Part shown: one piece after another, positions 1 to 64,000 of the stretch
Layout: the number at the start of each line of letters is the position of its first letter
Position numbering within the stretch: position 1 is the first letter of the stretch
NCBI GenBank assembly: GCA_047284725.1
Contig: JBJBEO010000001.1
Span: 2,072,203 to 2,136,202 of the forward strand
DNA from: Synechococcus sp.
GTDB lineage: Bacteria > Cyanobacteriota > Cyanobacteriia > PCC-6307 > Cyanobiaceae
DNA length: 64,000 bases
Direction of reading: 5' to 3'
The notes under the pieces: generated by a model
Databases searched by the model: none
What the model was told of the DNA's origin: nothing
Seen by the model: the letters and a program-made list of their open reading frames with translations, nothing else
Made by a program: the position numbers and the translations under genes

Positions 1-1087
1 TGGCGTGTCGAGCTTGGGCATTTTTGCCCTTGGAATTCTGCCCTTCATCAACGCGTCGATCATCCTGCAGCTTTTGACCGCTGCACTCCCTCAGCTGGAA
101 GACCTCCAAAAGAATGAGGGTGAGGCAGGCCGTCGCAAGATTGCTCAGATCACCCGTTATGTGGCACTGGGCTGGGGCCTCGTGCAGAGCGTCGTCTTCT
201 CACTGATTCTGAAGCAGTACGCGACCGAAGGGGTCAGCGACGTGGTGTTTGTGGTTCAGACCGCCTTGGCCCTGGTGACTGGCTCGATGGTGGTGATGTG
301 GATCAGTGAAGTGATCACCGAACGGGGTATCGGCCAGGGTGCATCGCTGGTGATCTTCCTCAACATCGTGGCCACCCTGCCCCAAACGGTTGGTGGCGCC
401 ATCACGCAGGCGCAAACCGGCGACAGAGGCACGGTGCTCGATCTGATCAAAATCACCCTGGTGTTCCTTGCCACCATTGTGGGAATCGTTTTTGTGCAGG
501 AAGCCTCGAGAAGGCTGCCGATTGTGAGTGCCAAGCGCCAGGTGGGCGGCACCGGAACCCTTCCCAGTCGTCAGAGCTATCTGCCGATGAAGCTCAATGC
601 GGGTGGTGTGATGCCGATCATCTTCGCTTCAGCGATGCTCTTCCTGCCAGCCACGGTTGCACAATTCGCCAAGCAGGAATGGTTGTCAACCGCTGTGGGC
701 TACATCTCCCCAGGCAACTGGCCCTATTACCTGCTGTATTTCGCCCTGATACTGGCGTTTGCCTACTTCTACGCCTCGCTCACCCTCAATCCCACTGACA
801 TCGCCAGCAACCTCAAGCGCGGTGGTGTGGCCATCCCTGGGGTTCGACCAGGCACCGCCACAGCGAACTACATCTCCGGAGTGCAAGCTCGCCTCACTCT
901 GCTGGGCGGCCTCTTCCTCGGAGCCGTGGTGATCGTACCGTCCTTGATCGAGACCACCAGCCAGGTGAAGCTGGGCGGCCTCGGCTCGACATCGCTGCTG
1001 ATTCTTGTGGGTGTCGCCATTGACACCGCCAAACAGGTGCAGACCTATGTGGTGTCACAACGCTACGAGGGCCTCGTCCGCCAATAG
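1..1087 (+). CDS. secY: Preprotein translocase SecY (5'-truncated by window edge)
   Basis: SecY motifs (GIxPFINASIILQLL, GIGQGASL, AGGVMPIIFAS, GVRPG); precedes adk. Confidence 0.98.
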   Translation, partial: GVSSLGIFALGILPFINASIILQLLTAALPQLEDLQKNEGEAGRRKIAQITRYVALGWGLVQSVVFSLILKQYATEGVSDVVFVVQTALALVTGSMVVMWISEVITERGIGQGASLVIFLNIVATLPQTVGGAITQAQTGDRGTVLDLIKITLVFLATIVGIVFVQEASRRLPIVSAKRQVGGTGTLPSRQSYLPMKLNAGGVMPIIFASAMLFLPATVAQFAKQEWLSTAVGYISPGNWPYYLLYFALILAFAYFYASLTLNPTDIASNLKRGGVAIPGVRPGTATANYISGVQARLTLLGGLFLGAVVIVPSLIETTSQVKLGGLGSTSLLILVGVAIDTAKQVQTYVVSQRYEGLVRQ

Positions 1088-1151
1088 AGCGACCGATCGA
1101 CAGTCAAAAGGCACGACATCGTGCTGGTTCTTTCACGTTCAAAACTTCATC

Positions 1152-1712
1152 ATGAAAAAACGCCTGCTCTTTCTCGGCCCACCTGGTGCTGGCAAAGGCA
1201 CCCAAGCCGCTCGCCTCTGCGGGCAGCACGGCATGAAGCACCTCTCAACAGGTGACCTGCTGCGGTCGGAGGTGGCCGCCGGCAGCGAGCTCGGGAAAGA
1301 GGCCGAGGCGGTGATGAACCGGGGTGAACTGGTGAGCGACGCCCTGGTGCTCGCCATCGTCAAGGGCCAACTGGGCAAGCTCGATGAGGGGGGCTGGCTG
1401 CTCGACGGCTTCCCCCGCAACGTGGCACAAGCCGAAGCGCTGGGACCCCTGCTTGAGGACATCGGCCAACCGCTTGAGGCCGTTGTGCTCCTCGCCCTTG
1501 ATGACGCCGTACTGATGGAGCGGATGCTGGCTCGCGGTCGCGACGACGACAATGAAGACGTGATCCGCCACCGCCTCGAGGTTTACCGCGAAAAAACGGC
1601 GCCCCTGATCGAGCACTACAGCCAGCAGGGCCTGCTGGTTTCAGTGGAAGCTCAGGGCAGCGTGGAAACCATCACCACCCGGATCGAACAAGCCTTGACA
1701 GAATCTTGCTAA
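1152..1712 (+). CDS. adk: Adenylate kinase
   Basis: GPPGAGKGTQA P-loop, LDGFPR; ATG at 1152. Confidence 0.97.
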   Translation: MKKRLLFLGPPGAGKGTQAARLCGQHGMKHLSTGDLLRSEVAAGSELGKEAEAVMNRGELVSDALVLAIVKGQLGKLDEGGWLLDGFPRNVAQAEALGPLLEDIGQPLEAVVLLALDDAVLMERMLARGRDDDNEDVIRHRLEVYREKTAPLIEHYSQQGLLVSVEAQGSVETITTRIEQALTESC

Positions 1713-1760
1713 CCCCCCTGTGGTAAATTAGCTGTTTGGAATTTTGGAGAGCCACACCCC

Positions 1761-1874
1761 ATGAAGGTGCGCGCCTCAGTCAAGAAAATGTGCGAAAAGT
1801 GCCGGGTGATTCGCCGCCACGGCCGGGTCATGGTGATCTGCACCAACCCCAAGCACAAGCAGCGCCAGGGCTGA
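1761..1874 (+). CDS. rpmJ: 50S ribosomal protein L36 (missing from ORF track)
   Basis: Manual translation [37 protein letters not shown]. Confidence 0.97.
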
Positions 1875-1961
1875 TTCCCTGGCGCAGGTCAACCTCAAGG
1901 CTGACCAACGCATCAATTGCCGCCTGAAGGCGGCCTCTGTCCCCCCTCGATTGTTTGCTCA

Positions 1962-2327
1962 GTGGCAAGGATTGCCGGTGTCGACATTCCCCGCGATAAG
2001 CGGATCGAAGTCGCCCTCACCTACATCTACGGAATCGGTCCCACCCGGGCCCGCACCATTCTCTCCGATACCGGTGTCAACCCGGACACCCGCGTCAAGG
2101 ACCTCGAGGATGGAGACGTGCAGAAACTGCGCGGTGCCACTGAGGCTTACACGATTGAAGGCGACCTGCGCCGTCAGGAGGGCATGGCCCTTAAGCGCCT
2201 GCAGGACATCGGCTGTCTGCGTGGTCGCCGCCACCGTATGAGCCTTCCGGTTCGCGGCCAACGGACCCGCACCAACGCTCGCACCCGTCGCGGCGCTCGC
2301 AAAACCGTGGCCGGTAAGAAGAAGTAA
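1962..2327 (+). CDS. rpsM: 30S ribosomal protein S13
   Basis: GTG start, ARIAGVDIP...[12 protein letters not shown]. Confidence 0.97.
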
Positions 2328-2405
2328 GGCTGAAAGCTCGGTGCATCAACACCAGCCCTTCTCCGCTTCGATCATTCCCAACTCACTGCCTTCAGGCCCC
2401 CGACC

Positions 2406-2798
2406 ATGGCCAAGACCGCCAAAAAATCTGGCCCCAAAAAGGCCAAACGCAATGTCCCCAACGGCGTTGCACATATTCAAAGCACGTTCAACAACACGAT
2501 CGTGTCCATCACCGACACCACAGGAGAGGTGATCTCCTGGTCGTCGGCAGGTGCCAGCGGCTTCAAGGGCGCCCGTAAGGGCACTCCTTTTGCGGCACAA
2601 ACCGCAGCTGAAGCAGCCGCCCGCCGCGCTCTGGAGCAGGGCATGCGTCAGATCGAGGTCCTGGTGCGTGGGCCTGGATCCGGTCGTGAGACCGCCATCC
2701 GCGCCCTGCAGGTGGCAGGCCTTGAAATCACCCTGATTCGCGACGTCACACCCCTGCCCCACAACGGCTGCCGTCGCTCCAAGCGCCGTCGCGTCTGA
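2406..2798 (+). CDS. rpsK: 30S ribosomal protein S11
   Basis: [19 protein letters not shown]. Confidence 0.98.
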
Positions 2799-2843
2799 TT
2801 CGCAACGCCTCTTCGGTTCCCTTCCTTAACCCCGCTTCAGATC

Positions 2844-3782
2844 GTGCTGCAATACCAGATCGACCGTATCGAGCATCAGATCGCTGACGATCGCGCCCAG
2901 ACCGGCGTGTTCCTCATCGGTCCGCTTGAACGCGGTCAAGCCACAACGCTGGGCAACTCACTGCGTCGCGTTCTGATGGGAGGACTCGAGGGCAGTGCAG
3001 TCACAGCCGTCCGGATCGCAGGCGTCAATCACGAATACGCCACCGTTCCTGGTGTCCGTGAAGACGTTCTCGACATCCTTCTCAATTGCAAACAACTCAG
3101 CGTGAACAGCCGTTCCGCCGAGCTGGAGATTGGACGCCTTGTGGTGGCCGGTCCTTCCGAGGTCAAGGCGAGGGATCTGCAATTTTCCTCCCAGGTACAA
3201 GTTGTGGACCCCGATCGCACCATCGCCACGGTGAGTGACGGACACAGCCTTGAGCTGGAAGTACACGTTGAGCGTGGCATCGGTTATCGCCCGGTGGATC
3301 GCCACAGCGAAGACACCAGCGCGATTGATCTGCTGCAGATCGATGCCGTCTTCATGCCGGTGCATCGAGTGAATTTCACCATCGATGAAACCGCAGTCGC
3401 GGAGGGTGGCTCAGCCCGTGAGCGCCTTCGCATGGAGGTGGTCACCGATGGATCGATCACCCCCGATGATGCGATTGCCGAAGCGGCCAATCAATTGATC
3501 GAACTGTTCCAGCCTCTGGCCACCGTCACGATGGTGGAAGAACCCGGCCTGGAACCTGAGCCCACCGCCGAAGCACAGATTCCTCTCGAGGAACTCAACC
3601 TGTCGGTGCGGGCTTACAACTGCCTGAAGCGCGCCCAGGTCAACTCCGTCTCAGACCTGATGGGATTCAGCTATGAAGACCTGCTGGAGATCAAGAACTT
3701 TGGCTCCAAGTCTGCTGATGAGGTGATCGAAGCGCTGGAGCGCATCGGCATCTCAATTCCACAGAGCCGCACCAGCGCCTGA
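2844..3782 (+). CDS. rpoA: RNA polymerase alpha subunit
   Basis: [26 protein letters not shown]; lies between rpsK and rplQ. Confidence 0.98.
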
Positions 3783-3817
3783 TTTTCAGTTTCCCTCACC
3801 TAGCGTCTGCCAGACCC

Positions 3818-4168
3818 ATGCGTCACCAATGTCGAGTTCCTCAGCTGGGTCGTCCGGCTGACCAACGCAAGGCCATGCTTCGCGGCCTCACCACCCAACT
3901 GATCCGTGAAGGTCGGGTCACCACCACAAAGGCTCGTGCCAAAGCGCTGCGTGATGAAGCCGAGAGGATGATCACCCTGGCCAAGGATGGCAGTCTTGCC
4001 TCGCGTCGTCGTGCCATCGGCTACATCTACGACAAGCAGCTCGTTCACGCCCTGTTTGACAAGGCACAAGATCGCTACGGCGATCGAAAGGGTGGCTACA
4101 CCCGCATCACCCGCACGGTTCCCCGTCGTGGTGACAACGCCGAAATGGCCATTATCGAACTGGTCTGA
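3818..4168 (+). CDS. rplQ: 50S ribosomal protein L17
   Basis: MRH start, [15 protein letters not shown]. Confidence 0.98.
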
Positions 4169-4226
4169 TTCCATTCATTCCTCGAAGGGAACGGAGCTGA
4201 AACCCTCGTCTGCAGCTGAAAGCCCG

Positions 4227-5075
4227 TTGATCCGACGGATTGCTCTCAGCCTGCAGTACGAGGGTTCTTCATTTTGCGGCTGGCAGCGCCAACGCCAGGG
4301 CACCAGTGTTCAAGGGGTGCTGGAGGACGCCATTGGCCAGCTTGATCCCTGTCGTCCCGTGCAAGCCATCGCCGCTGGCCGCACCGATGCGGGAGTTCAT
4401 GCCGCGGGCCAGGTGGTGCATTTCGACGCGAGCGGACCAATCCCTGCCTGGCGCTGGGCACCGGCACTCAATGGCCAGCTTCCCAGCACGATTCGTGTGC
4501 GGGAAGCTGTGGAGCGCCCGCTGGATTGGCATGCCTGCTATTCAGCAACCTACAGGCGGTATCGCTACACCCTCTACAACGGTCGCCGCCCCAATCTCTT
4601 TCTCTCCAACTGGAGTTGGCATCGCTACCAGGCTCGTCTGGATGAGGAACAGATGGGATTAGCCCTGCAAGGACTCTTGGGGCTGCACGATTTTAGTGCC
4701 TTCATGCGGGCCGGCAGTCGTCGCGCACATGCACGCACCACCGTCCAGGACGTGAGTATCGAGCGCCAGGGGGACCTGATCACCATCGAGATCCAGGCCA
4801 GTGGATTCCTTTACGGCATGGTTCGCCTGCTGATGGGTCAACTGGTGGCGGTGGGCGAGCACCGTCTCAGCCTGCGAGCCTTCGAACGACGCTGGCGGGG
4901 ACGACACCGCAGCGAGGTCAAGGACGGTGCGCCGGCCCACGGCCTCTGCCTGCTCAGGGCTGGCTATGCCGAGCCCGTGTTCAGTGAAGGCGGGTGGTAC
5001 GATTGCCAACCGCGGTATTTTCTGGCATCGCAGGATTCTCCTCCGAATCCACCGCCGTTGCCGAAAGCTGACTGA
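4227..5075 (+). CDS. truA: tRNA pseudouridine(38-40) synthase (start uncertain)
   Basis: [29 protein letters not shown]. Confidence 0.95.
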
Positions 5076-5274
5076 CCTGACCCCTGTCGGATGCAGTCAT
5101 GCGCCGACAACTTCGGCCCGCACACCTCACTGTCTCACTGCCCATTCAGGGGTGAGACCCTTCACGAGGTAAGCTCATCCATTGAGCTTGATCAGGACGC
5201 ACCTCGCGGACCGATCCTTTTTGACCAGCTCCGCCAGCTCAGGTGGGGCATACCCGAACCGGCATGCCGGCGCG

Positions 5275-5727
5275 ATGAACAAGACATCCGTTCCTTCAAT
5301 CGATTCGATCGAACGCCAGTGGTATCTGGTGGACGCTGAGAATCAGACCCTGGGCCGCCTGGCCACCGAGGTGGCTTCCGTGCTGCGTGGCAAGAACAAA
5401 GCCACCTATACGCCTCACCTCGACACCGGCGATTTCGTCGTCGTGGTGAACGCTGACAAGATCCGCGTGAGCGGCAACAAGCCTCAGCAGAAGCTCTACC
5501 GCCGCCACTCCGGTCGTCCCGGCGGCATGAAAGTGGAAACCTTCGAGCACCTCCAGGAGCGCCTTCCCGAGCGCATCGTTGAGAAAGCTGTCAAAGGGAT
5601 GCTTCCTCACAATGCTCTGGGCCGTCAGCTGTTCCGCAAACTGAAGGTCTACAAGGGCAGCGAGCATCCCCATGCCGCGCAACAGCCCCAGCCTCTCAAG
5701 CTTGACCCTGCCGCTTCTGCCCAATGA
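5275..5727 (+). CDS. rplM: 50S ribosomal protein L13
   Basis: MNKT start, [14 protein letters not shown]. Confidence 0.97.
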
Positions 5728-6128
5728 GCACCTCTAATTCCGTCGTTTACTGGGGCACTGGCCGCCGCAAGACCTCCGTCGCCCGTGTACGTCTGGTTCC
5801 AGGCAACGGAACCATCATCATCAATGGTCGTCCTGGCGACAACTATCTGAATTACAACCCTGCTTACATTGCTGCCGTCAAGGCTCCGCTTCAGACCCTC
5901 GGTCTGATTACGGAATACGATGTGTTGGTAAATGTGCGTGGTGGTGGCCTGACCGGCCAAGCCGACGCGATCAAGCAAGGTGCCGCCCGAGCGTTGTGTG
6001 AGCTCTCTGCCGACAACCGCAAGCCCCTCAAAACCGAAGGCCACCTCAGCCGCGACCCTCGCGCCAAGGAACGTCGTAAGTACGGCCTCAAGAAAGCCCG
6101 TAAAGCTCCTCAATTCTCCAAGCGCTGA
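5724..6128 (+). CDS. rpsI: 30S ribosomal protein S9
   Basis: [22 protein letters not shown] overlap with rplM. Confidence 0.98.
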
Positions 6129-6136
6129 TTTCTGTC

Positions 6137-6406
6137 ATGCCCAAAGCCGACATTCACCCAACCTGGTATCCCGATGCCAAGGTGATCTGCAATGGAGAGG
6201 TGGTGATGACCACCGGTTCCACCCAGCCCGAGATTCACGTCGACGTTTGGAGTGGCAATCACCCCTTCTTCACTGGCACCCAGAAGATTCTCGATACCGA
6301 GGGTCGTGTAGATCGCTTCATGCGCAAATACGGCATGGGCAGTGCTGGTCAAGCCACCAGCGAAAAGAAAGCAGCCGGCACCGAAGCCGCCAAAGCCGAA
6401 GCTTGA
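6137..6406 (+). CDS. rpmE: 50S ribosomal protein L31
   Basis: MPKADIHP, HPFFTG, GRVDRF. Confidence 0.97.
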   Translation: MPKADIHPTWYPDAKVICNGEVVMTTGSTQPEIHVDVWSGNHPFFTGTQKILDTEGRVDRFMRKYGMGSAGQATSEKKAAGTEAAKAEA

Positions 6407-6443
6407 TCACCTGCATCGAGGGTGCATTCACCATCGATCATTT

Positions 6444-6489
6444 AAAACCCCCTGATTGTTGAGTTCTCTCTCCAGTCAGGGGTGTTTTT
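6444..6489 (+). terminator. Probable terminator hairpin after rpmE
   Basis: Imperfect inverted repeat AAAACCCCCTGA...TCAGGGGTGTTTTT. Confidence 0.55.
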
Positions 6490-6509
6490 ATCAATGTGTT
6501 CCAAACGGG

Positions 6510-7604
6510 ATGGACCTCACAACCCTGACCCAGCGACTGGAGGCAGCCACCACCAGTTTTCAGACCTTGGAGCGACAACTCGCCGATCCTGATGTGGCCT
6601 CGGATCCAAAACGGCTGCAGACAATCGCCCAGGAACGATCAAGACTCGAGCCGCTGGTGCTGGATTACCAGAGCCTGCAACAGGTGGAACAAGAGCGTCG
6701 TCAGGCGGAAGAGATGCTCAAAGACAGCCGTGGCGACACAGCGATGGAAGAGCTGGCCCGGCACGAGATCCAGGATCTCAACGAACGTCACGCTGCTTTG
6801 GTGCAAAGCGTCACTCTGGCGCTCTTGCCTCGAGATCCACGTGACGAGCGCAGCGTGATGCTTGAGATCAGGGCAGGCGCTGGTGGCGATGAAGCCTGTC
6901 TCTGGGCGGGTGATCTCGCTCGGATGTATGAGCGTTACGGCAGTCGCCAGGGCTGGAACGTCCAACCGGTGAGTGCCAACGCCGCTGATCTCGGTGGCTA
7001 TCGCGAGCTCATCCTCTCGGTCAAAGGGGGGGCCGTCTTCAGCCAGCTCAAATTCGAAGCTGGTGTGCACCGCGTGCAACGGGTGCCGGCCACCGAATCC
7101 CAGGGCCGGGTTCACACCTCCACAGCCACCGTGGCCGTGATGCCCGAGGCAGATCCCGTGGAAGTGCAGATTGACCCCACTGAGCTTGAAATCAGCACCG
7201 CACGCTCCGGCGGAGCCGGGGGACAGAACGTGAACAAGGTTGAGACGGCGGTGGATCTGCTGCACAAACCCACTGGAATCCGGGTGTTCTGCACCCAGGA
7301 ACGCTCCCAGCTGCAGAACCGTGAGCGGGCTCTGGAGATTCTGCGGGCCAAGCTCTACGAACGCCAGCTCGCTGAAGCCAATGCCGCCGAAAGTTCAGCC
7401 CGACGGGCTCAGGTGGGCACCGGCGATCGCAGCGAAAAAATCCGCACCTACAACGCCAAGGACAACAGGGTCACCGATCACCGTCTCGGCCGGAACTTCA
7501 GTCTTGACTCTGTGCTGGAAGGCCAGATTGAAGACGTGGTGGAGGCCTGTATCGCCGAAGAGCAACGGGCCAAGCTGGAAGCGCTCACCCAAGATGACGA
7601 CTGA
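6510..7604 (+). CDS. prfA: Peptide chain release factor 1
   Basis: GGQ motif (GAGGQNVNK), PAT tripeptide (RVPATE). Confidence 0.97.
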
Positions 7605-7617
7605 GCCGAATCCAATC

Positions 7618-8118
7618 TCAAGGCCCAATCATGTACTTGGCCCAATCGGCACGCTGACCTGTGGCGATTTGACGCCTGGCTTCAAAGGTGAGATGCCCCA
7701 CGGGGCGGTGGGGCTGATGACGCAGTGGCATCTTCGCTTCCTGGGGAGTGCGATTCCCCTTGCGAACATTGCAGCTCAGACAGGCTGTGGTGACGTTGTC
7801 CCAGCTATCGGAGCCACCCCTGCTCCGGGGAATGATGTGATCCATGGAAAGCTGACCACCCTTGCTGCCGCAGTACTGGCAACAGTGGTTGTCACGCTGA
7901 AACAAGTTGCGCCGGGTCAGTGCCAACGGACGGAAGGGAACGTGAACAAACTGCCGCAGGCGAATCACTGTGGGCAAATGCAGATCAGGCCGCAGGCGAC
8001 GGTGAGGATCATGCTCCAGACCCTCAGCCTTCCCCTTCAACAGCATCACCGTGGCGCGGCGCCATGTGGTGATATTCAGCGGCTCGTAGGACGCATTGAG
8101 AACGAGAACCTGGCCCAT
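7618..8118 (-). CDS. HNH endonuclease (McrA-like, small)
   Basis: VLVLNASYEP N-terminus; RD..CQYC, DHIIPRSRGG..WDN..AC..CN..K. Confidence 0.9.
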   Translation of the reverse strand: MGQVLVLNASYEPLNITTWRRATVMLLKGKAEGLEHDPHRRLRPDLHLPTVIRLRQFVHVPFRPLALTRRNLFQRDNHCCQYCGSKGGQLSMDHIIPRSRGGSDSWDNVTTACLSCNVRKGNRTPQEAKMPLRHQPHRPVGHLTFEARRQIATGQRADWAKYMIGP

Positions 8119-8191
8119 GCCAGCCACTGGATTCACAGGCATGCTATGGGGACTTTCCGCTTTGGTCTGTGCCCACCGCAACGATGGCTCC

Positions 8192-9373
8192 ATGCGTGAT
8201 CTGATCAGCGGTAGTCATGAGACGGCCAGCCAGAGCGATCACAGCCGGCTGGACCCCCGTCAGCGCGCCTGGCTTGAGGTCTCACCGGCAGCGGTGGAAA
8301 CCAACGTGCGCGCCCTGCGTCGCCTGTTGCGGCCATCGTGTGCCCTGATGGCGGTTGTGAAAGCGGACGGCTACGGGCATGGCGCCGCGACTGTGGCCAG
8401 AGCAGCGGTGGAAGGGGGCGCGGCCCAGTTCGGGGTAGCCACTCTTCAGGAGGGCATCGACCTGCGTCGCGCCGGCCTAACGCAGCCGGTGCTTGTACTG
8501 GGGCATCTGCACCTGGCCGAAGACCTGCGGGCATGCCTGAAATGGGAACTCATGCCCACGCTGAGCAGCATGCGAGAAGCCCTGCTGTGTCAGAACCTGG
8601 CCGACGGCAGCGGACGCAAGTTCGCCGTACAGCTCAAACTCGACACCGGCATGACCCGGCTGGGCTGTGCCTGGGAGGATGCCCCCAGATTGAGCGAAGC
8701 CATCAGCCAGCTTGACCAGCTGGAGCTGAGCGGTATCTACAGCCACCTTGCTCTGGCCGATGGGGACGCGAATGGGGATGGAGAACGGGTGACACGCCTG
8801 CAGCAACAACGTTTCGACGATGTACTGCGCTGTTTGCCGCCAAGCCGTGCCCTGCACCATCTCGCCAATTCCGCGGGAACACTCCGCGACCGATGCCTGC
8901 ATCACGATCTGGTGCGAGTCGGCCTAGCCCTTTACGGCCACAGCCCCAGCTCCCATCTGGACGCCAAGGTCAAGCTCGAACCGGCGATGCACGTCAAAGC
9001 ACGCGTGACCTTGATCCGCGACGTCGCCGCCGGTGTCGGCGTCAGCTACGGCCATCGTTTTGTTACCGAACGTCCTAGCCGTCTGGCAGTTGTCGGCATT
9101 GGGTATGCCGACGGCGTCAGCCGCTGCCTCTCAGGCAAGATCAGCGCCCTGCACAACAGCCAGGTACTGCCTCAAGTGGGGGCGATCACCATGGACCAGC
9201 TCATCCTTGATGTCACGGATCACCCCCACGTGGAAGCCGGTGATGTCGTCACCCTGCTCGGTCGCGACGGAGAGCGAATTATCAGCCCCCGTGACTGGAG
9301 CGATCTGAGTGATTCGATCCCATGGGAAGTGCTTTGCGGTTTCAAGCATCGCTTGCCCAGGGTGACGGTCTGA
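8192..9373 (+). CDS. alr: Alanine racemase
   Basis: AVVKADGYGHG PLP-lysine motif, DTGMTRLG, GYADG. Confidence 0.96.
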   Translation: MRDLISGSHETASQSDHSRLDPRQRAWLEVSPAAVETNVRALRRLLRPSCALMAVVKADGYGHGAATVARAAVEGGAAQFGVATLQEGIDLRRAGLTQPVLVLGHLHLAEDLRACLKWELMPTLSSMREALLCQNLADGSGRKFAVQLKLDTGMTRLGCAWEDAPRLSEAISQLDQLELSGIYSHLALADGDANGDGERVTRLQQQRFDDVLRCLPPSRALHHLANSAGTLRDRCLHHDLVRVGLALYGHSPSSHLDAKVKLEPAMHVKARVTLIRDVAAGVGVSYGHRFVTERPSRLAVVGIGYADGVSRCLSGKISALHNSQVLPQVGAITMDQLILDVTDHPHVEAGDVVTLLGRDGERIISPRDWSDLSDSIPWEVLCGFKHRLPRVTV

Positions 9374-9441
9374 AGGCAGGTCCTGTTTGACCGATGGCGA
9401 GGCCGACTGGGCCTGCTGGTTGGTAAGGTGGGCGTGCCGCT

Positions 9442-9530
9442 GGAGAGGTGGCTGAGTGGTTGAAAGCGGCTCCCTGCTAAGGAGTTACAGGAGGCAACTT
9501 CTGTCGAGGGTTCGAATCCCTCCCTCTCCG
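9442..9530 (+). tRNA. tRNA-Ser(GCT)
   Basis: GGAGAGG/CCTCTCC acceptor stem, anticodon loop ctGCTaa, long variable arm, GGTTCGAATCC. Confidence 0.97.
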
Positions 9531-9675
9531 TTGAATTCACCGAGTGCTGAGGTCTTCCCAAACCTCGCTTGGATTGGCTGCATGTCGTTCAGCAACGGCT
9601 TGCGCCAATTCTGTGCCTTGTGAGTAACCATTCCCACGTGTTTCTTCGCGGGAATCCTGTTGATTCCCCAGTCCG

Positions 9676-9999
9676 TTGTTTCTCACACCATCCCGCCAAC
9701 GCTTCAAGGAACTCTGCCGGGCCAAGGGAGTGCAGCATCGTCAGGTGCTTGATCAGCTGGTTGAGCTGTATGTGAGCACGCAAGGTGCGATTCTCCAGGG
9801 CCATGGTCATTCCATACCTCCCGCCGCGATGCCACTGCCGGAGGAAACAACCACCGAGCTCATCGAGCGGATCGAACGACTCGAATGTGATGACCGGGAG
9901 TTTGTGCACGCCTTTGAAGTGCTGATCCACAGGGTGGACGCACTGGAAAAGAGCATCGGAACGCCCCGCAACGAGTCGAAGCACACCCCCAAACCCTGA
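9676..9999 (+). CDS. Hypothetical protein, possible ribbon-helix-helix N-terminus plus coiled coil
   Basis: TTG-start ORF; RQRFKELCRAKG..HRQVLDQLVELYV pattern; C-terminal heptad-like segments. Confidence 0.5.
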   Translation: MFLTPSRQRFKELCRAKGVQHRQVLDQLVELYVSTQGAILQGHGHSIPPAAMPLPEETTTELIERIERLECDDREFVHAFEVLIHRVDALEKSIGTPRNESKHTPKP

Positions 10000-10035
10000 C
10001 CTGCCCTGCACCGCTGTCTTGATTCAACAGGCATG

Positions 10036-10062
10036 AAAAAGGGGTGGTTGATGCCACCCCTT
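10036..10062 (-). terminator. Rho-independent terminator
   Basis: GGGGTGG-TTGATG-CCACCCC hairpin preceded by AAAAA (U-tract on the minus strand). Confidence 0.8.
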
Positions 10063-10184
10063 GCCCTTGAGGCCTCCTTGTGTCGAACCAGTTGGAGCGG
10101 CCTCACTGGGGATGTCTTCGCTGTAAGCGACTTGGAGGCTCTGTTGCATCGGTAAGAACACGTATCCCTGGGATGACCGTCCCA

Positions 10185-11078
10185 TCAAGCCTGGAAGGCG
10201 GCCAGCTGACTGGCCAGCTCGGGAAGCAACGCTTCATCGGCAGCGCAGACAGGCCCTTCCGTGAATGCCACCAGCAACATGGGATGCCGTTCCTGCGGAA
10301 GCCACCAGGCGGCATCATGCCGGGCTTGACTCATCCACCCAGCCTTGCTCCACAGCCTGCTGCCCTCGGGCAAACCAGCACCCAGAAATCCATCCACCTG
10401 ATTCTCAGGATCAGCAGAGCGCTGTTCAGCATCCAGCGAGCGATCCAACAGATCACGCAGGCGTTTGCAGGCAGGGGGGGAGAGCACCGCATCGGTCATC
10501 ACAGCTTCAAGGAGCCGCGCTGTGGCCGCCGTGCTCAGGGCGTTGCGGTTGTCAAGGTCCGCTCCGTAAAAATCGCGTTCCCTGCCATAGGGACCTTCAC
10601 CCCAGGTTTTCTGACAGCAGTTCACTGCGGCCAGTTCGGGCCAGCCAAGGGTCTGCAGCCAGTCATTCACCAGCCGGCGTTGCCGCTGCCACAACAACCA
10701 AGCCTCACCCTGCAGGGTGGGACCACTTGTTGTGCCCGTCAGCAGATCCACCAGCAGGGCGGTGGCGTCGTTCCCTGAATCGGCGATCATGTCGCGCAAG
10801 GCCCGGCGCAGTTCCTCCCCCTCAGGAAGCAGATCCCGTTGCAGCCAGGCCTCCACAGCCACGGCATAAAAAAGCTTCACCACGCTGGCGGGATACATCA
10901 AACGCTGCTCAGCCCAGGCAGCCCCCCACCCTTGTCCAGCAACCGGATCGGGCTGGTCGTAGCGAACCCAGGTGATGGCGATGCGCTCCAGCAGCCCCTC
11001 CCGCCCTTGCGCCGCCAGACGCCTGAGCTGAAGCGCCAGATACTCCTGCATGACCTGGTCGGGGCGGTAGAACGCCAT
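10185..11078 (-). CDS. Class A beta-lactamase-like serine hydrolase
   Basis: ASVVK (SxxK), DSGN (SxN), SKAG (KxG) motifs. Confidence 0.88.
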   Translation of the reverse strand: MAFYRPDQVMQEYLALQLRRLAAQGREGLLERIAITWVRYDQPDPVAGQGWGAAWAEQRLMYPASVVKLFYAVAVEAWLQRDLLPEGEELRRALRDMIADSGNDATALLVDLLTGTTSGPTLQGEAWLLWQRQRRLVNDWLQTLGWPELAAVNCCQKTWGEGPYGRERDFYGADLDNRNALSTAATARLLEAVMTDAVLSPPACKRLRDLLDRSLDAEQRSADPENQVDGFLGAGLPEGSRLWSKAGWMSQARHDAAWWLPQERHPMLLVAFTEGPVCAADEALLPELASQLAAFQA

Positions 11079-11095
11079 GGCACTGGCATCGAGCA

Positions 11096-11827
11096 ATGCC
11101 GACCCTAGGCACACCTCTCTCTCCGGAACTCCTGCAACCTGGCAGCGTCTGGGCCCTCTCCACTGCCGTCAACGGATACGCGAGGGTCACGGGCACGGGG
11201 CTGGCTACCCAAGCAGCGACAGGCCGTCGCTTTGAAGTGCTGAGCCCCCTTGACCAAGGCCGCGTGCACGTTCGCCTGCAGGAAGACGGCTACCCATGCT
11301 GGCTGGACGTGGCGGATGTGATCGGCCATGCCACCGCCAGCCCCCATTGGAGACCCCGGCTGCTGGACAGCGCAAGCATCACGGCTCGACTGCCAGGGGT
11401 GCTGGACTGGGTGGCGGCGGCGGCCGCACAAGACAACACCTACCTCTGGGGAGGAAGCCTGGGGCCGAATCTCGACTGCTCGGGACTGGTGCAAACCGCC
11501 TTTGCCAGCCAGGGGATCTGGATCCCACGCGATGCCTACCAGCAGGAGCGGTTCTGCAGGCCTGTCGGGGTCTACCCAGGCAATGACAGCCTGCTGCGAC
11601 CGGGAGATCTGCTGTTCTTCGGCACCGCGAAACGGTGTACCCATGTGGCCATCCATCAAGAAGGGGGCATCTACTGGCACAGCTCCGGCCGGGAGCATGG
11701 TCGCAACGGCATCGGCAGCGACAGCATCCACCCCCGTGACCAGCATCCGGTCGCCTGTCATTACCGATCAGAATTACGGGGAGCGGGCAGGGTCGAGCGC
11801 TGCCATGACGGCACCACCCTGGAGTGA
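11096..11827 (+). CDS. NlpC/P60 (C40) cell-wall peptidase
   Basis: YLWGG...DCSGL...PRDA..Q...GDLLFF...HVAI. Confidence 0.92.
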   Translation: MPTLGTPLSPELLQPGSVWALSTAVNGYARVTGTGLATQAATGRRFEVLSPLDQGRVHVRLQEDGYPCWLDVADVIGHATASPHWRPRLLDSASITARLPGVLDWVAAAAAQDNTYLWGGSLGPNLDCSGLVQTAFASQGIWIPRDAYQQERFCRPVGVYPGNDSLLRPGDLLFFGTAKRCTHVAIHQEGGIYWHSSGREHGRNGIGSDSIHPRDQHPVACHYRSELRGAGRVERCHDGTTLE

Positions 11828-11872
11828 TCAGTCTCTGTGGGCCTAAGTTGCCCTCACTGATCCAACGATGGG

Positions 11873-12847
11873 ATGGTCCCCACCCCCGCCTCCACACTTG
11901 ATCTTTCGGTGGTGGTCCCCCTCTACAACGAGGAGGAGAGCCTGCCGGAATTGGTGGAACAGCTGCTGAAGGCCCTGCGACCGACCGGAGAACGGTTCGA
12001 GCTGGTCTTGGTGAATGACGGGTCCAGCGACCGCACCGCCGAGGTCCTCGAACGACTGAGTATCGACGTGCCTGAACTGGTGGGCGTGCTGCTGCGCAAA
12101 AACTATGGCCAGACGGCAGCGATGGCGGCTGGATTTGATGTGGCCGGAGGTGAGGTGATTGTGAGCCTCGATGGCGATCTGCAGAACGACCCCGCCGACA
12201 TTCCTCTGCTGCTTTCAACCCTGCGAGAGGGCTATGACCTTGTCAGTGGTTGGCGCCATCAACGCCAGGATGCGGCGCTGCAACGCAAGCTCCCCTCCAG
12301 AATCGCCAACCGGCTCATCGGCAGGGTCACAGGCGTTCGCCTCCACGACTATGGCTGCTCTCTGAAGGCCTATCGAAAGGAGGTACTGGCGGATATGCGG
12401 CTCTACGGAGAACTGCATCGCTTCCTGCCAGCACTTGCGTTCATCGAGGGCGCTCGGATCACCGAAGTGCAGGTGAACCACCGGGCAAGGCAATACGGCC
12501 AAAGCAAGTACGGCATCGACCGCACCTTCCGCGTGCTGATGGATCTGCTCACGGTCTGGTTCATGAAACGCTTCCTGACCCGGCCGATGTATGTGTTCGG
12601 GTTCGGAGGGCTGCTGGCGATTGCTGGCAGTCTGCTGACCAGCACCTACCTCCTGGCCATCAAGCTTGGAGGCGCGGAGATCGGAAACCGCCCCCTTCTG
12701 ACCCTGGCCGTGGTCCTTGGCCTGGCCGGCATTCAGCTGTTCTGCTTCGGACTGCTCGGAGAACTGCTGATCCGCACCTATCACGAAAGTCAGGATCGGC
12801 CGATTTACCGCATCCGGGCCACGTTGCGTGGCGGTCGCGCGACCTGA
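11873..12847 (+). CDS. Glycosyltransferase family 2 (ArnC/DPM1-like)
   Basis: PLYNEE, NDGSSD, DGDLQNDP, two C-terminal hydrophobic helices. Confidence 0.93.
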   Translation: MVPTPASTLDLSVVVPLYNEEESLPELVEQLLKALRPTGERFELVLVNDGSSDRTAEVLERLSIDVPELVGVLLRKNYGQTAAMAAGFDVAGGEVIVSLDGDLQNDPADIPLLLSTLREGYDLVSGWRHQRQDAALQRKLPSRIANRLIGRVTGVRLHDYGCSLKAYRKEVLADMRLYGELHRFLPALAFIEGARITEVQVNHRARQYGQSKYGIDRTFRVLMDLLTVWFMKRFLTRPMYVFGFGGLLAIAGSLLTSTYLLAIKLGGAEIGNRPLLTLAVVLGLAGIQLFCFGLLGELLIRTYHESQDRPIYRIRATLRGGRAT

Positions 12848-13278
12848 GGAGCCGGGGGGCACGTCGCACCACGGCGATTCTCGAGCGCCGACGCTGCAGC
12901 TTCGACAACACGGCTGTCTGAATCCCGCAACCCGCGGCGAAGCAGGTCGAGCACAGACCGATGCCCCCATTCCCCCGCAACGATCACGGCCTCAAGACGC
13001 TGATCGGGACCTGAGCGCATGGCCTGGCGCAGGCAGCGCTCGAGCGAGAGGCGTTCCGCCGTGGTCGCAGGAGGAGTCCATGCCCCATCGGACTCTCTGC
13101 TCGCCTCCACAGCTGCCACCGCTTGCTGCACCAGCTCCACCTGGGCTCGATTCAAGGCGACAACACGCGAGACATCGATGCTGCGCAGAACGGTCTTGCC
13201 GGGCCGGCGACTGACCGCAACGAGCACAGCCGTGAGCACCACAGCTGCCGCACCACCGATATAAGCCTGGGACATCAC
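12805..13278 (-). CDS. Membrane-anchored HEAT-repeat-like protein
   Basis: N-terminal hydrophobic helix; LLRRGLRDSDSRVVEAAASAL HEAT pattern. Confidence 0.75.
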   Translation of the reverse strand: MMSQAYIGGAAAVVLTAVLVAVSRRPGKTVLRSIDVSRVVALNRAQVELVQQAVAAVEASRESDGAWTPPATTAERLSLERCLRQAMRSGPDQRLEAVIVAGEWGHRSVLDLLRRGLRDSDSRVVEAAASALENRRGATCPPAPQVARPPRNVARMR

Positions 13279-13393
13279 GACATTGGCCCGAGATCGGACC
13301 AGCTGGATTGAACTTTTATGTCGCCGGGAATCCCGTGAAAGGGTAAGCCCAGCAAGGCGACTCTAAAATCCCATCGACACCCTGGGCTTGATC

Positions 13394-13510
13394 ATGACTG
13401 GAGATTTTGCAGCAGCTTGGCTGCCTGTGATGTTCGTGCCGATGATCGGAATCGTGTTCCCGGCAGTCTTCATTGTTCTGGTTGGTCGTGCGATCACCGC
13501 TGCCGAATAA
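13394..13510 (+). CDS. psaI: Photosystem I subunit VIII (missing from ORF track)
   Basis: Manual translation MTGDFAAAWLPVMFVPMIGIVFPAVFIVLVGRAITAAE*; directly upstream of psaL. Confidence 0.93.
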   Translation: MTGDFAAAWLPVMFVPMIGIVFPAVFIVLVGRAITAAE

Positions 13511-13563
13511 GCGCTCGCACTCGCATCTGAAGAGAAACCTCTGATCCAAGCCATCACACTTCC

Positions 13564-14055
13564 ATGACAGTCACCCCTCCCTCCGATCCCTGCGTCGGCA
13601 ACCTCGCCACTCCCGTGAACAGCGGGTATTTCATGAAGTGGCTGATCAACAACCTGCCCTTCTACCGCCAAGGGATTTCACCCAACTTCCGGGGAATCGA
13701 AACAGGTGCTGCCTTCGGCTACCTGCTCTATGGCCCCTACACCATCTGCGGCCCTCTCCGGAACACCGAGTACTCCGCCACAGCAGGCCTGCTCGCCGCC
13801 ATCGGCGCCGTGCATCTCCTGACCCTCCTGTTCCTTCTGTACAACCAGCCTGGCAAGCAGCCGCACGTTCCCCCGTCAGACGTCACTGTGGAGAACCCTC
13901 CCGCTGACCTGTTCACCCGCAACGGCTGGTCTGAGTTCACCAGCGGTTTCTGGCTCGGCGGTTGCGGTGGTGCCGTCTTTGCCTGGCTGCTCTGCGACAC
14001 GCTGCACGTTCAGGATCTTGTCAAAGTGGCTGCCGGAGTTTGGAGCGTCAGCTGA
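13564..14055 (+). CDS. psaL: Photosystem I subunit XI
   Basis: [33 protein letters not shown]. Confidence 0.96.
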
Positions 14056-14124
14056 ATCGAACTGAAAGGACGGTGGTCTAAACAACGTCCTGGACCGCTG
14101 ACCTCAGAGCTCTTCAAGGATTCC

Positions 14125-14156
14125 GCCCCTGGTGCCATCACGCACCGGGGGCTTTT
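14125..14156 (+). terminator. Terminator of psaIL
   Basis: GCCCCTGGTGC-CATCAC-GCACCGGGGGC-TTTT. Confidence 0.8.
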
Positions 14157-14175
14157 CACTGTCAGGATCTGATCA

Positions 14176-17100
14176 TTGTCTCGGTCTCAGTCACCGACGG
14201 TGCGATCGATCTCGCGTCCATTTCTGCGCCGCCCTGTCTTCACTGTGGTCTGCAGCCTGCTTGTGCTGCTGGCCGGCCTCGTCTCACTGGCAGGACTTGG
14301 GCTGGAGGATCTGCCGCAGCTGGCACCGACACGGGTCAGCGTGCGTGCCACGTTCCCGGCCGCCGGCCCGGAAGTGATCGAACAGAGCGTGACCTCCATT
14401 CTGGAGCAGCAACTCAGCGGGCTCGAGGGCCTGGAGAGCATGAGCTCCAACAGTCGTCAAGGCGGGGCAAGCATCAGCCTGCGCTTCGAGGACGGCGATC
14501 CAGAGATCAATGCCATCAAGGTGCAGAACGAAGTGAACCTGGCCACACGCCGACTGCCGCAGGCGGTCAGCCGCCAGGGGCTCACGGTTCGTCGCTCCTC
14601 CGATGACATTCTGCTGATCCTGGGATTCAGCGCCCCTCAGAATCTGTATGCACCGACATTCATCGGCGGCTGGCTTGACCAGAACCTCCGCAACGCCTTG
14701 CGGAGCACTCCGGGTGTCGGCGATATCCGAATCTTCGGGAGCAGCGATCTGGCCTTCCGGCTGTGGCTCGATCCTCAGAAGCTGGAACAGTTCGGGCTGA
14801 CCACGAACGATGTGGTCAGCGCCCTGGGTGAACAGAATGTTCTGGCCGCGATCGGCCGGCTCGGTGAAGCACCGGCCAGACCCGGTCAGGTGTTCAGCCT
14901 GCCGGTGGAGGCAGAAGGTCGACTGCGGAGCCGACGCGACTTCGAAGCCATGATCGTCAGCCGCACCAGCAGCGGTGGGTTGATCAGGCTCAGCGATGTG
15001 GGCCGCGTGGAGCTGGGCAAGACCAGTTACGGCAGCAGCGCCCTGAACCTTCAGGGCGAACGCACGGTGGCGGTTGGGATCTACCAGCGCGATGGCGCCA
15101 ATGCCCTGGCCGTGAGCCGCGCTGTCAACCAGGCGTTGAAGCAACTGGAAACCAGCTTCCCGCCTGGACTCGCCATGCAGGAGATCGTGGATGTGGCAGA
15201 CACCGTCCAGGCCAACCTCGATCGCACGACCGCCACCCTGCGGGATGCCGTGGTGTTGGTGCTGGTTGTGCTGTTGCTGTTTCTGGGCCGGTGGAGGCTG
15301 GCATTGATCCCGGGTCTTGCCGTTCCCGTAGCCCTGATCGGCAGCCTGAGCCTGGTCAAGCTCAGTGGCTCCAACATCAACAGCCTGATCTTGTTTGGCC
15401 TGGTCATGGCCACCGGCATCGTGGTGGATGACGCGATCGTGGTGAGCGAAGATATTGCAGGGCGGATCGAGAAAGGGGCTGACCCGCAGAGCGCTGCCGA
15501 AAACGCCATGGTCGAGCTTGGTGGGGCTGTGGTCGCCACCTCTCTGGTCCTTGCGGCGGTGTTTGTCCCCGTCCTGCTGATTCCCGGTTCCATCGGTCGG
15601 TTGTACGAACCGATCGCCCTGGCGATCAGTGGCGCGATTCTCTTCTCCACGTTCAACGCACTCACCTTCACGCCGATGGCCTGCGCCAGGGTGCTGGGCC
15701 CCGGTGGTGGACGTCTGCCCGGTCCAGTGCGACGCCTGAGTGAAGGACTGCGCAAGGGAATGGGAATACTGCAGGCCCGATACAACGTGATCCTCACGAT
15801 CTGGCTTCGCAAACAACGCCTGATGCTGGCGTTGCTGCTGAGTGGTCTTGTGATCACAGGGCTCAGCCTTGCGGTGATGCCAACGGCCTTCATCCCCGAT
15901 GAAGACCAGGGCCAGGTGCGTGGTTATTTCACGCTCGCGGATGGCGCCAGTCTGGAACGTACCGAAGCCGTGATGGAAGCGATCCGGAAGACCGTCGCTG
16001 AGGAATCCCTGGTGCGCACAGGCAATTTCTACGCGGGGAGTTCGTTTGGACAGAGCGGTGAAAACACCGGATCGTTCTATCTGCGCCTGAACCCTCAACG
16101 GGAACGGCGAGGACCTGGCCAGAGCAGCGAAGCGGTGAAGGACCGCCTGAACGCAACCCTTCGCGACAGGATCAATGACGCCAGGGTGATCGTCACGACA
16201 CCGGCCACCGTGCGAGGCTTCAGCAGTGAATCGGGACTGCAGATGCAGCTGCTCGATCGCAGTGGAGGACAGCTGAGCCTCGAGGAGTTTGAGCAGCAGG
16301 CACAGCGCTTCATCCAGGCAGCCCAGTCAACAGGTCTGTTCGAACGCGTGGGCACACGGTTCGATGCCACCTCACCTCGCTGGAAGCTTGACATCGATCG
16401 GGATCAGATGGCGGCACTCGACCTTCCTCTGGAGCGGACCCTACGGGACATCGGCACCGCCATCGGCGGGCGATACATCGATGACACGTTCGAGGGGGGC
16501 CGGATTCGAACGATCTACGTGCAGCTGGAGGGCAGCGAACGCTCTGAACCCTCCGACCTCACCAGCCTGATGGTGCGCAATCGTCAGGGAGAACTGGTGA
16601 GCATCAGCAATGTGATCCGGGTCTCCAGGGCGGAAGGGGCCAGCAGCATCGCCCACTACAACCAGGATCGATCGATCAGCATCACAGCCATCACGGCCGA
16701 CGGCGTCAGCACAGGGCAAGCGATCGACCGCCTGGAGTCAATGGCCAGAGACGAGACAGGGACCAATCTGGGACTGAGCTTCACAGGACTGGCCAAGGAG
16801 GAGACACGGGCCGAACGGATGTCATGGATTCTGTTCAGCCTTGGCCTGATCGTGGTGTATCTGCTTCTGGCGGGCCTGTACGAGAGTTTCCTGGATCCTC
16901 TGATCATTCTGCTGACCGTGCCCCTCGCCCTTCTGGGAGCGGTGATCGGTCTGAAGCTCAGGGGGCTGCCCCTGGATGTCTACGGACAGATGGGCCTACT
17001 GGTGCTGGTGAGCCTGGCGGCGAAGAACGGAATCCTGATTGTGGAATTTGCCAATCAACGGGTGGCCCAGGGAATGGAGCGCGCGGCAGCGATTCGCGCG

Positions 17101-17334
17101 GCGGCCGTGAATCGGATGCGGCCGATTCTGCTGACGGCGGTCACATCTCTGGCGGGATTCCTGCCACTTCTGCTCGCCAGCGGCAGTGGATCAGCCAGCC
17201 GCATCAGTATCGGCACCGTGGTGTTCAGCGGACTGCTGATCTCCACCCTGCTGTCACTGTTCCTGGTTCCAGGCATGTATCTGCTGCTGAAAAGCGCCTT
17301 CGAGCCGCAAGCACAACAGACCGGGAAAGGGTGA
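14176..17334 (+). CDS. RND efflux permease (AcrB/HAE1 family)
   Basis: 1052 aa; GIVVDDAIVVSE, AKNGILIVEF, RMRPILLT. Confidence 0.95.
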   Translation: MSRSQSPTVRSISRPFLRRPVFTVVCSLLVLLAGLVSLAGLGLEDLPQLAPTRVSVRATFPAAGPEVIEQSVTSILEQQLSGLEGLESMSSNSRQGGASISLRFEDGDPEINAIKVQNEVNLATRRLPQAVSRQGLTVRRSSDDILLILGFSAPQNLYAPTFIGGWLDQNLRNALRSTPGVGDIRIFGSSDLAFRLWLDPQKLEQFGLTTNDVVSALGEQNVLAAIGRLGEAPARPGQVFSLPVEAEGRLRSRRDFEAMIVSRTSSGGLIRLSDVGRVELGKTSYGSSALNLQGERTVAVGIYQRDGANALAVSRAVNQALKQLETSFPPGLAMQEIVDVADTVQANLDRTTATLRDAVVLVLVVLLLFLGRWRLALIPGLAVPVALIGSLSLVKLSGSNINSLILFGLVMATGIVVDDAIVVSEDIAGRIEKGADPQSAAENAMVELGGAVVATSLVLAAVFVPVLLIPGSIGRLYEPIALAISGAILFSTFNALTFTPMACARVLGPGGGRLPGPVRRLSEGLRKGMGILQARYNVILTIWLRKQRLMLALLLSGLVITGLSLAVMPTAFIPDEDQGQVRGYFTLADGASLERTEAVMEAIRKTVAEESLVRTGNFYAGSSFGQSGENTGSFYLRLNPQRERRGPGQSSEAVKDRLNATLRDRINDARVIVTTPATVRGFSSESGLQMQLLDRSGGQLSLEEFEQQAQRFIQAAQSTGLFERVGTRFDATSPRWKLDIDRDQMAALDLPLERTLRDIGTAIGGRYIDDTFEGGRIRTIYVQLEGSERSEPSDLTSLMVRNRQGELVSISNVIRVSRAEGASSIAHYNQDRSISITAITADGVSTGQAIDRLESMARDETGTNLGLSFTGLAKEETRAERMSWILFSLGLIVVYLLLAGLYESFLDPLIILLTVPLALLGAVIGLKLRGLPLDVYGQMGLLVLVSLAAKNGILIVEFANQRVAQGMERAAAIRAAAVNRMRPILLTAVTSLAGFLPLLLASGSGSASRISIGTVVFSGLLISTLLSLFLVPGMYLLLKSAFEPQAQQTGKG

Positions 17335-17417
17335 TCTCTGAACACAGGCTGCAACAGTCGCCCCCCTAAGGTGTCGATCCGATCTCACGCGTCGCACGGT
17401 TACCAACGGCCTGAGCC

Positions 17418-18380
17418 ATGACCCTTACGCCTACTCCGACTTCTCACAGCAGCGAACAGGCTCAGTTCTTTGACTACGGATCCGCTGCCAATCCGCTTCA
17501 GAAAGGTCTGATCAGCCGGATTCCTTACCGCAGCTTCTCGGCGGATTTCTTTGATGGACAGGGTTGCAAGGTGCACCCGCTTGACCTGAGTGCTGAGCTG
17601 CAATGCGAGGGTCCGGCGACAGGTCCTTCACTCTGCGCGAACTTCATCCGTCTTGATGCCGGAAGCCTGCGCACCAGTGCCGACGCCACAAGCCAGCTGT
17701 TCTTCGTTGCGCGAGGCTCGGGCCAGAGCACGGTCTGTAGACGAACATTCCATTGGTGCGAGGGCGACACCTTCGTGGTGCCTGCGGGCGGTGACGCCGT
17801 TCACAGCAGTGAAGGACTTGCAGGCTTGTACTGGGTGCATGATGCTCCCCTGCTGCGTTACCTCGGTGTCAGCACCGTCAAGCCGGTGTTTGAACCCTGT
17901 TTTTACAGCCACCGCGATGCCCGGGCGGAACTGGCGGCAATCGCCAGCAATCCCCGTGGCGCCAATGCCAATCGGGTGAGCGTGCTGCTGGGGAACAATG
18001 CCTTCCCCCAGACCCGCACCGTCACCCACACACTCTGGGCGATGCTCGGAATCCTGCCTGCCGGTCAGATCCAGCGACCGCACCGTCATCAGTCAATCGC
18101 CCTTGATTTTGCTGTGGCCTGCAGCCCTGGCTGTTACACCATGATCGGCACCGAGCTCGACGAGAACGGACTGATCCGCAACGGCCATCGTGAGGACTGG
18201 GTCGCGGGGGCTGCGTTTGTAACGCCCCCCGGCTACTGGCACTCCCACCACAACGAGTCCGGTGCCGATGCCTACGTTCTGCCGATTCAGGATGCAGGAC
18301 TGCACACCTATCTGCGCACGCTCGACATCGCCTTCAGCAAAAGCGGCGGCACACTGAACACTCTCAGCCTCGATCCCTGA
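17418..18380 (+). CDS. Bicupin protein, gentisate 1,2-dioxygenase-like
   Basis: QRPHRHQS and FVTPPGYWHSHHN cupin His motifs. Confidence 0.75.
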   Translation: MTLTPTPTSHSSEQAQFFDYGSAANPLQKGLISRIPYRSFSADFFDGQGCKVHPLDLSAELQCEGPATGPSLCANFIRLDAGSLRTSADATSQLFFVARGSGQSTVCRRTFHWCEGDTFVVPAGGDAVHSSEGLAGLYWVHDAPLLRYLGVSTVKPVFEPCFYSHRDARAELAAIASNPRGANANRVSVLLGNNAFPQTRTVTHTLWAMLGILPAGQIQRPHRHQSIALDFAVACSPGCYTMIGTELDENGLIRNGHREDWVAGAAFVTPPGYWHSHHNESGADAYVLPIQDAGLHTYLRTLDIAFSKSGGTLNTLSLDP

Positions 18381-18433
18381 ATCCATCCCCCCTGATCTGA
18401 AGCAGTCAACGACCAGCGGCCATCCATCGCCAT

Positions 18434-18465
18434 AAAAAACCCCCGTCCGTTGATCGGACGGGGGG
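18434..18465 (-). terminator. Terminator of psaAB
   Basis: AAAAAA-CCCCCGTCCG-TTGAT-CGGACGGGGG on the plus strand. Confidence 0.85.
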
Positions 18466-18505
18466 AGGAACGACTCTTGACGAATCGAACGGCCTGAACG
18501 TTGTC

Positions 18506-20719
18506 CTAGCCGAACTTGCCTGAGGTGGAGGCGATCAGGAAGGCCGCATACGTGAGCACGTAGCCAACCGAGAAGTGTGCAAGACCCACAACACGAGCCT
18601 GAACAATGGAGAGAGCCACAGGCTTGTCACGCCATCCCATCATGTTGGCGATGGGGCTGCGCTGGTGAGCCCACACGATGGTCTCGATGAGCTCCTGCCA
18701 GTAGCCACGCCAGGAAATGAGGAACATGAAGCCGGTTGCCCAGACCAGGTGACCGAACAGGAACATCCAGGACCAGACGGCCAGGTTGTTGCTGCCGAAG
18801 GGGTTGTAGCCGTTGATCAACTGCGAGCTGTTGAGCCAGAGGTAATCACGGAACCAACCCATCAGGTAGGTGCTGGATTCGTTGAACTGAGCAACGTTGC
18901 CCTGCCAGATGGCGAGGTGCTTCCAGTGCCAGTAGAAGGTCAGCCAACCCACCGTGTTCAGGGCCCAGAAGACAGCCAGATAGAAGGCGTCCCAGGCAGA
19001 GATGTCACAGGTGCCGCCACGGCCAGGGCCGTCGCAGGGGAAGGAGTAACCGAAGTCCTTCTTATCGGGCATCAGCTTGGAGCCACGGGCATCCAGAGCA
19101 CCCTTGACCAGAATCAGGGTGGTGGTGTGCAGTCCGAGGGCGATGGCGTGGTGCACGAGGAAGTCACCAGGGCCGATCGGCAGGAACACATCGGTGTTGC
19201 CGTTGATGGCATCGAGCCAGTAATGCTCACCAGGGATGTTCTGGGAAGCAAGGCTTGCAGAACTAGACGCATTGGAAAGGAACACGTCCATGCCGTACAT
19301 GGCCTTACCAGAGGCGGCCTGCACGAACTGGGCGAACACAGGTTCAACCAGGATCTGCTTCTCGGGAGTACCGAAGGCAACAACCACGTCGTTGTGGACG
19401 TAGAGGCCGAGGGTATGGAATCCGAGGAAGAGGGAGACCCAGCTCAAGTGGCTGATGATCGCTTCCTTGTGCTCGAGCATCCGAGCCAGGACGTTGTCCT
19501 TGTTGGCTTCGGGGTCGTAGTCACGGATGAAGAAGATCGCACCGTGAGCAAAGGCACCGCACATCAGGGCGATGGCGATGTACTGGTGATGGGTGTACAG
19601 CGCTGCCTGAGTCGTGTAGTCCTTCGCAATGAAGGCGTACGACGGCATGGCGTACATGTGCTGAGCGACCAGGCTGGTGACAACGCCAAGGCAGGCGAGG
19701 GCAAGACCCAGCTGGAAGTGCAGGCTGTTGTTGAGGGTGTCGTAGAGACCCTTGTGACCAGCACCAAGGTCACCAGGGGTGCCCTTGGGTGGGTTGTGGG
19801 CTTCGAGGATCTCGCGGATGGAGTGACCGATACCAAAATTGGTGCGGTACATGTGACCAGCGATCACGAAGAGGCAACCGATGGCCAGATGGTGATGGGC
19901 GATGTCGGTGAGCCACAGAGCTTCGGTCTGGGGGTGGAAGCCACCCAGGAAGGTGAGGATCGCGGTGCCAGAACCTTCGGCGGTGCCAAAAATCTGACCT
20001 GTGGAGTCAGGGTTCTGGGCATACACACCCCAGTTACCGGTGAAGAAGGGCTGAAGACCTGCAGGGTGGGGCAGAACATTCAGAAAGTTGTCCCAACCAA
20101 CGTGCTGACCGCGGGATTCAGGGATGGCCACGTGAACCAGGTGACCGGCCCAAGCGATCGAGCTGAAGCCGAAGAGAACGGCGAGGTGGTGGTTGAGGCG
20201 TGATTCAGCGTTTTTGAACCATGCCAGGGAAGGACGGAACTTGGGCTGAAGGTGAAGCCAACCGGCAAACAGTGCCCAAGCCGACAGGATCATCATGAAG
20301 ATGGATCCCTGATACAGCTCGGCATTGGTGGTCATGCCGATTGTGTAGAACCAGTGATACAGGCCTGAATAGGCGATGTTCACAGGGGAGGAAGCACCCG
20401 CCTGAGTGAAGGCGTCGATAGCGCCTTGACCGAAGTGGGGATCCCAGATTGCGTGAGCGATCGGGCGAACGTGCAGGGGGTCGGCGACCCACTGCTCGAA
20501 GTTGCCCTGCCAGGCGATGTGGAACAGGTTTCCCGAAACCCAGAGGCCGATGATCGCGAGGTGACCGAAATGAGTGGAGAAGAGCTTTTGATAAAGCTTC
20601 TCCTCCGTCATTCCGTCATGGCTCTCGAAGTCGTGAGCCGTGGCGATCCCGTACCAGATGCGGCGGGTTGTCGGGTCCTGTGCCAGACCCTGGCTGAACG
20701 AAGGAAATTTCGTTGCCAT
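18506..20719 (-). CDS. psaB: Photosystem I P700 apoprotein A2
   Basis: [24 protein letters not shown] motif. Confidence 0.99.
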
Positions 20720-20741
20720 TAGAGGGAAAGGTCAGGAGAGG

Positions 20742-23045
20742 TCAGCCGACCACAAGAATGTGGGCGTGGAAGAAGGCCCACGTGGTCGCGATGCCGCCCA
20801 GGAGGTAGTGAGCGACACCCACGGCACGGCCCTGGGTGATGGACAGCGCACGGGGCTGGATGGCGGGAGCCACCTTCAGCTTGTTGTGAGCCCAGACGAT
20901 GGACTCGATCAGCTCCTGCCAGTAGCCACGGCCGCTGAACAGGAACATCAGGCTGAAGGCCCAGACGAAGTGGGCACCAAGGAACATCAGGCCGTAGGCG
21001 CTGGTGTTGGAGCCATAGCTGTTGATCACCTGTGCGGCCTGGGCCCACAGGAAGTCACGCAGCCAGCCATTGATGGTGATGGCGCTGTTGGCAAAGTTGC
21101 CATTGGTGATGTGCTGAACGGAACCGTCAGCATTCACCGTTCCCCACACATCGCTCTGCATCTTCCAGGAGAAGTGGAAGATCACGACGGAGAGGGAGTT
21201 GTACATCCAGAACAGACCCAGGAACACGTGGTCCCAAGCTGAAACCTGGCAGGTGCCGCCACGACCGGGGCCATCGCAGGGGAAGCGGAAGCCGAGGTTG
21301 GCCTTGTCGGGCACAAGCCGAGAGTTACGGGCGTAAAGCACACCCTTCAGCAGGATCAGCACCGTCACGTGAATCGTGAAGGCGTGGATGTGGTGGACCA
21401 TGAAGTCCGCAGTGCCCAGGGGGATCGGGGCAGCGGCGACCTTGCCACCGACGGCCACGACGGACCCGTTGAACACTTCGCTCACACCGGCGAGGGTGTT
21501 GGGAGCGGTGCTGCCGGCAGCAGCAGCGTGGATGCCCTGGATCCACTGGGCAAAGATCGGCTGAATGGAGATCGCCGAGTCACTGAACATGTCCTGGGGA
21601 CGTCCCAGGGCACGCATGGTGTCGTTGTGGATGTAGAGGCCGAAGCTGTGAGCTCCGAGCCAGATGCAAACCCAGTTGAGGTGGCTGATGATTGCATCGC
21701 GAGCCTTGAGCACCCGGTCGAGCACGTTGTCGACATGCTTGGCGGGGTCGTAGTCACGGATCATGGCGATGGCAGCGTGCGCTGCAGCACCAACGATCAG
21801 GAATCCACCGATCCACATGTGGTGGGTGAACAGACCGATCTGGGTCGGATAGTCGATCGCCATGTACGGATACGGAGGCATCGCGTACATGTGCTGAGCA
21901 ACCACGATGCTCACGGAACCGCCGAGGGCCAGGTTCACGGCCAACTGGGCGTGCCAGCTGGTGGTCATGAACTCGAACAGGCCGTCATGACCTTTGGAGG
22001 CAGGGAACAGAAGAGGATCACCCTTCTGGCCTTCAAGGATCTCCTTGATGGAGTGACCGATGCCCCAGTTGGTGCGGTACATGTGGCCCGCGAAGATGAA
22101 CATCACGGCGATCGCCAGGTGGTGATGCGCGATGTCGGTCATCCACATGCTGCCGGTCACAGGATTCAACCCACCCTTGAAGGTGAGGAAGTCGCTGTAA
22201 GCAGCCCAGTCCCCTGAGAAGAAGGCGCCGATGCCGGCACCGAAACCGGGATACAGCTGCGCGAGCAGATCCTGGTTGAAGAATTCATGGGGCAGGGGAA
22301 TGTCTGCCACGGAAGCGATGGTCTTGCCATTGAGCACCAGCGGCTGGCCGGCGTCGATGGCATCCATCAACTTGGTGGTGGGCAGAGACACGTGCAGCAG
22401 GTGGCCAGCCCAGGAGAGGGACCCCAGGCCGAACAGTCCGGCCAGGTGGTGGTTGAGCATCGACTCAACGTTCTGGAACCACTCAAGCTTCGGAGCTGCC
22501 TTGTGGTAGTGGAAAACGCCTGCATTGAGCATCAGGCCGGCCATCACCAGAGCGCCGATGGCCAGAGCCATCAGCTGCGTTTCGTTGGTGATGCCCCAGG
22601 CGCGCCACATGTGGAAGAGGCCGGAGGTGATCTGAATGCCTTGATGGCCGGCACCCATGTCACCGTTGAGGATCTCCTGGCCGAAGACGGGCCACACCAC
22701 CTGAGCACTGGGCTTCACGTGGGTGGGATCGGCGAGCCAGCCGGAGAAGTTGGAGAAGCGGGCTCCATGGAAGAAGGCACCGCTCAGCCAGATGAAGATC
22801 ACGGCCAGATGGCCGAAGTGAGCACTGAAGATCTTCCGAGAGACCTCCTCAAGGTCGCTCGTGTGGCTGTCGAAATCGTGAGCGTTGGCGTGGAGGTTCC
22901 AAACCCAGGTGGTGGTTTTGGGACCTTTCGCGAGAGCTCGGTCGAAATGTCCGGGCTTGCCGAACAGTTCAAAGGTCGCTGGATTGTCGACCTTTTCGAC
23001 CTGGCTCTTCGCGGTGCTCCCACGCTCTGGTGGGCTGATGGTCAT
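20742..23045 (-). CDS. psaA: Photosystem I P700 apoprotein A1
   Basis: MTISPPERG start at 23045; [15 protein letters not shown]. Confidence 0.99.
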
Positions 23046-23232
23046 CGAGTCGTTCCTCGAGGGACGGGATCGAGGTGGTGGGCCACCCCTCCGACGAACA
23101 GGGTTCATCGGGGCCCCGGGCACAGCTCCGCAAAGCGTCGCCGACCCGGGCGCCAGTGGTTTTCAGAAGCCGAAACCCCTGACTCTCACTGGAGCATTGG
23201 GCCCCAAAGAGGGGACCGCTGGCGGAAGCATA
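23046..23232 (-). promoter_or_regulatory. psaAB promoter and long structured 5' leader (probable psaA RNA motif)
   Basis: -10-like TATGCT on the minus strand at 23227-23232; about 175 nt GC-rich leader; a conserved psaA 5'-UTR RNA motif is known in cyanobacteria. Confidence 0.55.
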
Positions 23233-23461
23233 GAGGCGGAAAGCGACCCAAAGCCCCAGTGAGTTACAAAGGTTCAATCCATCGGCGCCCCAGTCAGGAC
23301 AGGCAGTCTGCGAGAGGCCGACTAACAGCCCGGAAGGGACATTTTGAAAAATTTGCTATCAACAAAATCTCTATTTTCGCCAACTAAATAATACAAATAC
23401 TCCAATCTGGTGGCGAGGTTGATGGGTTGTTCAGAATGGCCTCAATCCGCTCTCCGTCTCC

Positions 23462-24841
23462 ATGCCCCCCCTGGCGAGACGCCATGCCATCGCCGCCTTG
23501 ATCGGTGTGCTGATCCTTTGGTTCGGTGCCGCGCCCAGCCAAGCCCTGGATCTCCCTGGCCTGCCATGGGGGACTCGTGCCACCTCTGGCAACAACAGCG
23601 CCGTGGCTGTGGAAGGACCAAACGGACGACTTCAAGAAGTGGCAGCCCCTGGAGGCGTGCAGCAACTGCGCAACGGTCTTGCTCGCCGCCAGCCCTTGGT
23701 GCAATTGCAAAGCCCGAACGACGGCAGCATCCTCGGCCCCTCCGACACCAGCCTGACGGTGTCGATCAAGGATTGGCCCCTGGTGGCCGATGACGACCTA
23801 GGCCTTGGCCCCCATCTGGCGCTCCAGATCGATGATCAGCCTCCGCTGCGGTTCACCGACTCCAGCACGACCGTCGATGGCACGGCCACCCTTGAGATTC
23901 CGCTGCCGGCCCTTTCCCCAGGCAGCCATCGCTTCACAGCGTATGCCGCTTACCCATGGGGAGAAGCGGTGAAAAGCCCTGGAGCCAGCCAGCAGTGGCG
24001 CCTGCATCAGCTACAGGCGCTGAAAGGCACCCAACCGGAACGCGATGACCCCTGGCTGGTGATGGTCAGCCCCGCTGAGCTCGGGAGCCACGAGCCGCTA
24101 CTGCTCGACTGGATGGTGTGGAACGCCCCTCTCCAGAACCTTCGCGATGGCGACGGGCGCTGGCGACTTCGACTCACCCTGAATGGCGACAGCTTCCTCG
24201 TGGATCGCCAGGAGGCGATTTGGCTCCGTCAAGGGGGCTCCAACCAACCGAGCACAATGAAGCCGAGTCTCGTGCAGATGGAACTGCTCGATGGCTTAGG
24301 CGACCCCATCAATCCCGCCTTCAACAACCAACTCAGGGCGTTGCCCCCAAGGCCTGCATCCCGCCCCATCTGGCTGCAGGCACAGCTCAGTGAGGCCAAG
24401 ATCTCCCGCCTCCTGGGCGAATCTCAGCCATCAGCCAAGCCAGCCACCGACGTCGTCGGCGCTGATGCGAGCCCACCAGAGCCCTCCTCACCCGTGGCAG
24501 CGGTTCCTCCAACCACCGAGGACACGGAGACCGACCTTGGCATCGGGCATAAAGGCAACAACGCAGCCCCCACCGACATCACCAACAGCACCAACAGCAC
24601 CAACAGCACCAACAGCACCAACAGCACCAACGGTGACGAAGCTGACCACAACGGCAACGCTCCCACCAACGGCACAGGGCTCCACGAGCCTGAGCAAGCA
24701 CAACCAACCCCACCAGAAGCGCCCGAATCCCAAGCCAAGACCCCAGCACCCCTTTTGAATGGCGAGGAACGGCTCACCCCGACCACCAGCCTGAGAGGAT
24801 CGGCCCGGGAACTGCTGAAGCCTGAGGGGCCCAAGCGCTGA
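23462..24841 (+). CDS. Exported hypothetical protein with low-complexity Pro/Thr/Asn-rich tail
   Basis: Signal-peptide-like N-terminus (..SQA), LGLGPHL..PGSH..PWGEAVK core. Confidence 0.8.
   Translation: MPPLARRHAIAALIGVLILWFGAAPSQALDLPGLPWGTRATSGNNSAVAVEGPNGRLQEVAAPGGVQQLRNGLARRQPLVQLQSPNDGSILGPSDTSLTVSIKDWPLVADDDLGLGPHLALQIDDQPPLRFTDSSTTVDGTATLEIPLPALSPGSHRFTAYAAYPWGEAVKSPGASQQWRLHQLQALKGTQPERDDPWLVMVSPAELGSHEPLLLDWMVWNAPLQNLRDGDGRWRLRLTLNGDSFLVDRQEAIWLRQGGSNQPSTMKPSLVQMELLDGLGDPINPAFNNQLRALPPRPASRPIWLQAQLSEAKISRLLGESQPSAKPATDVVGADASPPEPSSPVAAVPPTTEDTETDLGIGHKGNNAAPTDITNSTNSTNSTNSTNSTNGDEADHNGNAPTNGTGLHEPEQAQPTPPEAPESQAKTPAPLLNGEERLTPTTSLRGSARELLKPEGPKR
24581..24631 (+). repeat. In-frame 9-bp tandem repeat (ACCAACAGC)x5 plus partial copy, encoding (TNS)n
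   Basis: Five perfect copies at 24581-24625 followed by ACCAAC. Confidence 0.95.
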
Positions 24842-24874
24842 TCAGCCAGCACCAACGTTCAGACCGCCGCACCC

Positions 24875-26752
24875 TTGTCCCTGTTGTCTGTCTCTACCGC
24901 TGTGGCTCAACGCCCGTGTTTTGCCCTCGGGCTGTCCAGCAATGCGCTTCCACTGCTTCAACGCCTGCAGACCGCTGGCCTGGCGCAGACCATTGCACTC
25001 ACCACCAAGGCAGCGGAGACAGCTGCTGCCACCGACGTCACGCTGCTGCGAGGCTCTGCATCGGATCTCCTGCGAGAGCACTGGGAGGGGACTGTGCTGG
25101 TGGTGGGGGCCCTCGGGGCCGTCACCCGTCTGATTGCCCCCTTGATGCGGTCGAAGCGCACCGACCCGGCCGTCCTGGTGCTCGACGCTGATGGACATCT
25201 GGTGGTCCCCCTGCTGGGCGGACATCAGGCCGGAGCGGAAGCCCTGGCGCATCAACTTGCGGCGAACCTGGGAGGCCGAGCGGTTTTCACCGGCGACTGT
25301 GCCAGCCAGAAGCGGCTTGCCCTCGACGCCTTTGGCTGCGATTGGGGATGGAAGGCAAGCGGCAACGCAGAGGCCTGGAAACAACTGATGGTCTCCCAGG
25401 CCCAAGGTCATGCTCTGCAACTGACACAGGATTGCGGAACGCAGCTCTGGCAACAGAGCACAGCCGCCAAAGCCCTTGTGCTGGCGGATTCAGGCAACCG
25501 TCCCGATACAGCACAGACACCGACTCGACTGACCATCACCGCTGAGCGCAATCCAAGCCCCACCACGACCTGTTGCTGGCACCCCCCGGTGCTGTGGCTG
25601 GGCATCGGATGCGAACGCGACACAAGCCTCCAGCTGATTGAACGGGCCATTGCCACAGCTCTCCACGAAGCCGGACTCGCCAAAGAGGCCGTGGCGGGGC
25701 TGAGCACAATCGACCGCAAAGGCGACGAACCGGCCTTGCTGGCCCTGGCCAAACAGGAGGGCTGGCCGCTGCGGTTGCACGACGCTGCCAGCCTGGCCAG
25801 CGTGGATGTTCCCACCCCCTCCAGCGTGGTGGCAGCAGAAATGGGAACAGCGTCAGTGGCCGAAGCAGCGGCACTGCTTGCCTCGGGCGCGGAAGGCCGG
25901 TTACGGGTTCCCAAGCGCATCGAGCGTTCCGAAGGAAAACACGAACGGGGGGCCGCCACTGTGGCCATCGCTGAATCCCCTCTGCCGAGCGCAGCCCAGC
26001 ACGGCGAACTGCACCTGATTGGAAGTGGGCCGGGCGACCTGGCCCTTCTCACCCCCGATGCCCGTCAGGCCCTCAGTCGATGCGTGGCCTGGGTGGGCTA
26101 CGGGCTCTACCTCGATCTACTCGAACCCCTGCGCCGCGCTGACCAGGCCCGTGTCGATGGACAGCTCACGATGGAATGGGAACGCTGCGCCGAAGCGCTG
26201 CGGCTGGCCCAACAAGGCACCAAAGTGGCTTTGGTGTCGTCGGGCGACAGCGGCATTTACGCCATGGCGGGACTGGCTCTTGAACTCTGGCTCCAACAAG
26301 CGGAACACTGCCGACCGCTCTTCCATGTGCATCCCGGCATCTCAGCTTTGCAGCTAGCAGCGGCCAGAGCTGGGGCTCCACTGATGCACGATTTCTGCAC
26401 TGTGAGCCTGAGTGACCGGCTGACGCCCTGGGAGGTGATTGAACAGCGGCTGCAAGCTGCAGCAGCTGGTGACTTCGTGGTGGCCCTTTACAACCCGCGC
26501 TCCAAAGGACGCGACTGGCAACTGGCCCGAGCTGTGGAGCTACTGCGAAACGAACGCCAAGCCGCCACTCCTGTGGTGCTGGCCAGACAATTGGGACGGA
26601 GGGAAGAAACGATCAAACACACAACACTGGAGAGCCTGAATCCGTCTGATGTCGACATGCTCACCGTGGTACTGATCGGGAACAGCACCACTTATGTCAA
26701 AGACGGAAAGATGGTCACCCCTCGGGGATATCCAGGCGCCAGCCTGGGATGA
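24875..26752 (+). CDS. cobJ: CbiG-CobJ/CbiH fusion (precorrin-3B C17-methyltransferase)
   Basis: CbiG motifs (DPAVLVLD..GGHQAGA, GIGCER, SVAEAAA) plus methyltransferase motifs (GSGPG, SSGDSGIY, HDFCTVSLSD, TPRGY). Confidence 0.93.
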   Translation: MSLLSVSTAVAQRPCFALGLSSNALPLLQRLQTAGLAQTIALTTKAAETAAATDVTLLRGSASDLLREHWEGTVLVVGALGAVTRLIAPLMRSKRTDPAVLVLDADGHLVVPLLGGHQAGAEALAHQLAANLGGRAVFTGDCASQKRLALDAFGCDWGWKASGNAEAWKQLMVSQAQGHALQLTQDCGTQLWQQSTAAKALVLADSGNRPDTAQTPTRLTITAERNPSPTTTCCWHPPVLWLGIGCERDTSLQLIERAIATALHEAGLAKEAVAGLSTIDRKGDEPALLALAKQEGWPLRLHDAASLASVDVPTPSSVVAAEMGTASVAEAAALLASGAEGRLRVPKRIERSEGKHERGAATVAIAESPLPSAAQHGELHLIGSGPGDLALLTPDARQALSRCVAWVGYGLYLDLLEPLRRADQARVDGQLTMEWERCAEALRLAQQGTKVALVSSGDSGIYAMAGLALELWLQQAEHCRPLFHVHPGISALQLAAARAGAPLMHDFCTVSLSDRLTPWEVIEQRLQAAAAGDFVVALYNPRSKGRDWQLARAVELLRNERQAATPVVLARQLGRREETIKHTTLESLNPSDVDMLTVVLIGNSTTYVKDGKMVTPRGYPGASLG

Positions 26753-26904
26753 TCAGGCCCTGAAGCTCCGACCAACAACTCGTCATCATTGATCAAACCA
26801 AGTGGGACGGATCCAGACATCACCGATCTCAGCAGAGTCAAGCCAGAAGCATCACACAATGCGTGAGCCGGTCAAGCGATAGATGCAAACTCCAACGAAT
26901 CACC

Positions 26905-28383
26905 TCAACGCGTCAACTTTCTGATCATGCGATGAACAATTCGACCTGGGTGCAATGACCAGAAAGACGTCTCTTGTCCTTTCTGATTGATCGGATCCGC
27001 CAAGGATTTTTGAGTAGAAAACAATCCCAAAACGGCCTCAAAGGACAGAGGGCGATAAAAATAAAAGCCTTGAGCTAAGAGAACACCCATGTCTTTGGCG
27101 AATGACAGCTGAGCCGATGTCTCGATCCCCTCTGCAACAACCTTCATACCGCTTTGAACCAGCGACGCAACAATACCCTTCAGAATCAGCTCCTTCTGAG
27201 CATCAAGCTCACCCGCAAAAGCGACAAAAAAACGATCCAGTTTAACCGTATTAATATCGGTTTCCAAGAGACGCTTCAAAGAGGAATAACCGATCCCAAA
27301 ATCGTCAATGGCAACGACAGCCCCCAAGCCTTTAAGCCGTGCAATAAATTCATCCATGTCTGCATTGGAAATTGTCACCTCTTGCTCAAGAATTTCAAAT
27401 TGAAACGATATATCAGGACACGTCGAAGCGACTCGAGAAACTGAATCAATGATTTTCTCCCTTGCCACAGGCGAGTTAAACGTTGCTCCGGAAATATTAA
27501 TACTGAAAACAAAATGTTTTAAATTAATGGAGTTTTTCATTACAAGCAGATCAGAGACTCCTCTTTCGAGAACGGTAAGATCAAACGTCTCAACCAACGC
27601 GTACTTCTGAAAGACCGGCAGAAACCTATTTGGAGAGTGCAAAACGCCATTAGCCTTGATGCGCGCTAACACCTCAAAACCGACAATCTGATTCGTTTGC
27701 AAATTGACGATCGGCTGGTAATGGGGCTCAACAAGGGAACGAGACAACTGATCAATGAATATTTTTTCAAAGTCGGCTTCGACATCAGGCTCTATCAAGG
27801 AATGAATTCCTTGAGCACTGAAAGAAGAAACAAGATAGCGATGGCCAAAATCTTTTTTAAACTCTTGATCACTACTCAAGAGCGCGTCCATCAGTAAAAT
27901 CGGATTGGATGGAAATCTCGCCAGATCCGCATCATAAAGCCCAAGAACATCAAGCTTAAGCAAGATATCTGAGCCACCAGAACCAAGATCATCGCCCGAG
28001 GAGGTGAGATCGCGATTTGAATTAATTTTGATACACTCTAACGAGGAATCTACAAGGTCCTCAAGGAGCCTTGAAGTATTGACGGGTCCAATATCCCTCA
28101 GCTGTTGGATTAAGACCAAAAAATCAGAACCATTAATATCATAAAACTTACTTCTCTTAGGAAGAACTCCTATCAACAAACGCAGGAAATTGGCTTTTTT
28201 CCGAACACTTGCTTCGGACTCAGTTTTCCCTTCACCCAAGCGACCGAGCAACCTGTAATGAATATAGATATAATTGATATTGAAATCTTGACTAATCAGG
28301 CAATCTTCTGCAAAAGCTAGGCTCGTATAGTCAATTTCTTGACTCTCGCAATAAGACGCAAGCCAATCTAGAGAATAAATCAT
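26905..28383 (-). CDS. EAL-domain c-di-GMP phosphodiesterase with probable degenerate GGDEF-like N-terminus
   Basis: YQPIV, FEVLAR, SINIS, FEILE, DDFGIGYSS, VKLDR, VAEGIET, AQGFYF; ATG 7 nt after the upstream stop. Confidence 0.92.
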   Translation of the reverse strand: MIYSLDWLASYCESQEIDYTSLAFAEDCLISQDFNINYIYIHYRLLGRLGEGKTESEASVRKKANFLRLLIGVLPKRSKFYDINGSDFLVLIQQLRDIGPVNTSRLLEDLVDSSLECIKINSNRDLTSSGDDLGSGGSDILLKLDVLGLYDADLARFPSNPILLMDALLSSDQEFKKDFGHRYLVSSFSAQGIHSLIEPDVEADFEKIFIDQLSRSLVEPHYQPIVNLQTNQIVGFEVLARIKANGVLHSPNRFLPVFQKYALVETFDLTVLERGVSDLLVMKNSINLKHFVFSINISGATFNSPVAREKIIDSVSRVASTCPDISFQFEILEQEVTISNADMDEFIARLKGLGAVVAIDDFGIGYSSLKRLLETDINTVKLDRFFVAFAGELDAQKELILKGIVASLVQSGMKVVAEGIETSAQLSFAKDMGVLLAQGFYFYRPLSFEAVLGLFSTQKSLADPINQKGQETSFWSLHPGRIVHRMIRKLTR

Positions 28384-28390
28384 TTTAGCA

Positions 28391-29572
28391 TCAAGCACCA
28401 GTGACCTTGTTTTTACCTTTGAACTTACTTTTATACAAGAACTCATCAGCGCTGCGCATCAGCACCTCGAGACTGTAACCTGACTTAGACGTACTCGAAA
28501 AACCGGCACTAATCGTGATACGGACTGGCTGATCGCTCTTATTAAAGTGGTACATCTCAATCTGATGCCTTAAACGATTCAGCAAATTAACCGCATCCTT
28601 AGCAGTCGCTCTATATAAGATGGCAAATTCCTCTCCGCCATAGCGCGATGAGCAATCAAAATAATCCCTTGTATTACTTTTAATGATAGCACCAACCTCG
28701 GAGAGAACAACATCTCCAACACCATGGCCATAGGTGTCATTGATTCTCTTGAAGTCGTCAATATCTAAAATACAAAGACAAAAATGGTCACTCGCTTCTT
28801 GAGCCCGTAAAAGCTTTAACTTGCAAATCTCAACGAAAAGCTTTCGATCCATAAGTTGAGTCAAGCCGTCAGTTTGAAGACCTGTAAAAAGAGAAGGGAG
28901 AATCTTATAGTTGAAAAACAGATAAATTGGGAGGTAAGCAAAGAATAGTGCTACAACAGCGATGGCAAACTCAAGGAAGAATTGATTAGACAAACCATCG
29001 TAAAATCCGCTCATTGAATACGTGTAGGCAAGCGTGTATCTATCAGGCTTGCTTTGGCCTTGTCTTAGCATTTGCCTCGGCACAATCTCTCGAGAAAAAG
29101 TGACGAACTTTCCAAGCTTGTTATGATTATTTAATTCAGCCTGTGTGCATCGACGAGCCTCAAAACAAGAGGCAAGCCTTCGAAACTGTGCATTGCTTAG
29201 CTGAGGAACCAGCAATGATTGGGAGTAAATTGGTTGATTGAGCCATAAAGGGACCGACGAATAAACAATTGTACCGTCAGCATCAGCGACAATGATTGAT
29301 GTATGATCACTAAATAACAATTTCTTGTCACGTTTTGCCAGCAAAATATGGGCATCTATGTGCGAAGCCAAAGAGGAGAGTGAATGGCCTGAATCCAGGT
29401 GACTTTCCACAAGACTTACATACTCATTGGCCTTTGAATTTTGATCTTTAACTTCAGATTCAAATGCATCCATGGTTTGATATATAGCCGCAAGCAAACT
29501 TATAAACAGTGTTGAACACGCAAAGAAGATCTTTGATTGCTTTTGAATTCTACGCTTGGTAGGCCTCCTCAT
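28391..29572 (-). CDS. Membrane-bound diguanylate cyclase (2 TM, Cache-like sensor, GGEEF)
   Basis: TDGLTQL, DIDDFKRINDTYGHGVGD, RYGGEEF, TISAG, AD..LY.SK..GKN. Confidence 0.93.
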   Translation of the reverse strand: MRRPTKRRIQKQSKIFFACSTLFISLLAAIYQTMDAFESEVKDQNSKANEYVSLVESHLDSGHSLSSLASHIDAHILLAKRDKKLLFSDHTSIIVADADGTIVYSSVPLWLNQPIYSQSLLVPQLSNAQFRRLASCFEARRCTQAELNNHNKLGKFVTFSREIVPRQMLRQGQSKPDRYTLAYTYSMSGFYDGLSNQFFLEFAIAVVALFFAYLPIYLFFNYKILPSLFTGLQTDGLTQLMDRKLFVEICKLKLLRAQEASDHFCLCILDIDDFKRINDTYGHGVGDVVLSEVGAIIKSNTRDYFDCSSRYGGEEFAILYRATAKDAVNLLNRLRHQIEMYHFNKSDQPVRITISAGFSSTSKSGYSLEVLMRSADEFLYKSKFKGKNKVTGA

Positions 29573-29576
29573 TGGT

Positions 29577-30728
29577 TCACGAGTCAGCTAAAGATTGATT
29601 GGCCAAATAATAGGAGAGCTTCGTTCTACTTGAATTAGAAAAGATCGGAATTAACACAAGATTGTTTTTGAATTGAGTTCCGTCGGATCGGTAGTTAGTT
29701 ATGACGCACTGGAACCTTTTTCCTTTGGCAATGGCATCCTTGATTTCCGCCTTAATAGATACTTCAGTGTCAGGACCTTGCAAAAATCTACAATTTTTTC
29801 CCAATACAAACTCACGGGTGTAACCAGTGAGCTCAGTAAAAGCCTGGTTGGCGTAGATTGTAGGTTGGCCATCGGCCGTCATATCAGATATCGTGATACC
29901 AACGGATGATCTCTCAATAGCTTCTTTGAAAATCTCGGAATCGTCCAATATTTTTGTGACATCAGAGATGTTTTTAATTTCATCATCAAGGCTATGCTTC
30001 AAGTTTCTTATAATATTATTGTTTTTGATGTATACATTGCGCGAATAGAATAAACCTACAATGCCAACAACTGATGACATCAAGGCCGTGTAGTAAATTG
30101 GATTCATATATTCAACCTCTAAAGACTCCAAGCTCTTAACGCTCACCTCTTGTATACCTCGAAGATCACCAACCTTCCAATTTTTCTTGGGAGAATCAGG
30201 ATGAGCATTATGACAGGTGACACACGACTCTTTCATTCTCACAGGCGTTGCAAGCCTGAAAATTTCGTCTTGACCTATTTGACTGTACTTTTCGTAAAAT
30301 CGAAGCGTTGGATCCTTTTCAAAAACTTGAATGGAGTCTTGCTGAAAAGCATCGAGAGCTCTTTCCTCTTTACGGTTATTAAAAGGATATTTAGACGTAA
30401 AGGCATAATTGATTCTTCCATCTGAGTGTGTGGCATCAAAAATAGCGCCCAACTCGATGGAAAGCGTTGCAGGAATTGGAATCCCGCCCTTGAAGTCATG
30501 GTAGCGCTCAGAAAGCACAACTTTTCCCTCACCCTCTTGAACATTAGAGACGATATTTTGTGAATAATAGGCCCTGATATTGTCGACCAAAGAAGCAATC
30601 TCTACTGCCTCATTTTTCATTCTGGTTTTCGCTGCATCACGAAGACCAGTCGTAAACAGTAAAGGCAAAAGCAATCCCAAAAGAATTGAAGCAGCCAGAA
30701 AAATATTGAGAACTCGTTTAGCGCGCAC
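29577..30728 (-). CDS. Membrane sensor: c-type heme (DUF3365/Tll0287-like) domain plus LOV domain, no output domain
   Basis: TM helix; GGIPIPATLSIELG...CVTCHNAHPDSPK..WKVGDLRG; TM helix; coiled linker; YANQAF..LTGY..GKNCRFLQG..NYRSDG..F.N..Q. Confidence 0.9.
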   Translation of the reverse strand: MRAKRVLNIFLAASILLGLLLPLLFTTGLRDAAKTRMKNEAVEIASLVDNIRAYYSQNIVSNVQEGEGKVVLSERYHDFKGGIPIPATLSIELGAIFDATHSDGRINYAFTSKYPFNNRKEERALDAFQQDSIQVFEKDPTLRFYEKYSQIGQDEIFRLATPVRMKESCVTCHNAHPDSPKKNWKVGDLRGIQEVSVKSLESLEVEYMNPIYYTALMSSVVGIVGLFYSRNVYIKNNNIIRNLKHSLDDEIKNISDVTKILDDSEIFKEAIERSSVGITISDMTADGQPTIYANQAFTELTGYTREFVLGKNCRFLQGPDTEVSIKAEIKDAIAKGKRFQCVITNYRSDGTQFKNNLVLIPIFSNSSRTKLSYYLANQSLADS

Positions 30729-31807
30729 TGGAGCCTAGATGCTCTCTTTATGCTAGTAACGATTGACGCAAAAGACAAGGACAAGCAGGGAGCTTGCTCG
30801 TCTCTTCATATCCTTAGGAGACTAACAGCGCAGCGCTCATCGATTGATTGCATTGCGTACCGATCAAGCCAACCGACCTACCCTCCGGGCTGTATTTTCT
30901 TCAGCAACCTTGATTCAAGGGGGAAAAGGCATCAAGCAAAGGACAATCCTGATCGATTAATTCATCTTCCGAAAAGAATGATGCAATAACTGTTGTGTAT
31001 AAGAGAAAAAATATGTGCGATTCTTCGATCCATTCTGGGTCCACTCCTCGATCAATAGAGCCACCGGACATGGTCTTTCCATACCCAATAAGTGCCTAGA
31101 AACCGATCGCGGTCCAAGGATCATGCTGAAGACAAAAACTCTCATGCTGCCATCCACTAAATCCTAGAACTACCCGGCAATCACAACATTGATGTGCCAA
31201 GAGCATGAAGAAATCCAGTCACAATCGGATGATCTACCTCACAAGAGCCGCAACACAATGAGGCGAAGAACTCCTCATTGCGCACCATCGACTGACGTCA
31301 ACCAGCCATTGGAAGCTGGAAGGAAATCGCAGGAGTGGGCATGGCATTCTGCCTAAAACAGGCAGAACATTTCCGTCTCTTCAATCATTTGCCCGTCAAA
31401 AACTCTCATGGTTTGACCCACACTTTTCAGATGACCGACACATATAAAAATCGAAGGACAGTTTCCAGTGGGCTTTTCCAAAAGCCAATGCCAGCAATGA
31501 ATAAGCTTCTTTTCCAGGGTGCCCGCACTATCCAACCACTGCCAATCAATGAAGACATAGCACCATGATCCCTGCCTGGCGAGCATCCAAGTGATCCACA
31601 GGATCAATCACCATTGTGGCGACATCAACAGGACAAAGCATTCGCTTCAGCGATGCACGCCATGGCTGAAAACCAAAACCCATCCCCCTGTTTGGGCACT
31701 GGGCCAGTCCCCTTGTCGCTGGTGCCAGGCAATCTTTCAAGCGATCACGTGCCCACAAACGGGGCACTGCAACGCAGCAGCAACAGAGAATCTTGATGGA
31801 GATTGAG

Positions 31808-31881
31808 TCGGGATGACAGGATTCGAACCTGCGGCCCCTTCGTCCCGAACGAAGTGCGCTACCAAGCTGCGCTACATCCCG
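31808..31881 (-). tRNA. tRNA-Pro(CGG)
   Basis: Reverse complement CGGGATGTAGCGCAGCTTGGTAGCGC...ttCGGga...GGTTCGAATCCTGTCATCCCGA. Confidence 0.97.
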
Positions 31882-31899
31882 ATCGGTAGACTTTAATCG

Positions 31900-32778
31900 A
31901 TGACGTCCCTGCAAAAACCTGACTGGCTGCGTGTTAAGGCGCCGCAAAGGGAGCGCATCGGCGCCGTGGCCGACATGCTCGTCGACCTCAAGCTGAACAC
32001 CGTCTGCCAGGAGGCCAGCTGTCCCAACATCGGCGAGTGCTTCGCCGGAGGTACAGCCACTTTTCTGATCATGGGGCCGGGCTGCACAAGAGCCTGCCCT
32101 TACTGCGATATCGACTTCGACAAGAGCGTGCGCACGCTCGATCCCACGGAGCCCGAGCGGCTTGGGGAAGCCGTGGCACGGATGGGCCTCAACCATGTGG
32201 TGATCACATCCGTGAACAGGGATGACCTTGACGACGGCGGTGCCTCTCAGTTTGTGGCCTGCATCGAGCAGGTGAAACAACGCTCTCCCCTCACCACGAT
32301 CGAACTGCTCATCCCAGACTTCTGCGGCAACTGGGATGCGCTGGCCACCGTGATGGAGGCGGCGCCACACGTGCTCAACCACAACATTGAGACCGTCCCC
32401 AGGCTGTACCGCCAAGCACGACCGCAGGGAGTGTATGAACGGTCTCTGGAGCTTCTCAAGCGGGTGCGCGACGGCTGGCCAAGTGTTTACACCAAATCAG
32501 GGCTGATGGTGGGCTTAGGTGAAAGCGATGCCGAGGTGATCGAGGTGCTGCACGACCTCCGTGAGCATCATGTCGACATCGTCACCATCGGCCAGTACCT
32601 GTCCCCAGGTCCGAAACACCTGCCTGTCGACCGATTCGTCACCCCTGAGCAGTTCGATCAGTATCGCCAGGAAGGCCAGCAGGATCTTGGCTTCCTCCAG
32701 GTGGTGAGTTCGCCCCTGACCCGCAGCAGTTATCACGCTGGAGAGGTGCAGCGCCTGATGCAGGCCCACCCTCGCTAG
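31900..32778 (+). CDS. lipA: Lipoyl synthase
   Basis: [26 protein letters not shown]. Confidence 0.97.
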
Positions 32779-32781
32779 GCA

Positions 32782-33090
32782 TCAGACCTGCAGGTCGCCG
32801 AAGACGGGCCTCCAGGCATGCAGGCTCCAGTCGACCAAGCCGCGGGCAATCATCGGATCTTGACGAATCAAGGCCTCCGCTGCGAGGTAGCTCTCAGCCT
32901 CGAACACCAGAAAGCCTCCACCACCTGGCTTTTGATCAGCATCGACAAGAAAACCGCTGGCAACTCTCAGGCCCGATTCGTGTTGCCTCTCAACCCAGCG
33001 CCGGTGATCAGCGCAATGGGCCTGCCGCTGTTCTGAAGGCAAAGCCCTCATCGCAGCGGTAAAGGTTTCCTGCTTGATGAACCAGGGCAC
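32782..33090 (-). CDS. YciI family protein
   Basis: H..W, SGFLVD..GGGG, DPM motifs. Confidence 0.85.
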   Translation of the reverse strand: MPWFIKQETFTAAMRALPSEQRQAHCADHRRWVERQHESGLRVASGFLVDADQKPGGGGFLVFEAESYLAAEALIRQDPMIARGLVDWSLHAWRPVFGDLQV

Positions 33091-33103
33091 GAAGGCGCCT
33101 CAA

Positions 33104-36100
33104 TCAGGCGGCAACCGCCGCCCGCTCCTCCAGCCCCATGGCCTCTCGCTCACTGGGGGGAACCAGCACCTTGAAACGAGCCTTCGCCGCAGACCAGTCG
33201 GCCAGCAGAGCCGCGGCCTTTTCACTGCCGGTCGCTGTCAAATGCGCCTGCAACAACGTCTTCAGCATGGATTCCTGCTGGGCTGTGGTGATCGTGCACA
33301 CCTCGACGATCTCCGGATTCACGCGTGGACTCACCCGATCGTGATCATCCAGCAAGAAGGTGACACCGCCGGTCATACCGGCACCGACATTGCGGCCGGT
33401 GCTGCCGAGCACCACCACCACACCGCCTGTCATGTATTCACAGCAATGATCACCGGCTCCTTCCACAACCGTCCGAGCACCACTGTTGCGAACGCCGAAT
33501 CGCTCACCGGCGCGGCCATGGGCAAACAGCTCTCCTCCTGTGGCACCGTAGAGACAGGTATTCCCAAGAATCACCTGGTCGCCGGGGTTCGCCGTCGAGT
33601 CGGAGGGCACCAGCGTGATGCGACCGCTGTTCATGCCTTTCCCCACATAGTCGTTGGCTTCACCCTCGAGGCGCACGTTCATGCCCTGCACCAGGAAGGC
33701 CCCGAAGCTCTGGCCGGCAGCACCCCGGAAGGTGAGGTCAAGCTGGCCGTTGAAGCCTCGGTTGCCATGGCGCTCAGCGATCTCACCCGCGAGGCGGGCG
33801 CACACACTGCGATCGGTGTTAATGATCTCCACCGTGCGGGTCAGCGAAGCATGACCCTCGATCGCCGCCATGACGTTGGCATCGGCGAGGAGCTGGTCTT
33901 CAAGAATTGGACCATTGCCATGGGCCTCAGCGCTGTGGGTCAGCCAGGATCGGTCTTCAGAACCCTTGATCGGTGCCAGCAGGCTCGATAGATCAACACA
34001 TTGGGTCTTGGCCAAGGCCACAGAACGGGGCTGAAGCAATTCGGTGCGACCGATCAACTCCTCCAGACGGGCAACCCCGAGGAGACTCATGAGCTGACGC
34101 ACCTCCTCAGCCACGTACCAGAAGAAATTCACCACGTGCTCGGGGACACCGGTGAAACGCTTGCGGAGGTTCTCCTTCTGGGTCGCCACCCCCACAGGGC
34201 AGTTGTTGGTATGGCAAACGCGGGCCATCACACAACCCTCAGCGATCATCGCAATCGAACCAAAACCGTATTCCTCCGCTCCCAGCAGAGCGGCGATCAC
34301 CACATCCCAGCCGGTCTTGAGACCGCCATCAGCACGGAGCAACACGCGGTCGCGCAAACCATTCTCGAGCAGCGAGCGGTGCACTTCGGTGAGCCCCAGC
34401 TCCCAGGGCCCCCCGGCGTGCTTGATGGAACTCAGGGGAGAGGCCCCGGTTCCGCCGTCATGACCGGAAATCTGAATCACATCAGCATTGGCCTTCGCCA
34501 CGCCAGCCGCGATGGTGCCGATGCCGATCTCAGCCACCAACTTCACACTCACCGGTGCTGCAGGGTGCACCTGATGCAAATCATGGATTAGCTGGGCGAG
34601 ATCTTCGATCGAATAGATGTCGTGATGGGGAGGCGGTGAAATCAGGGCCACACCAGGCTTGCTGTTCCGCAGCCAGGCGATGTACTTGTCCACCTTCGGC
34701 CCGGGCAGCTGACCTCCTTCTCCAGGCTTGGCCCCTTGAGCCACCTTGATTTCCAGCTGCTTACCGCTGCGCAGATATTCAGCGGTCACTCCAAAGCGAC
34801 CAGATGCGATCTGTTTGATGGCCGAGCAGGCGGTGTCGCCATTGCGGAGACCTCCGATGCTCGGGAAGGCCGCGGAGCGTCCCTCGGCATCAACATCCTT
34901 CAGAACCTGGAAGCGGGCGGGATCTTCTCCGCCCTCGCCACTGTTGCTCTTGCCACCGATACGGTTCATCGCCACCGCCAGCACCTCGTGGGCTTCCCGA
35001 GACAACGCTCCGAGGCTCATCCCACCGGTGCAGAAACGCGTGCAGATGCTCTCCACACTCTCCACCTGATCGAGTGGAAGCGGGGTAGGCGCCAGCTTGA
35101 ACTCAAGCAGATCACGCAGGGCCATCACCGGACGGTTCGACAGCAGGGCTTGATACGTGGAGAAGTGGTCGTAACCGGGGCCTTGCGCCACCGCCTTGTG
35201 CAACGCCTTTGACAACTCAGGGTTGTTGCGGTGGTACTCGGCACCACTGCGGTACTGCACGAACCCCATGAACTCGAGCTTGCTGCGGTTGAGTTCGGGG
35301 AACGCCTTGGCATGCATCGAGAGGGTCTCATTGGCCAGTTCCGCCAAGGTCATGCCGGCGACACGACTGGTGGTACCGGCAAAAGCGGTGTCGATGACAT
35401 CAGCCCCCAGGCCGATCGCCTCGAAAATCTGGGCACCGTGGTAACTGGCCAGAAGCGAGATGCCGATTTTGGAAAGAATTTTGCGCAGACCGTTTTCGAG
35501 CGAATCACGCACGTTCGCCTGCACCTGATTGGCATCAAGCGCAGGCAGCTTGCCCTGCTCGATTCGCTTCTGGGTCTTGGGGTGGTCGAGCCAGTGCCGC
35601 GTGGTCTCCCAGGTGAGCCAAGGACAAACAGCACTGGCGCCATAGCCGATTAAACAGGCCAGATGATGCGTGCTCCAGCACTGCGCCGTGTCGACCACCA
35701 GAGAACACTGCAAGCGCAGCTTCTGACGCAGCAAGTGGTGGTGCACGGCACCCACGGCCAGCAGCGCCGGCATCGCGACGGTGGTGGCATTGAGCGGGGC
35801 CGCTGCTCCCATGGCATCGACACGGTCGGACAGCACCAACACCTGGGCTCCTGAACGAACCGCCTGTTCAGCCGCGTTGCACAGGGCATCGAGGGCGGAT
35901 TTGAGGCTGCCGGTGCAAGCTTCCACGGCCACCTGCGTGGAGAGAGTCTGCACCGGCAAACCCTGCTGACCGATCTCTCCGAGCTCGGCTTCATTCAGCA
36001 CCGGGCTCTCGAGATGAATCACCGCAGCCGCCTCGGCCTGGGGCCTTAAGGCCGGACGACGCTCGCCAAGGTGCATCTCAAGGCTCATCACCAATTTCTC

Positions 36101-37702
36101 CCGCAGGGGATCAATCGGTGGATTCGTGACCTGCGCGAATCGCTGTTTGAAGTAGTCGTACAGCAGGTGCGGCTTGTCAGAGAGGACGGCCAGGGGGATG
36201 TCGTCCCCCATGCAGTAGGTCGGCTCTTTGCCAAGGGCCGCCATATCTTCGATGATCAGATCAAAGTCTTCGGCGGTGAAACCCATCGCCGTCTGGAGGC
36301 GTAAGAGATCCAGTTCGCCGATCTGTCGTTCCTGGCTCCAAGGCTGAGGGGCAACGCGGCGGCGGTGCTGATGGAGCCAGTCGGCGTAAGGGAAGCGACG
36401 GGCAGCATCTTCCTTGACCGACCAATTGTCGAGGAGCTGACCACCTTCAAGATCCACGGCCAGCATCTGACCGGGGCCCAGACGGCCTTTCTGAACCACG
36501 GTCTTGCCACTGAGATCGACCACGCCGGTCTCCGAGCCCATGATCACAAAGCCGTCCGCGGTGGTACACCAACGGGCTGGACGCAGACCATTGCGATCCA
36601 AGGTGGCGCCGACCCTCTTGCCATCAGCAAAGACCAGCAGAGCAGGCCCATCCCAAGGCTCCTGAATGCCCGCGTTGAATTCATACATCGCCGTCACGTC
36701 CGGACGACGATCCAGATCAGGCTGGTTGCGGAAGGCCTCCGGAACGAGGGTGATCAGGCTGTCGGTGATCGACCGACCACTGCGCACCATCAGCTCCAAC
36801 ATGGCATCAAGGTTGGCGGAATCGCTGAACGCTGGATTCACGACCGGAATCAATTCATCGGCCGCCTCCCCCCAGACATTTTCAAGGCTGGCTTCCGAAG
36901 CCTTCGCCCAGTTGAGGTTGCCAAGGAGGGTGTTGATTTCGCCGTTGTGCCCCAGAAGACGCATCGGCTGAGCCAGAGGCCAACGGGGCAGCGTATTGGT
37001 GCTGAAGCGGCGGTGGTACACCGCAAAACTCACTGCAAAACGAGGGTCCTGAAGGTCGGCGTAGTACTGCGCCAACACTTCAGAGCGCACCATGCCCTTG
37101 TAAACAACGGTGCGACTGCTGAGGGAGGCGACATAGAGGTCATGAATGCCTCCGGCGCCAAACACCTCTCGGGCACGGGCGCCGATGCGCCGACGCAATC
37201 GCAGCAGCAGCCCTTCGAAGGCATCGTCATCACAACTGCCGGCGAGGAGCCACTGTTCAATCACCGGGGCCGTCTCACGCGCGAGCGGGCCCAGAACGGC
37301 TGGATTGACGGGAACACCACGCCAGCCCAATGGGCTCAGACCAAGAGCGACGGCCTCCTCCTCGCAGAAGCGTCGCGCCTGTTCCCGGCGCGTTTCATCC
37401 TTCGGCAGAAAAAGCATGCCGAGGCCCTTCGCAGCACCCGCCTCAGGCCAAACCGCCTTGAGGTAGTCCCAAGGGATCTGACACAGCACCCCAGCCCCGT
37501 CACCGGAATCTCCATCACCACCACAACCACCACGGTGCTCCATGCAGCCCAACCCGCGCAGGGCTTGCTGAAGCACCCAATGACTGGCCTCGCCATTCAG
37601 ATGGGCAAGAAAACCAACGCCGCAAGCATCTCTCTCACCTGCAATGGCTTCAGGAGCGCTGGTATCGCAGTGGGGCCAGACGGAGGCGGGAAGTTGGGTC
37701 AT
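33104..37702 (-). CDS. glsF: Ferredoxin-dependent glutamate synthase
   Basis: DACGVGF, HRRFSTNT, QGAKPGEGGQL, CVMARVCHTNNCP; no small subunit adjacent. Confidence 0.96.
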   Translation of the reverse strand: MTQLPASVWPHCDTSAPEAIAGERDACGVGFLAHLNGEASHWVLQQALRGLGCMEHRGGCGGDGDSGDGAGVLCQIPWDYLKAVWPEAGAAKGLGMLFLPKDETRREQARRFCEEEAVALGLSPLGWRGVPVNPAVLGPLARETAPVIEQWLLAGSCDDDAFEGLLLRLRRRIGARAREVFGAGGIHDLYVASLSSRTVVYKGMVRSEVLAQYYADLQDPRFAVSFAVYHRRFSTNTLPRWPLAQPMRLLGHNGEINTLLGNLNWAKASEASLENVWGEAADELIPVVNPAFSDSANLDAMLELMVRSGRSITDSLITLVPEAFRNQPDLDRRPDVTAMYEFNAGIQEPWDGPALLVFADGKRVGATLDRNGLRPARWCTTADGFVIMGSETGVVDLSGKTVVQKGRLGPGQMLAVDLEGGQLLDNWSVKEDAARRFPYADWLHQHRRRVAPQPWSQERQIGELDLLRLQTAMGFTAEDFDLIIEDMAALGKEPTYCMGDDIPLAVLSDKPHLLYDYFKQRFAQVTNPPIDPLREKLVMSLEMHLGERRPALRPQAEAAAVIHLESPVLNEAELGEIGQQGLPVQTLSTQVAVEACTGSLKSALDALCNAAEQAVRSGAQVLVLSDRVDAMGAAAPLNATTVAMPALLAVGAVHHHLLRQKLRLQCSLVVDTAQCWSTHHLACLIGYGASAVCPWLTWETTRHWLDHPKTQKRIEQGKLPALDANQVQANVRDSLENGLRKILSKIGISLLASYHGAQIFEAIGLGADVIDTAFAGTTSRVAGMTLAELANETLSMHAKAFPELNRSKLEFMGFVQYRSGAEYHRNNPELSKALHKAVAQGPGYDHFSTYQALLSNRPVMALRDLLEFKLAPTPLPLDQVESVESICTRFCTGGMSLGALSREAHEVLAVAMNRIGGKSNSGEGGEDPARFQVLKDVDAEGRSAAFPSIGGLRNGDTACSAIKQIASGRFGVTAEYLRSGKQLEIKVAQGAKPGEGGQLPGPKVDKYIAWLRNSKPGVALISPPPHHDIYSIEDLAQLIHDLHQVHPAAPVSVKLVAEIGIGTIAAGVAKANADVIQISGHDGGTGASPLSSIKHAGGPWELGLTEVHRSLLENGLRDRVLLRADGGLKTGWDVVIAALLGAEEYGFGSIAMIAEGCVMARVCHTNNCPVGVATQKENLRKRFTGVPEHVVNFFWYVAEEVRQLMSLLGVARLEELIGRTELLQPRSVALAKTQCVDLSSLLAPIKGSEDRSWLTHSAEAHGNGPILEDQLLADANVMAAIEGHASLTRTVEIINTDRSVCARLAGEIAERHGNRGFNGQLDLTFRGAAGQSFGAFLVQGMNVRLEGEANDYVGKGMNSGRITLVPSDSTANPGDQVILGNTCLYGATGGELFAHGRAGERFGVRNSGARTVVEGAGDHCCEYMTGGVVVVLGSTGRNVGAGMTGGVTFLLDDHDRVSPRVNPEIVEVCTITTAQQESMLKTLLQAHLTATGSEKAAALLADWSAAKARFKVLVPPSEREAMGLEERAAVAA

Positions 37703-37819
37703 GTCTTTCGATCGAATCGGTCGTCAGCCGCAGTCGCTTGCACCCCGCGGAAGCGCTGACGCGATTGATGATCCTAAGGAGCCGTGGTGCGCCCTTGAAA
37801 TCCAGCTAGCGTCCACTGC

Positions 37820-39514
37820 ATGGTTTCGCCGCCGCCTCCACCGGCTCCGATCTCGGAGATTCGTGCCGCTCAACCCACGAAGGGGTCAAACCTGCGCCTG
37901 GCCGGAAGCGTTATCAAAAGTGGCTGGCTATGGATAGGGATCAGCCGTCGCGACCCTGAACAGCTGTGGTTGCCGCTCGACACCCTCACCGGCAGATTTG
38001 GCATTCAGCGCAGCCCCACTCGATCAGGCGAGCAACTGGAGTGGTACGGCAAGAAGGCACTCCTGAGCAGCTTTCAACAACGCAGCATCGACGATGAAGT
38101 CTCTCTCGAGATCAGCGGGTGGTTGCGTGACATCGGCGTCCGCCTCGAGCGTTCAGGAGACTCGCTCGCCGTCAACCTGCCTGCTCCGCGACTGATTCGA
38201 CTGCGGCGGGGCAAAGGCAGCACAGCCAACCGCCTTGTCCTGGACCTCAGCGGTCCTGCCCTCTTGCAACGCCAGGGCAATGATCTGGTGATCGGTCTCA
38301 CGACCACCCCAGCCCAGGACGGTCAGCTGCGATTGATGGGGCTTCGACCGCAGCGGCAACAACAGAACCTCACCCTGCTTGGCCAGGCCAGCAGCCTCAG
38401 CACCCTCACCCTTGCCAGCCCTTGGCGGATTGTGCTCGATGGCCTCCGCAACGGCTCCAATAGCAACGCATCATCAAGCCAGGATCCCCTGGCCGCATCC
38501 CTGCTCAATCCGGCCGTTCAAGCGCTGACGCGCCGGGGACTGGTGCTTGACAAGCGTGTGGTCAAGGTGGGGGTCAAGCCACTCCTGATCTATCGCGTCG
38601 GTACCGACCCCCGCAGCCACCAACTCAACCTGCGCCCCCTGGCACCCAGCAGCGGCCAACAGGGACTGCGTTTTCTCACGCAATTCGCCCAACCGGAAGG
38701 TGCTCTCTTTGCTGTGAATGGCGGCTTCTTCAATCGGGTCCGTCAACTACCTCTGGGGGCAGTGAAACGTGATGGCACCTGGTTATCCGGGCCCATCCTC
38801 AATCGAGGTGCCATCGGCTGGAGTGGCAGTGAGAGACTTCGATTCGGCCGTTTGCAGCTTCGCCAAGAGCTGGTGGTGGATGGTGGACAACGCTGGGGAC
38901 TTGGTCACCTCAACAGCGGCTATGTCCAACGAGGGCTCAGCCGCTATGACCGTGCCTGGGGCAGGACCTACAGAGCCCTCAGTGGTCAGGAAAAGGCCAT
39001 CACCGTGATTGATGGGCAGGTGCGTTCGGTCCACGACCAGGCCACCCTCAGTCGCGGTGTTCCGATCCCCATCAAGGGAGATCTGGTCGTCGCTCGCGCT
39101 GGCGCTCCCCTGCCAGCGCGGCCTGGCCAACGGGTGAGGATTCAAACCAGCAGCTCAGACCCCCTCGGCAACGAAGACCAGGTCATCGGTGGTGGCCCTC
39201 TTCTGCTTCGAAACGGGAGCGTTGTGCTGAACGGCCGTTCCGAAGGGTTCAGTGCAGGGTTCCTCTCACTGTCCGCTCCTCGCACGGTGGTCGCCCAAGA
39301 CCAGAAACGGATGTGGCTGATGACTCTGGAAGGCACAAGCAGCGATCCCACCTTGCTGGAGACCAGCCTTGCCCTCCGCCAACTGGGCATCACTGACGCC
39401 CTCAACCTTGATGGTGGAAGCTCCACGTCGTTTGTGGTGGCGAACCGCTTGGTGATGACAGGCCGAGGGATGGCGCCCAGAATTCAGAACGCCCTGGGGT
39501 TGGTGCCAAAGTGA
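37820..39514 (+). CDS. Phosphodiester glycosidase (NAGPA) family protein
   Basis: AVNGGFF, GGGPLL, APRT, ALNLDGGSS. Confidence 0.88.
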   Translation: MVSPPPPPAPISEIRAAQPTKGSNLRLAGSVIKSGWLWIGISRRDPEQLWLPLDTLTGRFGIQRSPTRSGEQLEWYGKKALLSSFQQRSIDDEVSLEISGWLRDIGVRLERSGDSLAVNLPAPRLIRLRRGKGSTANRLVLDLSGPALLQRQGNDLVIGLTTTPAQDGQLRLMGLRPQRQQQNLTLLGQASSLSTLTLASPWRIVLDGLRNGSNSNASSSQDPLAASLLNPAVQALTRRGLVLDKRVVKVGVKPLLIYRVGTDPRSHQLNLRPLAPSSGQQGLRFLTQFAQPEGALFAVNGGFFNRVRQLPLGAVKRDGTWLSGPILNRGAIGWSGSERLRFGRLQLRQELVVDGGQRWGLGHLNSGYVQRGLSRYDRAWGRTYRALSGQEKAITVIDGQVRSVHDQATLSRGVPIPIKGDLVVARAGAPLPARPGQRVRIQTSSSDPLGNEDQVIGGGPLLLRNGSVVLNGRSEGFSAGFLSLSAPRTVVAQDQKRMWLMTLEGTSSDPTLLETSLALRQLGITDALNLDGGSSTSFVVANRLVMTGRGMAPRIQNALGLVPK

Positions 39515-39539
39515 TATGCATTCCCGTGTTGTGGCGTTG

Positions 39540-39866
39540 ATGGGCACCAACCTTCAGATCACGCCTTCCGCCGCTGCGGAATTAGGCCGACAGGCCGCTG
39601 TTGCGGGAACCCCCGGGCAGATGTTTCTCGATCTGGTGCCAGGCAGCTGCGAAACCCATGCGATCCGCCTTCAACCTGGGACCATGGGAGGGATCCCTGT
39701 GGCGCGGGGAGACGGAATCACGCTGCATGCACCGGCGGCCCAGCTGGCAAACCTGACTGGTCTTTGCCTGGACTACCGCAGCGATCTCAGCGGTGGTGGT
39801 TTCCTGATCTCTGCAGACCGAGACATCCGCAGCTGCGCCTGCGGCAGCGCTTTCAGCAGGCTTTGA
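39540..39866 (+). CDS. HesB/IscA-like Fe-S assembly accessory protein
   Basis: ITPSAA, GSC, LDY, CACGSAF. Confidence 0.85.
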   Translation: MGTNLQITPSAAAELGRQAAVAGTPGQMFLDLVPGSCETHAIRLQPGTMGGIPVARGDGITLHAPAAQLANLTGLCLDYRSDLSGGGFLISADRDIRSCACGSAFSRL

Positions 39867-39941
39867 GGAGAGGGTCAGGCGACCCGGTATTGTGGTGGAT
39901 TGTCGAACCAGGTCGGGTCTCCGGCCGCAAACCGACCGTCG

Positions 39942-40316
39942 ATGCCAACCATCCAACAACTGATCCGTAACGAGCGCCAGAGCTCCAAGGCGAAAACCAA
40001 ATCGCCAGCTCTGCGTTCCTGCCCAGAGCGCCGCGGCGTGTGCACCCGCGTGTACACCTCAACTCCCAAGAAACCGAACTCGGCTCTCCGCAAGGTGGCG
40101 CGTGTGCGCCTGACCTCCGGTTTTGAGGTGACTGCATACATCGGTGGTATTGGTCACAATCTCCAGGAACACTCCGTGGTGCTGATCCGCGGCGGTCGTG
40201 TGAAAGACCTGCCTGGTGTGCGCTACCACATCATCCGCGGCACGCTCGATACCGCTGGTGTGAAAGATCGTCGCCAGTCACGTTCCAAGTACGGCGCCAA
40301 AGCGCCCAAGGAGTGA
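39942..40316 (+). CDS. rpsL: 30S ribosomal protein S12
   Basis: MPTIQQL, PKKPNSA, RVKDLPG. Confidence 0.99.
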
Positions 40317-40352
40317 TGAATAAAGGGGAACTTTTGATCCCCTTCATTCATC
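40315..40352 (+). other. Intergenic hairpin between rpsL and rpsG
   Basis: GATGAAT-AAAGGGGA...TCCCCTT-C-ATTCATC inverted repeat. Confidence 0.6.
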
Positions 40353-40393
40353 GAACCGCAGTCTTTATCTTCGTTCCCATCCACTGACAGTTC

Positions 40394-40864
40394 ATGTCAC
40401 GCCGTAACGCCGCCGTCAAGCGCCCGATCCTTCCCGATCCCCAGTTCAACAATCGCCTCGCCACGATGATGGTGGCCCGTTTGATGAAGCATGGGAAAAA
40501 GTCCACTGCGCAACGGATCCTCTCCGACGCTTTCGGCTTAATCGGCGAGCGTACCGGCGGTGATCCTGTTGAGCTGTTTGAAACCGCTGTGAAGAACGCC
40601 ACCCCTTTGGTGGAAGTGCGTGCTCGCCGGGTTGGTGGAGCCACCTACCAGGTCCCCATGGAAGTGCGCCAGGAGCGAGGCACGGCCATGGCACTGCGTT
40701 GGCTGGTGAGCTTCTCCCGCTCCCGTAATGGCCGCAGCATGGCTCAGAAGCTTGCTGGCGAGCTGATGGATGCTGCCAACGAAGCTGGCAACGCCGTTCG
40801 CAAGCGCGAAGAGACCCACAAGATGGCTGAAGCCAACAAAGCCTTCGCCCACTACCGCTACTGA
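40394..40864 (+). CDS. rpsG: 30S ribosomal protein S7
   Basis: [22 protein letters not shown]. Confidence 0.99.
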
Positions 40865-40950
40865 TCCAGCACCGCCTCGGGACCCTTAACACTCCGAGAC
40901 GAACCTGTAGGATCACCACCGCCTTTTTACGCCCCACCCCGGAGTTTTCT

Positions 40951-43026
40951 GTGGCTCGCGCCTTTCCCCTGGAACGCGTCAGAAATATTGGTATCGCCGC
41001 CCACATTGACGCGGGCAAAACCACCACAACCGAACGCATCCTGTTTTATTCGGGTGTGGTTCACAAAATTGGTGAGGTGCACGATGGTGCAGCCGTCACC
41101 GACTGGATGGCACAGGAGCGCGAGCGTGGCATCACCATCACGGCGGCCGCGATTTCCACCAGCTGGAAGGACCACCGGATCAACATCATTGATACCCCTG
41201 GTCACGTCGACTTCACCATCGAGGTGGAGCGCTCCATGCGCGTGCTTGATGGGGTGATCGCCGTCTTCTGCGCTGTGGGTGGCGTGCAGCCCCAGTCCGA
41301 GACGGTCTGGCGCCAAGCCGATCGCTATTCAGTACCGCGGATGGTGTTCGTGAACAAGATGGACCGCACCGGTGCGGACTTCCTCAAGGTTCACGGCCAG
41401 ATCAAGGATCGCCTCAAGGCCAATGCTGTTCCCATTCAGCTGCCGATCGGTGCTGAAGGAGAACTCAGCGGCATCATCGACCTGGTCGAGAACAAGGCAC
41501 ACATCTACAAGGACGACCTCGGTCAGGACATCGAAGTCACCGATGTGCCCGCCGACATGAAGGATCAGGTCGAGGAATGGCGCAACGTGCTGATGGAAGC
41601 CGTTGCTGAAACCGACGAGGCCTTGATCGAGAAGTTCCTCGAAGAAGGTGAGCTCAGCGTTGAAGAGCTCAAGAAAGGCGTTCGTGAGGGCGTGCTGAAG
41701 CATGGCCTGGTCCCGATGCTGTGTGGCTCCGCCTTCAAGAACAAAGGTGTGCAGCTGGTCCTCGATGCCGTCGTCGACTATCTGCCTGCCCCTGTGGATG
41801 TCCCACCCATCCAGGGTGTTCTGCCTGATGGCAAGGAAGCTGTTCGTCCCTCCGACGACAACGCTCCCTTCAGTGCTTTGGCCTTCAAAGTCATGGCCGA
41901 CCCCTACGGAAAACTCACCTTTGTCCGGATGTACTCCGGCGTCCTGGAGAAGGGCAGCTATGTGCTCAACTCCACCAAAGGCGAGAAAGAGCGCATCTCC
42001 CGTCTCGTTGTGCTCAAAGCCGACGATCGCGAAGAAGTCGACGCCCTGCGGGCAGGCGATCTGGGTGCCGTTCTGGGTCTGAAAGCCACCACCACCGGTG
42101 ACACGCTCTGCGCCTCAGACGATCCGATCGTTCTGGAGACCCTGTTTGTTCCGGAGCCTGTGATTTCCGTGGCTGTGGAACCCAAGACCAAAGGTGACAT
42201 GGAAAAGCTGTCCAAGGCTTTGGTGGCCCTGGCCGAAGAAGACCCCACCTTCCGTGTGAACACCGATGCGGAAACAGGCCAGACGGTGATCGCCGGTATG
42301 GGCGAACTCCACCTCGAAATCTTGGTGGATCGCATGCTGCGTGAATTCAAGGTGGAAGCCAACATCGGCGCACCTCAGGTCTCGTACCGCGAAACGATTC
42401 GCGCTTCCTCCAAGGGCGAAGGCAAGTTCTCGCGCCAGACCGGTGGTAAAGGCCAATACGGCCATGTGGTGATCGAAATGGAGCCGGGCGAACCTGAGTC
42501 AGGCTTTGAATTCGTCAACAAAATTGTTGGCGGCGTCGTTCCTAAGGAATTCATCAAGCCCTCTGAGATGGGCATGAAGGAAACCTGCGAATCCGGCGTG
42601 ATCGCCGGATTCCCCATGATCGACATCAAAGTCACCATGGTGGATGGGTCCTATCACGACGTGGACTCTTCGGAGATGGCGTTTAAGATCGCCGGCTCCA
42701 TGGCTTTCAAAGATGCGGTCAAGAAGTGCAATCCTGTACTTCTTGAGCCGATGATGAAGGTCGAGGTCGAAGTTCCCGAGGACTTCCTCGGCTCGATCAT
42801 CGGTGACCTGTCCTCCCGTCGAGGACAGGTTGAAGGTCAGGCAATTGACGATGGCACGTCAAAAGTCTCGGCCAAGGTGCCCTTGGCCGAGATGTTCGGC
42901 TACGCCACCGAGCTCCGATCCATGACCCAGGGTCGGGGTATTTTCTCGATGGAATTCAGCCACTACGAGGATGTTCCTCGCAATGTGGCCGAGGCCATCA
43001 TCTCCAAGAATCAGGGCAATTCCTGA
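40951..43026 (+). CDS. fusA: Elongation factor G
   Basis: [21 protein letters not shown]. Confidence 0.99.
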
Positions 43027-43068
43027 TCTCTACCCACCCTCAAATTCACCCCCGATTCTTTAACAACA

Positions 43069-44268
43069 ATGGCACGCGAGAAGTTCGAAAGGAACAAGCC
43101 CCACGTCAACATCGGCACCATTGGTCACGTTGACCACGGCAAAACCACCCTCACCGCTGCGATCACCAACGTGCTCGCCAAGAAGGGCCAGGCCCAAGTT
43201 CAGAATTATGCCGATATTGACGGTGCTCCTGAGGAGCGCGAGCGCGGCATCACCATCAATACCGCTCACGTCGAGTACGAAACCGACTCACGTCACTACG
43301 CCCACGTCGACTGTCCTGGTCACGCGGACTACGTGAAGAACATGATCACCGGTGCCGCTCAGATGGATGGCGCCATCCTCGTGTGTGCCGCCACCGACGG
43401 CCCCATGGCCCAGACCAAGGAGCACATCCTCTTGGCCAAGCAAGTGGGCGTGCCCGCTTTGGTGGTCGCACTGAACAAGTGCGACATGGTGGATGACGAA
43501 GAGATCATCGAACTGGTGGAGCTAGAGATCCGCGAACTGCTCTCCAGCTACGACTTCCCCGGCGACGACATCCCCGTGGTGCAGGTCTCTGGCCTGAAGG
43601 CCATCGAAGGCGAAGCGGAGTGGGAAGCCAAGATCGAAGAACTGATGGCCGCCGTGGATGCCAACATCCCTGAGCCTGAGCGTGAGATCGACAAGCCTTT
43701 CCTGATGGCTGTCGAGGACGTCTTCTCCATCACCGGTCGTGGCACCGTTGCCACGGGTCGGATTGAGCGTGGTGTCGTCAAAGTCGGCGAAGAGATCGAA
43801 ATCGTCGGCATCAAGGACACCCGCAAAACCACCGTTACCGGTGTGGAAATGTTCCGCAAGCTGCTCGACCAGGGCATGGCTGGCGACAACGTCGGCCTGC
43901 TGCTGCGCGGCATCCAGAAGGAAGACATCGAGCGCGGCATGGTGCTCGTGAAGCCCGGCTCCATCACCCCTCACACCAAGTTCGAGGGTCAGGTGTACGT
44001 GCTCAAGAAGGAAGAAGGTGGCCGCCACACCCCCTTCTTCGCTGGCTACCGCCCGCAGTTCTACATCCGTACAACGGACGTGACTGGCCAGATCACTGCC
44101 TTCACCGCTGAAGACGGCTCCAACGTCGAAATGGTGATGCCTGGTGACAACATCAAGATGACGGGCGAGCTGATCTGCCCCGTCGCCATCGAGCAAGGCA
44201 TGCGCTTCGCCATTCGCGAAGGCGGCCGCACCATCGGTGCTGGCGTGGTGTCCAAGATCATCGAGTGA
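43069..44268 (+). CDS. tuf: Elongation factor Tu
   Basis: [26 protein letters not shown]. Confidence 0.99.
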
Positions 44269-44288
44269 TCACGGTCGCTTGATGAAGC

Positions 44289-44317
44289 GGATGGGGGGCT
44301 CTCAAGCTCCCCCATCC
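44289..44317 (+). terminator. Hairpin after tuf (terminator or stabiliser)
   Basis: GGATGGGGGGCT-CTCA-AGCTCCCCCATCC; weak U-tract. Confidence 0.6.
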
Positions 44318-44416
44318 CCTACAGTTTTGTGGTGCTGCTGAGCAGAGTTCAGCGCACATTTTGAACCTCGACAATTCACCCTTTCTGTCCCTCACCGGAC
44401 ACGTTCTGCGTTTCCT

Positions 44417-44737
44417 ATGTCCACCGCGATTGCTCAGCAGAAGATCCGCATCCGCCTGAAGGCGTTTGATCGCCGCATGCTGGATCTGTCTTGCGACAAA
44501 ATCATTGAAACGGCCGATAACACAGCCGCGACGGCGATCGGTCCGATTCCTCTCCCCACCAAGCGCAAGATCTATTGCGTCCTGCGCTCACCTCACGTGG
44601 ACAAAGATTCCCGCGAGCACTTTGAGACCCGCACCCACCGTCGTCTCATCGATATCTACGGTCCCTCTGCGAAGACGATCGATGCACTGATGAAGCTGGA
44701 TCTTCCCAGTGGTGTTGACATCGAAGTGAAGCTCTGA
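44417..44737 (+). CDS. rpsJ: 30S ribosomal protein S10
   Basis: [23 protein letters not shown]. Confidence 0.99.
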
Positions 44738-44794
44738 TCACACCCGTCGATTTGGTCAGCTGCCTAGGATAGTTTTCCTTGATATCGGTTCTGC

Positions 44795-45445
44795 GTGGCT
44801 GACCTGTCCGTCAGAGAGTTGCCCCTCTTTCCTCTGCCGGATGTTGTGCTGTTCCCCAGGGACGTTCTTCCGCTCCACATCTTCGAGTCGCGCTACCGAA
44901 TGATGCTGCAGAGTGTTCTGGAGGATGATCGACGCTTCGGCGTCGTGCGCTGGGATCCTCAAACCCAGTCGATGGCATCGGTTGGCTGTTGCGCAGAAGT
45001 CTTGCAACATCAAACCGCTGACGACGGACGCAGCAATATCGTCACGCTTGGGCAACAGCGCTTCCGGGTGCTGGATGTGGTGCGAGAGACGCCCTATCGC
45101 ACCGCCATGGTGAGCTGGATTGAAGACGAGCCTGTCGATGACCAGACCGGGCTCAGAGAGCTTTCCACCAGTGTTGATCAGGCCTTGCGCGACGTCGTTG
45201 AACTGACGAGCAAATTAACGGGCTCGCCCGGCGCCCTGCCCGACGATCTCCCCGATCTGCCCAGAGAACTGTCGTTCTGGATTGGAGCCCATCTCGGCGG
45301 GCCTGTGGCTGAACAGCAACAGGAACTGCTTGAACTCACAGACACCCAGGAACGTCTGAACCGGGAATTCGCCATGTTGGATGAGACCAGAAGGCAGTTG
45401 GCCGCTCGAACTGTGCTGCGCGACACCCTCGCCAACGTCGACTGA
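44795..45445 (+). CDS. LON peptidase substrate-binding domain protein
   Basis: LPLFPL..VLFP...LHIFE.RYR. Confidence 0.92.
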   Translation: MADLSVRELPLFPLPDVVLFPRDVLPLHIFESRYRMMLQSVLEDDRRFGVVRWDPQTQSMASVGCCAEVLQHQTADDGRSNIVTLGQQRFRVLDVVRETPYRTAMVSWIEDEPVDDQTGLRELSTSVDQALRDVVELTSKLTGSPGALPDDLPDLPRELSFWIGAHLGGPVAEQQQELLELTDTQERLNREFAMLDETRRQLAARTVLRDTLANVD

Positions 45446-46395
45446 TGAGCGCCTCCTTGGTTCTGGGGCTGACCATTGGTCTACCCGCCGCTGCCATTGG
45501 CGCAGTGCTGGTGTGGTCGCAACGCAACCGCGCCTATCACTCCAGTGAGAGTGTGGCCGATGCCTATGACGCCTGGACGGAAGACCGCCTGCTGGAAAAC
45601 CTTTGGGGTGAGCATGTCCATTTAGGGCACTACGGAGACCCACCACGAAGGAGAGACTTTCGTGATGCAAAGGCTGACTTTGTGCATGCACTCGTGCATT
45701 GGAGCGGCCTTGACCGACTTCCGAGTGGGTCAAAAGTTCTCGATGTGGGCTGCGGCATCGGTGGTAGTGCACGCATCCTTGCCAAGGACTATGGCTTCGA
45801 TGTGCTGGGAATCAGCATCAGCCCAGCCCAGGTGCAACGCGCCACTGAGCTCACACCGGAGAGCCTCAGCTGCCGCTTCGATGTGATGGATGCCCTTGAT
45901 TTAAAACTGAATGACCAGCAGTTTGATGCGGTCTGGAGTGTCGAGGCAGGGCCCCACATGCCCGACAAGCAGCGTTACGCCGATGAACTTCTGCGTGTGC
46001 TCAAGCCGAGAGGACGCCTGGCGGTGGCCGACTGGAATCGTCGTGATCCCAGCGATGGGGACATGAACCGAACCGAACGTTGGGTGATGCACCAATTGCT
46101 GACGCAATGGGCCCACCCGGAGTTTTCCAGCATCAAGGGATTCCATCACAATCTTGAGGGAAGTCCGCATCAACGTGGGGGCATCGACGTGGACGACTGG
46201 ACCACGGCCACCCTTCCATCCTGGATCGACTCCATCGTCGAAGGCGTCAGGCGTCCAGGCGCTGTGCTGCAACTCGGGCCATCCGCCGTGCTGCAAGGGA
46301 TGCGCGAAACACCGACGCTGCTGCTTATGCATTGGGCCTTTGCCACGGGACTCATGCAGTTCGGGGTGTTTCGCACCAGCCAGCCATCGACCTGA
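45445..46395 (+). CDS. SAM-dependent methyltransferase (MPBQ/MSBQ or tocopherol methyltransferase-like)
   Basis: WGEHVHLGHY, VLDVGCGIGG, VWSVEAGPHMPDK. Confidence 0.88.
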   Translation: MSASLVLGLTIGLPAAAIGAVLVWSQRNRAYHSSESVADAYDAWTEDRLLENLWGEHVHLGHYGDPPRRRDFRDAKADFVHALVHWSGLDRLPSGSKVLDVGCGIGGSARILAKDYGFDVLGISISPAQVQRATELTPESLSCRFDVMDALDLKLNDQQFDAVWSVEAGPHMPDKQRYADELLRVLKPRGRLAVADWNRRDPSDGDMNRTERWVMHQLLTQWAHPEFSSIKGFHHNLEGSPHQRGGIDVDDWTTATLPSWIDSIVEGVRRPGAVLQLGPSAVLQGMRETPTLLLMHWAFATGLMQFGVFRTSQPST

Positions 46396-46419
46396 TCCCA
46401 CCCACTGCTACCCGCAGTC

Positions 46420-47004
46420 GTGATGTCCGCCGCAGAGATGACCGCAGCAGAAGAATCCGATCGGCACGTTGATCCGTGCTCTGACCCCTGCCGTGGGGAG
46501 CTCATTGTGACTTGGCATCAATACCATCGGCTGATTGAGCACTTGGCTCTGCAGTTGCACCACAACGGCCACGCATTCGACCAGATCGTGGCCCTCTCTC
46601 GAGGCGGGCTGAGGGTTGGGGACACACTCTCACGCCTGTTTCAGCGACCACTGGTGGTGATGGCCGCCAGCAGTTACAGCGACTCCTCTCAGCGCGATCA
46701 GGGAGAACTGAGGTTGGGGCAGCAACTGGCCCACACCTGTGACAATCTTGGGCCCAGGGTGCTGCTGGTGGACGACCTCGCCGACAGCGGGGCCACCCTT
46801 GCAGCCTCACAACGCTGGCTATACGAGCTGCCCGGCATCACGACCGTGCAGACAGCCGTGCTCTGGCTCAAAGCCTGCAGCAGCATCAAACCAACACTGT
46901 GGGCCATGGAGCTACCTGGCAATCCATGGGTCGTCCAACCCTTTGAACGCTGGGAGCAGCTTCAACCGGAGAACCTGACACCCTGGTCAGTCCCCCAGGA
47001 GTGA
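46420..47004 (+). CDS. Type I phosphoribosyltransferase (purine salvage-like)
   Basis: SRGG, VLLVDDLADSGAT PRPP motif, WVVQPFE. Confidence 0.88.
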   Translation: MMSAAEMTAAEESDRHVDPCSDPCRGELIVTWHQYHRLIEHLALQLHHNGHAFDQIVALSRGGLRVGDTLSRLFQRPLVVMAASSYSDSSQRDQGELRLGQQLAHTCDNLGPRVLLVDDLADSGATLAASQRWLYELPGITTVQTAVLWLKACSSIKPTLWAMELPGNPWVVQPFERWEQLQPENLTPWSVPQE

Positions 47005-47008
47005 ACGA

Positions 47009-47860
47009 TCAGGGTGCGCATTCGTCCTCGGGAAGCTCACTGCTTGGATAAGCCCCGAACTGAGCGAGGTGTTCACACAAAGGAGCAAGCCGTTCTGTCA
47101 GCCGCTGCAGCTGAGTTCCACCGCCGCCTGGCAATTCCACATCCACAAAAAACACGTATTCCCCCAGCTCCCGTTTCGAAGGACGCGATTCAATCCGACT
47201 CATGTTCAAGCCCAGGTCGGCCACAGCAGCGAGAGCCTCCAGCAGAGCCCCCGGGGCATTGCGATGCAAGGAAAAGGCGAGGCTGGCCACATCTCCCTCC
47301 GACCGTCGTTCGCCGCGTTGAAGGCACAGAAAGCGAGTGCAGTTTCCAGCTGCATCGTTGATGGGATAGGCAAGCTGCTGCAGATCACCCTGCTGGAGTG
47401 CCCGACTGGCGATCGCAGCACGGAAACGGCTGCCCTTCACCATGCGGGCCGCCTCGGCTGTTGAGGTGGTTGCCAGCTGCAAGGCGTTGGGAAGATGGCG
47501 GGATAACCAACCGCTGCACTGGGCCAGCGCCTGGGGATGCGACAGCACTTCAGAGATCTCCTCAAGAGGTCCTGAGCTCAGTAACGCATGGCGGATTGGC
47601 AGCACGAGCGCGCGACGGATGCAGAGCTCAGGATTCGACCAGAGCGCATCCAGGCTTGCGGTGACCCCTCCCTCCACAGAGTTCTCCACGGGCACCACGG
47701 CTGCCTCACAACGACCGTCCGCCACATGCTCCACCACTGAACGCAGACCCACGCAGGGCACGAATGTCGCGTCTCCATGGCCCTCAAGCTGGATCAATGC
47801 CCTGGCAGCCTTTTCGCCATAGGTGCCCTCAGGACCAAGAAAGGCCACGGAAATCGGCAT
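47009..47860 (-). CDS. pheA: Prephenate dehydratase
   Basis: LGPEGT, PVENSVEG, SHPQAL.QC, TRF, IESRP. Confidence 0.95.
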   Translation of the reverse strand: MPISVAFLGPEGTYGEKAARALIQLEGHGDATFVPCVGLRSVVEHVADGRCEAAVVPVENSVEGGVTASLDALWSNPELCIRRALVLPIRHALLSSGPLEEISEVLSHPQALAQCSGWLSRHLPNALQLATTSTAEAARMVKGSRFRAAIASRALQQGDLQQLAYPINDAAGNCTRFLCLQRGERRSEGDVASLAFSLHRNAPGALLEALAAVADLGLNMSRIESRPSKRELGEYVFFVDVELPGGGGTQLQRLTERLAPLCEHLAQFGAYPSSELPEDECAP

Positions 47861-47910
47861 CGGTCGGCGACCAAACACTCGATAAGATCATGGCGCGTCA
47901 ACAAACGCCC

Positions 47911-48459
47911 ATGCCTCTGGCCTTCAGCGCCAGCCAGCAACTGGATCTGCCGGTGCAGACCGACATCGATCGGCTGCCTGCCTATCTGCATGAGCAAGAC
48001 CGTGTCGTGAAGGCACTGCTCGACTCTGATCAGCTGACCCTGATCGAACCCGGTCACTACCGCTACACCGTGACCACGATTCAGGTGTTTCAGCTCCAGG
48101 TCAAACCTGTCGTGTCACTGAACGTGAGGCTGGAAGGTCAAACCCTGATCATGCGAGCGATTGATGCCCAGCTCGAAGGGCTCGGCATGGTGGATGATTT
48201 TGAACTGACGCTGGAGTCGGTCCTGGAAGCCAGCAACACCGGCCTGAAGGGACTGGCCACCCTCGGCGTTCAGGTGAGCCAACCACCCTTGCTGCGACTG
48301 ATCCCGCGCAAAGTGCTCGAAAGCACTGGCGAATCAATCCTCAACGGCATCCTGCTGACCATCAAAGGTCGCGTCGGCCGCCAATTGGTGGGAGATTTCC
48401 AGCAATGGTGCGATGGGTCTCAGACCAGCCCTCAAAACGGTGAAGCCAAGGCCTGCTGA
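47911..48459 (+). CDS. DUF1997-like protein
   Basis: F.ASQ..., PP.LRLIP..VLESTG..IL..IL..IK.R...QL..DF pattern. Confidence 0.75.
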
Positions 48460-49064
48460 GGCAACACCTTTTTCAGGAAGGAGCGCCGATGCAAACGCGT
48501 GGGTCCATGCGTGAGCAAGGCCTGGCGGTGAATCGCTGTGCCATAACCGGCATGCCGCTCAAGCCCGTAATCAGGAAACTGCTGCGCGAGGCGGCGAATG
48601 AGAGCATCTCGCGCTTCCTTCGCCAGCACACTGGCGGCAGCAATGGCAGCACTGCTGCTGTCGCCCCGCACAATCGTCTCCTGGGGATGGGGCCACAAAC
48701 GCAGAGGAAGAACCCCGTCCACCAACAGCAGATCCGGTCTGGATGGCAAGCGCTGCAACGCCCTCAACATGGCGAACTCGGTGGCACATCTGATGCCATG
48801 ACCATCGACTTCTCTGGCGGAGGCTTGGCCCAGCGCCCAGGCCTCCGCAGCTTGCTCAATCAACGGCACCAACCGGGCCCGACGCCTGGGTGTCAGCGCT
48901 TTGCTGTCGGTGAGGCCCTCCTGACGCAGAGCGCATGCAGCGTCATCGGAAAGCACCACCACGCCGGCGAAGACGGGTCCAAACCAGCAGCCGCGACCCA
49001 CCTCATCAATTCCGGCCTGCAGAAAGTGCTGCCCTCCTTCAACAACCGCCTGCTGCTGTGCCAA
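48432..49064 (-). CDS. rnhB: Ribonuclease HII
   Basis: [33 protein letters not shown]. Confidence 0.96.
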
Positions 49065-49076
49065 GGCGATGCGGCA

Positions 49077-51020
49077 CTAGTCGGCGACGGCCGCTGAAGA
49101 ACGGCGACGGCGACGGCGTGGTTCCTGATCGTTGTCGACGGCTTCCGCTTCGGAGGCAACAGGGGTCGAGGCAGGCACAGAGCCTGTCTCCGCGGATGCG
49201 GCCGTCTCTACAGCGGGCAAGGTGGCTTCCAACGGCGTGATCTCCACAAGCAGCGGAGTCGAGGCGCTGTCGGACTCAGCCGATGAAGGCTTCGTGCTGG
49301 TCTCGACCGAAGCATTGCCTCTCGCCGCACCCCGACCGCCACCACGTCCACCGCGGCGGCGGCGGCGGTTGGAGCTGGCAGCCAACTGATGACGCGCTTC
49401 CTCGAGCACCGCTTCCTCGTTGTCGCCAGGACGCACCACTCGCACCATCAAGTTGTCGGCTTCCGGAGGCGTGTCGAGAAGCAAAGCAGGGCTGAGGCCA
49501 AGCCAACCGAACACGTGCTCCTGCTCGTCGGTCATCGGCACCGCAACCAGTTCAGGCTCTTGACGGCGGTTAGAGGCTTCGGCAGAAGCGACGGCTGCTG
49601 AAACATCCGTCTGGTCAGCGGTCGTGACCGAAAGGTCGCTCGACTCATCGTGGGTGGAAGCGGCACCAGCGGCAGGCCGTGAGCGACCACCGCCACGGCG
49701 GCGGCGGCCTCCTGCTTCACCGGGAACAGCCACTTCAGCCCGAGCCGAGGCAGCAGAACGCACAAGACCGGTGGCCATCGCCAGGGGTTGAAGCTGGTCC
49801 TGACCCGGCAGAACGGCCACATGTCCCATGCCTACACAACTGGGACAGGCCCGGCCGAACAACTCGTAGATGTTTTGACCTTGTCGCTTGCGGGTGAGCT
49901 CCACCAGCCCGAGTTCCGACAGCTGGGCAATCTGGGGGCGGGCCGCGTCATCACGGATGGCTGCAGTGAAGTGCTCCAGCAGCTGCAGCTGGTCGCGGCG
50001 GGAGTCCATGTCGATGAAGTCGACAATGATGACGCCGCCGATGTTGCGAAGCTTGAGCTGACGGGCAATCTCAACGGCCGCCTCACAGTTGGTCCAGAGG
50101 ACTGTTTCGCGGGCATTCGCCGATCGCGTGAACGAGCCGGAGTTCACATCGATCACCGTCAGCGCCTCGGTGGGCTCAATGATCACGTACCCACCGGAAG
50201 GCAAATCAACGCGTGGCTTGAGGGCATCCCGTATGGCCGCATTGACCTTGAAATGCTCCAACAACTCCGAAGGTTCGCTGTAGGCCTCAACCAGCACATG
50301 GCTGTCGCCTTGACCGAGAAAGCTGTGCACCCTGTCAACGGCGGCGTAATCATCCACCACCACGCGCATCAGCTCTGGGCCGGCCTGGTCTCGGAGGATG
50401 CGGTGAATGAAGTCTTCATCCCGGTTGAGCAGCACGGGGGGCACCGCCGCATCAGCCGCCTTCTGAATCGCCTCCCACTGGCGTAACAGGCCCTCGAGAT
50501 CATCGATCAGGAGATCTTCACTCACCCCTTCCGCTTCGGTGCGGATGAGCAGACCAGCGCCGGGCGGTTTCACCAGTACGCCAAGGGCCCTGAGGCGATT
50601 GCGCTCGCCTTCAGCCGAGATCCGACGTGAGATGTTCACGCCTTGACCACTGGGCTGAAGCACCAGGTAACGCCCGGGTAAAGCCAGATTGCCTGTCAAG
50701 CGCGGGCCCTTTGTGCCGGTGGGCTCCTTCATCACTTGCACCAGCACCTTCTGGCGTGGTTCCAGCAACTCGGTGATGCCTGCTGACCCTTTTTTCAGGC
50801 GGAGCGGACCGAGGTCCGTGACATGAATAAACCCATTTTTTTCACTTTCGCCGATGTTGACGAATGCGGCATCAATGCCTGGCAGCACGTTTTCCACCGT
50901 GCCGAGATAAACGTCGCCGATCTGGTAGCGGCCCTGGGCCACGATCAGTTCATCAACCCGTTCATCAGAGAGCACCGCTGCGATGCGCAGCTGCTCGGCG
51001 ATGACGATCTGCTTGGGCAT
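49077..51020 (-). CDS. rne: Ribonuclease E
   Basis: S1 domain (VLPGIDAAF), IDVNSG, DFIDM, CPSC.G.G; disordered Arg-rich tail. Confidence 0.96.
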   Translation of the reverse strand: MPKQIVIAEQLRIAAVLSDERVDELIVAQGRYQIGDVYLGTVENVLPGIDAAFVNIGESEKNGFIHVTDLGPLRLKKGSAGITELLEPRQKVLVQVMKEPTGTKGPRLTGNLALPGRYLVLQPSGQGVNISRRISAEGERNRLRALGVLVKPPGAGLLIRTEAEGVSEDLLIDDLEGLLRQWEAIQKAADAAVPPVLLNRDEDFIHRILRDQAGPELMRVVVDDYAAVDRVHSFLGQGDSHVLVEAYSEPSELLEHFKVNAAIRDALKPRVDLPSGGYVIIEPTEALTVIDVNSGSFTRSANARETVLWTNCEAAVEIARQLKLRNIGGVIIVDFIDMDSRRDQLQLLEHFTAAIRDDAARPQIAQLSELGLVELTRKRQGQNIYELFGRACPSCVGMGHVAVLPGQDQLQPLAMATGLVRSAASARAEVAVPGEAGGRRRRGGGRSRPAAGAASTHDESSDLSVTTADQTDVSAAVASAEASNRRQEPELVAVPMTDEQEHVFGWLGLSPALLLDTPPEADNLMVRVVRPGDNEEAVLEEARHQLAASSNRRRRRGGRGGGRGAARGNASVETSTKPSSAESDSASTPLLVEITPLEATLPAVETAASAETGSVPASTPVASEAEAVDNDQEPRRRRRRSSAAVAD

Positions 51021-51266
51021 GGAAACGTGCGGGGTTCGTCTCTATGGACATAAAACCGATCAACAGGCCGCTGGCCTAGCGATCGGGGAAACATGATTGG
51101 GGCCGAAGCCTTGGAATAGAGCGGAGATGGAACTCCTCTGATAACACTCGGGACCGGCGCTGACGGCCGGGAGCCGGAGGCATGTGGCCTCTCGTTCCTC
51201 AGGATCTGGGAGTGAAAGGTCGGGACGCGGTGGTGGCACTAGTGCCCAAAACCATTCGTCTTGAAT

Positions 51267-53993
51267 TCAATTTAGCACTGGCGCATTGGCATCCTCCAGC
51301 AACAGGGCGCGGCGCTGCACCTGCTCCAACCGCAACTCCGTTCCCATCTGTTCACTGAGCCAGTGCTGAATCTGCGTCGGTTTCAGACTCCGCCCCATGG
51401 CATCGATGGCAGCGTGGAGCCTCAACGCAACGCCGCCATTCGACACAGAGCTTTCTTCAGCACGCTCACTGCTTCTGCGCCCTGCTGGACCGAACGGATT
51501 GCGATCCATGGGCTTGAGATCAAGCAAAAAGGGCTTGCAATCGCGCTGACGGGGCCGCCCTTTTTTGTCGGTGTCATTCCAGATCAACTGGTCTCCAGCC
51601 AGCAGAGCCCTGCACCCTTTAACGACATCAGCAGCAAAATCCTCCGGCGACGCTGACTCTGAATCCGCTGCAGGATGCAAGCTGAACTGCCAGTGCGCCG
51701 ATGCAAGCCGTTGCGACAGACTGGGATCGGAGACAGGCACGGCGTGGGCCGAGAGCAGACGGAAACCGGGCGGCAGTGTCTCCTGCCACTGCTGCATCAC
51801 CTGCTCGGGCTTAACCTCCTCGAGAAATTCCAGATCCATCCATTCGCCATGGGCTTCCACACCGAGGGGCAGGGCCAACGCCAGCTGCAGGCGCGGCAGC
51901 GGATGGAAGCCCCCGGTGAAGCTCACCGGCAGGCCGGTTCGGCGAAGGGCACGCTCCAGCATGCGCACCACATCAAGGTGGCTTAGCAACGCCATGGCCC
52001 CGGTTTTGCTGAACTGAAAGCGCAGCCTGCACACCCGTTCACTGGGGGGTGTCTGAGCGGGCACCTGAGTTGGGATCGGCGGCGGGGGCACTACGACGTT
52101 GTGACCCAGATCGGGGCCACACACTCCGCAGCTGCTGCAGCCATCAAACGAACAATCCGGCACCACGGCCGCCGCCAGCGCCCGCTGCAGATCTTCCGCC
52201 AACCAGGTTTTGTCGATGCCCGTGTCGATGTGATCCCAGGGAAGGGGCTGAGCACAGAACTGGCCCAAATCCTCCGGAGTCAAAGCATTGGCAGCGCCCC
52301 AGCCACCGAGCTCCAGCTCGCGGTAACGCCCCTCCAGGCCCGCAGCACTGATCGCATCGGTCCAGGCGGTGTAGGTGCGATCGAGCGCCTCAAACCAGGC
52401 GTCCATCCCCGCTCCAGCGCGCCAGGCAGCCTCGATCACAGAGGCCAGACGGCGATCACTCCGCCCGACGAAATCCTCCATCGCCGACAGCCGCACGTCG
52501 GTGAAGTTGAAACGCATGCCGCGAAAACGACGCGTGGCCTCACGAAGCAAGCCCTGACGGCGGATCAATTCCGCCGTCGACACGCTGTGCCATTGGAAGG
52601 GTGTGTGGGGCTTGGGCGTGAAATTGCTGATCGTGATGTTGAGCGCCAACCGCCCAAGGTCACGACAGCGTTGCTGCAACATCACGCAGGTATCGACGAT
52701 GCCGAGCACATCGGCGTCGGTCTCGCCTGGCAGGCCGATCATGAAGTAGAGCTTCACCTTGCGGTAACCGTTCTGCATCGCGGTGCGGATGCCGTTGAGC
52801 AGGTCGTCGTCGGTGAGGCCCTTGTTGACGATGTCGCGCAGGCGCTGGGTGCCAGCTTCAGGCGCAAACGTAAGGCCGGCCTGACGGCCACCGCCAAGGA
52901 TGTGGGCGATGTCATCGTCGAAACGGTCCACCCGCTGGCTGGGAAGTTGCAGGGTCACGTTCTGGGCGGCCAGACGATTGCGCAGCTCTACACCCACCGC
53001 CGGAAGGGCCAGATAGTCGCTGCAGCTGAGGGAAAGTAGTGAAAAGTCGCTGTACCCGGTTTGCTGCATACCGGTCTCGACCGCCTCGATCACAGCCTCC
53101 GGTTCAACATCTCGAGCGGGCCGGGTGAGCATCCCCGGCTGACAGAAACGGCAGCCACGGGTACAGCCCCGTCGGATCTCCACCGTGAGCCGGTCGTGCA
53201 CCGTTTCAACGTGGGGCACCAGTCCCATGGCGTAGTGGGGCATGGGGGTGGCGACGCGCCGAAGGGGACGAGCTGGCAGCTCTGGATGCAACGGCTCCAC
53301 CGTGACGCCATCCGCCCCAGGCGCGTACAGAGAAGGGACGTACACGCCCGGCACCTGAGCCAGGTCGCGCAGCAGACGTGAACGCAACCAACCGGCGGCC
53401 TTGGCCTCCCCCACCACCAGACCGATCTCCGGCAGCAGCTCTTCCCCATCCCCAAGGGCAATGAAATCGAAGAAAGCCGCGTAGGGCTCGGGGTTGCTGG
53501 TGGCCGTTGGTCCACCGGCAAAAATCAGCGGTGGTGCAGAGGGATCGCCTAGTGGGAAATCGCCTCGATCGGCAGCGCGCAGGGGCACCGCTGCCAGGTC
53601 CAGCATCTCGAGAATGTTGGTGGCGCCGAGCTCATAACTGAGGCTGAAGCCGAGGATGTCGAAAGCAGGCAATGGACGGCGGCTTTCAACCGCAAACAGC
53701 GGTTGCTGCAGATCCCTCAAACGTGACGCCAGATCTTCAGCCGGCAGATAGGCCCGATCACAAAGCTGACCGGGAACTGCGTTGAGAATTGAATAGAGAA
53801 TGATGTGCCCCAGATTGCTGGAACCCACCTCGTAGATCTCGGGATAGGTGAGGGCCCAGCGCACGCGGGCGGCCGACCAATCACGGGGCTCCACCCCCAG
53901 TTCGTGGCCCATGTAACGGGCAGGTCGATTGATGCTGGCATTCACCAGGCTGTCGAAATCAACCGGCTCGAGACTCGGGGACGCGACGGTCAT
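51267..53993 (-). CDS. B12-binding radical SAM protein (TIGR03960-like) fused to a TIGR03936-like domain
   Basis: [26 protein letters not shown]-terminal LSHLD..R..GGFHP.PR. Confidence 0.9.
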
Positions 53994-54090
53994 GGCCAGC
54001 AGGGCAGTGATTCCATCGTATGGATCGAGCGTGAGCCGACGCTGCGTCGCGTCGCGTAGCAGGATGCCGGGCAAGACATCCTTCTCTTCC

Positions 54091-55317
54091 GTGGTTCAGG
54101 TCAACAGCAATTACCTCAAACTCAAGGCCGGATACCTTTTCCCAGAGATTGCGAGGCGGGTGAAGGCCTTCAGCGAGGCGAACCCCGAGGCAGCCCTGAT
54201 CCGTCTGGGCATTGGCGATGTCACCGAGCCCCTGCCTTTGGCCTGCCGCGACGCGATGAAGGCGGCCGTGGATGAAATGGGGACCAACGCCGGCTTTCAC
54301 GGCTATGGGCCTGAACAGGGCTATGCCTGGCTACGTGAAGCCATCGCCAAGCACGATTTCCAGGTTCGTGGCTGTGACATCAGCGCCGAGGAGATCTTCG
54401 TCTCCGACGGTTCGAAGTGCGACAGCAGCAACATCCTCGACATCCTCGGCAGCGGCAATCGCATCGCCGTCACCGATCCGGTGTACCCCGTGTATGTCGA
54501 CAGCAATGTGATGGCAGGCCGCACTGGCGAAGCCGGTGACAACGGTCGCTACGACGGACTCAGTTATCTGCCCATCAGTGCCGATAACGGCTTCAGCGCC
54601 AAGATTCCCAGCGAGCCTGTGGATCTGATCTACCTGTGCTTCCCCAACAACCCCACCGGGGCAGTGGCCACCAAGGTCCAACTCAAGGCCTGGGTGGATT
54701 ACGCCAGATCCCACAACGCGCTGATCCTGTTCGACGCCGCCTACGAGGCCTTCATCCAGGACCCTGAACTACCCCACTCGATTTATGAGATCGAGGGTGC
54801 ACGCGAGTGCGCCATTGAATTCCGCTCGTTCTCCAAGAACGCCGGCTTCACAGGCACCCGCTGCGCTCTCACCGTGGTGCCGAAGGGACTGAAAGGGAAA
54901 GCTGAAGACGGATCCGACGTGGAGCTGTGGGGGCTGTGGAACCGCCGTCAGAGCACCAAGTTCAACGGCGTGAGCTATATCATTCAGCGCGGAGCCGAAG
55001 CGGTGTACTCCCCACAGGGCCAAAAGGAGATCAAAGCCCTGGTGAGCTTCTACATGGAGAACGCCTCCATCATTCGCCGCGAACTCAGTGCCGCCGGGAT
55101 CGAGGTGCATGGCGGCGAACACGCTCCCTACGTGTGGTTGAAAACCCCCACTGGAATGGACTCCTGGGGCTTCTTCGACCACCTTCTCAACAAGGCCCAT
55201 GTGGTGGGCACCCCTGGCAGCGGCTTCGGAGCTGCCGGCGAGGGCTATTTCCGCCTGTCGGCCTTCAACAGCCGCGCCAACGTGGACGAAGCCATGCGAC
55301 GCATCCGCAGCCTCTAA
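54091..55317 (+). CDS. dapL: LL-diaminopimelate aminotransferase
   Basis: [33 protein letters not shown]. Confidence 0.95.
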
Positions 55318-55428
55318 GGACCAACCCAATCCCGCGAAGTCAGCCGTTCATCCCCATGACGGCCTGACTTCGTCGGTCATTGCAAGAAAGCCTCCACCTA
55401 CATTGGGGCCGAGGCACACGAGCGCACG

Positions 55429-55743
55429 ATGGCGGTGAACACCACAAGTCCGGGCGCTGGTGGCGCAGCCGTGCTCGAGAAACAGGAAGAGCGAGTACGC
55501 AAGCCTTCTCCGCGCTACAAAGTGCTCCTGCACAACGACCCCGTCAACTCCATGGAGTACGTGGTCGTGACCCTTCAGCAGGTCGTTCCACAGTTGAGTG
55601 AGCAGGATGCCATGGCTGTGATGCTGGAAGCCCACAACACAGGAGTCGGTCTCGTGATTGTGTGCGACCTCGAGCCAGCGGAGTTCTATTGCGAAACCCT
55701 CAAGGCCAAGGGACTGATCAGCACGCTGGAGCCAGAGAGCTGA
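55429..55743 (+). CDS. clpS: Clp protease adaptor ClpS
   Basis: YKVLLHND..NSMEYV, MLEAH..G. Confidence 0.95.
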   Translation: MAVNTTSPGAGGAAVLEKQEERVRKPSPRYKVLLHNDPVNSMEYVVVTLQQVVPQLSEQDAMAVMLEAHNTGVGLVIVCDLEPAEFYCETLKAKGLISTLEPES

Positions 55744-56594
55744 GCAGCCCTCGTTTTCACCCGGCTTGGACCAGCTGGCTCAGCCAACGCCGGCGCTGGA
55801 TCCCCACCATCACTCTGATCCCAGTGCTCTACGGACTGGGTTGGCTGGTGATGCAACCGGTGGCGTACCTGATGCCAGCCCTGCCCACCGCCAGCCGCGA
55901 CCTGCTCGGTACAGCCATCAGCCTGTTGCTGTTCTTCATTGTTCTTCCCAGCTGGGTCAGGATTCGCTGGACCACTCGCCATCCCTGGAGACAGCTGGGC
56001 CTCAACCGAGCCAGCGGCAGTCCACAACGACGTCAAGGGTTGCTGCGGGGCTTGAGCTGGGCAACAGCTCTTCTTGTCTTCATCAGCTTGATCAGTTTGG
56101 GAGGCAACTGGGCCTACTGGCTAGGAGACCTCCCCGTTCCCAGACTGATCAATGCATTCCTGCTCTGCTTTGGGGTTGGATTAGCCGAGGAGCTGCTCTT
56201 CCGCGGCTGGCTCTGGGGTGAACTCAACCTGCTGATTGGAACCAAGAGGGCAGTACCGGCACAGGCGGCGATCTTCAGCCTTGTGCATACCCGCTTCGAC
56301 CTGGGGGTCTGGCCCATGGTCGGCTTACTGGTGGGCTTGTTTCTCCTGGGCATGGCCCTGGCGACACGGCGCCAGTTGGACCAAGGCTCTCTCTGGGGCT
56401 GCGTTGGCCTCCATGGCGGATTGGTTGGCGGCTGGTTTGCCCTCCAGTCGGGACTCCTGCAATGGTCACCTCAGTCACCGTTGTGGTTAACCGGGCCTGG
56501 CGACAACCCTCTTGGGGGCTTCGTCGGCATTGTGGCGATGGGCTCCCTCGTAACAGTTCAGCTCACGGCATTGGCTAGAGCAGCACGTCCCTGA
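55740..56594 (+). CDS. CPBP/CAAX intramembrane protease (start uncertain)
   Basis: AEELLFRG, FSLVH, LHGG motifs; several hydrophobic helices. Confidence 0.88.
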   Translation: MSSPRFHPAWTSWLSQRRRWIPTITLIPVLYGLGWLVMQPVAYLMPALPTASRDLLGTAISLLLFFIVLPSWVRIRWTTRHPWRQLGLNRASGSPQRRQGLLRGLSWATALLVFISLISLGGNWAYWLGDLPVPRLINAFLLCFGVGLAEELLFRGWLWGELNLLIGTKRAVPAQAAIFSLVHTRFDLGVWPMVGLLVGLFLLGMALATRRQLDQGSLWGCVGLHGGLVGGWFALQSGLLQWSPQSPLWLTGPGDNPLGGFVGIVAMGSLVTVQLTALARAARP

Positions 56595-58186
56595 ACAGGT
56601 GCACGGAGTGCTTCATTGAGCGGCGCTTTGCCGTACTCCCGCTCCAGAAGATCCATCACGGTGCACCCGAAGTTGCTGGGGTCACGATCGAACGCCTCTA
56701 AGCAAACCCTGCCAAAGGTGCTGCCCATCGGCTCCGGATTCCAAAGAAGCTTGCGAGCCGTCCAGGGCATCATGCTCATTGGGTTGTAGCCCGGCCTGAT
56801 CAATCCCTGATCGAAGCCGTATTGCTCGAGATGGGTGTGGGGTTGCAAGCCGATGAAGAAAATGGCCGGCTCCACCCGATCCTCACCGAAGATCCGCTCC
56901 ATCTCCCTGTGATAGGCGACGGTCTGGCGGATCGTTTCCGGCCTCTCATCGATGACATTGAAGGAGTAATTCACCGACACGTGATCGCGAAAACCCGCAT
57001 CAGCCAGCATGCGGCAGCTCTCGAGCACGGTGCGGAGGTTGTAGCCCATGCGCATTTTGCGCACGAGTTCCTGGGACCCGGAGGTGATCCCGATCTCGAA
57101 GTAGCTCATGCCGGTTTCAACCATGAGCCGAGCCAGTTCAGGATCAAGGTTGTCAGCCCGGATGTAGGCAGCCCAGCGGATGCCTTCGAGACCCTCCGCC
57201 TTGATCGCGCGCAGCAGCTGCTTGGCATCCTCGATGTAGCGGCGCGCGGGAATGAACTGGGCATCGGTGAACCAGAAACCACGCACACCGCGGTCATAAA
57301 GCTGGCGCATTTCCTTCACCACCTCATCCACCGGGTTGAGGCGCACCTGCTTGCCCTCGACCACGGTGTAGACGCAGTAGCAGCAGTTGTGGGGACAACC
57401 GCGCTTGGTCTGCACGCCCACGTAGAAGTCGCCGCCCTCGAGATACCAGTCGAGTTGTGGCCAGATCGAGGCAATGTAGTCGTAATCGCAGGCCGTCTTA
57501 GGTCGACTCTCGGGTTGCTCATGAATCAGCCCGGCACGGGGTGGCTCCCCCGCAACAAAACAGCGTTCCGAGGCCAGAGACCGACCGCTGAGCAGCTTCT
57601 CCAGCAGGGGCTCTCCCTCGCCGACCGAGACGATCGTGCCTTTGGGGAGCGATCGGCCCAGCTGTTCATAAAACACACTCACCGCCCCGCCACCGAGAAC
57701 AGCCCTGGCGTCTGGTTGATGGCGGCGCGCCCAGCGCAGACCCAGCTTGACGAGGCGCTGATTGCGGAAGAGCTCGCCGTAGTGGCTGGTCATCAGGCGA
57801 AGACCGCCCAGGGCACCACGCAGCCGTTTCAAGGGATTGCTGGCGTAGAAGACCTCGAAGGAATTCTGAAGAGGGTTGCCGCCCCGGCCATCCACCGGTG
57901 CATAGATCTGAATGTCCCGCCAGGAAAACACCAGCAGAGTGGGGCGGAACTGATCCACCACCGTCTGGAGCACCCGCTCGACATCGAGCACAGGCAGGGC
58001 CGCCAGATCCAGCACCCGCTGCGGAAGGGAGGGGAAACACTTGTGGAGATGATCGGCCAGATAAATCGGACCGATCGGAAAAATCGGATTGCACGGCAGC
58101 CGGATCAGCAGCACACGCTCGCCTTCGGACGGATCTGGCAAGGACTGCGTCGGCGGCTGATCGGAGGGAAGCGGTGCGAAAGCCAT
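56558..58186 (-). CDS. PSII high-light-acclimation radical SAM protein (Slr0320-like)
   Basis: RLPCNPIFPIGP, KRGCPHNCCYC; divergent from psbA. Confidence 0.88.
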   Translation of the reverse strand: MAFAPLPSDQPPTQSLPDPSEGERVLLIRLPCNPIFPIGPIYLADHLHKCFPSLPQRVLDLAALPVLDVERVLQTVVDQFRPTLLVFSWRDIQIYAPVDGRGGNPLQNSFEVFYASNPLKRLRGALGGLRLMTSHYGELFRNQRLVKLGLRWARRHQPDARAVLGGGAVSVFYEQLGRSLPKGTIVSVGEGEPLLEKLLSGRSLASERCFVAGEPPRAGLIHEQPESRPKTACDYDYIASIWPQLDWYLEGGDFYVGVQTKRGCPHNCCYCVYTVVEGKQVRLNPVDEVVKEMRQLYDRGVRGFWFTDAQFIPARRYIEDAKQLLRAIKAEGLEGIRWAAYIRADNLDPELARLMVETGMSYFEIGITSGSQELVRKMRMGYNLRTVLESCRMLADAGFRDHVSVNYSFNVIDERPETIRQTVAYHREMERIFGEDRVEPAIFFIGLQPHTHLEQYGFDQGLIRPGYNPMSMMPWTARKLLWNPEPMGSTFGRVCLEAFDRDPSNFGCTVMDLLEREYGKAPLNEALRAPVQGRAALANAVS

Positions 58187-58333
58187 GGGAACTCTGATCG
58201 GCGTCTCAGCAGCGCTTCAAGTGGGACTCGACGCTAACAATCATCAGCCAAGGGCAGCGCCTCGACCCTGGACGAGGCAAGACCCGTTGCAGCAGGCGGG
58301 GCCGCGGCCTGACGAGGAAATGATTGCGGAAGC

Positions 58334-58425
58334 GTTACAGCGCTCAATCTTCCGTTACAATGGCTTTGGCAGGGCATTCCTGCCCTTCCGTAACCGTCTC
58401 TTCGGAGACCTTCTTTTCCGTTCTC
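58334..58425 (+). promoter_or_regulatory. psbA promoter and structured 5' leader
   Basis: GTTACA (58334-58339), TACAAT -10 (58356-58361); hairpins AGGGCA-TTCC-TGCCCT and GTCTC-TTCG-GAGAC. Confidence 0.7.
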
Positions 58426-59505
58426 ATGACCACCACCATTCAGCAGCGCTCCGGCGCCACTGGCTGGCAGCAGTTCTGCGAGTGGGTCACCTCCACCAAC
58501 AACCGCCTCTATGTGGGCTGGTTCGGTGTGCTGATGATCCCCACCCTGCTGGCCGCCACCACCTGCTTCATCGTTGCGTTCATCGCAGCACCCCCCGTCG
58601 ACATCGACGGCATCCGTGAGCCCGTTGCTGGCTCTCTGATTTATGGCAACAACATCATCTCCGGTGCTGTTGTTCCTTCCTCCAACGCCATCGGCCTGCA
58701 CTTCTATCCCATCTGGGAAGCGGCTTCTCTCGATGAGTGGCTGTACAACGGCGGTCCCTACCAGCTGGTTGTCTTCCACTTCCTGATCGGCATCTTCTGC
58801 TACATGGGTCGCGAGTGGGAACTCTCCTACCGCCTCGGCATGCGCCCCTGGATCTGCGTTGCCTACAGCGCACCTGTGGCTGCTGCTTCTGCAGTGTTCC
58901 TGGTCTACCCCTTCGGTCAGGGTTCCTTCTCTGACGGCATGCCCCTGGGCATCTCCGGCACCTTCAACTTCATGCTGGTGTTCCAGGCCGAGCACAACAT
59001 CCTGATGCACCCCTTCCACATGCTGGGTGTGGCTGGTGTTTTCGGCGGCAGCCTGTTCTCCGCCATGCATGGCTCCCTGGTGACCTCCTCCCTGGTGCGT
59101 GAAACCACCGAGAGCGAGTCCCCGAACTACGGCTACAAGTTCGGCCAAGAGGAAGAGACCTATAACATCGTGGCTGCCCACGGTTACTTCGGTCGCCTGA
59201 TCTTCCAATACGCTTCCTTCAACAACAGCCGCAGCCTTCACTTCTTCCTGGCTGCCTGGCCTGTCGTTGGCATCTGGTTCACTGCCCTGGGCGTCAGCAC
59301 CATGGCCTTCAACCTGAACGGTTTCAACTTCAACCAGTCCATCCTTGATGGTCAGGGCCGCGTCCTGAACACCTGGGCTGATGTGCTGAACCGCGCCAAC
59401 CTCGGCATGGAAGTGATGCACGAGCGCAACGCTCACAACTTCCCCCTCGACCTGGCTGCTGCCGAGTCCACTCCTGTGGCTCTGCAGGCTCCTGCCATCG
59501 GCTGA
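58426..59505 (+). CDS. psbA: Photosystem II D1 protein, D1:2 (Glu130) form
   Basis: MTTTIQQR start, [15 protein letters not shown]. Confidence 0.99.
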
Positions 59506-59544
59506 GGCTGAAGTCTCAAAGAGATTCAGCTGCGGTTGAATCGC

Positions 59545-59574
59545 AAAGCCCCCGCCGTCTGGTGGGGGCTTTTT
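59545..59574 (+). terminator. psbA terminator
   Basis: AAAGCCCCCGCC-GTCT-GGTGGGGGCTTTTT. Confidence 0.9.
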
Positions 59575-59714
59575 GTTATCTCAACACCTAGGAAATTGCT
59601 GGCCAGCGCTTGCCTGCTGCTCATGCAGTGATGCACAAGTGCAGCATTGTGTGTCGATGTGACTGGCAAGTCTTAAAGAGGCTCTTAACTTGCAATGGGA
59701 TCAGAAACGAAACA

Positions 59715-59879
59715 ATGACGAAAATCTGTCCCAGGATCAGGGGTGCATGGGATCGCGCCTTGAATGCTCTCGGCATTCAAAAGACAACCTCGGTCTTTCG
59801 CTTTGTTCGCGACTGTCCAATCCTCTCGGTCTTCGCCTTAGCCATTGCCGTTGCGACGGTGGTCATCGTGATCGGCTGA
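59715..59879 (+). CDS. Small hypothetical membrane protein (54 aa)
   Basis: ATG-start ORF with a C-terminal hydrophobic helix; stops 1 nt before the GGDEF ORF. Confidence 0.45.
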   Translation: MTKICPRIRGAWDRALNALGIQKTTSVFRFVRDCPILSVFALAIAVATVVIVIG

Positions 59880-59880
59880 T

Positions 59881-61380
59881 TTGCGCGTGAGCAAAGAACT
59901 TCGACGATCGAAAATATTCCAGAAGACCGGCTGCACCAGGCTCTGTTTTGTCCTGGGTGGAATCGGAGCATCGCTCACCATTGGAGCCACTTCACTCACC
60001 TACCTGTTTCTGCACGAGCAACTGGAATTCACTGCGTCACTCCTGGCCAAGGAGCGGGTTTCAGCTGCCTGTGGTTCGTTGCATTCGCTGACCTTTGAGT
60101 TACTGGAATCATCGCTGAACCGCACCGATCCAAAGCGAGATCTACCTGCATGGACGCTGGGAACAGGCAACTACACAGCCGATGGCATCAGGTGGACCTC
60201 ACCCCCAGCGTCAGAGCTCAAGCGCAACGTCACACGCATCCCCCAACAACAGGCTGTTCACAGAGGGCACGGCAAAGCATCTCCGACCACCGAGCCTGAG
60301 CGCAACGAAGCCGCGCACAAACTTCGTCATTCGGTACCAGAAAGCGCTTGCACCTTACATGGAGTTCAAAAGAACGGCGAAGGGAGGGCACTACCAGTCG
60401 CGCTGTTTTCCATCCCTAGAGAACAGCAGCAGATCGCACTGGCAACTCTGTCCGATGAAGGCATCGCTCTCGACGAAAACGACACAGGACGATTTGCCAT
60501 CATTGATCTCACAAAGATGATCAATTCATTCGCAATGAATGAAAATCAATCCCTGATGTCAAGCTGGCTCCCTGACGAAAAAGCCTGGCTGAAGATTGAA
60601 ACATCTTTATCCACATATTCGATGGACAACGTGAAGCATGTGAGCGATGAACATATCCACTACCTGACGAATCCTCCTGATCCAATACAAAGACAACAAG
60701 CGTCTGAGACAGGTCTTCACCAGATCGTTCTCCTCACAGCCAATGGCATGGAAATCATCTATGAAGCATGGGTGGATTACAGCCTCCTTGATCGCCTACC
60801 CAAACGCATCGCCGGACTGATTTTCATTATCGGGTTGATGAGCTCTGGGGTTGGAGTGATGATGAGTCGAACTGCACTGATCAAGGAAGCGAAGATCAGT
60901 GAAGAACTCCGCAGACAGAGCAGAACCGACAGCCTGACGGAACTTCCGAATCGTCGCGAGTGGGACGAACGTCTGGATCAAGAAAACAACATCCTGCAGC
61001 GACACAATCGGAGCTATGCCATCGCCGTAATCGACCTTGATGGGTTCAAAGCAATCAATGATTCATTGGGGCATGCGGCTGGCGATTTGCTTCTCAAGCG
61101 TGCGGGCAAGACCCTGAAAGCAATGATTCGCAGCGAGGACATCGCCGCAAGGGTCGGTGGCGATGAATTCACCGTTCTCTTCTGTGAACCAACAGAGGAT
61201 GGCGAGGAACAACTCCTGAAGCGTCTTGAAACCACCTTCAACGAACAAGGGATCAGCACGTCGATCGGGATTGCCTACTCCCAACGGAATCAAACCCTCA
61301 TGGACCTCTGGCATCGCGCGGATCAACTGATGTATGACTTCAAATCTGCGAAAAAAACCAAGAGGGAACGCAACGACTAG
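59881..61380 (+). CDS. Membrane-bound diguanylate cyclase (2 TM, large extracytoplasmic domain, GGDEF)
   Basis: TDSLTELPNRR, DLDGFKAINDSLGHAAGD, RSED I-site, RVGGDEF, SIGIA, ADQLMY..K. Confidence 0.92.
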   Translation: MRVSKELRRSKIFQKTGCTRLCFVLGGIGASLTIGATSLTYLFLHEQLEFTASLLAKERVSAACGSLHSLTFELLESSLNRTDPKRDLPAWTLGTGNYTADGIRWTSPPASELKRNVTRIPQQQAVHRGHGKASPTTEPERNEAAHKLRHSVPESACTLHGVQKNGEGRALPVALFSIPREQQQIALATLSDEGIALDENDTGRFAIIDLTKMINSFAMNENQSLMSSWLPDEKAWLKIETSLSTYSMDNVKHVSDEHIHYLTNPPDPIQRQQASETGLHQIVLLTANGMEIIYEAWVDYSLLDRLPKRIAGLIFIIGLMSSGVGVMMSRTALIKEAKISEELRRQSRTDSLTELPNRREWDERLDQENNILQRHNRSYAIAVIDLDGFKAINDSLGHAAGDLLLKRAGKTLKAMIRSEDIAARVGGDEFTVLFCEPTEDGEEQLLKRLETTFNEQGISTSIGIAYSQRNQTLMDLWHRADQLMYDFKSAKKTKRERND

Positions 61381-61502
61381 CGTGTTCACAAACGCTTTGC
61401 CCCTCGGCCCTCGTCTGGAGATTGATCGTGGGAAAGGCGAAAAACCTCCATGCGTTCTTCGCTTGAAACGCAAGGCAGGATGTTCAGACTGAAGGCAGAG
61501 CG

Positions 61503-63014
61503 ATGAGTTTCTTCACCTCTCTCACTGAGGCCATGGTGAGCCGTCAGTCCTTGCTCGTGACCGGCCTGGATCCCAATCCGGAGATGCTTCACCGCTGGGC
61601 CCTCTCGAAGGGCCTTGGAGGGAGCTCCTTGCTGAGTCAGGCAAGGGCATGGTGCAAATCGGTGATCGAAGCCACCGCAGACCACGTCTGCGCGTACAAG
61701 CCAAGTCTCGGTTTTTATCAGGCCATGGGTTCAGCAGGTGTGGAGCTGATGCTCGAAGTGCGTGAACTTCTGCCCGACGATCTTCCTCTCATCATTGATC
61801 TCAAGCATGGGGATCTGAACAGCTCCAGTGCCATCGCTGCCTATCTGTTCAAAACCCTGCATGCCGACGCTGTCACCCTCAATCCCCTGGCAGGCCAAGA
61901 TATCGCCGCTCCCTTTCTGCTTTATCCGGGCAAAGGCGTGCTGATCAATTGCCACAGTTCCAATCCAGCAGCAAGAAGCCTGCAGCACTTTCCCAATGAA
62001 GAGCATCCCCTGTACTTGCAGGTGGTACGGGAAAGTCAGCGCTGGGGAACGCCTGATCAATTGTTGTTGGAAGTCGGCACCAGTGACCCCAGCGTTCTCG
62101 CACGGGTGCGCCAGGCAGCACCGGAACGGTTTGTGATGCTCCGCTCGCTCTGGGGGGAAGAAGGAAACCTGCAATCGCTCCTCGCGAGGGGCCTCAATGC
62201 AGCGGGCGATGGCCTGCTGTTGCCCTTGCCCCAGAGCCTGCTCAATGACGACGACATCCACACACAGACCGCAGCTCTGAAGCACCGCATCAACACCATG
62301 CGCGAACAGCACATGAGCACGCACCGCGAAACGCTGGCAGTGCGATCAGAGCAATGCCGGATCTGGCCCCATGGGCAGCCTTCAGAACCGATGCAGCCAG
62401 GCCTTTCGCAAGAGCTCAGGGATCTGGTGGTCGACCTGTTCGACATCCGTTGCCTGCTTTTTGGTGAGTTCAAGCAGGCGAGTGGCGCCATCTTCAATTA
62501 CTACGTGGATCTTCGCCAGATCATTTCGGACCCGGCCTTGTTCCGGCGTGTCCTGGATTGTTATGCCGAAGTGCTGCAGACACTGCGGTTCGACCGGATC
62601 GCCGGCATTCCCTATGGGTCTCTCCCAACGGCAACCGGACTCTCCCTGCAATTGCACAAGCCCCTGATTTACCCGCGCAAAGAGGTGAAGGCGCATGGCA
62701 CCAGACGTCTGGTAGAGGGTGAATTCAATGAAGGGGAAACGGTGGCGGTCGTGGACGACATCCTGATCACCGGTGGCAGTGTGCTGGAGGGGATCGCCAA
62801 GCTCACCAACTCAGGCCTCACGGTCAACGACGTGGTGGTGTTCCTTGACCATGGCGGTCGCCATGACACACAGGCGAAACAACGCCTCGCTGATGCAGGC
62901 CTGAATCTTAAGGCGGTACTCACCCTTGACAGCATCAGCGAAGTCTTGGAGGAGGCAGGGCGCATCAGCAGCAGCCAGGCAGATGCGCTGCGCTTCCACC
63001 ACAGCAAGTGTTGA
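61503..63014 (+). CDS. Fused OMP decarboxylase / orotate phosphoribosyltransferase (PyrF-PyrE)
   Basis: GLDP, YKP, DLKHGD N-terminal half; ASG..YYVDLR, RKEVKAHG, VVDDILITGGS C-terminal half. Confidence 0.92.
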   Translation: MSFFTSLTEAMVSRQSLLVTGLDPNPEMLHRWALSKGLGGSSLLSQARAWCKSVIEATADHVCAYKPSLGFYQAMGSAGVELMLEVRELLPDDLPLIIDLKHGDLNSSSAIAAYLFKTLHADAVTLNPLAGQDIAAPFLLYPGKGVLINCHSSNPAARSLQHFPNEEHPLYLQVVRESQRWGTPDQLLLEVGTSDPSVLARVRQAAPERFVMLRSLWGEEGNLQSLLARGLNAAGDGLLLPLPQSLLNDDDIHTQTAALKHRINTMREQHMSTHRETLAVRSEQCRIWPHGQPSEPMQPGLSQELRDLVVDLFDIRCLLFGEFKQASGAIFNYYVDLRQIISDPALFRRVLDCYAEVLQTLRFDRIAGIPYGSLPTATGLSLQLHKPLIYPRKEVKAHGTRRLVEGEFNEGETVAVVDDILITGGSVLEGIAKLTNSGLTVNDVVVFLDHGGRHDTQAKQRLADAGLNLKAVLTLDSISEVLEEAGRISSSQADALRFHHSKC

Positions 63015-63125
63015 GGAAACCTTCCAAGGAATGAGCAACGCTCCGGCGCCACTGGCCCTCACCATCGGTTCATTGGTCAGGGTCACCTGATTGGAAACGG
63101 CTGAGGTTGCAATCCAGCCAACGGC

Positions 63126-64000
63126 TCAGCGCAGCTGAACCAGACAACCCTCACTGCGAGGCGGGGGCTTTGGTGTTGTGGTCCCATGGGGATCCGCCAG
63201 CGGAGCAGCCGCCAGGGTGTCGTTGAAACGATCGCGAATCGCAATGACCTCATCGGCATGGGCTTCGATGGCATCAACGCAGCGATGGTCCAGCTTTCCA
63301 GTCGCGACCAGTCGCCTCAATTCAGCCATCGCCTCGTCAGGGCATCGAAGACATCGGCGACCGCAATGATGCGCGCCTCTAACGGCACGGCATCTCCGGA
63401 CAAACGATTGGGGTAACCGGAGCCATCGAGACAGTCGTGATGGGCCGACACCACATTGAGCATGACGTCAGCATCCGGCAGTTGATCAAGTTGAAAATCA
63501 CCGAGCATGCGTTGCAGTACAACGAACCCTTTGTTCACGTGGGTTCCCATCACCGCCCGTTCGGCTGGCGTCGACGGGCCTGGCCTGAGGATGATCCGGT
63601 CAGGAATGCCGATCTTGCCGATGTCGTGCAAGGGCGCAAACAGATAAAGATGCTCGATGTATTCATCGGTCAGAGCACAGTCGCGCTGGAGATGCTTGGC
63701 AAACTCCCGGACGACATGGGCCGACGATGCCATGGAACGCACCAGACTCATGTCTCGACTGATGGTCATGCCCATCAACATCGAGAAAACCGACAGGTCT
63801 TTCTGCACCCGAGGCGTGAACGCCGCTAAAGAACAGGAGTCGTAGAAGAGAACGCCGATGAATTCTCTGCCTTCAAACAACGGAACCGTGAACGACGACT
63901 GGTAACCCTGATCAAGCAACCAGCGGGAATGGCGGTTCACGGGCTTCACCACCTCCTAGATCGCGTCGAGAACCCTCGGCTCACCTGTGCACGCCATGGT
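63126..64000 (-). pseudogene. GAF + HD-GYP phosphodiesterase pseudogene (5' end beyond window)
   Basis: LHDIGKIGIPD, HH..LDGSGYP, ARIIAVADVFDALT; in-frame TAG at 63956-63958; frameshift near 63335-63340. Confidence 0.88.

Follow-up and report, generated by a model that had tools for sequence, protein, structure and literature searches.

A candidate c-di-GMP cassette with an output-less heme/LOV sensor in a Synechococcus genomic island

The locus and its three genes

The window (the whole 64-kb stretch of Synechococcus DNA that was analyzed) contains three co-directional genes on the minus strand, at 29577-30728, 28391-29572, and 26905-28383 (26905-28446 in the list of open reading frames). 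Reading the junctions directly, the stop codon of the first gene (TGA) is followed by 4 nt (ACCA) and the ATG of the second; the second gene also ends in TGA, followed by 7 nt (TGCTAAA) and the ATG of the third at 28383. GC content is 0.40-0.44 over 27-31 kb and about 0.60 in the rest of the window, and GC at third codon positions is 0.40-0.42 in these genes versus 0.68-0.80 in six flanking core genes. The trio is an island of 40-43% GC, beside a tRNA-Pro gene, whereas the picocyanobacterial chromosome around it has about 60%. Three adjacent genes on the same strand, each with a strong Pfam match and all within a sharp compositional island, are far beyond what chance would produce. The initial annotation had described three AT-rich genes in the same direction, 4 nt and 7 nt apart, and had proposed that they were acquired horizontally. 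The ORF list, the junctions, and the composition confirm the description; the island's composition and the adjoining tRNA-Pro fit horizontal acquisition.

The tRNA-Pro(CGG) gene lies at 31807..31881 on the minus strand (ARAGORN; 65.8 bits for the Rfam tRNA family). Its 3' end faces the island and likely marks the integration site; there is no second copy of its 3' part within the 64-kb window, and no integrase or att repeat marking the island was found. Between the tRNA and the first gene is a leader of about 1.08 kb (30729..31806) with intermediate GC (0.42-0.55). The leader has no recognizable gene: none of its six small ORFs has a convincing match in Pfam, and it has no match in Rfam. A terminator-like hairpin (30780-30802, minus strand) lies just upstream of the start of the first gene. 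A scan for consensus promoters found 6 sites, which is no excess over shuffled sequence (8.5 ± 2.9).

The features of the three proteins are all encoded on the minus strand. Gene 1 (29577..30728) starts with GTG and, given its ORF, its Pfam matches, and the family alignment, is predicted to encode an output-less dual sensor of 383 amino acids; the orthologs P0001 (97% identity) and P0003 (85%) are also 383 amino acids long. The order of its domains is TM1, a periplasmic heme-c Cache domain, TM2, a helical linker, and a LOV domain. TM1, or signal anchor (residues 7-27; 30648..30710), reaches a 19-residue Kyte-Doolittle maximum of 2.5 and is needed for export of the heme-c domain. TM2 (about residues 209-231; 30036..30104) lies between the two Pfam domains and has the second-highest hydropathy in the protein (1.47). 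A 347-amino-acid database version of the sensor (P0002) would be without TM1.

The periplasmic domain belongs to sCache_heme (DUF3365/Tll0287-like, PF11845; residues 32-197; 30138..30635; E = 3.2e-22, 80 bits with a cutoff of 24.1). Translation of 30210..30224 gives CVTCH (residues 169-173), the attachment motif for c-type heme, and C169, C172, and H173 are invariant in all 15 aligned sequences from the sensor family. The LOV domain (residues 266-378; 29595..29933) includes a match to PAS_9 (residues 277-368; E = 5.8e-14) and the LOV motif GKNCRFLQG (translated from 29775-29801); N312, C313, R314, Q317, N345, N355, and Q378, all columns of the flavin site, do not vary in the family alignment. 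When this domain was compared to PDB, all of the best 60 matches listed were LOV proteins or domains (top E = 4.6e-21). As the protein stops just 5 residues past the LOV core, it has no output domain. Overall, gene 1 is predicted to encode a two-TM protein with an outward-facing heme-c Cache domain, a canonical cytoplasmic LOV domain, and neither an enzymatic nor a DNA-binding output. The CxxCH and LOV membrane protein of the initial annotation is thus borne out by the Pfam matches, the LOV cysteine motif, the alignment, and the PDB matches.

Gene 2 (28391..29572; 393 amino acids) is predicted from its ORF, Pfam, and hydropathy to be a membrane-bound diguanylate cyclase. Hydropathy places TM1 at residues 15-34 (29471-29530) and TM2 at residues 196-222 (28907-28987), with a periplasmic PAS/Cache-like domain between them (28988-29470), for which Atlas gives a lead to sCache_3_2 (score 0.93). 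The GGDEF domain follows (residues 234-389; 28406-28873; E = 1.1e-37) and contains RYGGEEF. The mean pLDDT of the AF2 model is 85.7. Among the invariant columns of 14 aligned cyclases are D270, D272, K275, N278, D279, R310, and GGEE at 312-315. Freshwater orthologs have RxxD as a product-inhibition site, where this protein has RxxxD. In gene 3 (26905..28383; 492 amino acids, from the ORF, Pfam, and ortholog lengths), the EAL domain (27049-27750; E = 6.1e-52) is preceded by an N-terminal GGDEF-like domain that is probably degenerate (27769-28383); a word-based search of 5.8 billion clusters found just 3 proteins that match this N-terminal domain. Hydropathy gave no TM segment. E237, R241, N296, E330, E333, D360, D361, K381, E418, and Q438 are among the invariant columns of 15 aligned EAL proteins. 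We take the invariant columns of both enzymes to be the catalytic positions of GGDEF and EAL enzymes. Thus, much as first annotated, the catalytic columns are intact in both predicted enzymes, a diguanylate cyclase (gene 2, GGEEF) that spans the membrane twice and has an outer PAS/Cache-like domain of its own, and a cytosolic EAL phosphodiesterase (gene 3). A 513-amino-acid reading of the EAL gene (26905-28446) was dropped because it overlaps the cyclase gene by 56 nt and the orthologs P0122 and P0123 are exactly 492 amino acids long.

Conservation of the trio and relatives of the sensor

That these genes form a conserved triad held up in a gene neighborhood search. Full-length homologs of the sensor were found in 13 genome loci. 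In 12 of these, a cyclase homolog lies downstream in the same orientation, with an EAL gene after it. The 13th locus was left out because its contig ends just past the sensor gene, so all 12 freshwater picocyanobacterial loci that could be evaluated keep the order of sensor, cyclase, and EAL gene. The 12 cyclase homologs match over residues 93-390, which includes the outer domain. Several freshwater loci have ORFs with 4-nt overlaps (7836-9335, 9332-10543, and 10540-12507 in L001, for example). These loci are from related picocyanobacteria, so the kept gene order partly reflects shared descent; still, the genes that flank the trio in the window are not those of the freshwater loci, which implies that the trio moved as a block. 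In the freshwater forms, the sensor also carries a helical tail of about 100 residues and the phosphodiesterase a GAF domain; the marine-type version in the window has neither.

The sensor family has more than 600 members, and both NCR[FY]LQ and CxxCH are retained in 114 of the 120 members listed. From 150 listed homologs, we picked by eye 19 that are longer, of which 18 are fused to parts of histidine kinases and one is fused to GGDEF; the LOV motif is retained in 6 of the 18 histidine kinase fusions. These fusions to outputs argue that the combined heme-Cache/LOV module is a genuine input module. Since its relatives are overwhelmingly histidine kinase fusions, the ancestral partner logic was probably a phosphorelay. 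In the phylogeny, the output-less sensors form one clade (SH-aLRT 99) whose nearest outgroup is a histidine kinase fusion, and there is a distinct clade of "short" sensors with several members, which suggests that the short form is a maintained variant. In many of the LOV-only loci that the search also gave, LOV is followed by matches to GGDEF and EAL.

A proposed mechanism and its alternatives

We consider it somewhat probable that this is an acquired c-di-GMP cassette in which the heme/LOV sensor acts through contact with the cyclase and phosphodiesterase encoded in its operon. The trio would be transcribed as one unit. A sensor dimer would integrate two inputs: blue light, via the flavin-cysteine adduct of the LOV domain, and an extracytoplasmic heme signal, most likely nitric oxide or a different small molecule that binds heme, or else redox state. 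Without an output of its own, the sensor would relay the result by directly contacting its operon partners and would tip the balance between synthesis (gene 2) and breakdown (gene 3) of c-di-GMP. Direct contact is most likely with the cyclase, a protein of the same membrane that is translationally coupled to the sensor and, like it, has a Cache-type domain on the outside. In the freshwater systems, the helical tail and the GAF domain may make a second contact. We infer action in trans from the gene order, the tight coupling, and a direct precedent in another branch of the heme-Cache proteins: in a 2026 preprint, an output-less Cache_heme-HAMP receptor binds a Ser/Thr kinase encoded in its operon with nanomolar affinity, and NO enhances phosphorylation in that system (bioRxiv 10.64898/2026.05.25.727664).

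As to the heme domain, signaling-type sCache_heme behaves as an NO sensor in the single representative tested, from Pseudomonas azotoformans (PMC12889525), and by analogy to the signaling members the ligand class here is likely NO sensor-like. It is somewhat unlikely that the domain instead reports extracytoplasmic redox (in the periplasm or the thylakoid lumen, for instance via soluble electron carriers), in which case the protein would link blue light to the redox state of photosynthesis or respiration. In stand-alone family members, among them the cyanobacterial founder Tll0287, the behavior is that of redox proteins (PMC12889525); sequence does not reveal the compartment; and M165 and H176, which are invariant in the family alignment, could yield a stable six-coordinate heme if they are ligands. 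However, the periplasmic domain has no cysteine other than those of CxxCH, so the sensor has neither the axial cysteine nor the Cys/His ligation found in stand-alone redox members. Also, it shares its TM-coupled architecture with the class in which the tested member shows tight NO binding and forms no stable O2 complex, with one representative measured for each of the redox and NO-type classes (PMC12889525).

We think it unlikely that the trio travels together without forming a complex. The cyclase would then be controlled by its own PAS/Cache-like domain and the phosphodiesterase by its N-terminal domain, which in the freshwater forms consists of GAF and a degenerate GGDEF. The heme/LOV protein would either act like a stand-alone short LOV protein or have its partner (for example, a kinase or transcription factor) encoded at another site. 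The extra domains on both enzymes, which imply that they are not mere outputs, agree with this, as does the finding of just one GGDEF fusion among the 19 input modules with outputs. But the order is the same in all 12 evaluable loci, with stop and start codons that overlap or nearly abut; the trio was relocated as a block to a new genomic context; and in the preprint cited above, the one output-less heme-Cache receptor examined to date has its operon partner as output.

The marine-type version no longer has three features of the freshwater trio, namely the C-terminal tail of the sensor, the GAF domain, and the canonical RxxD site, and it may be a trimmed or partly disabled derivative. Yet it is very unlikely to be decaying genomic-island cargo with little or no present function: although the EAL protein has a highly diverged N-terminal domain and no mobility genes remain, all three ORFs are intact, every invariant catalytic and cofactor column is retained, and orthologs at 72-85% identity have identical lengths (383, 394, and 492 amino acids).

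The initial annotation held that c-di-GMP genes are scarce in marine picocyanobacteria, and Table 1 of PMC3747582 supports this: c-di-GMP domains are absent from the 12 Prochlorococcus and 5 marine Synechococcus genomes in that table. It also called the trio a self-contained switch, which is too strong. The trio is conserved, but it shares the window with an HD-GYP-type gene and another GGDEF gene, and the analysis identified no receptor for c-di-GMP. As to the output, cell aggregation or surface behavior would be a guess by analogy to other cyanobacteria.

Relation to known systems

All of the domains of the trio are of known kinds, while the dual heme/LOV sensor and the trio appear to be undescribed in the searched literature. 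What is new here is the trio as a conserved unit and the placement of the output-less sensors in one clade nearest to histidine kinase fusions. The closest counterpart, the Cache_heme-HAMP (CHH) receptor of P. azotoformans, also has a periplasmic CxxCH heme Cache domain, a TM link, a small cytoplasmic signaling domain, and no enzymatic output, with its presumed output in the same operon. LOV does not occur in PMC12889525 or in the available text of bioRxiv 10.64898/2026.05.25.727664. Where that receptor has HAMP and a Ser/Thr kinase as its neighbor, the sensor here has a LOV photoreceptor domain and is next to a diguanylate cyclase and an EAL phosphodiesterase, and its host is a picocyanobacterium.

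H-NOX and NosP are output-less heme gas sensors, encoded by linked genes, that control neighboring c-di-GMP enzymes by protein-protein contact. They are soluble cytoplasmic heme-b proteins, with folds that are unrelated to this sensor and no light input. Both are named as NO sensors in PMC12889525.

Fusions of LOV to GGDEF or GGDEF-EAL (such as PDB 8c05; PMC10396304) also tie a blue-light LOV input to c-di-GMP turnover, and 8c05, a LOV-activated diguanylate cyclase, is among the matches to our LOV domain (E = 2.4e-18). Those proteins are single polypeptides joined by a coiled coil, whereas the LOV protein here is separate, membrane bound, and equipped with a second (heme) sensor, and it ends right past the LOV core, without a J-alpha-like helix. 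The best sequence matches of the LOV domain are to short LOV proteins (RsLOV, 4hia/7ob0; DsLOV, 4kuk; PpSB1/SB2), which likewise have no fused effector. Short LOV proteins are small and soluble; this sensor, by contrast, has a membrane anchor, with a heme-Cache domain ahead of its LOV domain, and is encoded in a conserved operon with enzymes. Finally, in the available part of PMC5871770, the light-color network of SesA, SesB, and SesC in Thermosynechococcus illustrates how several cyanobacterial proteins can jointly set c-di-GMP by light, with cell aggregation as the output, but they are described there as cyanobacteriochrome-GAF photoreceptors fused to enzymes, with no operon and no heme sensor.

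Gene order in the window and in freshwater relatives

The three genes all lie on the minus strand: the sensor ORF is at 29577-30728 (383 amino acids), the cyclase ORF is at 28391-29572 (393 amino acids), and the longest reading of the third ORF is 26905-28446 (513 amino acids). Reading the junctions directly from the sequence, the stop codon of the sensor (TGA) is followed by 4 nt and the ATG of the cyclase, and the stop codon of the cyclase (TGA) is followed by 7 nt and an ATG at 28383. From that ATG, the EAL protein has 492 amino acids; this start is supported because two orthologs, P0122 (76% identity) and P0123 (72%), each have exactly 492 amino acids. GC content is 0.40 to 0.44 across about 26.9 to 31.5 kb and about 0.60 on either side, which makes a sharp compositional island. 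Similarly, GC3 is 0.40 to 0.42 in the trio versus 0.68 to 0.80 in cbiG/cobJ, lipA, glsF, psaA, psaB, and tufA. Thus, the initial annotation was correct that these are three co-directional, AT-rich genes with spacings of 4 and 7 nt.

Proteins that contain both domains of the sensor are common: at E ≤ 0.001, there are over 600 homologs (clustered at 90% identity), most of which have 450 to 530 amino acids, with Cyanobium or Synechococcaceae as their source. Just three clusters are above 50% identity (97%, 85%, and 55%). Both the NCR[FY]LQ motif and CxxCH are kept in 114 of the 120 homologs listed. A scan limited to one genome per species yielded 79 loci; 66 of these match the LOV part only, and the other 13 (here given L numbers, from freshwater picocyanobacteria) contain a full-length homolog of the sensor (38-46% identity, with the closest at 46%).

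The initial annotation had suggested looking for the triad in gene neighborhoods, and the triad is there: in 12 of the 13 loci, tblastn with the cyclase from the window identified a same-strand homolog downstream of the sensor, and an EAL gene comes after it. The matches cover residues 93-390 of the cyclase, so its outer domain is included. In the 13th locus (L002), the contig stops just after the sensor. Several loci have 4-nt overlaps between the ORFs (for example, 7836-9335, 9332-10543, and 10540-12507 in L001), and the freshwater loci have a GC content of 63-73%. Because the loci are related to each other, the conserved order partly reflects shared descent. In L008, the cyclase and EAL genes are separated by an extra ORF (7336-8469, plus strand) that is similar to NMT1/THI5 (periplasmic-binding type).

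Genes similar to ndhF/ndhD (Proton_antipo_M) adjoin the trio in 7 of the 13 loci (L001, L002, L003, L004, L009, L012, and L013). In L003 and in L013, the trio lies between such genes (5816-7858 and 12290-14197 in L013), and in L001 (6067-7059), a bicarbonate transporter of the SbtA type is nearby as well. This neighborhood may indicate a link to carbon-uptake genes, or it may be mere shared synteny. Two of the loci with picocyanobacterial trios, L004 and L011, are from metagenome-assembled genomes titled Bradyrhizobium ivorense and Chitinophaga pinensis. The ndhF-like genes of L004 are 85-88% identical to those of Cyanobium-type loci, and these two bins are probably mislabeled or mixed.

The context of the freshwater loci is unrelated to the context in the window, which argues that the trio moved as a block. 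In the window, the flanking genes are picocyanobacterial and include secY, rpoA, psaL, psaA/B with the psaA leader RNA, cbiG/cobJ, lipA, Fd-GOGAT, fusA/tufA, and psbA. The island adjoins a tRNA-Pro(CGG) gene (31807-31881, minus strand) whose 3' end points toward it. The atypical composition and the adjoining tRNA gene agree with the proposal that the genes were acquired horizontally. As to the other signs of a tRNA-linked island, namely an integrase and a direct repeat of the 3' end of the tRNA, neither was found: there is no integrase in the leader (30729-31806, about 1.08 kb between the island genes and tRNA-Pro, with an intermediate GC content of 0.42 to 0.55), and no second copy of the 25-nt 3' part of tRNA-Pro was found in the window with up to 3 mismatches. 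The leader contains six small ORFs without Pfam matches and no recognizable gene, RNA family, or repeat; att-like or otherwise relevant repeats were not found, and no Rfam family lies within the island.

A terminator-like hairpin with a T-run (30780-30802, minus strand) lies about 50 nt upstream of the GTG start of the sensor. It could stop a read-through transcript from the side of the tRNA, or it could be an attenuator. As a whole, the scan for promoters and terminators did not rise above shuffled controls. Elsewhere in the window, prfA and alr, in what is otherwise a core region, flank a stand-alone ORF for an HNH endonuclease (7618-8193, minus strand; E = 4.2e-17).

The heme-c/LOV sensor

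Residues 32-197 of the sensor match the heme-c Cache domain (PF11845, also known as sCache_heme or Tll0287-like) across profile positions 3-143 of 144 (E = 3.2e-22, with 80 bits versus a curated cutoff of 24.1), and residues 277-368 match PAS_9. Hydrophobic segments precede the heme domain (residues 7-27, hydropathy of 2.5) and separate the two domains (residues 209-231 or so, with the second-highest hydropathy of 1.47). Given this arrangement, the heme domain would face outward and the PAS domain would be cytoplasmic. Covalent attachment of heme requires an extracytoplasmic location. From hydropathy alone, we infer an extracytoplasmic heme domain, which may lie in the periplasm or the thylakoid lumen. 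The heme-c motif (CVTCH, residues 169-173) is invariant in all 15 sequences of the family alignment, and its two cysteines are the only ones in the outer domain. Across the sCache_heme family, the CxxCH motif is reported to be conserved in 99% of members (PMC12889525).

The PAS domain contains the LOV motif GKNCRFLQG at residues 310-318, including the adduct-forming cysteine. In the same alignment, N312, C313, R314, and Q317 are invariant, as are N345, N355, and Q378, which we take to be the remaining residues of the flavin site (two asparagines and a terminal glutamine on the beta sheet). At one Arg position, freshwater sensors have arginine (RIRxA) and the window sensor has lysine (IKDAI). 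When the domain was compared to solved structures, each of the 60 matches listed was a LOV protein or a LOV domain (E values from 4.6e-21 to 7e-17), including RsLOV (4.6e-21), DsLOV, EL222, YtvA, phototropins, aureochromes, and a LOV-activated diguanylate cyclase. This is a bona fide LOV domain, predicted to bind flavin and to have a blue-light photocycle.

The sensor ends just five residues past the conserved glutamine, which leaves no room for an output domain or a J-alpha-type helix. Its description as a CxxCH and LOV membrane protein without an output is borne out by the PF11845 match, both motifs, the two hydrophobic segments, and this C-terminal end. We considered whether the sensor might be a truncated pseudogene, but this is ruled out by how large the family is, by the constant length of the orthologs, and by a supported clade of output-less sensors. 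The 383-residue reading, with its N-terminal membrane anchor, is shared with the orthologs at 97% and 85% identity. The database version of the protein (P0002; 347 amino acids, 29577-30620) begins at Met37 and has no anchor; this start was probably miscalled, since the anchor is needed to export the heme domain.

An exhaustive HMMER search against 1.84 billion representatives yielded 149 matches below 1e-30. By eye, we picked 23 that span both domains from among 150 listed matches and analyzed them with Pfam: 18 contain parts of histidine kinases, one contains GGDEF (P0266, 553 amino acids), and four have no output. The LOV motif is kept in six of the 18 kinase fusions and is absent from P0266. 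Because it is fused to kinases with the LOV motif retained, the combination of heme-Cache, transmembrane segment, and LOV is an established input module. In a midpoint-rooted tree of 35 sequences, which left out most sensor homologs as well as the sensors of L009 and L012 (whose ORF bounds are unsettled), the output-less sensors form one clade (SH-aLRT of 99), and the nearest outgroup is a kinase fusion. Within it are a long, freshwater clade (98), whose sensors extend at the C terminus into a helical tail of some 100 residues, and a short clade (98), which contains the sensor from the window and its relatives P0003, P0004, P0053/P0132, P0100, and P0134.

The cyclase and the EAL protein

The cyclase has transmembrane segments at residues 15-34 and 196-222, with an outer domain of about 160 residues between them, and a GGDEF domain (E = 1.1e-37 in Pfam) with the active site RYGGEEF; it is the GGEEF cyclase with two transmembrane segments that was first described. 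In an alignment of the window protein, two close orthologs, and 11 freshwater orthologs, the GGEE columns are invariant in all 14 sequences, as are the catalytic columns in general and G100, W110, F130, and C136 of the outer domain. The GGDEF domain of the AlphaFold2 model (mean pLDDT of 85.7) superimposes on solved cyclases with an rmsd of 1.8 to 2.6 Å.

Many cyclases have an inhibitory RxxD site five residues before GGDEF, which is an optional feature and not a defining one. The 11 freshwater orthologs have a canonical RxxD at this spacing from GGEEF (for example, RPED); the window protein, P0125, and P0126 have R-D-Y-F-D, with one extra residue. Given this change in sequence, product inhibition of the cyclase may be altered.

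The outer domain of the cyclase has no match in Pfam, and a word-based search with the N-terminal region matched four proteins. Its first match in a language-model search of the Atlas is a cluster in which 63% of members contain sCache_3_2 (a high score of 0.93, with 175 shared features). In the model, the outer domain starts with a long helix and two strands, followed by helices and another two strands; the fold search, in which matches to the GGDEF domain prevailed, said little about it. The modeled arrangement is PAS/Cache-like, and the outer domain is probably a Cache domain. The outer domain has two cysteines, C136 (invariant) and C142 (kept in the freshwater orthologs with variable spacing), which might pair as a disulfide in the periplasm and so provide a further, redox input.

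The EAL protein is cytosolic, with no hydrophobic segment. Its EAL domain is complete (E = 6.1e-52 in Pfam), and the columns that we take to be catalytic, E237 (in EVL), R241, N296, E330, E333, D360, D361, K381, E418, and Q438, are invariant in all 15 sequences, in keeping with the claim that the catalytic motifs are present. The modeled domain fits solved EAL domains with an rmsd of 2.3 to 3 Å.

The first 205 or so residues of the EAL protein do not match any Pfam family, and a word-based search found just three proteins, all of them close orthologs. Four weak but concordant lines suggest that this region is a degenerate GGDEF domain, in which INGSDF stands where the motif would be. First, hhalign with the N terminus alone placed INGSDF at the position of the GGDEF motif (E = 0.099, not significant). 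Second, 21 of 30 Atlas matches were GGDEF clusters (a high score of 0.94, with only 135 shared features). Third, in the AlphaFold2 model of residues 1-201 (pLDDT below 50), the order of strands and helices fits GGDEF. Fourth, the top fold matches for the protein were GGDEF-EAL tandems (MorA, PA0575, DosP, and LapD), with 446-475 aligned columns.

The freshwater counterpart is longer (about 655 amino acids) and has a Pfam-detectable GAF domain and a degenerate GGDEF before the EAL domain. Thus, two elements set the freshwater clade apart from the window-type trio: the tail of the sensor and the GAF domain of the phosphodiesterase are present in the former and absent from the latter. This co-loss, observed as one evolutionary event, does no more than suggest that the tail and the GAF domain are a contact pair. 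Under the tentative model in which the sensor gates both enzymes (see below), the sensor and the cyclase would make the remaining contact by way of their membrane segments and outer domains.

Proposed signaling in trans and c-di-GMP in marine picocyanobacteria

We propose that the trio would be transcribed as one transcript, that the sensor would read a heme signal outside the cell and blue light inside it, and that, having no output domain, it would set the level of c-di-GMP through contact with the cyclase and/or the phosphodiesterase. Such action in trans is plausible by analogy and has a direct precedent. In Pseudomonas azotoformans, an output-less Cache_heme-HAMP receptor (CHH) is reported to bind a Ser/Thr kinase encoded in its operon with nanomolar affinity, and NO enhances phosphorylation in this pair (bioRxiv 10.64898/2026.05.25.727664). 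The trio would resemble CHH and its kinase in working mode. However, CHH has a cytoplasmic HAMP domain and an adjacent PknB-like kinase, while our sensor has LOV instead (HAMP had no match) and has GGDEF and EAL enzymes as its neighbors, so it is not a member of the CHH group.

The signal at the heme could be a ligand or a redox state. The sCache_heme domain is described as a Cache domain with covalent heme c, and its characterized representatives differ (PMC12889525). A stand-alone representative from P. putida, whose Cys/His ligation is like that of Tll0287, acts as a redox protein. The membrane-bound, signaling-type representative from P. azotoformans has an NO off-rate like those of H-NOX and NosP and is reported to form no stable complex with O2 (PMC12889525). 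Because our sensor has the signaling architecture and lacks an axial cysteine, the leading candidate by analogy is NO or another small heme ligand, and a heme that reports redox state is the rival explanation.

The trio would also be like the c-di-GMP enzymes controlled by H-NOX or NosP in working mode, but the heme fold is different, so it does not belong with them. Unlike LOV-GGDEF(-EAL) photoreceptors, the trio is split and membrane bound and has a second sensor. All of its domains belong to known families (sCache_heme, LOV, GGDEF, and EAL). In the literature that we searched, we did not find a heme-Cache/LOV protein or the trio, and the word LOV does not occur in the text of either Cache_heme preprint (PMC12889525; bioRxiv 10.64898/2026.05.25.727664); the supplementary tables of these preprints, or of censuses of LOV proteins, might list the architecture. 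The trio is a conserved and apparently unstudied operon in which an output-less sensor with heme c and LOV accompanies a cyclase and a phosphodiesterase.

The stronger claim, that the sensor is a new class of trans-acting, dual-input photoreceptor (NO or redox plus blue light) that physically gates both the cyclase and the phosphodiesterase, is tentative, and we consider it rather doubtful. If true, picocyanobacteria would have a compact logic gate for c-di-GMP, and, with the cassette, a marine lineage that normally lacks c-di-GMP signaling would be able to regulate aggregation or attachment to particles in response to light and NO. Whether or not this holds, the sensor unites two predicted cofactor inputs across the membrane, with heme c outside and flavin inside, and no output domain. 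The conserved neighboring enzymes are directly testable candidates for the partners in output-less LOV or heme-Cache signaling, and a large family with long and short natural forms could be used to map the contact surfaces.

Few phototrophs are as abundant as the marine picocyanobacteria. The scarcity of c-di-GMP genes in this group, which was part of the initial annotation, is supported by Table 1 of PMC3747582: most of the sequenced strains lack c-di-GMP genes entirely, and the table records no c-di-GMP domains in 12 Prochlorococcus and 5 marine Synechococcus genomes. A strain that imported a complete cassette to make, break, and sense is a natural experiment on the value of c-di-GMP to a planktonic cell, with control of aggregation and sinking being a possible gain. 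The annotation also described the trio as a self-contained switch. That wording is too strong, because the strain has c-di-GMP genes besides the trio: the window holds a second GGDEF protein (59881-61380, plus strand; 499 amino acids) and an HD-GYP-type protein near its end (HD_5, PF13487; 63317-63952, minus strand; E = 2.2e-21, with a weak GAF remnant). In the second GGDEF protein, the domain is at residues 349-492 (E = 6.5e-37), the N-terminal 348 residues have no Pfam match, and the gene has a GC content of 0.52 and a GC3 of 0.57.

Opposite psbA, an antisense ORF (58234-59436, 400 amino acids) was rejected as a shadow ORF. psbA itself, which encodes D1 (58324-59505, plus strand; Photo_RC, E = 1.7e-90), is directly upstream of the second GGDEF gene, and the PhotoRC-I RNA motif of the psbA leader is at 58367-58409 on the same strand.

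Follow-up and report, generated by a model that had tools for sequence, protein, structure and literature searches.

The window analysed here is the whole stretch of 64,000 nucleotides from Synechococcus sp. A low-GC island of about 40-42% GC is located at 26850..31500 of this window, in a picocyanobacterial genome of about 61% GC. The three genes of the island have GC3 values of 0.40-0.42, against 0.68-0.80 for core genes. The first of them, gene 1 (29577..30728, reverse strand), starts with GTG at the same position as its relatives P0001 and P0003, both of 383 amino acids, according to the alignment. As indicated by its ORF, its Pfam and NCBIfam matches and a structure model (pLDDT 86.5), it encodes a 383-amino-acid transmembrane sensor with a heme-c domain, a LOV domain and no output domain. 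The parts follow each other in the order TM1, a Tll0287-like/sCache_heme domain with the motif CVTCH, TM2, a long helix and the LOV core, and the two sensor domains are predicted to lie on opposite faces of the membrane. These domain matches are made at the profile level and are far above chance. An earlier note on this DNA had found no effector. This was borne out in cis, but the two genes that follow on this strand encode a 393-amino-acid membrane diguanylate cyclase (gene 2, 28391..29572, reverse strand) and an EAL phosphodiesterase (gene 3, 26905..28383, reverse strand).

TM1, or the signal anchor, covers about residues 7-28 (30645..30710, reverse strand). Its Kyte-Doolittle 19-mer mean was up to 2.5, it is part of a model helix spanning residues 2-65, and the hydrophobic stretch is also present in full-length homologs. 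Residues 32-197 (30138..30635, reverse strand) form the Tll0287-like/sCache_heme domain, which is predicted to be extracytoplasmic and matched PF11845 (Tll0287-like) in Pfam with an E value of 3.2e-22 and 80 bits against a cut-off of 24.1. The heme-c attachment motif CVTCH, residues 169-173, is located at 30210..30224 (reverse strand), exactly where the earlier note had read it between two hydrophobic helices. The second of these helices is the weaker one. TM2 covers about residues 208-229 (30042..30107, reverse strand) within model helix 203-272 and is moderately hydrophobic, with a 19-mer hydropathy under the 1.6 threshold (manual sum about 1.47 on the Kyte-Doolittle scale). The heme domain is bracketed by the strong TM1 and the moderate TM2, and its predicted extracytoplasmic side is indistinguishable between plasma membrane and thylakoid. 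Heme can be attached covalently only on that side of a membrane.

C169, C172 and H173 are invariant among 56 aligned sequences. According to bioRxiv 10.64898/2026.02.01.703092, canonical sCache_heme domains carry CXXCH on a short helix inserted among the beta strands of the Cache fold. The model of the gene 1 product has the same arrangement, with CVTCH placed in a short helix (residues 167-175) between strands 154-164 and 189-198. When a heme-domain profile was searched against the PDB, the top match was Tll0287 (PDB 5B82) at a weak E value of 0.0064, while a single-sequence PDB search with the heme domain gave a chance match only. C169 and C172 are the only cysteines within residues 29-207, so the Cys/His ligation of the Tll0287 type is excluded for this protein. 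His176 and Met165 near CXXCH are conserved in the 56-sequence alignment. Either of these could be the sixth heme ligand, which would favour redox sensing over gas sensing.

The cytoplasmic linker helix, residues 230-272 (29913..30041, reverse strand), leads from TM2 into the LOV core, and in the model this whole connection is one continuous helix, residues 203-272. The LOV core covers about residues 266-378 (29595..29933, reverse strand), contains Cys313, Asn345, Asn355 and Gln378, and was detected by Pfam, NCBIfam, phmmer and Foldseek. PAS_9 matched residues 277-368 in Pfam (E 5.8e-14). The NCBIfam models YtvA_fam (1.7e-30) and BluLightHisKinLov (1.3e-31) matched with the LOV part only, under their full-length cut-offs. 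In comparisons of the core with solved LOV structures, phmmer E values went down to 4.6e-21 and Foldseek gave a probability of 1.00 and rmsd values of 0.8-1.5 Å over about 105-117 columns; target TM-scores were 0.8-0.94 for isolated LOV-domain chains.

The flavin-adduct motif GKNCRFLQG occupies residues 310-318 (29775..29801, reverse strand), with Cys313 as the adduct cysteine. Both the exact position of this motif with its photoactive Cys and the downstream Asn, Asn and Gln had been recognised in the earlier note. N312 and C313 are nearly invariant among the 56 aligned sequences, and N345, N355 and Q378 are invariant or nearly so in the family. The Asn, Asn and Gln on the last LOV strands are flavin contacts. 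The LOV Cys motif is present in 130 of the 268 collected proteins, and the distance from the heme Cys to the LOV Cys is exactly 143 residues in 117 of the 130 proteins with both motifs. Taken with helix 203-272 of the model, this fixed spacing would be consistent with a rigid coupling of the two cofactors. At the Arg of the family consensus IRxAI, the window protein carries Lys330 (EIKDAI), as do the two relatives nearest to it. The Arg of IRxAI contacts the FMN phosphate, and Lys330 at this conserved position is a caveat for the predicted FMN binding and photocycle.

The C-terminus is SLADS, five residues after Gln378, in agreement with what had been noted before, and neither a J-alpha helix nor an enzyme domain is present in cis, no further Pfam or NCBIfam domain being found. 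The output-less proteins with heme and LOV domains form one clade (44 of 56 tree rows, SH-aLRT 98). Within it, the window protein belongs to a "short-tail" subclade of 10 rows (SH-aLRT 99), all of which end right after the last LOV strand. Judged from this tree, the gene 1 product is not a truncated copy, because the output-less state is common to the 44-row clade and the short end to the 10-row subclade. The short-tail version of the sensor belongs to a uniformly AT-rich lineage. The family as a whole comprises hundreds of members or database clusters and is found in bloom-forming freshwater picocyanobacteria, where its genes neighbour those of c-di-GMP enzymes.

The architecture had been called unusual, a view that did not survive a search among lengths of 210-671 amino acids: the matches listed, at least 120, all have PF11845 and PAS families and none has an enzymatic Pfam domain. 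Homologs continuing into a kinase or cyclase had been named as the sign of a truncated copy. Such homologs do exist, but as distant relatives only, and the close clade is output-less. Among 23 two-domain relatives scanned, with 26-44% identity, 18 are histidine kinases and one is fused to GGDEF; the LOV Cys motif is retained in the histidine kinases P0130, P0140, P0141, P0148, P0155 and P0166. The statement that DUF3365 domains usually feed cyclases, kinases or chemoreceptors was half true, since nearly half of the Tll0287-like/sCache_heme domains are stand-alone according to bioRxiv 10.64898/2026.02.01.703092.

Gene 2 was characterized from its ORF, PF00990 and folds. Its product consists of a TM helix, a periplasmic alpha/beta domain with a Cys136/Cys144 pair, a second TM helix and a GGDEF domain. 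The GGDEF domain matched PF00990 with an E value of 1.1e-37, carries the motif GGEEF and gave fold matches to GGDEF structures with rmsd values of 1.7-2.5 Å; the RxxD inhibition site is RxxxD in the window copy. Among 28 cyclase orthologs, Cys136 is invariant and Cys144 nearly so. Gene 3 matched PF00563 (E 6e-52), and its likely start is Met22 of the ORF 26905..28446, 7 nt past the gene 2 stop. At the N-terminus its product is GGDEF-like but degenerate and can be aligned with the likewise degenerate GGDEF stretch of an ortholog built as GAF-GGDEF-EAL, and its EAL domain contains EVL, DDFGIGYSS and EGIE, which are motifs of competent EAL domains. By motif, both enzymes look catalytically competent. 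A promoter and terminator scan of the operon gave counts at or below the shuffled expectation.

Synteny was compared in 33 related loci with a two-domain match (38-46% identity). In 32 of them a gene 2 ortholog lies directly downstream on the same strand, and the matches extend into its non-catalytic N-terminal part. The EAL gene comes next after the cyclase in 28 of the 33 loci; locus L013 has no EAL gene on the same strand. The cyclase start is found at -4 to +10 nt from the sensor stop in 25 of the 32 loci, and 16 are 4-nt overlaps, while in the window a 4-nt gap separates the gene 1 stop from the ATG of gene 2. L013, L021 and L026 are paralogs from one Synechococcus assembly, and each keeps its own cyclase gene. 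The C-terminal tail of long-tail sensors was also considered as a feature tracking the GAF domain of the phosphodiesterase. Sensor tails of 86-92 amino acids go with clear GAF matches, but the idea was rejected because the seven loci with 99-102-amino-acid tails were mixed (no GAF in L006, L017, L021 and L034, weak in L009 and L023, clear in L001).

We consider it probable, if by no wide measure, that the gene 1 product is a two-input sensor subunit which controls the neighbouring c-di-GMP enzymes in trans through a putative binding. The heme-c Cache domain, facing the periplasm or possibly the thylakoid lumen, would report the heme ligand or redox state, and the predicted FMN-LOV core, facing the cytoplasm, would report blue light. 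Because the core has no J-alpha helix and its N-terminal helix is the only covalent link, the LOV signal must use that helix and the membrane bundle or a free surface. Light-driven changes would act back on the N-terminal helix and the bundle, or would be passed on through the free LOV surface. The output in trans would come from genes 2 and 3, presumably co-transcribed with gene 1, through the membrane diguanylate cyclase and the EAL phosphodiesterase that they encode, so that the three-gene cassette would set c-di-GMP by light and by an extracytoplasmic heme signal. That both cofactors are loaded, what the heme responds to, that sensor and cyclase touch and which way the regulation runs are inferences. 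Several observations run against control in trans. Gene order reports co-inheritance and not contact, and the cyclase, having its own periplasmic sensor domain, could work alone. The moderate hydropathy of TM2, Lys330 in place of Arg, promoter and terminator counts not above chance and the lack of a same-strand EAL gene in L013 point the same way.

A possible but rather unlikely alternative is that the gene 1 product is a stand-alone membrane photoreceptor or adaptor with unlinked partners, the c-di-GMP neighbours being merely co-inherited. Soluble short LOV proteins are thought to signal to unlinked partners, and the output-less RsLOV, DsLOV and PpSB1-LOV are among the nearest relatives of the LOV core with a solved structure; the periplasmic sensor domain of the cyclase also fits this reading. 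However, 32 of 33 loci preserve the gene order, with overlapping starts and stops, and even the three paralogs each retain a cyclase gene of their own. A redox relay seems quite improbable. In such a relay the heme-c domain, as a module for electron transfer or redox, would act on the periplasmic cysteine pair of the cyclase as a thiol-disulfide switch, and the LOV core would only tune it. The conservation of Cys136 and Cys144 and of His176 and Met165 close to CXXCH is consistent with this, as are the redox-type properties of stand-alone members of the heme family described in bioRxiv 10.64898/2026.02.01.703092. On the other hand, the gene 1 product falls in the membrane-anchored, PAS-linked (signalling-type) part of that family, and nothing places the heme near the cyclase cysteine pair. 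The periplasmic domains of sensor and cyclase showed no detectable homology by hhalign (probability 2.8%), whereas a Cache heterodimer of the two would lead one to expect it.

It strikes us as very unlikely that in vivo the LOV-type domain serves to sense flavin redox or oxygen and not light. Betaproteobacterial relatives keep the LOV fold and have lost the Cys (GRNARLLQG, GRPLRFLHG), showing that the scaffold works without photochemistry, and Lys330 in place of the consensus Arg would agree with such a role; yet every part of the picocyanobacterial clade retains Cys313 together with Asn/Asn/Gln, and the host is a phototroph. It is scarcely credible that gene 1 is the non-functional, decayed leftover of a heme-LOV histidine kinase whose kinase half is gone. 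Full histidine kinases with the LOV Cys do occur among the distant relatives, but the output-less state is common to a clade that counts database clusters in the hundreds, no cofactor motif has been lost, the linker length is fixed, and two intact relatives of 383 amino acids share 97% and 85% identity with the window protein.

The preferred reading, control of the neighbouring enzymes in trans, can be compared with several known systems. According to bioRxiv 10.64898/2026.05.25.727664, the Cache_heme-HAMP ("CHH") receptor of Pseudomonas azotoformans has no output, and with NO on its heme it binds and modulates an operon-encoded Ser/Thr kinase. NO is the precedent ligand for signalling members of the heme-c Cache family. 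The receptor shares with the gene 1 product a periplasmic heme-c Cache domain, two TM helices, a non-enzymatic cytoplasmic domain and an enzyme encoded by a neighbouring gene. CHH has a HAMP domain, whereas the gene 1 product has LOV and no HAMP match in Pfam; the CHH neighbours given in that text are a kinase and a phosphatase, whereas those of gene 1 are a membrane diguanylate cyclase and an EAL phosphodiesterase, and the gene 1 host is a cyanobacterium. By analogy, the gene 1 product may work like the CHH receptor, though it is not a member.

The LOV core resembles the short LOV proteins DsLOV (4KUK/6GBV), RsLOV (4HIA/7OB0) and PpSB1-LOV (3SW1/5J3W), which have the adduct Cys and no fused effector (E 5e-21 to 2e-18, rmsd 1.1-2.5 Å). 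In DsLOV, too, J-alpha is missing and the protein depends on the helix at its N-terminus. These proteins are soluble with a single cofactor, whereas the gene 1 product has two predicted TM helices and a heme domain, and its N-terminal LOV helix joins without a break onto a TM helix and the extracytoplasmic heme domain. H-NOX sensors are output-less heme proteins controlling separately encoded GGDEF/EAL enzymes of the same operon, but they are cytoplasmic, contain heme-b, have another fold and receive no light input. Uncharacterised Cache_heme-TM-LOV histidine kinases, such as the six named above, share the N-terminal 380-residue layout and both cofactor motifs, with a spacing of 142-152 residues. 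They differ in running on into HisKA/HATPase_c, are 29-36% identical and branch outside the output-less clade.

SL2 of Synechococcus elongatus is described in the review PMC10124867 as a fused LOV-GGDEF(-EAL) enzyme, and Rec-LOV-GGDEF proteins in bioRxiv 10.64898/2026.02.07.704614 as dual-sensor cyclases integrating two inputs. Like these and the LOV-activated diguanylate cyclase of PDB 8C05, the cassette would tie blue light to c-di-GMP turnover, and 8C05 was matched by both the LOV core of gene 1 and the cyclase of gene 2. In those systems sensor and enzyme are one polypeptide, coupled through a C-terminal helix, whereas here they are encoded by separate genes and a C-terminal helix is missing from the LOV core altogether. 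Tll0287 of Thermosynechococcus (PDB 5B82) is the founding member of PF11845 and, according to bioRxiv 10.64898/2026.02.01.703092, a stand-alone protein with Cys/His heme ligation. The heme domain of gene 1, in contrast, has no distal Cys and is anchored by two predicted TM helices.

The window copy, on a low-GC island beside a tRNA gene, indicates that the cassette moves; this gene is the tRNA-Pro(CGG) annotated at the island edge (31807..31881, reverse strand). No direct repeat of at least 14 nt joins the tRNA-Pro edge to the other island edge, no integrase was found at the island, and the small ORFs in 30750-31607 had no match. An Atlas cluster of 377-amino-acid look-alikes is labelled "Bacteria 56%, commonest Uroviricota (phylum known for 9)". 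GenBank phage records contained no two-domain match and no DNA match to the island; five records matched the LOV part only, and the GGDEF matches were generic only. PHROGs contained no family with the heme and LOV architecture. We hold it to be unlikely that the cassette is a horizontally mobile unit linking light AND extracytoplasmic heme to c-di-GMP, with a dual-cofactor subunit gating a separate cyclase via the TM2-linker helix, and that its short-tail version might travel on cyanophage genomes. A cyanophage-borne cassette would let phages steer the c-di-GMP of the host under the control of light and redox. Were the sensor located in the thylakoid membrane, its heme would instead weigh the redox state of the lumen against the blue light coming in.

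A LOV domain usually passes its signal to a fused effector by way of a C-terminal helix, and this protein poses the question of LOV signalling with an N-terminal helix and the membrane as the sole connection. Heme-c Cache domains were recognised as sensors only very recently. A literature search, with bioRxiv supplements outside its scope, turned up no description of a protein in which heme-c Cache and LOV are combined. The datasets of bioRxiv 10.64898/2026.02.01.703092 may list this architecture. The cassette points to an unstudied route from light and a periplasmic or lumenal heme signal to aggregation or motility decisions, and its split sensor-enzyme design could serve optogenetic control of membrane enzymes. 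In favour of control in trans, the split design recurs with another enzyme: two betaproteobacterial loci, L033 and L035, encode a Cache_heme-TM-PAS protein without output, followed by a hybrid histidine kinase. The kinase ORF overlaps the sensor gene in L035 and starts 25 nt after it in L033.

The sensor gene (29577..30728, minus strand) encodes a protein of 383 residues from a GTG start. Its CVTCH motif occupies residues 169-173 (nt 30210-30224, minus strand) and its GKNCRFLQG motif residues 310-318 (nt 29775-29801, minus strand); both coordinates in the earlier note were exact. Pfam matched residues 32-197 to the Tll0287-like family PF11845 (E 3.2e-22; bit score 80, cut-off 24.1) and residues 277-368 to PAS_9 (E 5.8e-14). 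Over residues ~250-378, LOV-type models of NCBIfam (YtvA family, blue-light histidine kinase) gave E-values of 1e-30 to 1e-34; the matches are partial and under the full-length cut-offs because the models include an output absent here. Hydropathy analysis gave a strong TM1 at about residues 7-28 and a weaker TM2 stretch at about 208-229, under the 1.6 threshold.

An AlphaFold2 model built with 56 relatives as input had a mean pLDDT of 86.5. It consists of a helix (residues 2-65) comprising TM1 and the first helix of the Cache domain, an alpha/beta domain with the CXXCH in a short helix (167-175) between two strands, one unbroken helix (203-272) comprising TM2 and the linker, and a PAS core whose last residue is 380. 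Foldseek superposed this core on solved LOV structures with an rmsd of 0.8-1.5 A, the matches being Brucella LOV-HK, MrLOV, DsLOV, RsLOV and phototropin LOV1, and a sequence search with the LOV part returned the same families with E down to 4.6e-21. A small caveat is that Lys330 stands in place of the Arg in the family IRxAI. For the heme domain, the best PDB match of a profile was Tll0287 (5B82), a weak one (E 0.0064), and a single-sequence PDB search did not recover Tll0287. Compared with Tll0287, the heme domain is not of the Cys/His type; it lacks the distal Cys, and a conserved His176 and Met165 lie close to the heme motif. The protein ends five residues past Gln378, leaving no J-alpha. 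By every sequence and fold criterion testable here, it is predicted to be a PF11845/sCache_heme member joined to a LOV-class domain, and we hold the domain and cofactor assignments with high confidence. Pfam, NCBIfam, the model and Foldseek bear out the predicted heme c plus LOV architecture without output or J-alpha that had been proposed from the sequence.

The public gene call at this locus (P0002, 347 aa) begins at Met37, which removes the TM1 signal anchor. The database relatives P0001 and P0003 (383 aa; 97% and 85% identical to the sensor) begin level with the GTG at 30728, and the annotation is probably 36 codons short (window 30620-30728, minus strand). A terminator-like hairpin with a T-run is located at 30780-30802 (minus strand), about 50 nt upstream of the sensor start; the count of hairpin/T-run sites in the region was not above shuffled expectation.

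The earlier note had called this architecture unusual. It is not rare. A word-indexed protein search, covering lengths of 210-671 aa only, gave 603 matches, and the 120 matches listed, mostly from Cyanobium and Synechococcaceae, all contained PF11845 and PAS families and no enzymatic Pfam domain. Most of these are 450-530 aa long and 39-46% identical to the sensor; past the LOV Gln they have a further tail of about 85-100 residues that belongs to no known family. A minority end like the sensor (P0001, P0003, P0004, P0053, P0067, P0069, P0100 and P0125). Among 130 proteins with both motifs, the tail past Gln was 10 residues or less in nine (one being the database entry of the sensor itself), 11-40 in one, 41-130 in 112 and more than 130 in eight.

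More distant two-domain relatives were added from an exhaustive representative search (29,926 matches at E <= 0.001, 149 at <= 1e-30). Of the 23 scanned, 18 were histidine kinases, one was fused to GGDEF and four had no output; nine kept the LOV Cys motif. In a quick, unrooted IQ-TREE tree of window residues 30-380 (56 rows, several kinase rows being long-branched), the output-less proteins formed one clade (44 rows, SH-aLRT 98) with the kinases branching outside it. Within this clade, a short-tail group of ten rows that includes the sensor, P0001, P0003 and P0004 (support 99) was sister to a long-tail group of 34 rows (support 93). The earlier note had allowed for a truncated copy of a protein continuing into an enzyme; such a continuation was seen only in more distant relatives, mostly kinases. 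Judged from these sequences, the sensor is not a truncated copy, and its end directly after the last LOV strand is clearly an inherited trait. In this unrooted tree with several long kinase branches, either loss or gain of a kinase would fit.

The ATG of the cyclase gene (28391..29572, minus strand) lies four nucleotides past the sensor stop. The cyclase (393 aa) contains two TM segments, an extracytoplasmic alpha/beta domain of about 155 residues and a GGDEF domain with GGEEF; at the position of the RxxD inhibition site of its orthologs it has RxxxD. Next comes the EAL phosphodiesterase gene (26905..28383, minus strand; PF00563, E 6e-52), whose product likely starts at Met22 of the listed ORF, 7 nt past the cyclase stop. 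An alignment with GAF-GGDEF-EAL orthologs places its N-terminal part over their degenerate GGDEF region. The view that the protein has no effector holds for the sensor polypeptide and fails for the locus, where cyclase and EAL genes directly follow. Elsewhere in the window, the high-GC core encodes a second GGDEF protein of 499 aa (59881-61380, plus strand) as well as a stretch (63317-63952, minus strand) that partly matches a NosR-family response-regulator c-di-GMP phosphodiesterase, so the host already has c-di-GMP signalling.

A genome scan for relatives kept 80 loci. The operon set comprised 33 loci of 38-46% identity that reach the LOV Gln and, apart from the 5'-cut L037, cover both domains; 31 are titled cyanobacteria. 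With the window cyclase as tblastn query, 32 of the 33 show a cyclase ortholog as the next downstream gene on the sensor strand, the matches often reaching into the non-catalytic N-terminal part; the remaining locus, L004, ends 38 nt past the sensor stop. Taking the most upstream start, the cyclase begins -4 to +10 nt from the sensor stop in 25 of the 32, with a 4-nt overlap in 16 of these. In 28 of 33 loci an EAL gene comes next on the sensor strand; four of the five loci without it are cut by contig ends (the third-gene start is visible in two), and L013 has no EAL gene on the sensor strand. The third protein of Cyanobium-type loci has the domain order GAF-GGDEF(degenerate)-EAL. One Synechococcus assembly contains three copies (L013, L021, L026), each with its own cyclase. 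Two loci, L027 and L034, carry the picocyanobacterial sensor-GGDEF-EAL operon (38-41% identity) in MAG bins titled Bradyrhizobium ivorense and Chitinophaga pinensis; these bin names look wrong for the contigs.

No GGDEF/EAL neighbours were found at the enzyme-fused heme-sensor loci of the scan (histidine kinases L029, L030, L036; cyclase-type L039, L043, L054). At two betaproteobacterial loci (L033:1374-4470 and L035:5941-9022), an output-less Cache_heme-TM-PAS protein of 390 aa, whose PAS is LOV-like with the Cys lost (GRPLRFLHG), precedes a hybrid histidine kinase. In L035 the kinase ORF and the sensor gene share 17 nt; in L033 the kinase ORF begins 25 nt past the sensor gene. The split design (output-less sensor, then an enzyme gene) thus occurs with more than one kind of enzyme.

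The spacing between the heme and LOV cofactor sites was fixed at 143 residues in 117 of the 130 two-motif proteins, a single helix links the two sites in the model, and linker hydrophobics recur every 3-4 positions (I240, L243, L247, I251, I254, V257, L261). From these features we infer a dimeric receptor, in which TM2 and a coiled-coil linker would couple the heme-Cache domain mechanically to the LOV core. Either signal would alter the bundle in the membrane or the exposed surface of the LOV core; the co-translated cyclase would read this change, and the phosphodiesterase would complete a make-and-break pair. On balance we lean towards regulation of the cyclase and phosphodiesterase by the sensor in trans. 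A redox relay between the heme domain and the periplasmic cysteines of the cyclase is a possible variant: in 28 cyclase orthologs Cys136 of the periplasmic cyclase domain is invariant and Cys144 nearly so, and the pair is a candidate disulfide switch in the same compartment as the heme.

For regulation in trans, the closest analogies would be the CHH receptor (Cache_heme-HAMP) with its kinase and pairs of heme sensors with c-di-GMP enzymes. The CHH receptor, the published precedent (bioRxiv 10.64898/2026.05.25.727664), has no output and binds the kinase of its operon at nanomolar affinity; NO on its heme changes kinase action. The sensor differs in having neither a HAMP domain nor a kinase neighbour and is not a CHH receptor; its predicted membrane anchoring and second sensor domain also set it apart from classical short LOV proteins. 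In the sCache_heme family, the accessible text of bioRxiv 10.64898/2026.02.01.703092 describes one signalling member as an NO sensor and one stand-alone member as redox-like in its behaviour; it does not mention LOV or flavin binding for the family, and a figure has PAS among the partner domains. A literature search, with bioRxiv supplements and the 2016 LOV census outside its scope, found no earlier account of a protein combining a heme-c Cache domain with LOV. The uncharacterised sensor occurs widely in picocyanobacteria and is intriguing in its mechanism, although it combines known parts on a plan that was described recently.

Gene content (psaA, psaB, psaL, a PSII high-light radical SAM protein) marks the host as a picocyanobacterium. 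The three genes and about 1 kb upstream form an island of ~42% GC (26850-31500), flanked by a cobalamin gene on one side and adjoining tRNA-Pro(CGG) at 31807-31881 on the other. GC3 is 0.40-0.42 in the island genes versus 0.68-0.80 in psaA, psaB, gltB, lipA and tuf. Searches for an integrase and for direct repeats of at least 14 nt flanking the island found none. The short-tail clade as a whole is AT-rich in amino-acid make-up (FYMINK fraction 0.30-0.37 versus 0.19 on average among 111 long-tail proteins), and close relatives of the N-terminal part of the cyclase are limited to two metagenome proteins, 71-72% identical. These two features suggest that the island was imported recently from a low-GC pool. 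That the short-tail lineage (P0053, P0067, P0069, P0100, P0125) is phage-borne is possible and only a lead: a 126-member Atlas (protein-language) cluster of 377-aa look-alikes is described as 'Bacteria 56%, commonest Uroviricota (phylum known for 9)', and GenBank phages and PHROGs contained nothing with the heme-c plus LOV architecture. At 7618-8193 (minus strand), a 191-aa ORF matches an IscB RNA-guided endonuclease model over only about 60 residues (E 2e-20); this ORF probably represents a fragment of HNH type. In several Cyanobium loci (L009, L023, L028, L016 and others) the GC of the sensor gene is clearly below its surroundings, as in L009 (0.505 versus 0.634 around), and at these loci the cassette may likewise belong to the flexible genome.
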